From: Vitrella brassicaformis CCMP3155
Taxonomy: Eukaryota; Protista; Chromerida
Assembly (NCBI GenBank): GCA_001179505.1
Contig: CDMY01000297.1
Location: forward strand, 1 to 64,000
DNA length: 64,000 nucleotides
Direction: 5' to 3'
The notes beneath the pieces were generated by a model, which worked only from the letters and a program-made list of their open reading frames with translations, made no database searches and was not told the origin of the DNA. The translations under genes were made by a program, and so were the position numbers. Shown piece after piece: positions 1 to 64,000 of the stretch. Each line of letters opens with the position of its first letter. The stretch's first letter is position 1.

Positions 1-432
1 GGCCAGTCAGTCAAAGTTGTTTCTGTCCATGTATGGCATCATGAAGGGTGGTCAACACAGATCTCACTTCGGTGATGGCTGATAAGATCGTGTCTCCTCA
101 GAATGCTTTCCTTGTCTTTCCTTGTCTTCTCCTCTCTCCACCCGTTACACAGCAATCTACCCTACCTCACAAGCTCGCAGTGGTTCGTCTTGCCAAGCTG
201 GCAATCCTGACAAGCTCTTCATGTCCTTTATAGATTTTGACCGCCACGGGCCGCCCTCGCAGCTCTCTCGAAAGACCACTCCGAATCCACCACTCCCTAG
301 GGAACAGGATAACACACACACACACACGGCATCCAATGCCCGTGGACTCCACCGTGTATGTGAGTGGTGCTGACCGAGCTCCTTGTCGCCCACAGTGAGG
401 TCCTTCGGGTCGATCACCAAATCAGCAGCCAT
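1..432 (-). pseudogene. TKL/Ser-Thr protein kinase N-lobe fragment, frameshifted; runs off the window start
   Basis: MAADLVIDPKDLTVGDKEL, then an intron, then GSGGFGVVFR (Gly-rich loop). The following ELRGRPVAVKIYK (VAVK lysine) lies in a different frame because of a 1-nt loss in a GAGAGA run at ~264-270. Confidence 0.7.
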
Positions 433-1012
433 AATGATTGAAGAGGGCTCGGAGGCCGACAAGGGCCGGGGAACCTCTGGAGGCCCAGCAAGTTCCCTGG
501 ACCCCAAGCTCGCACGTAAACAGGACGAATCGGGAGGGATGAGTTGTGCCGTTGCAGCTTCCTTCCCCGTCTACCTCGCGGCCTGCGCCGAACGCCATAC
601 GATGCTTCGCTGCCAGATGATGAGACGGACGGCGACCTCGAGCTCACCTCTCACAAGTGGTGGGTGCCGTGTGCAGGCTGCTTGGTGGCTCTCCATCTGT
701 ATGAGAAGTTGGCCACCTTGACAGAGTGCCCACGAGGTCAGCCAGCAGACACACTCACACAGATGCATGTACTGTAGATCTATTCTCTTGTCGGCTTCTG
801 TGCATCTGTCTGTCTGTCTGTCTGTGTCTGCCTGTGTGTGTGCTGCAGAGCTGCTATATGTGCATTTCGTTAAGTCGGGCGAATAATTCGCTTACTTCTC
901 ATTCAACGTCATTCTCGTCATATGGCTAAGGTGTGTGCGGGAGTGGGCAAACAGGCACTTTCCCTCCTCTCTGTGCGTCATCTCTCTGTCTGTGTGCCGG
1001 ATGGATGGTATG

Positions 1013-1209
1013 CAGCGAGGAGTATGGCCTTGACGACAAGCAGGCGGGTTGGCTGTACGGTTGCTACGGCATGCTCACCTCACTCATGGGCATTCTGGTC
1101 GGCGTGGCCGTCGACAACATGGGCGTCCGCATCCCGCCCCCGCCCCCGCCACCATTCGGCGTGGGCCATTTGGGCAGCCGAGACGCACCTGCTGGCGAGC
1201 AACATCCTG
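1013..1209 (+). pseudogene. MFS-like membrane transporter exon fragment
   Basis: EEYGLDDKQAGWLYGCYGMLTSLMGILVGVAVDNMGVR resembles MFS TM2/loop 2-3 (G-x3-D-x2-G-x-R-like motif). I could not build a complete gene around it. Confidence 0.4.
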
Positions 1210-1486
1210 TTTGATATCCTCCTGTGTATGTGGGATGAGACGTGTGTATGGCTTTCTGTCGTGTGCGTGTGCGTGGCTATGATGTGTGATGTGTGGGTGG
1301 GTGGGAGAACCGATTTACCGACGAAGCACGGGACTTGGTGAAACGAATTGCAGTCGATGAATACATGAGAGGCGCATCCGCATACACACGCCCAACGGGA
1401 CCTTAGAATTGAGGAAAACCTGCTGTGCCGGCATGTCTTACAGCCCTCAGCGTAACACCCACAGCCTTGTGGACGTCCTCTGCCTA

Positions 1487-2650
1487 TCAAGCCATGCTCT
1501 TCAACTCTTTCACAAGTTCATCGTGGCGCTTCCACTCCGCCAAATCTATCAGTGTCTTCCCCTTCAGACACACACACAAACACACACATACACAGCGAGA
1601 GAGAAAGAGAGAGAGAGAGAGAGAGGGCGTCATGTCTTCGGCCCACTTACGTAGTTGTTGGTTCTTTTGAGCAGACCCCGGCTGCCTTCCTTGTTGACCA
1701 TGCACATGACCGCCTCCCTGTGCCCTTTCAGACAGGCCAGGTGCATCGCCGAATTGGCATCCTGCATGCACGCAGTAGACCAATGGCATCAAGATCACGT
1801 GTTCACATCGAGCCTGTGATGCCATTCCTCACATTGCTGGTCTTCTGGAGAAGCTTCACGCCTCTCGCGGCCAGCATGTACTCTATGGCCTCAACGCGAT
1901 TGCCGCTGGCAGCCATGTGGAGAGGCGTCAGACCATGTTTGTTGCCGCGTTCGAGCGGCGAAGGGTTGCCGCTCCACTCGACTAGCTGCTGCAACACATT
2001 CACGTGGCCGCCAAATGCGGCGTCGTGGAAAATCGTCCGGCCCTAAGAGAGACACAGATGAGATTTATGCGGGGCGGGAGACATGGCCTGTTGAGCGAGT
2101 GTACGTTGGATTCGATCGAGAGAATAAAATTGATGTCCTTTCGGTTGGCGATGGAATTGAGCACCTCCAGCTGTCCCTCCTCCGCGGCCACACTGGCGAT
2201 CGTGCGACCAAACTGCATGCAAGAGACACAGCGAGCCAATTGCATTGTCGACAGTTCTTTCCCTTTGTCTGTGCTCCTCGATTGAACTGACCTTGTCCTG
2301 GATGGTCAAAAGACGATCTGAATAACCCAGATCAAGCAGCAGATTGACCACCGACACATGCCCCTTCTTGGCGGCGAGATGTAGGGGAGTGGGCTCTGAC
2401 TGGATCTTTGTCCGTTTCTCAACCAGATCTATCCCTCCGTGCTCGACAATCTCCTTGACCAGCTCCTCCCGGCCGTTTTGGGCGCTGTAATGCAGCGGCG
2501 TGAAACCGTCATCGTCAACCATTTCGAGACACTCGCGGCCCTCTTTGTCGATGATGCTGATCAACGCACTTAGGTCGCCCTCGGCACAAACGAGAGACAG
2601 AACGTATGGAGCACCGAACGTGTGTGTGCAGTTTGTTGACTTCTTCTAAT
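1487..2650 (-). CDS. Ankyrin-repeat protein (about 6 repeats, multi-exon; 5' end uncertain)
   Basis: Repeats GFTPLHYSAQNG, PTPLHLAAKKGH, GRTIASVAAEEG, GRTIFHDAAFGGH, GLTPLHMAASG and NSAMHLACLKGH. The last exon GKTLIDLAEWKRHDELVKELKSMA* follows phase-0 GT-AG introns. Confidence 0.8.
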
Positions 2651-3202
2651 TTCCCACAGACTTTGTTGAGATGGGCAGTTTGGAAATGGAAACCTGTGGG
2701 CGTCTCCATCCCAGTGCCCATCTCCCAATTTCTTCCATTCTCGTCGGTCGATGGAGATGCTGCCATCGGGACACCCGCAGATGGCCCCGCAGAGCCATAT
2801 CTGGGTGCTGCTGCTTGCGGGCAGGCCAACGGGACAGCAACTTAAAGCATCGGCTCTCTGCGTGGCACGACAACGATTCGAGCCTGCAGCAGAGAGAAAA
2901 GAGAGCTATCTGAGCGCAGGCCTTATGGCTTGATGCTTATACGGCGAGGAAACGGACATGCGGATGTTCCTTGAGTATTTCTCTTTTTATTCTGTCTGCG
3001 GACGGATCATCGGCCGACACCTCCACGAAAATTGTTCCCGAATATTCTCCTTGCTCGACTGCACGACAGGACAGATTATCCGGTTTGGTAACGTAATGTG
3101 TTGTGTCTCTCCTCTATGTGTGGCGCTTCACGCACCGACCTGCTTGCTCTGCGGGAGGACTCGCTATTGTGCCTTTGTTATCCAACGCCTGTCCATCTTC
3201 GC

Positions 3203-4760
3203 TTATCTCTGCCTCAATCTCTGCCACCTGCTTACAAACGCACACACACAGTGTGGGCGGGCTTCCAAATTCGCTGGGTATATACCTGTGTGGCGCCCTT
3301 CGGGGAGCTGGGGTGACCTATCACACGGTGGGGCGGGGTGCTGCACATACATCCACGCAGAAAGGACAAGACCCCATGCTGTATTCGCGGCTGCATCAGT
3401 CAGTGACTCGCTCATCCCGGTATGGCGCCTGGGGTACTGTACTGGATATCGGTGCCTGCGTATATGAGACATTGCTCACCATACAACATCAAGAAGCTCT
3501 TCCTTCAGTACCTGCAGTCGCGATCGGCTCACTGAGCTGCCACAGGTGAGGCGTCCGGTCACAATATCCAATCTTCTTCATGACGACGGTGTCGTTCGAC
3601 AAACACACTAGATACTCTGATAGGCCGACGCACGACAGAGTCACTGGTCCGCCATACTCTGCGCTGCCCCGCCGTCCCACAAACACGTCACTTGTCGCGA
3701 CGGGGGGCTCGCAGCATCCGGAGCATCCAAAGATGAATCGAAACAGACAACTATGGCTCTCATAGGAGGGCGTCATTTCCCACTGCTCGTAGGAGGCCTC
3801 CTCTTCTGCGTTCGGCTTGCCTATTTCGGTAGTGGGCCGGCTCAAGACGAGGTTCATCTTGTGCACCCGAAGCGTCAGGTGCGGAAACGCCACTGGCACG
3901 AGGCGAAAGGTCTGTATGGGACAGAGGATGTCCTCGTGCTCGATCCATTGCTGCGACGGGTCAGGTAGCTCCCCATCCTTGGTGGCAATCTTCCGTTGCA
4001 AGACGACTGAAGCCTCCTGGCCAACGCCGCGCAGGGCCGTAAGCACAAGGCCAGTTCGGATGTTTTGCAGCCGGAACGGTTTGGCCTTTGTGTTTATCTG
4101 CTGATAGAGATACGTATTGTAGGGGACGAAAGGGGGGTTGGCTTTGACGAGGACAATGCCGTTACGCAGCTCCGAATGGCTGGGGTCGATGGGGCGATTC
4201 AAGGCCTTGTTTTTGCCGCCTTCGATGTAGATTGAGATGAAACACGGGGTGTACGAGTGGAGAGTTGTCTCAGAGCCAACATCGAGCAACTGCCAGCCCA
4301 CCGCTTGGCGGAGCGAGCCGAACTCGACCTCCACATCTACCGCACTCTTTTTTCCACGGCTGAAGAAGAAAAACGATGCACGCTGGGTCCCTTGCGCATG
4401 CCCTTCTTTGTGCATACCCGCTCTCTCTCCCACGTTCCAGCTTTCCGCCGATTCCGATATCACCAAATTGCAAAGATATTTCGGCTTCTGGGTTGTCTCT
4501 GTCGTAGTTCGTCTCGGCTTTGATGATCTGCTCATGGACCCTCTCGATACCGGCCTCCGGCACCAGTCGCACCTGATGTGAACACACATCGACTCATGTC
4601 CGTCCCACATCACGAAACCGAGCCCCCTTACCGATGCATCGCTGCCAGTCTTGTTCAGGACCTTGAGGGATGTCTGCTGGCCAAGGCCAGCCATTCTTCG
4701 TGTGCGGGCAGAACACCAGGGCGATCCTTCGCGATCCTTCCGGGGCCCGAGGCCCCAAGA
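3203..4760 (-). pseudogene. Ricin-B-type beta-trefoil protein with a beta-rich N-terminus and a weak SH3-like tail; frameshifted
   Basis: A ~1-kb exon carries FRLQNIRTGLVLT...SQQW, FRLVPVAFPHLTL...YEQW and ...PHLWQL (QxW-type subdomains). The N-terminal frame VRLVPEAGIERVHEQIIKAE...GIGGKLERGRE switches frame at a GA run (~4420-4430). A 3' segment reads WMYVQ...TGIYPANL. Confidence 0.5.
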
Positions 4761-5015
4761 ACCGGGCTCCCCGGGAACTCTTCAGACAAATACTACAAGT
4801 CCTCTAAAGCACCTGTCAGTCTCGTTGACGAGAGACTCATTGAAAACACTGGATACATACACACAGCACCTAACCTGGCCAGCCTCCTTCGGCCAACATG
4901 CAATCATGATGCCATGTGCATCTCGATGGATGGATGGATGCGTGGCGCATCTTGATAGATCAAACACGGACATGTACATGGACCAGCCGGCACACATGCA
5001 GCTAGCACCCAGCTG

Positions 5016-12470
<7,455 letters not shown>

Positions 12471-12911
12471 CGCTCAATGGATCTCTCACTTCAGATGTAC
12501 CAGGGCTCGCAGAACAGCACTATTGGGCAGGTCCTTCACGCATTTGCCCCAAAGGACGGAGATCAGTCGGGGAGGGGAGAGCTCGCATTTGCGAGCTAAG
12601 CCGTAACTGACTCTGTTCGGATCCTCTTTGCTGCCGACGCGTTTTGTGTGCTGTAGCAACTGATCCTCAGTGACAAGATGCCTCAGCTGCGATATCCGCT
12701 CTTCAGGCACCCGGTACGGACAACGGCCTGAGACAGGCAGACAGCGCTACGAGACAGGCAGCCAGCCAGGCAGGCAGGCAGCACAACACAACACACACGC
12801 TAGGATACCTGAGAGCGGCTGCCGCACTGATCTGCCACCCCTCTGTCTCTCTCTCGGTGTTCGTTTGGGCAGCCGTCGCACACTCTGGCGAATCTGTCTG
12901 AGCCGTCGTCG

Positions 12912-13449
12912 ATGGTGGGTGCCGACGACCCCAGCAAGACCAAGGTCTTCAACCCAGGCGACAAGATACTCGTCTGTGGACTACACCCCTCATCGGACTT
13001 CATCTGTGAGCACACAACCGCAGGAAGAATGGCACGTTTAATGCTCGTCTGTGTTGTTGACACGTGTGTGTGTGTGTGGCTGCAGGCGAGGACCGTGAGG
13101 GCAATCGTTGGGTGCTGCCTCACCGCTGGCTGCGCGGCCCCGGTCAGGGCGGTGACGGCATCTGTGCCGAGATCATGGGTGCCGACTGCTGCATGTGGGA
13201 TGCCTATGAGATCCCCGACGACGAGACGGACCTGTCCAAGTACCCCGGGGTGCTGCCGCCCAGCAACGAGGCCATGAAGGACATCGTCTTCGAACCGCTG
13301 CCCGACAAGTTCCGGTGGGTGAGGGGGGATTGTGTGGGTGTTCCTGTCGGGTACACTGCGTGTGTTTCATGTTTGTGTGTGCGGTGTGCAGAGGTCGCGA
13401 GCCGACGGAAGAGGAGACTGCGCCGCTCCCCGAGCAAAAGGCTCAGTGA
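12912..13449 (+). CDS. Small hypothetical protein (3 exons, ~125 aa), divergent from AROM
   Basis: Consistent splice phases give MVGADDPSKTKVFNPGDKILVCGLHPSSDFIC-EDREGNRWVLPHRWLRGPG...PDKFR-GREPTEEETAPLPEQKAQ*. GT donors at ~13007 and ~13316, AG acceptors at ~13086 and ~13391. Confidence 0.6.
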
Positions 13450-14136
13450 CGCATTCTCCAGAGAGGCGGTGGTGTGAATGTAATGCGATGAGGGCCAGCG
13501 TATGTGAGTGTGCACCCACAGCCAGGCCACTTCTGTCTATCTTCCTTTATCCATTGTGTCATGTAAGTCGTGCGGTGCCGAGCTAGTCTTTTTTTGACCC
13601 CACGTGTGTGTGGTACGCCTGTGTGGGGAATGATGCTCTGCGTGTCGATCAAAGTTAAGCTCGGTATGAGGTCAGCCACGTCCTCCTTGCATCTGATGAT
13701 GAGTACCTGATTGGTTTGGCCTCCTTGTCCGGGCTTGTGTGGTGCTTCTTGTGTGTCCCTGTCTCTCGTGACGCACAAGCGCCATCACGATGGGGCAGGG
13801 GAGGGCGAGAGACGTCACACAAGCGCAGCACGGTTGGGCAGCTATGCTCATGGCACTCACTCCTGTCTAGACGTATTCTTCTGAAGAATGCAGTGCTTGG
13901 CCGAATGAGGTCTGTCCATCACCCAATGCTATAGATCCCTAGGTATAGAGCTGGTTGTGCATGGAACGACAAATGATTGACTGGCGAGCACCGCCCGACA
14001 TGTGTTCATTCAGCTAACAATACACACATCGTCCGCCCGTCCCCCTTGCCGTGCAGATCTCAGCCGCTCAGTCCGCAACACAGAACATACACAAGGCTTT
14101 ATAAAACGAGTTCAGTCAGTAAGTTATCCCTGAGCT

Positions 14137-14703
14137 TCACTCCCACTTCCGTTTGTCCCCCTGCCCCATGATCCCCCTCCTGCTCTCCACGGTGGCGTCA
14201 TGACGCACCAAGAGCGGCTCGCGCTCTCCGTCTGCGGTGTTGGGTCTGGCCGATCTGACGCTGAGGCCGCATGGTCCCGCCGGGGTGTTCGAATCTGTTG
14301 GCGCAGCAGGGATGGAAGATGCCGACTCGGATGCTGTCCTGGATGCCTCTGCTCCCGGAGAGGGCTTGGATGGCGCACCGGATGACTGCGGTGATCGTGT
14401 CGAGAACGCTGACCGCTCTCCTCCGTCCAGCAGCACTTGCCACCCACTCACCCAAGTATCGCCAGGGCGGAAGCCGTCAGGGAAGCCGTACCGCTCGTAC
14501 TCCTTCCGCTTGACGAAACGCGCCCAGGCGGCGAAAGCACCATGGTCGGTGATCCTGCCCTCTTCGTCCATGAACCTCTTGAAGACTGAAGCATACTCTT
14601 TGTGGAGGTACTGGCAGTGGGGGATGTCCTCAGCGGGAATGTCAGAGGATATCAAGGCGTGATATATCAGCTGTCTATCCTCGCTAGTGGCGTTGTTGCC
14701 CAT
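14137..14703 (-). CDS. Hypothetical protein with a possible N-myristoylation motif (MGNNATS)
   Basis: 188-aa ORF with a protein-like N-terminal half (HCQYLHKEYASVFKRFMDEEG...WARFVKRKEYERYGFPDGF) and a Ser/Pro-rich tail. A short intron near 14455-14411 is possible. Confidence 0.5.
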   Translation of the reverse strand: MGNNATSEDRQLIYHALISSDIPAEDIPHCQYLHKEYASVFKRFMDEEGRITDHGAFAAWARFVKRKEYERYGFPDGFRPGDTWVSGWQVLLDGGERSAFSTRSPQSSGAPSKPSPGAEASRTASESASSIPAAPTDSNTPAGPCGLSVRSARPNTADGEREPLLVRHDATVESRRGIMGQGDKRKWE

Positions 14704-14719
14704 CTCTGATATCTCCTGA

Positions 14720-14798
14720 TAGGGTTTAAAACCCTAATCGTGGGGTGTAGGGTTTTCCACAGCAGAGAGGAGTTGAGAGGCAGGGACTAGGGTTTAGG
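14720..14798. promoter_or_regulatory. Cluster of telomere-like (telo-box) motifs in a divergent intergenic region
   Basis: TAGGGTTT-A-AAACCCTA inverted pair at 14720-14736, TAGGGTTT at 14748-14755 and TAGGGTTTAGG at 14788-14798. Confidence 0.5.
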
Positions 14799-14901
14799 CA
14801 AAGAATTCTCGGCGGTGTTTGTCTGCCAGGCGTGGTTGGTGACGAGTACGTCTATCGCTCGGGGTGTGGTGCTCGGGTATGGGCACAAATACCCCTCCGG
14901 C

Positions 14902-16011
14902 ATGTCACGCGACACCAGGAAGCATCACCAGCACGAGCAGTCCTCCTCATCGGCAGCGGCAGCAGCAGCGGCAGCTGACCCACGTGCAAGACGCCGCCGG
15001 TCCACCAAACCGCCCGAGAAACCAATCGTAAGTCATGCCAGATGAGTCCAACACCATCTGACGTGCACATACATATACCTGTCCTGTGTGTGTTGTGTTT
15101 GCCAGGACGATTGGTATCGACACGCACAGAAGAGGGGCCAAGGCAACACCCTCGCCTGCAACGACGGACCGTCGATGGCGCTCAGCGTCTTTGCGACCAA
15201 CGTGCAGCCTGTGACGGAGCACTTGCTCATCAAGGCGCCACGGGAGAAGCACCTGACGGCGATGCCAGAGGTAAACACATGTGGACACATGAGTGCGTGC
15301 ACATGCATCGTGCGTGGTGGATGTGTGTGTGCAGGAGCAGTGACAGGGCGGCGATACGCCTTGGTGGAAAACGACGCAGTGCGGGGCCAGCACAAACGTC
15401 CAGCAGAGCTGTGACGCCTTCTGCAAGAGGACCAACCGCAAGTCGATGGACGGCATCAACAACACCACCATGGGGCGCATGCACGGAGGCATCATTGCAG
15501 TGGTGAGCAGACAACACGCGAACAACACAGATCCGTCATGTGTGTGATGAGTTTCTTTGGTTCGTGCTGCTTGGAAGGTAAGTATGGGGAGCCCTTCGGT
15601 GATCTGGTGCTATGGCGAGAGGAATGCGATCGAGAATGGGGTCGGTGTGTTCTGTCTCAAAGCGTCGCAGGTCAAGGTGCACAGTCCGCTGACGCAGAGG
15701 GTCCTCGCCGTGTCTGGATCAAGGCATGCCACGCGACCCAAGCGTGTGTGAGTGAGCGCCAACAGTGGCGAACCTGTCTGTGTGTCCCAGGAGTCGCCCG
15801 ACATTCCTCTGCACAAAGACGCCGACGGCATGGACCTCCTCACGGTGAGCGGGCGGGAGGGACAGCTGCCGACACGACGCCTGAAAGCACCTCTCTCTCT
15901 CTGTGTGTGTGTGTGTGTGGTGAGCTGGTGCAGCGGATGTTGGCGTGGCAGCCCGACGAGCGCATTTGGCCCACCGATGCGCTCAGCCACCCATTCCTCG
16001 CTGCTCTCTGA
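14902..16011 (+). pseudogene. Decayed multi-exon gene ending in a kinase C-lobe-like segment
   Basis: Terminal exons ...DADGMDLLT and LVQRMLAWQPDERIWPTDALSHPFLAAL* match a CMGC kinase alpha-H/alpha-I pattern. Upstream exons do not splice into one frame and no catalytic motifs are visible. Confidence 0.35.
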
Positions 16012-18260
16012 CTGCCTGTTGATCGTGTCTGGATCGTCTGTCTGTCTGTCTGTCTTGGCTGATGGATGAGCTCAAGTGCTTTTTTCAGTGAGTGACGTGT
16101 GTGCGGTTGGTGTCCGTCTGTCTGCCTGCATTCATTTACGGTGTTAGCTGTCGTGTGTGTGCTGTGTGTGCTGCCAACACGTTCGCCTCGCTGGCTGACC
16201 GATTGATTTGTCGATGGCCTTTCTCTCTCTTTCTGTCTGTCCTGTGTCTGTCACTCACGAGTGTAGTGAGTGGAGTACCCGGCCGACTGTCCGCCTTTCT
16301 CGTGTCTGTAGTGAGTGCCTTTTCTTTGATTGATGGCCGTTTAGTGAAGAGATAGAGGCCATCCGACAGACAGACTGATAGGGGTGGAGGAGACTATGCG
16401 GATGGCTGCGTCTCTTGTGCGTGGGTGGATGTGAGAGAGCGGGAGAGAGATATGGCCACTGCTATGGCGTCTGGCCTGCCTGCCAATGGTGTGTGTGATG
16501 GTGTTTTTTCCAACATCAGTCGTCGTTTGTCGGTCGGTCTTTTTTGTCACCGCAGCGCATTCCCTCGCCAGTCAGTCAGTCAGTCCACCACTGCTCTGAC
16601 CTCGCCGCTCCTCGGGACTAGCGGGGGATCGATGGGCAGCGGTGGACAGGCCGGGCAATGCAATCAGCGCATTGCGTGTTGTGTTTGTGTTGATTCCCCC
16701 ATACCCCTCGTACTACAGTCAGTCAGCCCATCACTGTTGTTTGCCTTCCTTATGAATTTTTCCCCTGGCCGCTTCTCTGAAGAGCTGGGGAGAGGGGCAG
16801 TGATGGACACAAATTGGTCGGATGGATGGAGGGTTGGGTGCTGCGTGTGGGTGGTGTCATGGGGTTCATTTCTGTCGTCGTCGGCCTATCGGTCCATTCT
16901 CCATCTTTTGTTTCTCATCGGGTGGAGAACTCAGTGTGTCGGTTTTCCTTTGCCATTTTGCCGACTGTGTTGGTACCTCCCCACACCGCCTTACCACAGT
17001 CAGCCCATTACTGCTTTGTTCCTTCTCTGGCCGCGCCCTTGGCGAGCTGAGGAGAGGGGCAGTAATGGAGACAAATGCACGGGGTAGGTCGATGGGTCGG
17101 ATGGAGGGATGGGGTGGGGTGCCGCGTATGGTGTCGTGAGGGTCTTTTTGTCGTCGTCGATTGATCGTTTCCTTTCTCCGTCTTCTTCGTCCATTGTCGC
17201 GGGGGGGGGGGCAGGGGAACTCGATGTGCGACTGTGTGGGTGGGGGGCACTTGACGGATGATTGGCGTATAAGTCTTGACTCGTCTTTCTTTTGTTTGGC
17301 CATCATGCCTTTCATCGCCTCGTGTGGCAGACACAGACAGACGACCACCCAGTCAGTCTGGTCGTCTACTCTGAATGAATGGATGGATGGATGGATAAGA
17401 TTTATGACCCCTCCCCATCACATACACACCTTGGACCTCTTCCCTCCCCTCCCCGACTGGCTGGCTGCTGTGCTTCTGCTTGTACGTCGCCGTGTGTGTC
17501 GTTTCTTTGGTGCCAGCTGGGATGTACAATTGTTGAGGCGCCATTGACGGCCCACATACATATGGATGGACACCGATGGATGGCTGGATGGATGGATGCG
17601 CTCACACACACACGGGGTGAGTGACATCTCTCTGTCTTACATACATAGTGGCTGGCTACTTTTGGTTGGCTGCCGTCTATGTGCTGGCTGATGTCGTGTT
17701 CATACGTGGATCGGGCAGGCAGTGTGAGACCGAGCCTGAGAGAAACGAAACCTTTGAAACAATGAATGCGGGAAGCGAAGAACGAAAATCGAAAGGGTAC
17801 AGGGCGCTTTGGATGGGGGAAATCGCACCCTTTGTGAGCAGCTGACCAGTTAGTATGTGTGTTTGGTCGGTCTCAGTGATATCTTTTCTTGGTTGAGACA
17901 TGGAATATACAGCACTTGAATTGCCTACGTGTCTCCTTGCTTGTCTGTGTCAGTCATTAGTTTGTGTCTTGTTGCTCGCCAGCGTGATAACAACGACGCG
18001 GACGAACGAGGCGGACGAATCGACCGCTCAGTTTGTAGCGTGTGAGAGCAGGGCAGCATCGATGTAGAGAGAAACTGAGGGCTGCATGCTCACGTGTTGA
18101 TGCACATTTCCATCAAGTCTTGATGTCTCATGGAACACACCACACCTCCCCGGCCCGCGCAATGGTCCAGATGAAGACACAGGAAAGAAATCGGGGGCTG
18201 TCATTCGTATGTATTTGACACGTCATTTGCGACGACACATGCATGATGAATCATGATCAA

Positions 18261-19400
18261 TCATCTGAAATGATCTTTGATTCTAAACATCATCATGCAG
18301 CAAGGCCCACAATTAGGCTTGTACGGTTTCATGATCTCTATCATCTCCGGCTTGCGGTACTTAACCGCCAATTCCCAGGGCGTGTAGTATTTATAGGCAG
18401 AGCAAATCCCCTGATCTCCGTTGTCATGAGATGAGATGAGCACATCACTCACTGAACCCATCGAAATGATGTGACCATTTATGTGTACTCACCGCTCTTT
18501 TCTTGATGTCCAGGAGAGCACCACCACCACCCCACTCGAGCCTTCGAGAATGACACATACACAGTGAGAGGAGAAGTTGGTTACAGTCATATGTGTCGCT
18601 CACAGCTGAGACACAGCTGCAGGCTGGTCATTGAGCACAGCACAATGGAGTGCCGTGAAGGCGCCGTGCTGTGTGTGTTATGCACACATGAAAAGGCAAT
18701 CAATCAGATGAGAGGCATTCTGTGTGCATTTTCGGGCAGTGTCTCCGACGTCGAAGGTCTGTGTGAGAAGCTGTTTCCCTCCTTTGGCATACATGGCCTC
18801 CATCACATCGACTTTTCCTGCCGCGGCAGCATACATGAATGGCGTGAGACTACCCTCGCAACCCACACACACACACACAATCGACCCTCACTGAGGCGTC
18901 AGAGACATGACAGAGACATGTGTGTGGTCTGTTACATCGTCGGGTGAATAGAGCAGTTTGGGATCCCACTCCAGCAGCTGATTGACCGCCGCAACATGGC
19001 CATACTCGGCAGCCAAGTACATTGCATTATCACCACCCTGTTACATTCCATCACAGCCAACGCACATCTCCTCATCACAAGTAGCAGCACACAAGATGGT
19101 TTGGCTGTGTTGGTACCCCCGTTGTTTGCTGCAGTACGTCAGGTTTGCTCTCGTACATGACCGACATGACGCCCACGTGACCCTCCTCCACAGCTCGAAG
19201 GAAGGGGGTGAACTGCGCGCAGAAATGAGAACACACAACAGACCACTGAATGCATTCCTGCGTCATCTTCACGACTGCATACCTTCAACTTGCTCTCGTC
19301 TCGTTTGTCGAGAATGTGATTGCCGTCCTTGCTGATGAGCAAACGAAGGGTCTGGGACTGCTCATCGCCGGCCAGGACGGCATCAAAGACGTCAGTCTGA
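18261..19400 (-). CDS. Ankyrin-repeat protein (local family, copy A)
   Basis: Exons FTPFLRAVEEGHVGV, GDNAMYLAAEYGHVAAVNQLLEWDPKL, SLTPFMYAAAAGKVDV, FTALHCAVLNDQPAAV, LEWGGGALLDIK and YTPWELAVKYRKPEMIEIM. Confidence 0.7.
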
Positions 19401-19497
19401 CACACGACAATGATATCGATAGTTCATTGGCGTATTGCCTTCTCACGTGCTCGATGCTCATGGGTGAACTCTGGGCACCGTCGTCACTGACGTCTGA

Positions 19498-20130
19498 TCA
19501 AGAGATCATAAGAAAATATACGATCTCCCTCCAGCGTATCATCGGGAGTCCCGCACCTGCCTGTGCCTCTGCCAGCCAGGTGCCGTCAGCCCATTCACCT
19601 GTTCTCGATTCACCTGCACGAATGACATCCGTACACAACTCCTTGAGCTGTCTGCGGTGCTTACCTGTTGCAGTGGTATATGTCCCTTTGCCATGCATCT
19701 TGCCGGCCTTCCACTCGCCCTGAAAAGCAGACAGGACACAGATGATGATGAAGTGGCTTACGGGATTTGAGTCTCTCACGCACCTCGTAGCAGCGGCCGT
19801 CGGGCCACGAGAGTTTGCCCATCCGTGTTTCTTGTCATGGCAGTATTGGCCCTCGTAACGACGGCCGTCGGGCCACTCCATGAGACCCTCACCGTGCATT
19901 TCGCCACGATCATACTGTACGGCATAAGACACACACAGGCGGTCGGGCAAGCAAGCAGGCGATGAGTGTGCTGTGTATGACCTGTCCCATGTAGATACGG
20001 CCGTCGGTCCATTTGTACGTCCCGGATCCCTGCAAGTCGTCGCCCGTCCACTGGCCCTCCCAGGAGCCGTCAGCAAACGTGAAGACCCCCTCACCGGGCT
20101 TCTTGCAGTCCCTGTGCAGCCAAAGAACAT
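19498..20130 (-). pseudogene. MORN-repeat protein fragment, frameshifted
   Basis: GVFTFADGSWEGQWTGDDLQGSGTYKWTDGRIYMG, YDRGEMHGEGLMEWPDGRRYEGQYCHDKKHG, a 1-nt deletion at ~19820 before GKLSWPDGRCYE, then GEWKAGKMHGKGTY. Confidence 0.75.
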
Positions 20131-20204
20131 AATCTACCTAGTGTGTCTCTGCCCGCGTGTCTCCCTGTTGATGTATTGATTGTGCATTCACACCACACAG
20201 TGAC

Positions 20205-21230
20205 TACCGTCTGTATTTCTCCATGATCTTTCTGTCCGCTTTGCCCGCATAGTCCCAGAGCGTCTTCCCCTGTCGTCAAGAGACCAGATGAGCAATGATG
20301 TGTATGCCTGTGCACTTACCTCCGAGTCCTTGATGTCAAGGAAAGCACCGCCACCCCACTCCAGCCTAGGACACGAGGAGAGAGAGTGCGGATGAGGTAT
20401 TTCCGTCATTCATCTGAGTCTCACAGCTGAGAAACAGCCGCAGAGTGACGGCCGTATGCAGCACGATGGAGTGCCGTCCAGCGATGCTGTGTGCGGCATG
20501 GGAAAGGCAATAAATCAGATGAGAGACTTACTTCCTGTGTGTCTCACAGCGTCGGTCTGCGTGAGCAGCTTGTCGCCTCCTTTGGCATACAGTGCCTTTA
20601 GCACATCGACTTTTCCATACCTGGCAGCCGTGATGAATGGCGTCATGCCCATTCTCTGGAATCAGCATACACACACACAATCGGCACACAAAGCGTCAGA
20701 GACATGTGTGTGGTTTGTTACATATTTGGTGCGTGCGTCGATCAGTTTGGGATCCCAATCCAGCAGCTGATTGACAGCCGCAACATGGCCCTTCTCTGCC
20801 GCATAGTGCATGTTCTGTGCCGCATAGTGCATGGCCGTGTGACCAATCTGAATTTCATCACAGCCAACACACATCTCCTCATCACCAACAGCAGCACACA
20901 AGATGGTTTGGCTGTGTCGGTACCCCGTCTGTTTGCTGCAGTACGTCAGGTTTGCTCGCATACATCATCGACATGATACCCACGTGACCCTTCTGCGCGG
21001 CCACGATGAAAGGTGTGTCGCCAACCTGCAGTATACTCAAGTCGAGTGATTTTGCTGCAAGTGCAAGGGAGTCGAAATGCTATTACATCTTGGCAGCGGC
21101 AGCAGAGGCACCAAAATTCTCTCTCGTCAAGGATATTCAGTCCGTGCAGCTTGATCAGCTGAGCGACGGTCGCCGACGGATGTCAGGTCACCAGCTCTCA
21201 CCGCATCGTGGATGTTCCTCTAGAAGACAC
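20205..21230 (-). pseudogene. Ankyrin-repeat protein (local family, copy B), frameshifted
   Basis: Same exon series as copy A (TPFIVAAQKGHVG, HTAMHYAAQNMHYAAEKGHVAAVNQLLDWDPKL, MTPFITAARYGKVDV, GGGAFLDIKDSE, GKTLWDYAGKADRKIMEKYRR*). A frame change follows NIHDAVRAGDLTSV (~21180), and MHYAA is locally duplicated at ~20800-20832. Confidence 0.65.
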
Positions 21231-22511
21231 ATACAGGCGACCGCGTGAGGCGTGAACGATCAGCTGCCGTGCTCTGTCGATATCACCCGTTTGATCTTCG
21301 ATATCACCGAAAGGGCTTCACCATCCACTGTTAGGATGGTGTCCGCCTGCACATGCAAGAGCGAAAGAGAAGAGTCTGCCGTATGTGCCAGGACTCTGCT
21401 GTCTGTCCCTCAATGGCCCTCTCACGGGTTTGGTCTGCTGCGTCGGCTCTGGTGCGCCTGTGCTCGGTGGTGACTTGGCTGCTGCGTCAGGCTGACCAGG
21501 GGATGCTACAATACAAGCAGAGAAGGAAACCTGGTGGAATGTCTGTCTTGTCTGTCTCTGTGGCTGCACATACCGACCTGCTTCCACTGACGGGATTACG
21601 GTCTCGACTGCTGTGAGGGCGGCCATGGAAGGGCGGCTGAGAGGTCTTGGCCACACTGCTTGGCGGCCCCGTTGTCGTGCTGGCCGTGCTCACGTGAACG
21701 CCCACCGCAAGGCAGACACCGCCTGCACGCAGCCCCGCCAATGGACCTGCACCTTCTGACGGAGGGAGGGGGGAAAAGGAGAAGTTGGGGGCAGCGGCTG
21801 GGACGAAAGGGTGCGAGCTTCAATGCAAGGATCGGCAGATAGAGATCCGGTCAGCCACGATAAACACCCCGGAAGATCTCGGTCTGCGGACTAACAACGG
21901 CGCTCCCCGCCCTACTCTGACCCTCAGTAGTACTGATCCTCAGCGAATTCATTGAGGTGTTGGGAGCCTGCCGCCTGTCATCTCACGTGGCCCTGGGTCG
22001 GCTGCTGGCCGCGTGGAAGCAGATGGAGGCGGCCCATGGCAGAGTGGAGAAACTCGTCCGGGCTGCTGCAAACGCCAATGGGTGACAACCTCTGGCTGAC
22101 GATACATACACTGAGAAGGCGGCATTCACTTTCAGAATACCTGCCCGCCGGTATCTTACAGCAGTATGCAATGGGGCTTCGTGGGACTGGGTGTGTTCCG
22201 CCTGACTGCTAATAAATGTGTCTCTGCCTAGTGAACTCGTGATTGTTGGGACAGATTGGCCTGTGTTCGTTTAAGGGATTCATCATGTTGTGTGCGTATG
22301 GCTCTTCGCTGCGGCCGAGAGACATTCGATCGTGCCATTCAGTGATTGAACACAAAACCAAATCAGCCTATGCAGCATTTCTACATCTGCATCGTCGCCA
22401 TGCGCAGCACCCATTCACATCAACGCTCAAAAGACAAAAAGCTCATGCACGTCTCGACAACAGATGACTATGCGGCATCGACACCGTCTCTCAGAGAGCC
22501 TCAGCCCTCCT

Positions 22512-23651
22512 CTAGCGTGCCCACTGCTCAAGGACGTAATGCAGCACTTCTTCTGCCTTCACATCCCGCAGGACCCGCACAGGCCGCCCGCCAGGGTGGC
22601 GAAAGATGCGCCCTCGGCTGGGGCCCGTGGTGATGATGGCTGTTTCAATCAGATCCGACGTGAAGAGCTCGGGCTTGGCGAGGTAAGCGGCCGCCAGCAC
22701 GTCCCACAGACACTGCTTGTCGCGCTCAATGTTCATCTCGTAGCCGGCCGCGGCGACCTGGGAGAGGCGGTGCTGTGACTGTGCACGTAAGCTACCGATG
22801 AAGCCACGCGTGACAGGCACCTTGAAACACAACGAAAGGAGCCGAACAGAAATATCATTCTTGTGTGTCCCTCCATCTCTTCTCTCTTCTCTCTTCCTGT
22901 CTGTACCTTTTCACACACATCGAGAGGGCAGAGGACGATCGGGATGTCAGTCTGCCACACGGTTTGCACTGCAGAGGGGTCCCAATAGGCGTTCCACCTG
23001 AACAGAGGGATTTGCAGCGATGAATTCTCTGGCGTGTCACCGGTAGTGACTGTCATCACTCGGCAGAGCCGTCATGAGAAGGTTCCATCTCGGGGCTGAC
23101 GTTGCCTGGCACATCCAGGGAGCCTCCCATCCACACCTGAGGAAAAGGAAATGGATAGGAGACCGTAGCCCAGCCACGCAGTTTGGTTAGGCGCGTACCA
23201 TCTCTTCGATGCGGCCGGCCAGATCTGGTCTGCGGTCGACCAATGCAGCCACATTGGACAACGGTCCAGTCACCAGCAGGGTCAGCGGAGCCTCAGCCTG
23301 CCCCAGCAGCTGCTCCATCAACCCGACGCCCGATGGGACTGCAGCGGAGGCAGGCTCCATCATATCAGCGCCGCCAATGAGGTCGTCGAAGGCGTATGAG
23401 TTCTGCCGCCAAGCCGCAGGGAACGGATTGTGTCCCTTGGCCTCGCTCGCAGCCACCGGCACATGCTCCCTCCCGAACAGGGCGAGAATCTTGCGCGTGG
23501 CGCGAGTGGCCGGCTCAATGTAACAATCCGCAGGCGTGACGACGAAGCCGACGGGGTCGATGTGCGGCATGGTGAGAAGGAGTGCGGTGGCCATGTAGTC
23601 GTCCGGTGTCCCGCCATCGTGGTCCATCAACACCTGCCTCTTTCGAACCAT
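22512..23651 (-). CDS. Inosine/uridine-preferring nucleoside hydrolase family, purine-specific (IAG-NH-like); 4 exons
   Basis: N-terminal Ca-binding Asp motif DHDGGTPDD, plus PADCY, LVTGPLSNVA, VWMGGSLDVPGNV, AEWNAYWDP and LWDVLAAAYL. The three GT-AG introns keep the frame. Confidence 0.92.
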
Positions 23652-23922
23652 CTACACACAACAGAGGCCAACATGCGAGAGCGTCTGCGTTATGTGCGTG
23701 CATGTGCGCACCCGGGAACGCCGAAGATCAGATCTCCGCCGAAGATCTTCCACCCTCAAGCGTGCAAGCTCAGAAAGGTCTCACAGAAAAGCCGAACGCT
23801 CTGTGTGAGTGAGTGACAGTCTGCACATACTCCCATGGCATGGATGACCAGCGTTGACTGACTGCGGTACAGCAGGTACGCCTGCATGAACTCATGACAA
23901 ACAGCCGTGAGTCATACACAAA

Positions 23923-24732
23923 CCTGATGAGAGATAATTGACAGATGGCATCCATGCACTCGCTTGTCCAAATCGTCTCCATGAATCTATCCACATATGC
24001 CTATGCACAAAGGGCACGCTCACTCATCCGATGAGAACACCCCCGCCCCGTCCATCGCCCCAACACCACGCCATGACTGCCTCCCGCCCCTCAAACACAG
24101 GCTAGCAGCCCGCACCAATGCAACAGACAANNNNNNNNNNNNNNNNNNNNNNNNNNNNNNNNNNNNNNNNNNNNNNNNNNNNNNNNNNNNNNNNNNNNNN
24201 NNNNNNNNNNNNNNNNNNNNNNNNNNNNNNNNNNNNNNNNNNNNNNNNNNNNNNNNNNNNNNNNNNNNNNNNNNNNNNNNNNNNNNNNNNNNNNNNNNNN
24301 NNNNNNNNNNNNNNNNNNNNNNNNNNNNNNNNNNNNNNNNNNNNNNNNNNNNNNNNNNNNNNNNNNNNNNNNNNNNNNNNNNNNNNNNNNNNNNNNNNNN
24401 NNNNNNNNNNNNNNNNNNNNNNNNNNNNNNCAGGGCATGCGTGAGGGTGAAGGCGGAACCACACCCTGGGCAGCTGGAGGGGAGGTTGGGTGGGCGGTAG
24501 CCGTAGCGAACCGCCAGGCCGTCCCGAAAAGCATCGCCGCTGAGGTCGGTCTGGTCGCTGCACGACGGCATGGCCGTGAGCCACGCGTGCGTCTTGGCCT
24601 CCTGCGCGCGCCGAGCAGCTCGTTGGCGTCCTGGGGGAAGGCGGGCGACACCGTCGTCGAAGCGCTCCTTGGCCTGTGCGTCCGCCCGCCTCTTCCCCTC
24701 GTGAATGGCCGTGTGCATCTGGAGGCGGTGGA
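23923..24732 (-). mobile_element. 5'-truncated RLE-type (CRE/NeSL-like) non-LTR retrotransposon fragment with a 15-bp TSD; contains a 300-N gap
   Basis: Translation HAWLTAMP...LSGDAFRDGLAVRYG...CPGCGSAFTLTHAL[gap]LSVALVRAASLCLRGG is the C-terminal zinc-knuckle/endonuclease region. TGAGTCATACACAAA occurs as a direct repeat at 23908-23922 and 24733-24747. Confidence 0.8.
24131..24430. other. Assembly gap (300 N); equal-sized gaps also at 29886-30185 and 33819-34118
   Basis: Runs of exactly 300 N, indicating placeholder gap sizes. Confidence 0.99.
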
Positions 24733-24855
24733 TGAGTCATACACAAAGGACTGGCTAATGGGTATGTCCTTGCTTCTCGTGTGCATGTGTTAGGTGACGT
24801 GTTCATTCTACAAACGGCCTTGATCCATCTCAGTGGATCCATCGCCACACTGAGA

Positions 24856-26042
24856 ATGATGTTTTGCGTTGCTATTCTCTGTTTGTTGGTCATGGCCGCC
24901 GCCTTCAGTCCCCCTCACTCCATCATGGTGCACAAGCCCCTCCCCACGACCAGCTCCCGGCCCCTTACCCGTCATCACACCATCACCGCCAGGCTCAGCC
25001 TTAATCCGCGCCAGCTCATCCGCCGGTTTACCCGTCGGTTTCGGCGTATGCGACGTCGGCCGGCCAAGCGAGTGGAGGTCACTCAGCTGCGGCAAGAGGA
25101 GGAGAGCGTGTATGAGGCTCTGTCCACGGCGTACCAGGGCGTGGCTGTGCTCAAGGATCAGGAGCTCGACCAGATGCGCATAATGTGGGCAATAGAAATG
25201 GGGTCCCTCAACTCTGTGATGATCTTCCAGTGAAAAAGCGCGACACAGATGCTCACATTGCTGCCCTCTGCCGCATTGTCAAAGAACGACCCATCGACAC
25301 GGTCCGTAAGTACTTTGCGGCCAAAGCCAACCACACGCACGTACACCTGGTGTGATCCATTCCTTCTTAATCAGGAGATTGATCGGAAGCTGGGCGTGCT
25401 TGTGGACGCCTATGAGCAGTGCTGCCAAGACAATCGGTCGTTCGTGGAGTTCTATCAAGACATGTGGCGTGAGCTATCAAAAGGTACGTAAGGACGGCCA
25501 CAGACAGGACGACAGGCACATGACGCACATACGGACGGGCAGGCGTAAGTGCGTATAATGCGTGCCATTCACTGTGTGGTGTGTCGATATTGCCTACAGC
25601 CGAGCACAAGGTGGCGAGCTGCGCGCCGCCCGTGTGGATCACAACCACGGACCATGATGACTTCAGCCGCGCAATGGTCAGCCAGCAGGCCAGCCCGCCA
25701 GCCAAGTGTGACATATGGATGACATGGTGTGTATGTGTGTGTGGCTGGATCAACGCCATCGTCCATCCATCGAAGGAGATTATCTGTGCGGCATTGGATC
25801 TGGGGACACAGCGCCGCGATGTGGGCTGGATCAGGGCCATGAATGGGGAGGGCAAGGAGGAGAGGGAGGGAGGGCCAGGCTCATGGGAGTACCTGGAGCG
25901 ACACGGACTGCTAGACAAGTATTACGAGGATCTGGAGCGGAAGATTGAGGAGAACCAGAAATTGGCAGCCGAGGAGGCCCAGCAAGACGCGCTGAACAAT
26001 TTGCTTGCAAGAGCCCCTCGCGCAACGCCAGTGAATGACTAA
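24856..26042 (+). pseudogene. Hypothetical protein with a bipartite (signal + transit-like) leader; one apparent frameshift
   Basis: MMFCVAILCLLVMAAAF followed by an S/T/R-rich stretch. The first frame stops at 25233, while a neighbouring frame (NVGNRNGVPQLCDDLPVKKRD...) continues into exons EIDRKLGVLVDAY, AEHKVASCAPPVW and WINAIVHPSK...ATPVND*. Confidence 0.45.
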
Positions 26043-26249
26043 CTCGGCTGGACGTTGTTGATTTCTCTGTCAGAGTCTGTCTTTCATACATGCGATCAGT
26101 ACTGTGTATGCTGCGTGTTGGTGCTTTCCGAGTAAATTATTTTTGGCGCCGCGATATGCAAGAACACATAGTCTCACAGCTTCATGGTATGATATGAATG
26201 GATGTGGAAATACAGGCACAGAGTCTGTCGGTCTCTCATGAAATCAAGT

Positions 26250-29200
26250 GTGTCAATCCACCAACCCTCAATCACGCGATAAACATGCCAGCACCATCCT
26301 CAGCGGTCCCGCCCACCACGCACAAACTTACTCGCACCAGTCGTGAAGTGTCGTGAGGCAGGCCGGCATCCTTGCAAAGCAGCGCTTCCACCTGCTGTGG
26401 CTGCTCTGGGGCGGCGGCGAGGGCAGCGGTCGTAGGAGGAAAGGACCTCGGGATATAAAATGAAGGCAGCGATCGCCACACGCATCTGTTTAGCACAGCT
26501 ACACATGGATGGACAGGTAGGTATCAATTCATCTCCTCTCATTCTTTGCGTCACCTCGTCCCTTATTAGCCGGGCGGCCCGGGCTTGCCCTTTGTGATTT
26601 CCTTGATGACCTGTTCCAAGACAGACAGACAGACAGACAGATGCAGGTCTCGTGTGTGTTTGCATCAACGCGTCTGTGCGTATGTGAGTGCATGCGCACC
26701 CTCTCTTTTCCGTCCTGCTCGTCCTCTGCTGCGGCCGCGGCCTCCTTGTCGGTGGCCATCTCCTCCCGCTTGGCCTTCGCCTCGGCTTTGGCGGCAGCGG
26801 CAGCAGCCTCCACAGCAGCAGCTGCGGCAGCAGCAGCGGCATCGTGCGCCGCCTGTACCTGAGGGGAGAGAGACATGCATGGCAGCGACATGCAACATTG
26901 CGGTGGTAGAAGTCAGCTGTGCACCGAAATGCCGACTCTCGAAACGAAAAACCCCATTGCGCCACACACCAACGCCGCGCCGAAGATGGCGCAGGTGATG
27001 CGGAGTCCACGCTCCTGTGTCTGCATACAAGCAACAACACAACGGTGAGCGTCGCCCTGTCCCACCCATGTCACCCACTTCCTCTGTCCTCAGCTTATCC
27101 TGTCTTTTCTTGACGATCTTGAACCATCTTTTGAAGTTCTCGAGTTGATGATGCGCCCGTTGGGGTCCAGGCAGGCATTCCCTTCTCGGGCTTCCTTCTT
27201 CCCCACGCGACGGATGTTGGCGTCAGTCTCACCTCCGGCAAACGCGAGACTGACGCCTGCCACACACACACAGCTCACAGACACACACACACACGCACAC
27301 ACACACACGCAGGGCAGCCAAACGACAACAAATCACAGACAAAGAGCGGGATAAATCGAGCCATATCGAAAAAGAGGCACGTGTGTCAGTCTGGTGCCTT
27401 TGGGTGGGTTGGTGGATTGGACGGTGTCTGCATGTGTGCATGGCATAGTGTGTGTTTGGGTACGTCGGCGAGTTCATGGTAGTGGGTGAACTTCTTGGGC
27501 CGCTTCGACCAGAGGAACTCCCGCACCCCGTCGACCAAGAGCCGCTCGGTGGCGGGCTTCGCGGTGCGGTCCATGACTCCGATCTGCACACACACAGACC
27601 ACACACAACACGTCAGGCGAACAGCACGACAATTGGTTGATTGATTGATTGATGGATGAATGGATGGATGGCTGTGCGCTTGCTGACCGCCTTAAAGCCC
27701 GGCCGGTCGAAGAAGGGGTGCATGAGGCCCACCAAAACTCTGGATAGGAGTCTTTCCCGCTCCGTTTGTATCTATTTTCAAGCATGGCATTGAGGGCGTC
27801 GAACTTGAAGGCGTGTGAGTCCAGCTGGCAGACACCAAACACACGCCAAACACACACACACACCAGTTCTCAATGCATTGGCCCGGTCGCCCCACGCACC
27901 CACCAGCCTACCTGAATGATACTGTTGTGGCAGAGGTTCTCCATCTCGCTGAGCCTGACGCGTCACTTCGTGGCCCCAATGGTGGCGAGAAAGTCACAGT
28001 CCACCAGCGACCCCAAGAACGGGTGCATAAGCATCACCCCATGGCACAAAGGACGACGGTGCATGGCAGCTACGTCTGCACACGCGAGGCACACAGACGT
28101 GAAAGCAAAAGACATTCAGACAGACCGAATAATGTGTGTGGGTGTCTGTGTGTGTGTCTGTGTGTCGTTTTGAATCTGTACAGATCAACGTGTGCATGAG
28201 ACGCACCTGGTTGGTCGTGGTCGTGGGAGTCTTCCCGTGCTCCATGGGTCCATAGCCGTCCGGCAGCTTGGCCAACTAGCTGCCCATACGTCTGTCGATG
28301 GCCGCCGAAGCGGCCAAATATGCGTTAACAAACAGACGAGAAGAGACACGATGAAGCTTCTATACCGTCTGTCTTTCATCCTCACTTACGTACTTGTGGG
28401 GCCGCCGGGCGCAGGCGTGGACGAAGTAGGCACATCGGTGATATAAGAGGGAGACAGCCATCCATCTGCACACAGACACTAGACACGTACACGGGAGCTG
28501 ATCAGTCAGTCTATTTTGACAGCTCACATACCCTTCGCGGATGATTTCGGGCAAGGCAGTGCTGTCGAAGGGTTGGTATCCGTCGATCAAATATAAAATG
28601 TAGCCAGCGATCTGCACACCACCCAGCCACAGAAAGAAGACATGTACGTATTGCTGTGTGTATGTGTGCGTACGCTGTTGCTGTATGGATGTGGCCAGGT
28701 CGTCTTCGCATCGGCGCTTCCTCCTGTTGTGGCCGCTCTGGGGCGGCGGGGAGTTTGGCTCTTGGGCGGCCTCCTCCTCCTCCTCCTCCTTGACGGCCGC
28801 CCGAGTGAGGGGGCGACGAGCAGTGAAGGGGGCAGGGGGTGGTGGAGGTGGTGATCCAGAGAGAGGCGCAGGGGGCTCGGGGGCTTCAGCAGCAGCAGCT
28901 GAACGATCAACACAGACACACACAGACGGACATACGAGTGTCATTCAACGAGTGGGCGGATGCGTTCATGTGTGTAAGTTGTTTCTGACCTGAGGGCTCC
29001 TGGGCGGCTTTGCGGCGAGGGTGACCAGCACCACCTGCTGCTGCTGCTGCTGCCTGCCCCTCATCTGCCGCTGGTGGCGGCGCGACGCCCTCTTCTTGCT
29101 CCTCCTCGTCATCGTCCGCAGCCGCAGCAGCCCTGGTCTTGCGTGGGGCGCGCTTGGCCTTAGCGCGCCCCGCCTTGGCCTTGCCCTTGGCGCGCCCCTT

Positions 29201-29550
29201 GGCCTTTCCCTTGGCCTTTCCCTTGGCCTTGGGCACCGCGGGAGCTGAAGCCTCCTCCTCTTCGTGCCTGGCGGGTAGGTGGTCCTTGACCCTTTGCGAC
29301 AGGTCCTTCTCGTCCTCGGCCATGCGAGTCATCTCCTTTAATGCCGTCCTCTGGGCCATACCAGACCACACCAAACCACACCAAACCACACGTCAGGTGA
29401 GGTGAGTGACTGCGGTGCAGCTGCTGGCTGATCCACCCACCATCCCGCCCTGTCTCACTTTGTCGAGAAGGTTTCTGAGCAACTGCCGCTCCGGTACCGA
29501 GATGGCCAGCTTCTCTCCCTGCATGACCATCCAGCCCTTTTGGAGACACA
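26250..29550 (-). pseudogene. Unknown multi-exon family, copy 1 (K/A-rich N-terminus; paralog of 55063-57577)
   Basis: Exons IAGYILYLIDGYQPFD, LVDCDFLATIGATK*, LDSHAFKFDALNAMLENRYKRSGKDSYPEFWW (frameshift), IGVMDRTAKPATERLLVDGVREFLWSKRPKKFTHYHELADVPK and VSLAFAGGE. Contains an in-frame stop and an indel. Confidence 0.5.
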
Positions 29551-29583
29551 ATAATGCCGTGCACATACCAATGACCATTTGAC

Positions 29584-30950
29584 CTACTTACGGGGGACAT
29601 CGGCAACCGTCAGCTGCTCCAACCGATACAGAACCTCTGCGGCGCTGGGACGACGATGCAGCCGATACTCCAGGCACTGCAGCCAGAAAGGTACACGCAC
29701 CGACCAGAGCATCGGTCACTGTCTGCAACTGACCGTCTTCAACTGACGGTGTACTTACGTCCAGCACGATGTCTCGGACGACCTGTGGCCAGCCGGCGGG
29801 CACCCGAGGGTGGCGCCGCTGCACGATCATGGCATTGATGATGCCATCCACATCCAAGCCCTGCCAGTTCAAGAACTCCCGCCAANNNNNNNNNNNNNNN
29901 NNNNNNNNNNNNNNNNNNNNNNNNNNNNNNNNNNNNNNNNNNNNNNNNNNNNNNNNNNNNNNNNNNNNNNNNNNNNNNNNNNNNNNNNNNNNNNNNNNNN
30001 NNNNNNNNNNNNNNNNNNNNNNNNNNNNNNNNNNNNNNNNNNNNNNNNNNNNNNNNNNNNNNNNNNNNNNNNNNNNNNNNNNNNNNNNNNNNNNNNNNNN
30101 NNNNNNNNNNNNNNNNNNNNNNNNNNNNNNNNNNNNNNNNNNNNNNNNNNNNNNNNNNNNNNNNNNNNNNNNNNNNNNNNNNNNNCCCCCCCCCCCCCGA
30201 ATATCTCAATAAGACAGCAACCTGCACGCAGCGAGAAAAGCGCACCAAGCGGCCTCGTCCATAGACCATCTTCAAGGTGAATAGCGCAGCTGGGCTCACC
30301 AAATGCCCAAATGTCCACTTTTGGGGTGATGATTCGCCGCTGCCAAATCTCCGGTGCCATGTCTTTGAGGGTGCCGCCCGATGGATCCAGCGGATTCACC
30401 CTCCCATTCTACACACACACCACGCTAAGAAAGGCAACGAACGCAGAGACACAGGATTCGCTTCTGTCCTCTGCTGTGGTGTACGTTTGTGTGTACGCTG
30501 TATCTGGTTCTCATTCCTGACATACCTGAATCCGCTCTGCCATCCCCAAATCTGCTATCTTGAGCAGCCCGTCCGCCTCCCGAATTGACGCATTCTGAAC
30601 GACACACAGTCAGGACACGAGCCACAACGGTGTCCACGAACGCGTGTGCATTGAAATGGCGTGATAGCTTACGTCAGGCTTGATAGCACGATGCACAAAT
30701 CCCCGTTGATGAATGTAGTGGATGCCCCGCGCCTGCAGACATCAAACAAAGATCAAGAGACACACACTCCAATGGCATCTGAGTACGTATACACATAGAA
30801 TAGAATGTCTGTGCGTCAGTCAGTCGGGTGTGTACATATCTATTTAGAGCGTACCTGCACCATTTGCTTGAAGCTGATGGCGTTAGTCGTGTCGCCCCGG
30901 CAGTGGGTTCGTATCCTGAATACAGATACACCGAAGACAATGATAAGACA
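29584..30950 (-). pseudogene. TKL-like kinase C-lobe with degenerate catalytic motifs (pseudokinase or pseudogene); contains a 300-N gap
   Basis: ARGIHYIHQRGFVHRAIKPD-NASIREADGLLKIADLGMAERIQ, GGTLKDMAPEIWQRRIITPKVDIWAFG-CCLIEIFGG, WQGLDVDGIINAMIVQRRHPRVPAGWPQVVRDIVLD-CLEYRLHRRPSAAEVLYRLEQL. The HRD motif reads HRA. Confidence 0.75.
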
Positions 30951-31010
30951 TACATACGTACGTACGGTGGTCCGTAGACTTACAGGGCTATGAAGGCGTC
31001 AAAGCGTCTT

Positions 31011-32030
31011 TCGATGTCGTCGTACACGGCATCGGGCAGCCTGCCCCAGGGCAACTCGGACGTGATCTTCTTGTACAGCGCCCGCATGCCCTTCTGGAAC
31101 TTGTCGCGGACGGTGGCTGCACTCACAACATACATAAACAGCCGGCACAGAGATATCTGAGATACTTAGCGGGCGGGCGCGCGAGTGGGCCAAGTGTGTC
31201 TGTCTTTGTGTCTGTCCGCTGACTGACGTACCAGGTAGGTTAGCGGCCTGCATGGCGAGCCACGGCGTCCTCCACGCCCTCGTCGGTCTCATTGGCATGG
31301 GGCATGTAACAGCTGGTCCTCGACGCCGATGGCGTTGGTGGGGTAGTACTTTCGCAAGTCGAAGGCGTCATACATGCCGGCGACCAAGTCGTCCCTGCAG
31401 CACACATACATACATACATACATACACACATACACGGCGGCAGACGTGAATGGCAGGCAGGCAGCCAACACCGTCGACCTATCATCACTCAGTCCCGTGC
31501 GTATGCAGCCAGCCGTGTGTGTGAGCGTGTGTGTATTCCAGCTGGACGTACCTTGACAACCGAAATGCACCATTCATCCCTACACAGCATCCTTCACCAC
31601 ACCGTCATCACGCTGGCCCCAACATACGTGCCTACCTGGAGACGGGAACCACAAGAAGAAATCACTATTTTGTCCGCTGCTGCTCCACTGACCGCAACAC
31701 CGCACCGAATGAGGGGGGGCGGTAGAGATCGACACCGTCCACGTAGTCGTACACCACGAACTTGTTGCTCGCCAGGGCCAATGTTGAGCCTGTCATCTTC
31801 TTCTGGGCTGCCGACAGCTCGAGGAAGGCATATGAGCACACCCATGACAACCGAAATGCACCATTCATCCCTACACACCATCCCTTCATCACACCGTCAC
31901 CACGCTGGCCCCAACATACGTGCTTACCTGGAAGTCGATATGTGAGAAAAAAAGGTGCGTGCGCACTCTGCAGGCGCCAGGCGGTCGCCAGGCAGTCGAC
32001 AGCCGCTCCGCAGAAGCACCAACAGGTAAG
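31011..32030 (-). pseudogene. Frameshifted hypothetical gene fragment
   Basis: Coding-like segments YAFLELSAAQKKMTGSTLALASNKFVVYDYVDGVDLY, RDDLVAGMYDAFDLRKYYPTNAIGVED and ATVRDKFQKGMRALYKKITSELPWGRLPDAVYDDIEKTL* need at least two frame changes to join. Confidence 0.35.
31555..31931. repeat. Pair of ~85-bp near-identical direct repeats (31555-31639 and 31846-31931)
   Basis: Both copies read GACAACCGAAATGCACCATTCATCCCTACAC...CACGCTGGCCCCAACATACGTGC(C/T)TACCTGGA. Confidence 0.85.
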
Positions 32031-32871
32031 GTGCTCTGCGTTGTGCTGTGTTTCTTGGGAGGAGCTCACCAGTGTGACGTCGGTGGTGGAGGAAAAATGT
32101 GGTCGATGACATCCGGACGACCCGGACGAGTTGGGAGGGGTAGAGGGAGATGAGATGGACAACACAAGCCTATGAGCAGCCGGAAAGAAAAAGAAATGGA
32201 GGATCTGTGGCTGAAATAAGGCTGGCAGGCCGAAGTTAGCCGCCGAACGCGGAAAAAAATGCGAAAAATGCAAGCTCAAATCAGGGGGGGTTGTCTCCGT
32301 CTCGTCGCGCAGAAATCTCGCCACACCGTTACGGACTTGTCTCTGTGTGGTGGTGGGCGTGTGTATTGCTGATGCACCATGTATTGACACACGCATCAGC
32401 TACACCACCACACGCGTCCAGAAATAGTCGCGTGTTGTGTCCAGGATAGTCGCGTGAAAGAGCCTCTGCTGCTAGACACCAAACAGGCGAACATGAATGA
32501 GCATCTGCAGTTTCGTGTGCACCCGATCACACCGAGATCTGCGACAGCGAAAGCTCAGAAGACGGGGAGGGCATCTTTGCAAAGCAGCGCTGCATTTTGT
32601 CAAGTATGTCGGCACCGCACATATATACTGTCACAGAAGGCCGATGAGTCTCTCATTCCATGCGTGTGTGTGTATGTGGTATCCATTGCGCATGGTGCCA
32701 CACATCAGACTGGGCACTGTACACCGGATAGAAACTCCATGCAGCACTGCAAGTACACGAAGGCATCAGCGAATGGATTGTGGGTGGGTTTGTTATAAAT
32801 CACGCGCACATATGGAGGGAGGCAGGGGAAGGCAAAGAGACCAGTGGGAGAAGCGGACAGGCACACAGCCG

Positions 32872-32905
<34 letters not shown>

Positions 32906-33262
32906 GACAGACAAGACAGGGTGTGTATAAAAAGGCCCAATCGAATCACGATCAAAGAGAAAAATCGCCCAACCACACAGATGGAAGTAGAGAGCCCCGC
33001 CACTATAAAAGCCCGAAAGCCCTACTACACATGACACTCCCTCTCAATGGTGCATACGTGTACACACACATCGACACGTCAACACATCGATCGCATGACA
33101 GAGCGTTGGTTGCATTCATTGTGTTGCCGCACTTGCCCATCGCCCCTTCGCTCCCTCGCACGTGCGTCTACCGTTGATGGCCTAGACAGAGACCCTCCGA
33201 CCGACCGACCGACCGACACACATACATATCGCCTACTAAGGCAAAAAGCCGACTGCGTCACG

Positions 33263-35505
33263 TCAAGGCCCACCGGGGTGTACCCATGGGTACCCAGGTA
33301 TCCATCCCGCGTTGGCGGCAACCTGATCGCAGCACACACACACACACACTCGCCCTCACCCTCATTCTGTGAGTGTCTGTGTCTGTGAATGTGTCTGTGT
33401 ATGCGTGTGTTGTGGTTACTTCGAATATGAGGAAGAGTCCGTAGCAGAGGATGCATCCGTATCCCATGACGCGGCCCATCTTCATGCGGTTGCAGACAAC
33501 AAACATGACGAACAGCACCAGAGACGCCGCCAAGATGAACACCGATATCACTATGTCGTCCGAGTCCATCGAATAACTGCACCACCACCACACACACAAC
33601 ACTCCCGCACAGAAATGTGAGCAGATGCCTATAGTATAGGTGTGTGTACCCTTCAGGGTTTTGTATCCATGTTTTGAGGAGCCAGGGGAACCCCAGGGCG
33701 AAGAAAATGTTGAAGACGTTGGAACCGAACGCATTCGACACGGCCATGTTGCCCAAACCCTACACACACACACACACACACACATCGATCTCATCAATCC
33801 ATCCATGTGTGTGTGCGTNNNNNNNNNNNNNNNNNNNNNNNNNNNNNNNNNNNNNNNNNNNNNNNNNNNNNNNNNNNNNNNNNNNNNNNNNNNNNNNNNN
33901 NNNNNNNNNNNNNNNNNNNNNNNNNNNNNNNNNNNNNNNNNNNNNNNNNNNNNNNNNNNNNNNNNNNNNNNNNNNNNNNNNNNNNNNNNNNNNNNNNNNN
34001 NNNNNNNNNNNNNNNNNNNNNNNNNNNNNNNNNNNNNNNNNNNNNNNNNNNNNNNNNNNNNNNNNNNNNNNNNNNNNNNNNNNNNNNNNNNNNNNNNNNN
34101 NNNNNNNNNNNNNNNNNNTGTTGGGCGACTAGCACTGACGAGACCAGGTTGGGGAACGACGTGCCGGCAGCGGCGAGAGTGAGACCCATCACGGCCGCAG
34201 GAATGCCCCTGCACGAGCGAGGGTAACACATTTCCGCCGGTGCATGTCATGTGTGCTTGACGGCTTTGCCCACCATATGCAGGCGATTGTGTCGGCCGAG
34301 AAACACATGACGTACGAGAAGATCGCCAACCAGACCTATACAGACACGGCAGAAGCCACACATGGGGTCACGTGACGCGTGTGTGTGGGTTGGGGTTTAG
34401 AGTACCCACCATGGCGATCGCGAAGCAGCTCATCCAGTGGCCCTCCTTGCCGGGCGCCCTCACGTTTGGCGTCGTGGCCCACAGAGTCACCTTCAGCGGC
34501 AAACTCAACACCCACTCCACCTTGCCCAACTAATGTGCACACACACACACACCATGGCGTGGGCGTGTGATGCATCCGCACCCACTCATCACCCACCCAC
34601 AATACGCACCGGTGTGAGCGGCACTCTGAATGGGCTGAGGTCGTCGTGTGCGGCTTCCTCCTCTCCAGTGAGTATGTCCTCAGTCACACTGGGAGTGACG
34701 GTGGTTGCGGCGGGGCCGAGCTCCTGGATGGCCAGTGACAGCGCAGCCACCCAGCTGTTCTTGGTCGCAGGACTTATCACAATGGATGGACACACAGAGA
34801 GGGAAGAATGGACACATACGTCTGTGTGTGTGTGTGTGTGTGTGAGGGGGTGGTTGTGAGGTGGGTGGCTCACTCACTCACTCCATAGCTCTGAATGTGA
34901 GAGTGCGTCCGGAGGGCATCTTGAGCTCGAAGTCGACCCCCTCCTTGTCGATGCACTCACACCCACCAGACAACTTGACCGTTCCCAGGATCTACTCGCG
35001 CCCATCCATCCATCCGTCCATCCACACACATTGACACCGACAGGAAGACAGACAGATGGAGAAACGGCGGATGTGTTTGTGTGTTTGTGTGTCGCCACAT
35101 ACGTGCTTCTGGGGCTCCTCCTCGTGCATGGGGTCGTAGAAGTTGTGCTGCACAACGGCGGAGAAGCGCCGGACCGTCTCGAAGTGTTGAACCTGATTGA
35201 TGGGAAGAGGATACATACAGACCAATCACTGACTGCATTTGGGGGCAGGAGAAGGGGCGGCGAGCTTGCCTGTTCGGAGGAGGTGCCCGGCCGCAGTCCG
35301 TGCACCGTGACTTTGTGGCAGGGGGCCAGGGCGTACTGAAGCTCGCCGCCAACCAAACAGAACCTGAGGGATACACAAATGCCCCAGTTTGTGCAGACAG
35401 GAGGGAATGACCCGGCCTTTGTGTGTGTTGGGGGTGCTACCAGAGTCGGCACCACCCGTGTGTGGCGATCGACATGCGGCTCTGGAACCTGAACACCGAA
35501 ACACA

Positions 35506-35540
<35 letters not shown>

Positions 35541-36375
35541 GGAGAGAATGAGGGATGCCCTGATGCGTGTGGATGCATGCACATGCAATGGGACCGTGGC
35601 GCCTGGCTGCCCTGTGTGTGTTGTTCTACAGCCGAGCTACCCCACCCCCAGTCCAGTGATAGAATACACCATGCATACACGCGTGCACTACTCCCCACAA
35701 CGAGATACGCAGACAGACAGAGAGATCGATCACCTATCGATGAGGAGCTCCTGCAGAGTGGGCTCATAGTTGTAGCTCTCGTGCTGAGCAGCACGCACGT
35801 CCCCGACAGTGTGGCCCCTGGAGCCCCCACTACGCCCACTCCTATTGCTACGCCCGCCACGAGACCGGGCCCGCACTCCAGGAATGTCCGCTGGCGGGGG
35901 AGTCAGGCTCGCCTCATTCTCATGCTCACGCTCACGGCGATCCTCGCCACTGTCATGCGAGTCGTGCTGCTGGAGTGGGCTGAGGTGGCTTCGGTCCTCG
36001 GTGGGTGGCGCGGGGGTGTTGGCAGTGGCAGGACGCAGCCAGGGGGTGTTTGGCTGTGTGACTGCTGCTGACGACTGGCGGCGCATGATGTTGAAGCGGG
36101 AGATGTTGTGCCAGACGACGTCGCCGAGGTCGAAGTCGTCCATGTGCTCGTGGCCTTCCTTCTCTAAGTCAGCTCTAAATACCCACCATAGAGCCAGACA
36201 GACAGACAGACAGACAGCCAGACAGAGAGGGGGGAGAGACAGACAGACGGACCAGCAGCCAGCCGAAACGAGCTACATGCATCAATGCGTGTGTGCACGT
36301 CCATGGTGTGTGTGCCCATGTGTGCCATGTGTGTCATGTGTGTCGTGGCTACGTGTGTGTTTGTCTTTGTGTGTG

Positions 36376-36409
<34 letters not shown>

Positions 36410-37999
36410 GCCGACCTGTCCCTCTGCAGCAGCCAGCCCTCCTTGTTCTTGATATTGCGATTGATGAGGTCCAGGGGCAGCTCACTCGCAGACCGGGGGT
36501 AAAAATCTGAAGGAGGAAGAAACCAATGAACCAGCAGATCGGGATGTGCTGCTGTTTGTTGGGATATACCTGACGGTTTGTCGGTTCCAACGATGAAGTG
36601 CTGTTTGTCGTCCTGGGCGATCTGGTCCACATTCTCCCACTGCACAAAGCAGCGACATCCTCGTGTGTGCTGCTGACGCGCTATGCTGCATGTGTGTGTG
36701 TCTGTCTTTCTGTTGTGGGTCACCTCGTCCGCTTCAAACAGTGGTTTCTCGAGCTCGTGGACCCCTATCGTGACGACACTCTTCTTGCCGCGCATCGGAC
36801 ACGTGCACGCCACTATTTTCTGAAGGAACGATGACCACCAGCATCATCGTCATCACAACACACACATGTACTGGGTCGGTGGTGGTGGTGTCCCTCCCTC
36901 TCAGGCGGACCGAGAAGAGGCTGCACACGAGCGCGTAAGTGAGGTAGCACAGGACCAGTGCGAGCGACTCCCATTTCGACACCACCCCGTCGGCCAGCGT
37001 CCAGTACAGCATGCCGATCGACAAGCCGTAGAAAAACACATCACGCGCTGCACACACCCACACCCACAGCCACACCCACCCGGACGGACAAACAAAAGCA
37101 ACACGTGAGTGTGTCGTCAGTGTGTGTCGTTGGTTCGCTCACTGACCGAAGGGGCGCCAATCGAGCCGCAGGACACCGTGCTGCGCCAGGAGGGCGCTGA
37201 AGCCGCATATCATCAGCTGACCACACACACACACACATGGCGCACACATGCAAACATGGGAGGCCAGTGGGAGGAGTATATATACCATGTTGAATATCTC
37301 GGAGCCGACGATTGTTCCCGAGCCGACGGCCGAGTGCTCGATGAAGATGGCTATGAAGTTGGTGAACCTGCACACAGATACACACACACTCAGATGGGTC
37401 GGTGGAATGCAGTTCATGCCCTGGATCTCCCTGAGCGTGTGGGCTGGTATGGTGTCTGTCGTTGTGGGTACATTTCAGGCGAGCTGGCACCGATGGCCAT
37501 GAAGGTCGCCCCGGCGACGTCGTCGGGGATCTTGAGCTTGTCACACATAATCTGCAGAGCCGGCACCTGTGCACACACGTCCGTATCCATGACAACAGGG
37601 GGTTAATGGACCATGGCTTGGTCGGGCTTACGAAGTACTCGTCGCACCTGCACGGACACAAAACATGCTTCATACTGCTCCCTCCCTCCCTCCCTCCCTC
37701 CCTCCGTCTGTGTGTGGTGCTTACACGACGGCCAGCGAGTAGAAGATGTAGAGTATGAGGAGCACCCACAGCCACACGCCGAAGTTCCTGACGAAGGCAG
37801 AGTACTCCGGGCACCCCGGCTCAGCTGCAGCTACGCTACCAGCACCTCCCCCGACATCCTGCGCCGTGAGGGTCATGTTGGACACCGGGTGCAGCGTCAG
37901 ATTGTGCGGCACGAAGGCCATCGTCGCCATGTGGCTCATCGATGCCCGCAGATGGGCCGTGCCCAGCCCGTTGGCGAGCGCCGCCAGATGGGAATCCAT
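33263..37999 (-). CDS. NCKX: K+-dependent Na+/Ca2+ exchanger (NCKX/SLC24-like, CaCA superfamily) with PH-like motifs in the central loop; one 300-N gap
   Basis: Alpha-1 repeat CDEYFV...[17 protein letters not shown]...[11 protein letters not shown]. Alpha-2 repeat [28 protein letters not shown]...[27 protein letters not shown]. Also [10 protein letters not shown] and about 11 hydrophobic segments. Confidence 0.93.
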
Positions 38000-38179
38000 C
38001 ACAGCGGCAGGGAGGCCGGACTAAAGGGCGGGGGGTTGGGTGATGGGCTGACTGCCCTCACTGGCGCAGCCAGGCTGTCCAGTGACGTGCTGGTGTGTCC
38101 AATATGGCCAGATCTGGCCTCTTTTCCTCCGCTTCGTAGGATCGTTTTGGCGAGCTTGAGCCTTTTGGGGGTATTATCG

Positions 38180-38359
38180 ATGCCGAGCGTAAGCGGGTAT
38201 TTGAGGCGCGGGCTGGCGCCGTTGTTGGTGCATGACATCGCTGTGGGCTGCCGCATCGGGCTGTACGAGAGGGCCCGCACCTGCAACTACGTGAGAGCAT
38301 GGAAGGAGCCTTGTGGGGGGATGAGCACGGAGATCTATGGCGAGATGGCAAAGGTGCGA

Positions 38360-38395
<36 letters not shown>

Positions 38396-39657
38396 CCATC
38401 CATCCATCCATCCATTCTTCTCTCTCTTATGCGTGTGCAGGGCCACATAGAGTGGGAAGCGGCGCCTCAGTGGACGTCGCCGGCTTCATGGACGGACGAT
38501 AACCCCCTCAAGCCTAGGAGACTCGTCTGGAACTTCACCATGAGCGGGGTGACCCCAATGCACATTGCAGGCCCTCTCCTTCTCTGCAAAAAGTTCTTAT
38601 CTGTCTGTTGCGTGTGTTCTGTGTGCAGTTGAACGAATGTTTGAAGGATCCAAAACCGTACACCCTGCCCAGGCTGCCAAACATACTCGCAGAGATACCG
38701 CCGGGTGAGCCGGGCGACACATCTACAAGCAGTATGGTCATTCCTCTCTCCCTGTCTGACGCAGGTGGCTTCCTGGCCAAGGCGGACTTCCAGAAAGCCT
38801 ACAAGCAGTTGCCGGTGCACCCCGACGATCGGCCCTTCCTGTCCTTCCACATGTCGTCCACTTCCGACTTCCTCTCGTGGCGCGTCCTGCCATTCGGTCT
38901 CAAGACAGGCCCCTCCCTCCTGCTGCGCCACACGGCGGCCATGCAGGCCTTCATGCCATTCGCCACCTACTGCTATGTCGACGACTGGCTCATTGGGGGA
39001 GAAAAGGCTGCAGAGGGACGGGAGGCGGTGTTTGACGAGCGGCGGGTGGCGGAGAACTTCGGCGAGTTCCGGGAGCTGACGGAGGACCTTGGGTGGCCGG
39101 TGCACAAGGTCGTCGAGCCGACACAAGAGCTGGTGGGTGGAGAGAGGGAGAGCGGGAGAGACAGGCGGGGCTTCATTGTTCGGATGTTTGTGTGTGTGGT
39201 CACACAGACGTATTTGGGTTTTGATATCAACACGCGTCTGCGGACCATCCGCATTCCCGACGACAAGTGGCACCGCCTCAAGTGGCGCATCATCGACGCG
39301 CTCCGGTACGGCACACGGACGCAGAGCGGCCGCGGCAAGTGCGACGTGCGCTACATCGACGAGCTCCTCAGCGTGCTCCCCTACTTCGCGCCCTTCTTCC
39401 CCCCATCACTGGTCCCTGAGCTCTTCGTGGGGTGCAGCAGCGTCATGCGCACCGAGACGGAGAGACAGATGGGGGGCGTGCCGGTGTACCACGTGTATGG
39501 CAGCCGCGAGCAGCGGGGTAGCAGGGAGATGTGTGAGCTGAGGGGTGCGTTGGAGGTGGCGTACAGAGATGTGCGGCAGCAGATTGGGTGGGATGAGTAC
39601 ATTAGGGGGGCGGGGAGGAGGGTGGACAGGGACAGGGAGTGGGGGTACCAGACGTGA
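38180..39657 (+). CDS. Stand-alone DIRS/Ngaro-type reverse transcriptase, 5 exons, ~391 aa after splicing (3' end possibly longer)
   Basis: Exons 38180-38353, 38441-38548, 38629-38704, 38765-39132 and 39208-39657 join in frame across GT-AG introns. RT motifs: RRLVWNFTMSGLNE, KADFQKAYKQLPVHPDDRPF, WRVLPFGLKTGP, YVDDWLI, LGWPVHKVVEPTQEL-TYLGFDINT, IRIPDDK. Confidence 0.85.
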
Positions 39658-39699
39658 CAGACGTGACCGAGTGACATGCATCACTTATCATTCAATCAT

Positions 39700-42600
39700 G
39701 TCAATGAATGCAGAAAGTGTCATCCATCCATCCATCCACTCTTCTCACACGTAAGTATGGATCAAGTATGTTCGGGGGCTGTCAGCAGCTGGCACGGCAC
39801 AAGGGTATGCGCTATTCGCGTCAGTCAGTCAGTCTCAGTCACTCTCTTCGCTGGACAGGCAGGCGGGCTCTCTGTTTGTGCAGTTGCATGGTCTGATTAT
39901 CGCGTCCTTACCGCCGCCGCCGCCGGCCACACACACATTGCCGGACGGCCGCGGCAAGTCCGCCCGCGTGGCTCGACACATCGGCATGCTCACCACCGAC
40001 GAGAGGCATATCACCTTTACCTACCGACGGACGGCTGGATGCACACGTCCACACACACGCACACGCATGGATTACGCCACACCCTCTCTCACTCTCTCAC
40101 ACACAGAGCCCACACGAATGAATTCATTCACTCAGTTGTCAGCCAGTCAGTCAGTCAGTCTTCCTCTGTGTTAGTAGAAGCTCCGGATAGAGACAAGGCC
40201 AGCAGGCAGGCAGGCAGTCACGTCGGAGGTGATAAACACCTCCGAACAGAGCGTAGCCATGCCGCCCATGTGAGCAGCGAGAAACCAGGGAGGGAGGGAG
40301 GGACGGGGGGAGGAAACACCGCACCACAAGAAAGAGGTTAGGAGGAAAGGCAGCACTCAGGTTGTTGACTGCCACGCAGATAGAAAGATACACAGATAGA
40401 CCCGCCCCACCCCATCCCACCCACCACAGAGAAAGTGCACACCCACCCACACACGCCCACAGATACAGACAGACAGACACGCACAGATACACTACACCAC
40501 GCCCGCCTACCCGCCCGTCCGTCCGTCCATCCATTCATCGCACTCACTCACGGGAGCTCATAGGAATGCTCGTCTCTCTCTCTCTCCTTCTCTTCCTCTC
40601 GTTTGTAATAATAATAATTCCTCCCCTGTCTGTCTGTGTGGCTGTGTGTGTCAGTCGCGTAGCATGGTGCCTGCCAAGGCGAGCTTCGCTCGGTATGTGG
40701 CATTGATCCATCCATCCAGCTACTATCACACGCGCATCGCATCCACAGCACACCGCCCAGAGGGGGACAGGGAAATACTAAACCACCCAGCCACACGCAC
40801 TCATTCCGAATTCCATCAGTTCGGTCGGTTCGGTTCCATCCATCCATCCATCAATGGCACTGGACACACGGGCCGGACACATCCATTCCATATGCATGAG
40901 ATGACACAGCACTCACTCACTCGGCGTACGTAACACGCAAGCCAGCTCGCGAAGCATGCCTGGCATGGCTGGGCTGGCTGCTCTCCAACCTTGGTTGGCT
41001 CTCTCTGCTCTCCCTCCCTTACAATTACAATTACTTACATACTTACCGTAACCACTCAGAATCACATAAATGCATCCATCCACGCCTCAGTGAGTGGGTG
41101 GGCCGGGCTGGCTTGGCAGTCAGTCATTGTCTCTAAACGAAAGAGACAGATTGTTCCCCCCTGTCTGCCTGTCTGTCTGTATGGGCTGTGTGGAGGTGTG
41201 TATGTGTGAAGGCCTGCAAGGAGGACGTCTACAAACACACCCACCCATCACGCCACCCAGCCAGCCAACCAACCAAATACGTCACACCGCGCCATCCACT
41301 CGCCCGCTCGCTCGCTGTCTGGCAAAAAACTCTCGCACAGCGCCAGCGACGTCTCCTTTGGTATGTACTGTAAGAGTAAGAGCCGAAAAATCGCAGAAAG
41401 TCCGTCGTATGTGTGTAAGCTGACTGAGATGTGCGCACGACGCCGCATCATCTGGTTGAAAAACAGCAATGATTGATGGATGTGGTGCGCGCGTCCGTGC
41501 GGTGTGGTGTGGTGTGGCGTCGAATGGGGCAAGGTCAGCCAGTCAGTAAGTCAGTCAGTAAGTCGGTCGGGCGGAGAGGGACACACGTGTTGATATCCCT
41601 CAGGGCCCATACATTACATGGACAAACAGGTGCACAGATAGATGGATGGAACTGATGTCACTCACGTGAGACCGCCGTCCGTCCGTCGTCCATCCGTTGA
41701 TCAAAACACTCAGCTGGAGTAGTGGGTGGACGGGTACCTACCTACCAGAGTGGTGGGTGGACGGGGCATACAACAGCTGGCCGGATGGGACCTTAAACAG
41801 CACAGGCGGGTCGGTCGGGTGAAGTGAGTAGTCAGTGGGCGGCTGGCTGGGGTCAGAGAGACAGACAGACAGGACCAACGAGTGAGTGGTGTCATGCATT
41901 GTGAGCATTCAAACTCTCACGTACGGCAAATAGATTCCCCTCTCCTCTCTCTCCCTCCTCTCTCTCTCATCTCTCTCATCTCAGATTCCAGGATATATAT
42001 GGGCCGTCACACAAAACCAGGCAGACAGGCAGACAGGCAGGAGATTGCGTGGGCAGCCAACCGACCAGCTAGCCTCACAGAACAACAGACACAGCCGGAC
42101 GGACGGACGGACGGATAGACAGCGCACACGACGACCACAAGAAGCTACATAGAGCATTATGAAGAGGGCACGTACGGTACGCAACGTGTCTGTGTGTGTG
42201 TGTGTGTGTGTGTAGGTCGGGGGCTGTCCCTCTCGGTCAGCTCCGACACACTCACTCCACTCACATACCCTGTTGGCACGTACAGAGAGATAGATTAGAT
42301 TAGATAAGTGTGTGTGTAAGCGAGTAGGAAAGTAAGTGTCGACCGGCCGTTGGTTGGTGCCGGGCACTGCTTGTGCTGCACTTATGGATGGTGTGTACGG
42401 TGGCATGACGCACGAGAGAGAGGAGAGAGGGGAGACGAGAAAGAGGAGAGAGAGACGGCATCGCATCAATCGAATGAAAAGCAAAATGAAAGTTACGGTA
42501 GGTACACACGCACTTACATACTAACTGACCGATTGCTGCTGAGCTGGCTCAGCCGCTGCACTCACTGCAGATGGGTGCAGACAGAGCTCCCGACAGACCA

Positions 42601-43700
42601 TGCATGAATGAGTGAAACGCGACACTTTTTCTCGCCCACCACAGCACCACAGCCAACCCCCCCACCCGACGCCCACCACAGCCCACCCACCCCTCCCAAT
42701 ACGAAATCGATCGGTGTCTGTCGGTCGGTCTTTTGCTTTTTCTCTTACTCAAACAAAGCACCAGACGGACAGATGCACACAGTAGGGGACGGGACGACCG
42801 TCGGTCGGTTGGTTCCTTTAAACTGGCTGGCTGGCTGGGGGCCACAAAAGCCCCTAATCCGGTCCGATCCGGCCCCCCTCCTACTGTACGTCTGTCTGTC
42901 TACACGTGCGTGCGTCATCCCATTCCGCGAATGGCTTTCCTCCTTGCCTCTCTCGTCTCGTATCATTTGCCGGCTGACAGACTGACAGACAGACAGACAG
43001 ACTGACCAACAGACCGACCGACGACCGCCCAGCTACTCCAAAAATAGCACACAACTGGGTCGCCAGTTACCGCTGCACTCACTGACTGCATGCATGAGCA
43101 TGACTCTCACTTTCTTCCTCTGGTGGATGGACACGACGCTCACGCACAAGCACATGCGACAGACAGACAGACAGACAGACAGAAAGACAGGTCCATCAGT
43201 CAGTCAGTCAATCAACAGAAAGAAAGGTACACGAGCGTACAGGTTGCTTGATCCGATCGTTCGAGAAAAAGACAGCTACCTTCCCCTCCCCTCCCTTCCC
43301 CTCCCTCCCTGTCTGCCTACCTACACCAAACAAACCATCATCCACCCGTCCGTCGGTCCATCGACAAGGAAGGCCACGAGGAGACCACAGCACGAGGGCA
43401 CACACGAATGAATCAGCGAGTCAGTCAAGGGCACACAGACACCGATAGGTACGGTACGCACACACCAGGCACGGACACACGCCAGAGGGGAAGGGGAGGG
43501 GGAAACTCGCACGCACACACGCTCACACGCTCACAGGCACTCACAGGCACTCACCCACTCACAGGCACTCACCCACTCACGTACAAACAAACAACAGCCG
43601 GTTGGTTCATCATCAGAAGAAGAAGAAGTAGCTGCTAGCAGCTGTAATTAGAATAATGCTGAGAAGTAGTCAGTCAGTAAGTCACACCACCAACGGCCCT
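39700..43700. repeat. Gene-poor, microsatellite-rich spacer ((CAGA)n, (CATC)n, (CA)n, (CT)n, short tandem units)
   Basis: All ORFs here translate to low-complexity TDRQ/HTHT/VCVC repeats. There is a tandem CACAGGCACTCACCCACT-like unit at ~43530-43580. Confidence 0.6.
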
Positions 43701-43775
43701 CTCGCCTCTCCCCCTCCCTCCCTCCCCCTCTCTCTCTCTCTCTCTCTCCCCGACCCCTCCCCATGTATGTCTCAC

Positions 43776-46700
43776 TCACGGCTGCACCTCCGGTTCGCCA
43801 TATCTCTCCAGGTTGGGCGTCTTGAGTGCCGACGCCAGCACCGGGGTCCCCTGCGGGTTTGTGCTGTCGAGCGACACCAGCTTGCCAGACACCTGACGGA
43901 ACACCTGACGGGTGGCGGCGTCGGACAGGCAGGCAGTGAGCCGCTCGTGGTTGGCGGACACGTCGCGGCACAGCAGCCACAGGGCGGCAAACGCTGAGAA
44001 AGAAATGGACGGACGCATAAAAGGATGGCACACAGAGGACACACACAAAGGGAGACTAACTGACGTACCTTGTTCCTGGAGTTTGATGTCGTCGAGGTGT
44101 TTGGTGAGTATCCCCAGCAGCACCTCGACGGCGCCCTCCTCGCCAGCACGCCGCTTGTACTCCTGCAGAGAGAATGCTGTGCTGCCCCCAGCACCCGGAA
44201 CCTTCTCACTCTGGCACAGTGTTGCGATCAGCCCACAGGCTGCAGACAGATAAGCCACAACAACACACAACACATGTGTCGAACGAATGTCTCGAAGGTT
44301 TGATGCAACCTAAGGTGTCTCTCATGTCACGTACCGAATATGTGGAGCCAGTTGGCATTGGGCCACTGCTTGAGCGCTCGGAGCACCGCACTCACCGCCC
44401 CCGCCTGCCAGGCGGCCTCCAGCGCGCGGCCGTCCTCAGTGCACAGCCGCCACAGCGCCCCGCAGCCCCATATCTGCAGCTCCAAGTCTTGCGGGTAAGA
44501 CTGCAGCGCATCCGCCAACCCGGACACGCCGTTGCCTGCCAAGGCACGCTGCCGGTTGGAGGGCTCGGCGAAAAGGGCGAAGAGGGCGCCGCAGGCCTTC
44601 CAGTGGAGCTCTGCCTTCTTGGTGTGGGTGCGCATGGCCCCCAGGATGGCCTCGACGGCGCCGGCCTTGCCCGCTGCGACGCTGTTGCCGGCGTTGTGCC
44701 TGCAGAGGCTCCAGACGGCGGCGCATCCCCACAGCTGGACGTCGGGGTGGAGCTGCAGCTTCTGCAGGTTGGTCACCACCGTCTGCAGGGTGCCCTCCAG
44801 CCGGCCCTCCTCCTTGGCGCGACGCGTCTCGTCGCTGAAACACATACACCAGATGGCCCCGTAGCCTGCAGTCATTAATTAGCATATCAAAGGGGAGCGA
44901 AGCGGGAGGAATACCGATCGGTCGATGTAAGCAACGTGTGTCTGTCTGTGTCTGTCCTGGGTGTGGCCCACCACCGCCCCGCCCGTCCTTACCGTGCCAC
45001 TGGACATGTGGGTCGTCGGGCCACATCCTGAGCGACTGAGTGAGGATGCGCAGGGCGCCGTGCTGCCCCGCCTGCAGCTGGTTGGGCAGACAGTGACGCG
45101 TCATCGAGAACAACGCCCCACAACCTGCACACCACACCACAGCACATGACACACCAGACGACGGACACACACACACACACACATGACAGACAGACATGGT
45201 CATGTCTGTGTGTGGCTGGCTGATCGGTGTGTGCGGTGCCTCCTCACTGACCCACCCCATATTTGTATCTGCAGGTTGTTGGGGTTGTGTTGGATGGCAT
45301 TGAGGACGGCCTTGATGGACGACGCCTCGCGTGCCCGCGTCTTGTTGGGGGCCACCTGGAAGCAGAGGCTGAACAGGGCGCCGCACCCGATCCACTGCAG
45401 GTCCTCCCTGTCGGCGTGCTTGAGCAGCGCCCGCGTGACGGCCTCGACGGCACCCAGCTGCCCCGCCTGCTCGATCCGCTGCGTGTTGTACTTGCAGATG
45501 CTCCACATCGCCGCGCATCCTGCACTCACACGCCCACATCATCATTGAGACCGGCTCTCGGGTGTGAGATGTGACTGACCTTTGGTCTGGAGGAAGACGT
45601 CGTTAGGGAACCGGTTGATGGCGCTGACGATGGCGCCGAGACCCCTGCTGACGTCGAGGACTTCGTTGCTGCCCTTCTGGAGCAGACGGCTGCGCGAAAA
45701 AAGCTCGGCCAGCCGCAGGCAGCCCTCCAGCTGCGTCGTGCGATCGTCCAGCGCGTAGATCATCGAGTCCACCAAGCGATCAAACGCTGCCTGGAAAATC
45801 AAAACAACAGACACAAGATCAATCAAAGTCGTCCCGACTGATGTGATGTGGTCTGGTCTGGTCTGTCTCACGTACCACTTCGGCCGGTCGGTCCTTTGGC
45901 GGCAGTGCAGGTGACTGTGCCACGGAGTGGCTGCCGGGCGTTTGGCTCCCAGGAGAGACAGAGCCGCCGCCCTGCTGCTGCTGCTGCAACTGCTGTGGCT
46001 GTGGCAGGTGCGCCTGGTGGGGCTGCTGATGCTGCCCCACCAGCTGGCCGGCCACATCCTTGGCCTCTCCTGCCCCTGCCTGCCGGGCCGCCGGGGGCGG
46101 CAAGTTCACAACCGGCGCACTGTTGGCGCCCCTTGCCGGCGTCAGCAGCTGAGCTGTTGTTCCCCTGGCCTGTTGCTGCTGCTGCTGCTGCTGGTGGATT
46201 TGCTGCTGGATTTGCTGGATTTGCTGCTGCTGTTGTTGGATTGGCTGTGGGTGCGCCGCAGCAGGTGGCGGGATGACAGTGGGCGCCCTATAGGGGGATC
46301 TCTGTGGCGGCGGGAAGGTCTGCAGGGGCATGGCTGGTGTGTGTCCACCGGGAGCGGGAGGCAGGGGCAGGGGGCGGCCGCCTGGGTTGGCGGTGCGCGA
46401 GAGGATGGGTGGGGGCGGAGGGGGCTGCCCATGGTTGGTCAGGGTCGTCAGCCCCCTGCCGGCGCCGGGGAACTGGGACTGCGGCAACCCGGGAGTCTTG
46501 CTGCGGGCCAGGAATGGCGATGTCATCGACGACCATGACGTGGCGCTGATGCCTGCACACACAACACAGACAGACGATTGACGGCACATGTGGTTGCGCA
46601 TGGCATGTGTAGTTTGTCCAGCTGGCCCACCTCTGCATAGGTTGGCCACATCTCTGTCGCCGAGTGCCTGGAAGTCAGTCGGCGGCCGGTGCAGCTGCTT

Positions 46701-49700
46701 GCCGAGCTCGTGGATGGCCAGGCTTCGCAGCAGCTCGCTCCCGAGCATCCCCGTGACCTCACTCGGCAGCAGACCCAGCTCCACCACGGCCTGCCTCAGC
46801 GCCTCGAAGTCACCCAGACCCGCCTGTGGCGACGCGAAAGGCACCTCCTGCTCGTCTCCCCGCACCGACATGTTGTCGCCGTAGCCGCCCACGAGCTCGG
46901 CCCTCTTCTGCGCCTCCCGCTGCCACTTGGAGGGGCGGAATGCTCGTCGTGGAGGGATGCAGATGTGGCAGTGGCCGCAGAGGGTGCCCCACCTGCACAC
47001 CTTCTGGTGGTGCCAGTAGCACCGCTTGTTGGGGCAGGTGCCCTCCTCGGGGTTCAGGTGACCGATGGACCCCACGTTGATCGGCACGCCCTGGTAGTTG
47101 CGTGGAAGACGCTCGCGGATCACTCCGGCCAGGGCGATGAGCTCACGGCGATCAAGGTCTGACAGACCGAGTGAATGGAAGAAAAAATGGGTCGCTGGGC
47201 TGGGTGGCATGGCAAGCAGTGTGTTGGCGTTCGTTGCGTTGCGTGCATACCAGCTTGGTGTTTGTGTCCCATGGTGACGACTTCTCTGTTGTCCTCAACC
47301 TTGATATGGATGACCTGCTGGAAGAGGACAGGCGGGATGGTGCTCTCCTTGTCGCCCAGCTGCTGCACTATCAGCGCCATGACCACCACCTCTCGCTCGC
47401 TGCTCGTCGGCTCCAGACTGTTCTGCACCTGCGACAAGGCCACGTGGCTGCTGTCGTCGCCCGTGGTCGATGTGGATGCCGGTGTGGCGGTTGCCGCGTC
47501 GGGGGCCACCTTGGGGGACTGCAGGATGGCCACATTGATGACCTCCACCTTCTGACCCGTCATTGCATACTCCTACCAACAGAGACAGACAACACACAAG
47601 GGAGGGAGGGGAGGAGAGCAGGTGGTGGTCCTGGGTGGGGCGGGTGGGTGGCAGCTCGCTGTGCTGTCTTATTTACGTGGTGTATGCGATGTTTCCATCG
47701 TGTGGGGTCGATCATGCTGCTGTAGGACGTCTCAGGCTTCTGCTGCACCTCCTCGATCCACTCCTTCTCGACGCCCTCACCGTCAGTCACCCGACGGTAC
47801 CCCACACCCACAGGGGCACTCGCCGCGTCAGCTGACGGCCCATACGCACCGTAAAACGCCGCACGTTGCTGCCGAGCCAACGCACTGCCAGAGGATGACC
47901 ACTGGGCGGCAGCGGCAGCGGCATGAGCATTGGCGTGAGACGGTGGCGGGGGCGGCCAGCCTCCTCCCTCTGGCTCGTCGTAGTCGGGCGGAGGGGGGTT
48001 GCTGCCGCTCTCATGTGGTGAGGTCGTGTCCTTGACCGTCGACAGGACGTTGTGCAGGAGCCTGGATGGGTCGTGGGTGCTCCCGCCGGGTGCCGACGCC
48101 GACGCCCCCTGTGTGAGGGGCGCGATCAGGTGGCTCAACTCGTCAACCTTCTGCACGCCACACCACAGCACATACCAGAGAGAGACAACCATGTGTCTCA
48201 CCATCCATGAGTGTCTGTGCTGTGTCAGTGTGCCCATCTACCTTTTCAGGCAGGAATATGTCGGCTCCTCTCTGGACGAGTTCTGCCACGACGTGCTGTC
48301 GTTCCTTGGCGATTGCGAGGTGGAGGGGCGTCCTGCCGGCGTGGTCAATGATGTTCTTCTCCGCACCGTGGTCCAGCAGCAAAGTCACCAGTGACAGAGA
48401 CCCGCTCTCGGCAGCCCAATGGAGTACTGTCCGCCCATCACGCTGACAGACATGACAACCACACACACGCACAGACACGCACACATATACAGACCACACG
48501 TGCTCGCCTGTCCGGTCCGCCCGGTCTCGCGTGTCAAGTCCCTCCCTCCCGCACCTCGTGTTGCAGATTGAGGTCAATCTTCTGAGTGAGTATCCTCCTG
48601 GCGCCCTCGAGGTCGCCCGTCAGCACGGCCGCCATCAGCAGGGCATACGATGTGTGTCCGTCCACCTCACTGCCCCCCCCGCCCACACCCACAGCGGCCT
48701 CCGCGGCTCTGTCCTCCTCTGCCACCTGGCCGGCCACGGCCAAGTCATGGCGCGAGCTGTGTGTAGGTGGGGAGCTGTCTTTGTCCTGGTGCGAGCTGCC
48801 GGTCTGAGAGTGGGAGACGAAACTCCCATCGACAAAAAATCCCAGGGATGGGTCGCTCGCCCCGCCGCCACCATGAGCCACGGGCGACCAGTCGGTGCTC
48901 GCTGCCCTGTTGTCAGACTGGGGCGACCCGTGGGGCACTGGCGTGTCTTCGTCCAGCGATAGGGACCCGTTGAGCCACGCCAGCAGGTCCTCTGGACGAT
49001 TCGACGACGGGGGGGTGGCGTGGGTGGACTGTGGCAGCTGAATGAATCAACGAAGAACGGACATATGCACACGCGTCAGTCCTTTCGCCTGTTCATTCTG
49101 TCTGTCTGTCTGCCTGCCTTGATGACCTACCGTACCTACCGCATTGTTGGCCGTGTCCCGTTCAAGTGTGGTGTCGTCGTTTCTGTCCCTGTCGCCCATT
49201 CCGCCCATTCCAGGGGGCACGTGAAAGAAACTCGACGTGAAGGCCGCCGGACGCGCCAGGCCACTCACGCCCCAGTCGTCCCCCCCGATGCTGTTGCTGC
49301 TGGCCGTGGCCTGCACGGTGCTGCCCGTCACCCGCAGGTGGTCGGTAGACCGGATGGATGCGGTCTCGACGGGCAGCGTCTGGGTGGAGGGGCTTATCTG
49401 CGATGGTATGTTGGGGATGTACGAAGTGTCGGTGGCCAGGGGGGTGGCCGGCGGCACGTGCAGAGACGGGATCGAGTCGTCCTTCAACGGCGAACGGGGA
49501 GGGGGCGTGATGGCGCGATCGAAGTCGGAGCTCTGACACAACAGACAGAGGCCAGCCAACCATATTTGTCCACCTTACCTTCGACACACGCACAGCACAT
49601 TCAGTCAGGTTAGTGTGCACCAACCTTAGGTGGCGAGTTGGCATTCCCCTGGTCTCTTGGCGTGACGCCCTGGCCGTCTGACCCCCCCGCACCGCTCCCG

Positions 49701-49759
49701 CCACTGCCCACCATCCCGCCCGCAGACAGGTCGTCGGAATTCGACCTGTCAGAACCCAT
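43776..49759 (-). CDS. Large multidomain protein: low-complexity N-terminus - ankyrin repeats - CCCH-like zinc finger - Pro/Gln-rich linker - armadillo repeats (~13 exons, roughly 1,600 aa)
   Basis: The junctions I checked from MGSDRSNSDD (49759) onward keep the frame. ANK: GRTVLHWAAESG and GRTPLHLAIAKE. Zinc finger: CYWHHQKVCRWGTLCGHCHIC. Then polyQ and repeated ARM units (GAVEAV...LQWIGCGALFSLC; QLWGCAAVWSLC; HWKACGALFAL; QIWGCGALWRLC). Confidence 0.75.
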
Positions 49760-50536
49760 TCGTTAACGACGATGAACCGGATGAACTCGACTCGCACCCA
49801 CCACGGGAATCAACCAACCCACCCCGCACAACACTCACTAGATAGACAGACTGATAGACAGCTCCACAATCAGTCAGCACGGCACCCTCTTGGTCGGTCC
49901 ACGCAAGAGCAACGCCACTAGAGTCCCGATGCTCCCTCGGTCGCTCGGCCTTGATTGCTGGCCGTCGGACGGCAAGGTGTGCACTGCTCCCACCGGCGGA
50001 CTGCAGCCCTTCAACTGCAAACCTCCAAGATGCCGCGGCGGTTGATGTTGCTGATGTGGCTGGCCCGCGTGATGTCCGGAAGCCGCCACACACGGATGAA
50101 GTGACGAACGTTTCTTCGTCAGCTGATCAGCAGATAGATCCCTCCCTCCCTCCCCTGTTGCTCAGATGTCTCGCTCCCCGACGGCGGACGCGGCGTTGTT
50201 GGCCACTTGTCGTGTTGCCGACCCGTCAGCCCTCCTCCCTCAGATCAGATGCTCTCCCCGCTGCTTAACGGAATGATGGATGCCTGATGCTGGATACACA
50301 CGGTTGGGCCAAGCAGATATATGCCACACTTCTGGCCTGCTCTGCCTTGACACTCTCGTGTGCTGGTCCTCCCCAAGAGGCGCCCAAGGAGCTGCTGTCT
50401 TTCGGGCCTAGCTCGCACCGGAAAAAGAAACCGAGAAGTTGAGAGATTTGCTCCTTGATTTGGAGAGCTCACGCCGACTGTTCGGCTCGTGCCTCTCTCT
50501 ACTCAACAGTCACACACAAAGTAGAACAGTCGGAGC

Positions 50537-52144
50537 ATGGCAGCAATGGCTGTGCTGCGTGATGACCGCACTCGGCTGTATGAAGAGGTCGCATTGGAGC
50601 TCCACGAAAAGGAAAATGGATTCGCCAAAGGTAGCAACCTTGGAAAGACGAAAGACGATTCGAAACAGCATCCTGCATTCACTTCACTCGCGGCCTCTTT
50701 TGAAATCGCTTGCGCTCTCTCTCTCGCTGGTTGTCTGTCGCGGTGTGCATTCCTCATTCAGAACTCCGGGCCTTCGAGAAGCCGTCGAAAGGCGAGCCTT
50801 CTTGTCGGCGAGGCGAGACCGTCGATTCCGTCACAACAGGTGGCGGCGAGGGAGTGTCTGAGGCTGACGGTGCGTCGCCGCTGATATCGCGGTGCGGGAC
50901 GCTGGAGCTCGACATGAGGAAGAGGGAGGCCTTCAAGCTCTCCCGCACGGCCAGTCTCGACTGCGGACCCGTCCTCGAGTATGTCGATGGAAGCACTAAC
51001 GTCCTCACGGTCAATGCACAACCTGGCAACACTGGAGGTGAGCAGACAGGGCAGAAACACAATCACACAGACACCGACACTCATGCTTGCTCGGCTCGCC
51101 TGTGTGTCAGGCACCGTGTGTTGTGAGTACCCATCTGATGCCGTTCGGCCGTCGTTCCGCAGCGGGAGTGCGTCATTCGTGACGCTGGAGCCGCTGCCAG
51201 AAGAGGACAACGAAAACGACCTAGACGACGGCAACAAGGCCATCGTCACCCGGGCTGGTGCTGGTGCGGCCATTGGGGAGGAGAATGGGGTGGATGCGGC
51301 TGACAAGGAGGAGGTTGATGACGCCGAGACGCGTGAGATGCAGGAGCTGGCCAATGAGTTGGTGGGCGAGTGGGAGGTCGTCCCGCAGCTGAGTGAGTCG
51401 CTCGAGACGTTTCTCAAGGGTGAGTGAGAGGGAACACACATACAGTCTTCTCTCCTAGGCTGTGGTCCTACTGCATTTGCTGGCGTGTCTTTTGTCTGTG
51501 CTTCTGCAGCCATGGGCGTTGTGTGGTGGAAGCGACGCTATGTCGGCCGGCTGGCCATGTCCATCTCCAACAAACTTCAGGCAAGCAAGCAGCGACGCAC
51601 GAACTGACAGACAGACAGACAGACAGACAGACAGAAGAGCACAGCACCTCGATATCCATTCCATCACTCCTTCTTCCCTTTCACAGGACCCACTGCATCT
51701 GCACTGCACGGCGTTCTTCCCGACTGGCCCCCGCACGCTGCCGCTGCACCTGGACGGCGACCCATACGACGTCTCGGACCCCGACTGCGGCTATTGGCGG
51801 GGGATCTGCCGGGCTGGGAGCGCCCCTCACGCCTGGGGCTGCGGTGAGGGCGAGAGGTGTCTGCAGAGCATCCGCACGAGCAAGGTGGGGGAGGTCACCG
51901 AATGCCGCCGAGTCTTCGCCGACAAGCAGTACGGCTACGGCAGGATACTCAGACTCCAATACAGGTACGGGAGCAGAGAGACCGAGGGGGACGAACAGAA
52001 TGTCATGTGTGTTGTCGCCGCGTGTGTGTGTGCAGATTGGTGCCCAAGGACGTGAGCAAGCAGCCCATTGTCGTGAACCGGATATGCAGGCCGAGACTCG
52101 GAAGCCCGCAATCAGGCAAACGGGCAAACACCGTGTATTTTTGA
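50537..52144 (+). CDS. Protein with an acidic N-terminal region and a C-terminal FABP/lipocalin-like (calycin) domain; 6 exons
   Basis: LVGEWEVVPQLSESLETFLKAMGVVWWKRRYV matches the FABP N-terminal pattern G-x-W...SE-x-F/L-x2-F-L-K-A-x-G-V. Splice phases are consistent, including one GC-AG intron (51581-51686). Confidence 0.65.
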
Positions 52145-52987
52145 CTGACACCTACGCACAAACTCGCACAATGGGGATGGCGGCTTGACTTTTGTGCGTT
52201 GCGTGAGGAAGCTGGGCTGCCTGGATGGATGGGTGTTTGGGTGGCTCTTATCTGAGGGACGGGATCCAGCAGTCAGTCAGTCAATCAATCAGCCAATGGA
52301 TGGATGGATGCCGACACGGCGTAGTTTTTCTGTTGAGTGAGTGAAGACATGCCTGTGTAGTGTCTCGCCTGTTTCTGTCACATATTGTTCTGGCCCATAC
52401 TGACTCATCCGCCATTTGTCGCTTCTCGTGTGTTTGTTGTCCTTTCTCGTCGTCACACCCATCTGATACCCACCAACCGACTGTCTGTCTGTCTATCTGT
52501 CTGTCCGTGCGGCTTGTCTGACTTCACATACGTGCTTTGTGCGTGTGTGTGTCCTTGGGGTGTGAGAGTGTGTGTGGGGGGGAGCATAGGCTGGAGTGAC
52601 TGACTGGGTGACTGGTTGACTGAGTAGATCGGCATCATGGAATGGATGCATCACACACTGGCCTGGGTCGATGCATTTGGTTGTCGAACATGTTCGTACG
52701 TGGCGGAGGACACAGAGACAACTGCAGACCACTGACTGATTGAAGGGATTATTCGCGCTCCTGGAATTGTGCACAACAACAACAAACAACTGCATGCGGC
52801 GCGTGCAGCCAGCGGGAGACTCTGTTATTGTAGTTCGAGGTTGTTTCACGCGACCCGAACTCCTTCCAAAATGCCAGCACATCTCCTCACGGTGCATCTG
52901 TCTGTCTGTTTGTCTGCATTTCTCTTAGATCCACGTGATGCCTTCACCTATGCTGTCGAAACGGGGAGGTGTCAGTGAGCGTGGAGG

Positions 52988-53522
52988 ATGAGGACTCTGC
53001 TTGCCCTCACCATCCTGGCAGCTGCCTCTGCCACACGGCCTTGCTCGTTCCTCACCCGCACAGGCGCCAAATCCAGCAGGCCAGAGCAGCGCCTGACCGT
53101 CAAGATGCGACCCACACATCGCCAGACTAGCCGCCTCTATGCGACTGTAAGCCAAGAGAGCACACCGCATTGATTCTCTGATGCGCATTGATTCATTCAT
53201 TTTGTGCTGCTCAGGACGACGCGGAGCGGCTTGATGCGGTGGCAGCGCTCGCTGCCTTGCCTTGCATGGACGTCGAGGCCCAAGTGGTGAGCGACTCATA
53301 CAGGACGCACGTGGTGTTCGCTGGTTCGGTCAATTGACCGACTGTCCGTCCCGCAGGTCCGGAAGCTTACGGAGCTGAGGGACAGGTTTGAGTCGGAGAT
53401 CCTCGAAGTCGAGAAATACGAGCCCGTATGGTCGAAGAAGGTTGAAGCGCTGCGGGACAGAAAGTACAGGACACATCCACACACGCACACACACGCAGGC
53501 GTGTGCGTCATGCGTGTGTGAG

Positions 53523-53577
<55 letters not shown>

Positions 53578-54378
53578 AGCCCAGACGACCCTGAAGTGCA
53601 GCGTGTGAGAATAATCTACGACATCATGCAGATTGCGAAACAGTCCTATGTGGCTAGTTCCGTCAGTGCACACAACACACAGCGTCACAGACGGACACAC
53701 ACATCGAGTAGCAAGCGTCTCTGATGTTGTCCATTCTGCGACAGATTTCGGTCTCGTCAGGCTGTGTGCCACCAAGGGTAAGTGAGATGCCGTTCATCTG
53801 CGCGCACGCACACACTGTGGGGAATGTGTCTGTCTCTGTGTCTGTCTGTCCGCTGGCAGGCAAGGCCCTCGGGATTGACGTGAAGTTTGATCGCAGAGTC
53901 ATAAAAGTGGTCTCCAAGTGGGCAGCCGAAGGGAAGCCTTTGGAAGTCAGGAAGGTGCTCACACAGACCGACCATGTGAGGCCTCAGAGAAGACACATAT
54001 CGCCAGCCGCCTCCATCTGTTTGATTGCCTTTCTCTGTGTGCATGGCACACACAGATGGGCTCGACGGTACTCCATTGGGCTGCATCTCAAGGCGACTCT
54101 GCAGCTGTGTCTGCGCTGTGAGAAGCACAGATGGCTGACTGACGCGAACATCTCATCCACACACTCTCTCCTCTGTGTCATTCTCAAAGGCTCGAGTGGG
54201 GCGGCGCTGCACTGCTCGACATCAAAAACAACAAAGTGAGTGCACACAGAGATTCCCACCATCGATGGTTCGAGTGGTTTTTGCTCATCGCATCTCATGG
54301 CAACAGGGCGAGAGGCCGTGGGACAAGGCGGTGGACAAGCCGGAGATCAGAGAGATCATGGAGAGATACAAGCAGTAG
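52988..54378 (+). CDS. Secretory/plastid-targeted protein with a C-terminal ankyrin tail from the local ankyrin family
   Basis: Signal peptide MRTLLALTILAAASA followed by an R/S/T-rich segment and unique exons (LRDRFESEILEVEKYEPVW). The gene then runs VLTQTDH-MGSTVLHWAASQGDSAAVSALLEWGGAALLDIKNNK-GERPWDKAVDKPEIREIMERYKQ*, with the same intron positions as 18261-19400 and 20205-21230. Confidence 0.6.
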
Positions 54379-55062
54379 GTCAATTCTCGATGCTGTCTAT
54401 GTGTGAGAAGCCTCCCTGACGGAACGCATCGCTGAGTGGCTGTGCAGACGCTCGCACACAGATTTGTCTGTGTGCGGGTATTTGAGAGACCGTAGAGTGT
54501 GAGACATTTTGGTCCATGTAGGAGGACAACTAGTGTATCTTGTGTGTCTTTTTGTGTGTTGGGCATTGCGTTGCCGGGGACTTCGCTGAGGCAAGCGACC
54601 GTCAGAGCACAGCTCGTTTCGATGCATCACTTAAAGCAGGGGGTTGTCGGTGGCATGATGCCCAAACACGCCTTCAACGATCGTTCACTTATGTCTCCTC
54701 ACGTTGCCGGTCGACCGACCGTCGGATATACATGTGAATCCATCGTACATGCCCAACACATATAAAATGCAGGCACCGACACATGGCACCGACACAGACA
54801 GACAACCTTGACACACAGGCGAGCTGCACACAGCAACCCGTTGGCGAGGATAGGATAGGATAGGACGTGCCCAGCCAAGGCAGGCCGGCAGGCCGGCAGG
54901 CACAGGCAGGAACGAGCCACCCCACAGACCCCCTCTCACTGCATCTACGCACTCGCATCATCGCCACCAGAAGGGCGCTAGCTGCTACCTACTGTATGGC
55001 ATGTACACCACCGCTCCCGCCCCAACCATCCATCCATCCATCTGACCCTCTGTTACGACGCC

Positions 55063-55241
55063 TTGTTCCCCTCTCTCTTGGCGAGGTCGTGGCACAGCTG
55101 CGGCGCCCCGCAACTCGCGCATTTCAGCCATGCGCATCTTGGAGTGCGGAACGCGACCTGGAGAGAGGGGCGCGCAGCCGGCCCTCGCCATACGCCGTCA
55201 CCCTCCCGCGAGTGTCGGTCACGCCCACCCCTGCACAAACA

Positions 55242-55272
<31 letters not shown>

Positions 55273-57577
55273 TGACGCATTGCATCGGTTGGGAGGGCGG
55301 AGAGGGAAGGAGGGTGGGATGGTCACTCACTCACTCACCCAGGCGAGCAGCACCGGAGACGAGGCGGTCCCAGTACTGCTGGCCGAGGGACTTGACCACA
55401 AAGTCTTTGTTGATGGGCAGCAGCGGGGCGATGTGCTGACGTACAAACACAAACAAACACATTTGATCCATAACAGGTGAGCATACCCACGCCAGCCAGG
55501 CCCCCTCGTGTGTGTGCGTGTGTACCTCGTCACTGTGATCGGACAGCACGGGCCCGTAGAGGGTGGCCAGCGTCTCGTCGATCAAGAAGTTGATCGGGTC
55601 CTTGGGCATCTTGGGGCTGGGCGTCAACTCCTCCACAACCTGCACACACACACACACACACACACACAGAGAGAGGGTGGATTAGTTGGTGTGCTGGTTG
55701 GTTGGTTCGTCTGACCTTGACGAGGTTGTTCTGGTGGCGCTCGACCAGCTCCAGTGCGGCGGGGAGGCTGGGCACCAGTCGGGGGCAGTTGGCGCCGCCG
55801 TTGAGCAGCGCCGCGGTGCAGAAGCCTCCTGAACACGCGCCCATTTGGTGTAGTGTGCCTGTGTATGTGTGTGCGGTGTGTCGGTGTGTCAGTGTGTACC
55901 GATCGACAGGCCGGGGTAGTGCTGGAGGATGTACTCACACACGTGCAGCGGCTTAACCACATCCCCCAGGCCGTCGGCGGGCTGGATGGCAATCTAAGTG
56001 AGCAACAACCGCACACACACAAACAGGACAGATGCCTTCTCCTGTCTGTCTGTGGTGTGGGTGTGGGTGTGGTGCGGTACTGACAATGATCCTGTAGACG
56101 ATGACACCAACCAGCCACAGCCACCATTGCCCGTTCTTCTTCTTCTTCTTGTTGAGTATGAAGATGAGGATGCAGCTGCACACACAACAGCACCACACAG
56201 AAACACAACAAGGACACACACACACGCATTGATTACATATCATCAATCGGGTGTGGTGTTTGTGGTGTCTGTGTCATCGCTCACATGATGATTATGATCC
56301 AGCCGTCGCACGCGCAGATGAGAATTGGGCTCACGGCGCCCTCGCCCAGCTCCAGGCCCGCCCTCAGTGCTTTAGACACGCACTCCAGTGCCGAGTCGCC
56401 GCCCGCAAACAGCACACGCACCTTGTCGCCCTTCTCGTGCTTGTCTATCCACTGCACACACACACAACACAACACAAGAGGCGCAATGTGTGTGTGTGTG
56501 TGTGTTTGGACGGTGTCTGCATGTGTGCATGGCATAGTGTGTATTTGGGTACATCGGCGAGTTGATAGTAGTGGGTGAACTTCTTGGGCCGCTGCGACCA
56601 GAGGAACTCCCGCACCCCGTCAGCCAGGAGCCGTACGGTGGCGGGTTTCGGGGTGCGGTCCATGACTCCAATCTGCACACACACAGACCACACACAACAC
56701 GTCAAAGCAACAAGATTCACACCGTGGGTGGATGAATGGATGGGCTGATGGCTGTGCGCTTGCTGACCGCCTTGAAACCCGGCCGGTCGAAGAACGGGTG
56801 CATTAAGCCCCACCAAATCTCCGGGTACGAGTCTTTCCCGCTCAGCCTGTATCTATTCTTCAAGCATGGCATTGAGGGCGTCGAATTTGAAGGCGTGCGA
56901 GTCCAGCTGGCAGACACGAAACCCACGCCAAAGACACACGGCAGTTCTCACTGCATTGGCCCGGTCCCACGCACCCAACGACCCACCTGAATGATTATGT
57001 TGCCGCAGAGGTCCTCCATTGCAGGCAGGTCGACGCCCTTCTTCTTGGCCCCGATGGCGGCGAAAAAATCCTGGTCCACCATCGCCCCATCTCCCTGACA
57101 AAGAGCGCCCGCCGCCTCTCTTCTTCCCTCTCCATCGCCTGGGCAGCCATGGCAGCTTCGAGCTGCTCGGTGCGCTGCCTCTCCTCCTCAAGCTCCCTCT
57201 CCCGCTCCTCGAGTTCTCGGTTTTTGTCGTCGAGTTGGTGCCGCAGCGCTGCATGCTCTCTCTCGACATCGCCGAGCCGCCTTCCTGGCATCTTGGTCTG
57301 CAAATCATGCACCAATTCAACGCAGTAGACGACCAGCGGGATAGCTGGGATTTCTTTCGGCACACAGAGAAGACCAGAAGAGCTGGCGGGTCTTCGACCG
57401 CCAGCAGCCTCTGACCGTGACCGAGGAGCATGCGCACCTTGTCCACTTTGCCGTCGGCCTGCGGCGGGCATCATCGAGAACAACAACATAGCCAGGGTGC
57501 GGGAACTGACTGGGCGGAACCAGAAGCTCAGGGTCTTCAGGCTGCTGGACCTGCTCGACGATGTCCATCGCTGCCAT
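55063..57577 (-). pseudogene. Unknown multi-exon family, copy 2 (coiled-coil N-terminus; paralog of 26250-29550)
   Basis: Segments MAAMDIVEQVQQPEDPE, LRHQLDDKNRELEERERELEEE, MVDQDFFAAIGAKKKGVDLPAMEDLC, DSHAFKFDALNAML (frameshift), IGVMDRTPKPATVRLLADGVREFLWSQRPKKFTHYY and GDKVRVLFAGGDSA. Several frame changes are needed to join them. Confidence 0.5.
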
Positions 57578-57878
57578 GTTGTGCTGGTGATGGACGATGC
57601 AAGGTCTTCAGAAAAGCGGTTCTCATTCGAAATGATGAGCAGAGACGGGGGGGGAACAGTCCCGTCTCTGTGAGAAGTGATTCTCGACGCGAGCTCGCAG
57701 CCCAGGGCCTCTCTCTCCAACGACCCAGATGGCCGCCCTTCCGGGCAATGCCGCTTCATCTGACGGATCAGTGGCGGAAGTGCTGGGATTGCGCAGCTCA
57801 TTTGAGGGTGCAAATGAGCTGAGGCGGAGGAGGGGAGGGTCGGGGGAAGGTGAAGGCGCCGACAGGACAGCACGAGTG

Positions 57879-59687
57879 ATGAGGGCCCTCAAAAGCTTCG
57901 ACATTTATCGGTGAGCCGAGCCAAGCCAGCTGCTGCTGACATTGCAATGAAGTTGTGTTGGATGTGACACTGTGCAGCAAAGTGCCGGTGGACTGCCGGG
58001 TGAAGACCCAGAGTGGCGGTGTCATTGCATGTCTGTGCTGGCTGACCATCGCGGCTCTCTTTCTGGGCGAGCTGCGAAGCTTCCTCAGAGTCGATATCGA
58101 GGACCACATCGTTGTCGGTAGGCAGGCCTGCTGGCCCAGCGGCACCCAGAGACGGCGGAGATCATCCTTTTGCAGATCGCCTGATGGAGCAGAAGCTCCA
58201 TATTCAGCTCAACATCACTTTTCCCAGCCTGCGATGTGTGGGTGACACAGAGAGAGACAGACCCACAGACAGGCAGACAGGCAGCCTGAGGAGAGGATGG
58301 GATGGATGTATGCATGTGTCATTGCAGAGATCTCTGTTGACACTGTCGATGTGCTGGAGGAGAACCAAGTCGATATCAATGGTCGGTCCAACACACGTAT
58401 GCACGCACATGTCTCCCATGATCTTGCGCTTCCATGTGTCTGCAGGAACATTGATGAAGGTGCCCCTCGACACCATGGAGACACTGCCAAGGCATATGGT
58501 GAGCCAGACACACGTCATGTATGCCTTTTCTCACGATCGCATGATATGACGTGCCATTTTCTCCCAGACCACGTGCCGTCTCCCGGCGAGTGTCTCTCGT
58601 GCTTTGCCGCGACAAACGCCAGAAGGAAGTACGCGAGACGGAGGCGGGACAGAACACGCGGGGTCTGCTCTCAATTCTTGCCATGTTTGATGCCTTGTGC
58701 AGGTGTTGCAATACCTGTCAAAGCCTCAAGGAAGCATACGCTGAAGTGAGCACGTGCCATGACGCCCACCATCATACTGTCGACGCCGAAGGCCTATTTT
58801 GTCCTTGTCCCCCTTGATGTTTGTCTGCAGGAGGGTCTCTCCTACTTTGACGTTGTCAATATCGCCCCGCAGTGCCAGGAAGCCATCGGGTGCGGTGTGT
58901 ATGGCGAGGTGGCCGTCAATAAAGTCGCAGGCAACATCCACGTGGCCCTCGGCAGGTCCACTGTCAAGAATGGAAAACACGTACATGAGGTCAGAGGAGA
59001 CAGGCAGGCAGGGCCACACCAATGGTGCATTCATCGTCTCCTTTGTTCAGTTCAACGTTCAGGACCTCACTGATGGCTTCAACACGTCCCACACCATACA
59101 CACGTAAGCACCCCGCCCCGCCCGACACACAAGTGGGCGGATGGCCGGTCTGTCTTCTTGTCCTTCATCGATGCACGCAGTCTGCGGTTCGGTGCGAGAG
59201 TGCCCGGCGTGAGTTCGCCCCTCGAGGGCACCTCACGCACAGTCCATCACGGGGCAGGCATGTTCCACTACTACATCAACCTGGTACCCACACAGTACTT
59301 CCCAAGCCGCGGCGGGCAGCCTCTCTACACAAACCAGGTATACTTGGTTCATTCAGGCCGACGGTTGGCCGTCGGAATGTGCGTGTCTCCCTGTGTTGAG
59401 TGCAGTACGCCGTGTCGATGTCGTACAAGAATGTGCTGGAGCTCAACGATCGGCTGACGGGGCTGCCCGGCGTCTTTCTGGTGTATGATCTGTCTCCCTT
59501 CATGGTCAACAAGGTGGAGCGTCGCGTGCCGCTGGTGCACTTCTTGACGTCGGCGACAGCCATCATCGGGGGCGTCTTCACGCTGTCCAGCCTGCTGGAC
59601 ACCCTCGTGTGGTCCTTGTCGCGTGTGTCGCTTGGCAGCGTGGTGCTGGGGGGGAGGGAGATGCAGGAGGCCATCAAGTACTCGTGA
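57879..59687 (+). CDS. ERGIC3: ER-Golgi intermediate compartment protein (ERGIC3/Erv46 family)
   Basis: LKSFDIYRKVP...KTQSGG + TM, KLHIQLNITFPSLRC, CLSCF...CCNTCQSLKEAY, GCGVYGEVAVNKVAGNIH, FNTSHTIHSLRFG, GMFHYYINLVPTQY and PGVFLVYDLSPFMV...FLTSATAIIGGVFT. Confidence 0.93.
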
Positions 59688-60013
59688 TGTGACGACTGTG
59701 CCTGCCTGCCTGCTGATGCAAGAGACACTGGTGACATGACGTGACGGCTGGATGGATGACCATTGAATTCACATTAATGGGAAGCTGGACGAGTGGATGG
59801 ATGGAGTCAGTCAGACAGACACACACGACAGCCACACCGCATGGCACATTCACGTTATGCCATATGAAGGCCAACAGGCAGCTATAGTGTACAGAGCAGC
59901 ATGCCGAAGCCAGCCTCCCTGTATGTCTGGCTGGCTGGCTGGCTGGCTGCAGCGCATGAATCCATTCATCCATATTGCTAGGGCAGGGCAGGGCAGCAAG
60001 TCAGTGAGTCAGT

Positions 60014-61959
60014 CAGTGGTATGTGATCTTGTCGGGCGGCAAGTGGCCCACATTGCCGAATTCGCGGGCAGACACGTAGCCCTGCAAAACACAGAACAAT
60101 TCACGCAACAAACACACAACACAGCAGCATTTTCTTTGTACTGCGTACATTGTTGTCGAGTGATAGCCTGGTGATGCCACAGTTGAAACACGCGAGCCTC
60201 AGCCACCCATTGGGGTTGAACTGCAGCGCCCGGGCGAAGAAATAACGAATCACGTTGCCTGCACACACACACACACACACGATGACGCACAGCCAACCAT
60301 GTCCGACTTCCGCCGATGCCTACATACCGTGTATGACGAATATCTCGTATTGGATTTGGTCCTTCTTTTCCTTGCCCAGGTTCGGCCCTGGGGGTGGGGG
60401 GTTGAGTAGGGGCCGCCAAAAGTACTTCTGGAAGGCGCGCTCGATACGGGGAGGGTCTCTGATGCACACACACACACACATGTTGACAGACGTGTGCATG
60501 TGTGAGCAGAGCACGGGTCGTCATGTGTCCCTCACTTGGCTTCGTCTTCTGGCGACGGTGACCAGTTTCTGGATGGCGGGTCGGGGATGGCCGGCACGCC
60601 CTCGGCCAGATCGGGGTCCTCGATCACCTCGACCTTCGGGAAATACTTCTGACGGATGAACGAATCAATACATGGCAGATGCAGGCACGTGTTGACGGAA
60701 ATGCATGCACGTGCTGTGCGTCGCTCACGGCTATGATGGCGGCGCTCTCGCGGGCCCTCTGATGATTGAAAGAATACAGGAGAGGTGTTACGTGGGGGAC
60801 GTGGCATCATGGCTGCGTTCGTTGTGGTGTATTGTGTTGTGGTGTCACGTCACCTTCATGTTTGAGTGGCAGATGGACATGACGATCTTGCCCTTCAGCA
60901 GCTCCTTTAGCCGCTGACCTGCCGATACGCATGCACATACGCACACTCAGACAGCACAGCACATCCAAGCGTCCTTCCTTTACCCTCTCATCGGCCCACC
61001 TGTGAGCTCCGCCTGTTCCTTGCCGATGTCAGTGAGGCCGTGCTTCTCGTCATCCTCCACCTCGACGTTGTCATACTGACCTAACACACACACACACACA
61101 CACACACGCGCGCGCGCGCACACACACACACACACATACATCCTCTCTGCTCTAGCTGAAGACATCCATGGTAACCCACTGAGTCACTGACGGACGCACC
61201 GTGTCTGATGAGGATGATCTCCCGTATGGCCCTGCGTGGCTTTGGCTTAGAGGGGTCCATCGGCCGTATGTCGGTGGGGGGGACGGGGTGGGGCGCCGGG
61301 TGCCAATCTAGATCCCAGTCGAAGTCCCATGAAGGGAACTGAAGCAGGCACACACATATACACAAAGAGGGACAACAGACATGAGTGCAGGAAGAGCGAG
61401 TGCAGCATCCATGGCAGTGCAGGGCAGGGCAGTGTGACGCATCTAAATAATCGTCCCGTCAGTTCGCCGGTAAAGGCTCTCAGCAGCGCTCATGCGTCAT
61501 GAGCGCTCAGAAGATAAAGAACCATTAATAAACCAATCATCAATCGGACAGCCTGGCTGCCCTGCCCGCCATGCCACCCTCCATCCCTCCCTCCCTGTCA
61601 GTGTCAGTCACCCTTTCCTCCTTGGGAAAGAGATACGAAGCCACGTAGTCATAGATGAACATGCCGGTCGCCGCGCCGATCAGCGCCATGGCCACAGGCA
61701 CCCATATGGGCGCCGGCGTCTTGCCGCCGCCCTCCCGCCTCTCACTCCTCGACTCGCCCTCCTCCTTCTGCTGCTGCAATGACTCAAACCGCGCCTTGTA
61801 GCTCCCAGCAAAGTGCCGCACTTGATGCATCGGGCCGGCGCGAAAGATGAACAGATGGCTCGTGCTCGAGAGGGCTCGATGGTGCAGATGCAGCACGCGC
61901 AGTGGTGGGCCCCGGCCGCCTCTGCTCGCTGCGAACAGGCGCACGCAGGAACGCCGCAT
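60014..61959 (-). CDS. PGAM5: PGAM5-like mitochondrial Ser/Thr phosphatase (histidine phosphatase superfamily)
   Basis: Arg-rich mitochondrial-type leader and a TM segment, then WDFDWD (WDxNWD-like motif), IILIRHGQY...LTDIGKEQAELTG, LAEG and VIHGNVIRYFFARALQF...FNCGIT...GHLPPDKITYH*. Confidence 0.9.
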
Positions 61960-62280
61960 CGTTTGCTGATCGGATCTTGCCGGATGCCGCACTCAGGAAG
62001 CCTCAATCTTCACGATCCAACCTTTTGCAGCCTGCGCGTTCCCCTGGCGATGCGTTCTCTCTCCTCTGGCACCTCTGCGAGCTTAGCCACTTCCACTTGC
62101 GAGCTGAGATTTCTCGAACAGGAGGAGGTGGATACTCCCCTGGCCAGCCCTGCTCATGCCGCCGGTATGCTTCCCGCTATCGACTCTGTAGCCTTGTAAG
62201 AAGAGCCTTGCAACAAGGCTTTCTCGGGTGGCTGTGGCTAGCAGACCCTCATTCAAGGCCTCCAAGCGGCTGTCCATGGC

Positions 62281-64000
62281 ATGAGGAGTGCGGCGGAGCC
62301 ATCTGAAATGGCTTCTGGCGGCGGGGAGGCGCTCAACACCGACAGGCACACCGGTGAGAGAGGGGCACACACATGGGAGTCTCAGCGCTGCGAGACGGTC
62401 TGCAGCACATTCTGCGCTGTGTGTGTGTGTTTCCATGTCGGTGACTGTGTCAGGTGATCCATCTATGAGTCAGAACGGCTACGTAGCGATGCCGCACTCT
62501 GAGCAGCCGTCTTGCTTCGCCACAGTGGCCAACCCTCTCACTAGTGGTCTGCCCCAGACCAACACGGCCACCACGACCATTCCTGCGTCGATGAATCTCC
62601 CCTTCCCGTCTCTGCTGGAAGCGTCGCTCGGGTTCGGTGGCCAGCCCATGCCTCCGATGGCTGGCCTGCCGCCGCTGTCCGCCCTGCCACCGCCCTTCCC
62701 CGGCTCCTCTTCTCAGTCGCTGCTGGGGCTGGGCGCCATGGACATGGACACTCTCACTTCGGCAATGAATCTGTCGATGCTGGGCGGCATGCCGCCATCG
62801 GCCTTCCCGCCACTCCCACCGCTACCCGACCAGCCGGCCAGCGAGAGCGCCTCTGCCTCGTCCTTCCCCCTTCCCCACCCCCATCTGCCCCCGCTCCCGC
62901 CCCCGCACCCTGGCTTCCCATTCATGGGCGGGATGCCCGTGCCGCCACAGCTGTCGCCGCCCGTCGGAATGAGTGGCAGTTCGGCCGGTGAGGACAACGG
63001 GCCGGTGGGCGGCATTGGGGGCGACGGGGGAGCCGGTGATGGGGGGCTGGTGGAGAATCTGATGATGCACTTCATGAAGGCCGGGAGTGGGGGAGGCGGT
63101 GGGGGTGGCGGTGAAGGGCAGGGCCAGATGATCGATTTGCAGCAGATCGCTGAGCAGCTGGCGGCCAAGGACCACATCGACCCCGCTAAAGCAGGTGAGT
63201 GAGACTAACAGCGGGGGGGAGACAGGGAGGTGCAGAGAGAGGTCTAGGCAGGCAGCCAGCCAGGAATGGAGGGAGGCAGGCAGCACGCACACCGGCCGAG
63301 CTCGGCTCAAACACCTCGAGTGGGTCCGGGGGTATGGTAGAGTGTGCCAGACAGACAGATGAGAGGGGCATGCACCAGCTGTCAGGGGCAGACAGGGAAG
63401 TCTCGAGCCTGCCCTCTGATGCCTGACCCACAATGGCTGCATGACCTTCATCTCTCTCTCTCTCTCTCTCCGCGCGTGTGTGTGTGTGGTCAGCGCACTG
63501 GACGCTTCAGCAGTGGACTGAGGAGATGCAGGCCCTGTTCGACAACAAGGGTCCTCCCCCCTTGCAGCACCAGCAGCCGATGCCGCCCGCCCCGGTGCTG
63601 CCTGCACCTGCTGTGCCGGGCCGCGGGGGCCACAATGTGCCGCCCGCCACGGCCGCGAGAGGCGGCAGAAGGATATCTCCATTGACTGGGTGAGGGAGGG
63701 AGGGAGGGAGGCGTCTACTCCCACGCGTATCCACCACCTGTGGTATGTTGTGTCGTGTTGCGTGTTCTGCAGTGAGCCTGAAACGAGACGCGGGCGCCCC
63801 TCACAGGACAAGAGCACCTACTTCTGCGGACTATGCCATGTATGTCAGTCAGTCAATGCACACCGCACCCTCACCACACAAACACACGTATGTGTCGCCC
63901 GTTGGTTGTGTCGTGGATGGATGGATGGATGGATGTGTTGTGCAGTCGCGCGAGACCCCCCAGTGGCGGTACTCGGGCCAGCTGCGGCTCTGCAACGCCT
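62281..64000 (+). CDS. GATA-like zinc-finger protein with a long Pro/Gly/Met-rich N-terminus; truncated by the window end
   Basis: Spliced C-terminal part reads GRPSQDKSTYFCGLCH-SRETPQWRYSGQLRLCNA(C), with phase-consistent introns. It carries the TPQWR and LCNA hallmarks of GATA fingers. Confidence 0.7.

What the first reader, a model, noticed from the sequence alone, without database searches (positions are those of the whole stretch)
38180..39657. Intron-containing, stand-alone DIRS/Ngaro-type reverse transcriptase: candidate domesticated RT gene
Seen in sequence: a clean ~391-aa spliced ORF with the full RT core and all three catalytic Asp (KADFQKAY; YVDD). It is interrupted by four GT-AG introns at 38354-38440, 38549-38628, 38705-38764 and 39133-39207. 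Intron 1 carries the same (CA)n/(CATC)n microsatellites as host introns. Introns 3 and 4 (60 and 75 nt) are in frame and insert exactly into conserved RT motifs (PPG|GFLAKAD; PTQEL|TYLGF), so removing them restores the motifs. No tyrosine recombinase, gag, clear RNase H (TDAS motif), methyltransferase or terminal/internal complementary repeats are visible nearby. Established: DIRS/Ngaro retroelements replicate via RNA, which is expected to purge spliced introns, and intron-bearing RT genes are exceptional (e.g. Penelope-like elements, rvt genes). Inference: this RT has stopped transposing and is kept as a host gene with an unknown function, unlike the frameshifted accessory genes around it.
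Basis: partly seen in the sequence, partly recalled or inferred. Interest (0 to 1): 0.88.

Follow-up and report, generated by a model that had tools for sequence, protein, structure and literature searches.

The report
Host-kept reverse transcriptase gene in Vitrella
The alga Vitrella brassicaformis carries one single-copy, four-intron, expressed gene for a reverse transcriptase that descends from a tyrosine-recombinase (DIRS-like) retrotransposon, has lost every other transposon part, and is kept intact by selection, so it looks like a mobile-element enzyme turned into an ordinary host gene.

Summary
Exons 38180-38353, 38441-38548, 38629-38704, 38765-39132 and 39208-39657 splice into a 391-aa ORF. 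It is identical to the public model CEM00706.1 / A0A0G4ESN6 of Vitrella brassicaformis CCMP3155, which is annotated only as an RT-domain protein.

It is a complete RT (fingers, palm, thumb and part of the connection) with all catalytic motifs. It is collinear with the RTs of the genome's own intronless YR retrotransposons across all four intron sites, at 27-35% identity. It ends just before their RNase H domain.

- The gene and its introns are single-copy in the 72.7-Mb genome.
- The window holds no RNase H, recombinase, gag-like ORF or terminal repeats.
- RNA-like contigs skip introns 1-3 and break at intron 4.
- A metagenome contig carries the same locus with the same downstream flank. There dN/dS is 0.12 (CI 0.06-0.22), the stop is conserved, and an 8-nt deletion sits in intron 4.
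- GC3 is 0.83, like the neighbouring host gene.

Limits: only one close orthologue covering exons 4-5, no deep conservation, and no biochemistry. This scan has also noted a single-copy Penelope-type RT gene elsewhere in this genome.

The parts
38180..38353 (+). Exon 1 (58 aa): start codon and N-terminal fingers region
   Evidence: Splice model. Aligns to the N-terminal RT region of YR-element pols. 80 nt of X1 contig record 2 fall here by depth arithmetic.
38354..38440 (+). Intron 1, 87 nt, GT..AG, holds (CA)n and (CATC)n microsatellites
   Evidence: No RNA depth over it in X1.
38441..38548 (+). Exon 2 (36 aa): RT motifs 1-2 (KPRRLVWNF..SG)
   Evidence: X1 contig record 2 lies on 38439-38547 with 80 and 65 further letters on either side. 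Alignment.
38549..38628 (+). Intron 2, 80 nt, GT..AG, unique in the genome
   Evidence: Uncovered in X1, present in the DNA contig of X3.
38629..38704 (+). Exon 3 (25 aa plus 1 nt)
   Evidence: The depth of bins 38510-38811 in X1 fits exon-only cover.
38705..38764 (+). Intron 3, 60 nt, in frame, GT..AG
   Evidence: record 3 starts at 38764 and carries 37 extra letters. The acceptor is conserved in L010.
38765..39132 (+). Exon 4 (122 aa): catalytic core, motif A (AKADFQKAY), motif B (LPFGLKTGP), motif C (YVDD), motif D Lys
   Evidence: Pfam RVT_1 E 7e-10. dN/dS 0.07 against the orthologue. All 4 invariant columns of alignment A1 are kept, and 9 of the 10 near-invariant ones.
39133..39207 (+). 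Intron 4, 75 nt, in frame, GT..AG, unique in the genome
   Evidence: The orthologue has an 8-nt deletion here, which would break the frame if unspliced. X1 record 4 ends at 39131 with 25 extra letters, and record 5 starts at 39210.
39208..39657 (+). Exon 5 (149 aa plus TGA): motif E (YLGF), thumb, part of the connection, short C-terminal tail; ends where RNase H begins in the elements
   Evidence: stop conserved; one 6-nt in-frame insertion; dN/dS 0.21. X1 and X8 contigs at 39210-39435 and 39305-39462.
37723..38127 (-). First exon and 5' UTR of the divergent Na/Ca-exchanger-like neighbour; its transcript end lies about 50 nt from the RT start codon
   Evidence: Spliced RNA contigs in X1, X2 and X8 reach 38081-38127. 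Na_Ca_ex hit on a neighbouring exon.

Best explanation
This is an exapted host gene that descends from the RT domain of a tyrosine-recombinase (DIRS/Ngaro/PAT-like) retrotransposon. An old insertion lost its gag-like ORF, RNase H, C-terminal pol domain, recombinase and repeats. It gained four spliceosomal introns and host-like codon composition. It now sits head-to-head with a Na/Ca-exchanger-like gene and is transcribed at a low level and spliced. The 391-aa product is a stand-alone fingers-palm-thumb-connection RT. Most likely it is still a working polymerase: it would bind a primed template and use the motif A Asp and the YVDD pair for metal-dependent DNA synthesis. Having no RNase H of its own, it would leave RNA:DNA hybrids for host enzymes. 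Shown here: anatomy, single copy, splicing, purifying selection at a syntenic locus, RT fold, and retained catalytic residues. Inferred: polymerase activity. Guessed: the cellular role, for which my first choice is a host RT function comparable to rvt-type cellular RT genes or to control of retroelements.
For: The gene model equals the public annotation. It is single-copy at DNA and protein level, and the introns are unique. It is collinear with intronless YR-element RTs across all four junctions. No other element part and no terminal repeats are present. RNA-like contigs skip introns 1-3 and break at intron 4, while the DNA run is collinear. The orthologous contig L010 shares 1.7 kb of downstream flank. 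On it dN/dS is 0.12 (CI 0.06-0.22) and differences by codon position are 10/5/31. There is one in-frame indel in 818 coding nt against 32 indels in 1802 noncoding nt (Poisson p = 8e-6). The stop is conserved and a frame-breaking deletion is confined to intron 4. GC3 is 0.83, equal to the neighbouring host exon, against 0.56-0.69 in YR-element pols. The AF2 model has pLDDT 78, and its top PDB matches are the CaMV, MMLV, Ty3, HERV-K and HIV RTs (E 1e-15 to 1e-11). 13 of 14 invariant or near-invariant RT columns are retained despite a terminal branch of 1.39 against a median of 0.51.
Against: Only one orthologue is known. It is close (about 94% aa identity) and covers exons 4-5 only. No relative closer than 43% identity over the RT core turned up among 1.8 billion cluster representatives, so there is no evidence of deep conservation. 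Expression is low, and the 5' and 3' transcript ends were not captured. The runs are only guessed to be RNA, although they show spliced neighbour genes. YR elements in this genome are themselves low-copy and divergent, so single copy alone is weak evidence. Synonymous divergence (0.17) exceeds the divergence of the flanking noncoding DNA (about 0.05-0.10), and this is unexplained. No activity data exist.
Confidence: 0.7

Rival explanations
1. It is a domesticated gene, but polymerase activity is not what selection keeps. The truncated RT would act as a nucleic-acid-binding protein or as a dominant-negative partner. It would bind the RT or template of the resident YR retrotransposons and block their replication, as other truncated element proteins restrict their relatives.
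For: It lacks RNase H and every other replication part. The genome's YR elements are few and divergent, which fits tight control. LTR-type RTs such as Ty3 work as dimers (established knowledge; structure 4ol8 is among the top fold matches).
Against: All catalytic and dNTP-binding motif residues survive a very long branch. The core exon has the lowest dN/dS (0.07), and the steric-gate Tyr changes only to Phe in the orthologue. A pure binder would not need these. The protein is only 27-35% identical to the resident elements' RTs, which makes specific heterodimers less likely.
Confidence: 0.17
2. It is a decaying relic of a DIRS-like insertion with no function. It is transcribed only because it sits next to an active bidirectional promoter, and the introns and ORF are kept by chance.
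For: RNA depth is low. There is no deep orthologue. Another note of this scan reports a host-style intron inside a Copia pol in this genome, so introns can arise in element DNA here.
Against: dN/dS is 0.12 with p = 4e-11 against neutrality. Third-position bias is strong, there are no frame-breaking indels in 818 nt while the flanks carry one per 56 nt, and the stop is conserved. Codon composition is host-like.
Confidence: 0.06
3. It is part of a still-mobile, intron-retaining retroelement (as in Penelope-like elements), or a non-autonomous element mobilised in trans.
For: Some retroelement groups do retain introns (established for Penelope-like elements). Intact YR elements exist in the genome that could act in trans.
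Against: There is exactly one copy, no repeats at the borders, and the same flank in the orthologous contig. The introns are unique sequences. The gene is tightly packed between host genes.
Confidence: 0.03

Closest known systems
RT domain of tyrosine-recombinase retrotransposons (order DIRS: DIRS1, Ngaro, PAT-like, VIPER), including the Vitrella copies on contigs C499 and C1057
   Same: The RT sequence clade is the same (SH-aLRT 99). It is collinear from the N-terminal fingers to the connection region, and the motifs match (FxAKxD, LPFG, Y[VIL]DDW). The nearest database and Atlas neighbours carry RT plus RNase H plus a Dam-like methyltransferase.
   Different: It has no RNase H, methyltransferase, YR, gag-like ORF or repeats. 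It is single-copy, has four introns and host-like GC3, is under host-level purifying selection, and sits on a long branch.
rvt genes (single-copy RT-related cellular genes of fungi, plants, protists and some bacteria; Gladyshev and Arkhipova 2011, cited from memory)
   Same: Both are stand-alone RT genes kept as single-copy host genes under purifying selection, with no endonuclease or integrase and no known cellular role.
   Different: rvt forms its own RT clade with characteristic N- and C-terminal extensions and is not derived from YR or LTR-type elements. This gene nests within the YR-element RTs. No rvt reference was included in my tree.
Retroelement-derived domesticated genes of vertebrates (PEG10, RTL and SIRH genes, GIN1, NYNRIN; reviewed in PMC3670739)
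   Same: The route is the same: a multicopy intronless element becomes a single-copy, often intron-bearing, gene under selection at a fixed locus.
   Different: Those genes keep gag, protease, RNase H or integrase parts, not the polymerase. Here the RT itself is kept, with its catalytic residues.
Single-copy, intron-rich, endonuclease-less Penelope-type RT gene in the same genome (scan note s1-197144)
   Same: Same organism and same pattern: an RT stripped of element hallmarks, intron-bearing, single-copy and expressed.
   Different: It comes from a different RT lineage (Penelope or telomerase-like). No orthologue was reported for it, whereas this gene has a syntenic orthologue with a measured dN/dS.

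Membership tests
Reverse transcriptase (Pfam RVT_1, right-hand polymerase) | Profile match above the curated cut-off | tested here: met
   PF00078: 38.0-39.5 bits against a cut-off of 29.6.
Reverse transcriptase (Pfam RVT_1, right-hand polymerase) | Catalytic Asp of motif A and YxDD of motif C, plus motif B and the fingers Lys/Arg | tested here: met
   D127, Y190-V-D192-D193, LPFGLKTGP and KPRR are present. All 4 invariant and 9 of 10 near-invariant columns are kept, and they are conserved in the orthologue.
Reverse transcriptase (Pfam RVT_1, right-hand polymerase) | Fingers-palm-thumb fold | tested here: met
   AF2 pLDDT 78 and pTM 0.76. Foldseek top hits are the CaMV, MMLV, Ty3, HERV-K and HIV RTs, E 1e-15 to 1e-11.
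Reverse transcriptase (Pfam RVT_1, right-hand polymerase) | RNA-dependent DNA polymerase activity | not testable with these tools
   Needs a biochemical assay.
YR (DIRS/Ngaro/PAT-like) retrotransposon, as a mobile element | RT groups with the RTs of YR-encoding elements | tested here: met
   It lies in a clade of 66 rows (SH-aLRT 99) together with the four Vitrella DIRS-like pol copies, two of which carry a Phage_integrase ORF. This clade is separate from the Vitrella LTR-type RTs. No named DIRS1, Ngaro, VIPER or PAT references were available.
YR (DIRS/Ngaro/PAT-like) retrotransposon, as a mobile element | RNase H domain fused to the RT | tested here: not met
   The ORF stops where RNase H starts in the relatives. 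tblastn finds none in the window. The stop is conserved in the orthologue.
YR (DIRS/Ngaro/PAT-like) retrotransposon, as a mobile element | Tyrosine recombinase ORF | tested here: not met
   tblastn with both Vitrella YR ORFs gives a best E of 0.57 in 64 kb.
YR (DIRS/Ngaro/PAT-like) retrotransposon, as a mobile element | Terminal repeats or internal complementary region | tested here: not met
   Only microsatellite repeats occur within 4 kb on either side.
YR (DIRS/Ngaro/PAT-like) retrotransposon, as a mobile element | Several copies, intronless coding sequence | tested here: not met
   One copy with four introns.
Domesticated (exapted) transposable-element gene | Single copy and loss of mobility hallmarks | tested here: met
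Domesticated (exapted) transposable-element gene | Orthologue at the same locus in another lineage | tested here: met
   L010 aligns to window 38717-41384, including 1.7 kb of downstream flank. It is one lineage only, a close relative, and the upstream part is missing.
Domesticated (exapted) transposable-element gene | Purifying selection between orthologues | tested here: met
   dN/dS 0.12, CI 0.06-0.22, p = 4e-11.
Domesticated (exapted) transposable-element gene | Expression as a spliced mRNA | tested here: met
   X1 contigs break at the exon borders, and the depth arithmetic fits exon-only cover for introns 1-3. The evidence is Logan contigs only and the RNA label is a guess. The same runs also splice the neighbour gene.
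Domesticated (exapted) transposable-element gene | Conservation over long evolutionary time | tested here: not met
   No relative above 43% core identity in the exhaustive search. Nothing turned up in the JGI metagenomes.
rvt cellular RT genes | Membership of the rvt RT clade with its terminal extensions | not tested
   No rvt reference sequence was at hand. Placement inside the YR-element clade argues against it.
Penelope-like elements | PLE-type RT, with or without a GIY-YIG endonuclease | not tested
   No PLE sequence was included. The nearest neighbours by sequence and by structure are DIRS-like and LTR-type RTs.

The most novel reading that the evidence does not exclude
This would be the first cellular reverse transcriptase gene derived from a tyrosine-recombinase (DIRS-like) retrotransposon. 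It would be catalytically active, free of RNase H, and doing a host job in a chromerid alga. Together with the Penelope-type RT gene in the same genome, it would point to a lineage that repeatedly recruits RTs for cellular use, such as defence or template-directed DNA synthesis.
Probability: 0.45. Interest if true: 0.8.

Novelty: new variant of a known kind. Interest (0 to 1): 0.7.

Why it matters
Outside telomerase, Prp8 and the rvt genes, eukaryotic host genes that keep a retroelement's polymerase, rather than its gag, protease or integrase, are very rare. I know of none from the DIRS/YR order, and four full-text searches found none. This case comes with an annotated model, transcript support and a measured dN/dS, so it can be tested directly by expressing the protein, mutating YVDD and knocking the gene out. 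Vitrella is a free-living relative of apicomplexan parasites. Together with the Penelope-type RT gene noted elsewhere in its genome, this suggests that cellular RT activity may be a recurrent feature of the lineage. The scope is limited for now: conservation is shown only within Vitrella-like organisms, and the function is unknown.

Tried and rejected
- Word-indexed protein search with the 342-aa read-through: no hit. The cluster representative is 159 aa, outside the length range.
- The same search with exon 5 found only P0001.
- JGI metagenome scan with P0151: 43 pattern matches, none a relative.
- Introner hypothesis: introns 2 and 4 match nothing else in the genome.
- Hidden RNase H, YR or gag exons in the window: tblastn gave only chance-level hits.
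- Terminal repeats: only microsatellites.
- A possible GTGAC donor overlapping the stop: rejected. The orthologue keeps the TGA, reads GTGAT there, and has an 8-nt deletion immediately after it.
- Literature: searches for Vitrella with DIRS, Vitrella with reverse transcriptase, and domesticated DIRS RT with introns gave no description of this gene. The Chlamydomonas comparative paper only lists PAT-like DIRS elements.
- Scan notes around this place: none.
- The first 58 nt of L010 are an inverted copy of intron 4. I treated this as an assembly artefact and excluded it.
- No complex prediction was run, because no binding claim is made.

Full report
**Source and gene model.** The window is contig C297 of a 72.7-Mb, 1064-contig assembly. 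The protein it encodes at this place is on record as CEM00706.1 / UniRef A0A0G4ESN6 of Vitrella brassicaformis CCMP3155. Joining 38180-38353, 38441-38548, 38629-38704, 38765-39132 and 39208-39657 gives a 1176-nt CDS of 391 aa plus TGA. All four introns are GT..AG and measure 87, 80, 60 and 75 nt. This product is identical to the public 391-aa model P0151. The databases call it only an unnamed or RT-domain protein.

**It is a real RT, and the introns interrupt it.**
- Pfam RVT_1 hits exon 4 (E 7e-10) and the whole protein (E 2e-9), above the curated cut-off.
- blastp against uninterrupted pol ORFs of the same genome (contigs C33, C1057, C499) gives E 2e-21 to 5e-17 at 27-35% identity. There are no gaps at any junction: EMAK|GHIEW aligns with LAEKGWIEE, MSG|LNEC with ISGVNAC, PPG|GFLAKAD with KRGFYQAKLD, and QEL|TYLGF with QLVSFVGF.
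- The alignment runs from the N-terminal fingers to the W-rich connection segment. It stops just before the TDAS RNase H motif of the elements.
- An AlphaFold2 model built on 40 aligned RTs has pLDDT 78 and pTM 0.76. It is confident for residues 10-280 and weak for 312-346 and the last 11 residues.
- Foldseek places the model with the solved RTs of CaMV, MMLV, Ty3, HERV-K and HIV (E 1e-15 to 1e-11).
- The protein keeps all four invariant columns of that alignment (D127, L145, Y190, D192). It also keeps nine of ten near-invariant ones, including D193, LPFGL and P169.

**Lineage.** The genome has at least 82 RVT_1 matches. Only about eight loci resemble the DIRS-like pol, and these are 33-46% identical to each other. 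The copies on C499 and C1057 have the order ORF1, RT-RNase H pol, then a Phage_integrase ORF, so they are tyrosine-recombinase retrotransposons.

In an exhaustive phmmer search of 1.8 billion cluster representatives, every hit but one is an RT-core match of E 1e-10 or weaker at 30-43% identity. The longer hits show RT plus RNase H plus a Dam-like or PCIF1-like methyltransferase, which is the DIRS architecture. The Atlas's structural neighbours include clusters with RVT_1, Dam and RT_RNaseH domains.

In a maximum-likelihood tree (79 rows, 211 columns, LG+G4, quick search) the gene lies inside a clade with SH-aLRT 99. That clade holds the four Vitrella DIRS-like pol copies and the DIRS-like hits, and it is separate from four Vitrella LTR-type RTs. 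Its exact sister is unresolved. Its terminal branch is 1.39 against a median of 0.51. No named DIRS1, Ngaro, VIPER, PAT, PLE or rvt references were available, so finer assignment is open.

**Not a mobile element.**
- The whole locus, exon 4, exon 5 and introns 2 and 4 each match only themselves in the genome.
- tblastn with RNase H, C-terminal pol, YR and ORF1 proteins of the resident elements finds only chance hits in the 64-kb window.
- Repeats within 4 kb on either side are all microsatellites.
- Upstream lies a divergently transcribed Na/Ca-exchanger-like gene. Its spliced RNA contigs reach 38081-38127, about 50 nt from the RT start codon.
- Downstream lies an abundantly transcribed stretch, followed by ARM-repeat exons on the minus strand.

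**Expression and splicing.** One call of read laying used Logan contigs of four runs.

Run X3 behaves as DNA. One contig is collinear over 38429-40569, introns included.

Runs X1, X2 and X8 behave as RNA, because their contigs skip the neighbour gene's introns. In X1 four low-depth contigs lie on the RT:
- Record 2 (254 nt) lies on 38439-47, that is exon 2, with 80 and 65 further letters at its ends.
- Record 3 lies on 38764-39009 with 37 further letters.
- Record 4 lies on 38985-39131 with 25 further letters.
- Record 5 lies on 39210-39435.

The tool did not list the joints; microsatellite joints filled the table. The bin depths, however, are reproduced to two decimals only if the extra letters lie on the adjacent exons and introns 1-3 carry no depth. 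For example, 5.9 x 80/151 = 3.13 for bin 38208-38358, and 1.25 + 1.83 + 1.41 = 4.49 for bin 38661-38811.

Intron 4 cannot be judged by depth because a GA-rich stretch attracts foreign contigs. The contigs do break at its two borders. Depth is about 5, against 25 for the neighbour. The 5' end and the last 220 nt of the CDS are not covered, so the transcript ends remain unknown.

**Orthologue and selection.** The single close hit, P0001 (159 aa), is an ORF on a 2738-nt contig of ENA metagenome assembly ERZ893895 (L010). L010 aligns to window 38717-41384, from the end of intron 3 to 1.7 kb past the stop, so it is the same locus in a related lineage.
- Exon 4 has 25 mismatches and no gap.
- Intron 4 keeps GT..AG but has an 8-nt deletion. 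This would shift the frame if unspliced, and it explains why the metagenome gene caller split the ORF.
- Exon 5 has 21 mismatches and one 6-nt in-frame insertion.
- The TGA is conserved, and an 8-nt deletion follows it directly.
- Nei-Gojobori counts over 271 codons are 14 nonsynonymous and 32 synonymous differences. This gives dN 0.023, dS 0.19 and dN/dS 0.12, with a bootstrap CI of 0.06-0.22 and a binomial p of 4e-11.
- By exon, dN/dS is 0.07 for exon 4 and 0.21 for exon 5. Differences by codon position are 10/5/31.
- Noncoding DNA has 32 indel events in 1802 nt. Coding DNA has one in-frame event in 818 nt (Poisson p = 8e-6).
- The steric-gate Tyr of motif A is Phe in the orthologue, a swap common among active RTs.
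- GC3 is 0.83, the same as the first exon of the neighbouring host gene. The YR-element pols have 0.56-0.69.

**Reading.** Purifying selection between orthologous, fixed, single-copy loci cannot come from transposition and points to a host-level function. The catalytic motifs survive a long branch, and constraint is strongest on the catalytic exon. Both observations favour a working polymerase over a mere binder. Lacking RNase H, it would leave RNA:DNA hybrids unless host enzymes act. What it does in the cell is not known. I rank a cellular RT role first, an inhibitor of resident YR elements second, and a neutral relic or a mobile element last.

**Limits.**
- There is one orthologue, it is close, and it covers exons 4-5 only.
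- No deeper homologue was found.
- The RNA evidence rests on contigs of runs whose type is guessed.
- Synonymous divergence exceeds flanking noncoding divergence, and this is unexplained.

**Context from this scan.** Another note reports a single-copy, intron-rich Penelope-type RT gene in this genome, and a further note reports a host-style intron in a Copia pol. I did not re-test either.

Noticed in passing
window 37000-38127, minus strand: A Na/Ca-exchanger-like gene is transcribed divergently from the RT. Its spliced RNA contigs end at 38081-38127, about 50 nt from the RT ATG at 38180, which suggests a shared bidirectional promoter.
   Followed up: partly
window 39677-41500 and beyond: This stretch is rich in microsatellites. 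In runs X1, X2 and X8 it is covered by long unspliced contigs at depths of 25-267, far above the RT. It is 90-95% conserved in the orthologous contig. Which gene or RNA it belongs to is unknown.
   Followed up: no
L010 vs window 38717-41384: Synonymous divergence in the RT exons (pS 0.17) is higher than the mismatch rate of intron 4 and of the first 440 nt after the stop (about 0.05). Either the flanks are constrained or GC3-rich codons mutate fast.
   Followed up: no
L010:1-58: The first 58 nt of the metagenome contig are an inverted copy of intron 4 (window 39204-39147). This is probably an assembly artefact at the contig end.
   Followed up: no
L011 (G000:C499:1-9000) and L012 (G000:C1057:36000-45999): Two apparently intact YR retrotransposons have the order ORF1, RT-RNase H pol (881 and 628 aa open frames), then a Phage_integrase ORF. 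They are only about 39% identical to each other. DIRS-like elements in this genome are few and old-looking.
   Followed up: partly
window 38608-39657: Introns 3 and 4 are in frame and stop-free in this strain. An intron-blind ORF caller therefore sees one 349-aa ORF with two insertions inside RT motifs. In the orthologue the 8-nt deletion in intron 4 splits it into two overlapping ORFs.
   Followed up: yes
window 43779-44875, minus strand: Exons with weak ARM-repeat matches (ZER1-like, LRRK2 ARM, ARMC5), probably the next gene downstream.
   Followed up: no
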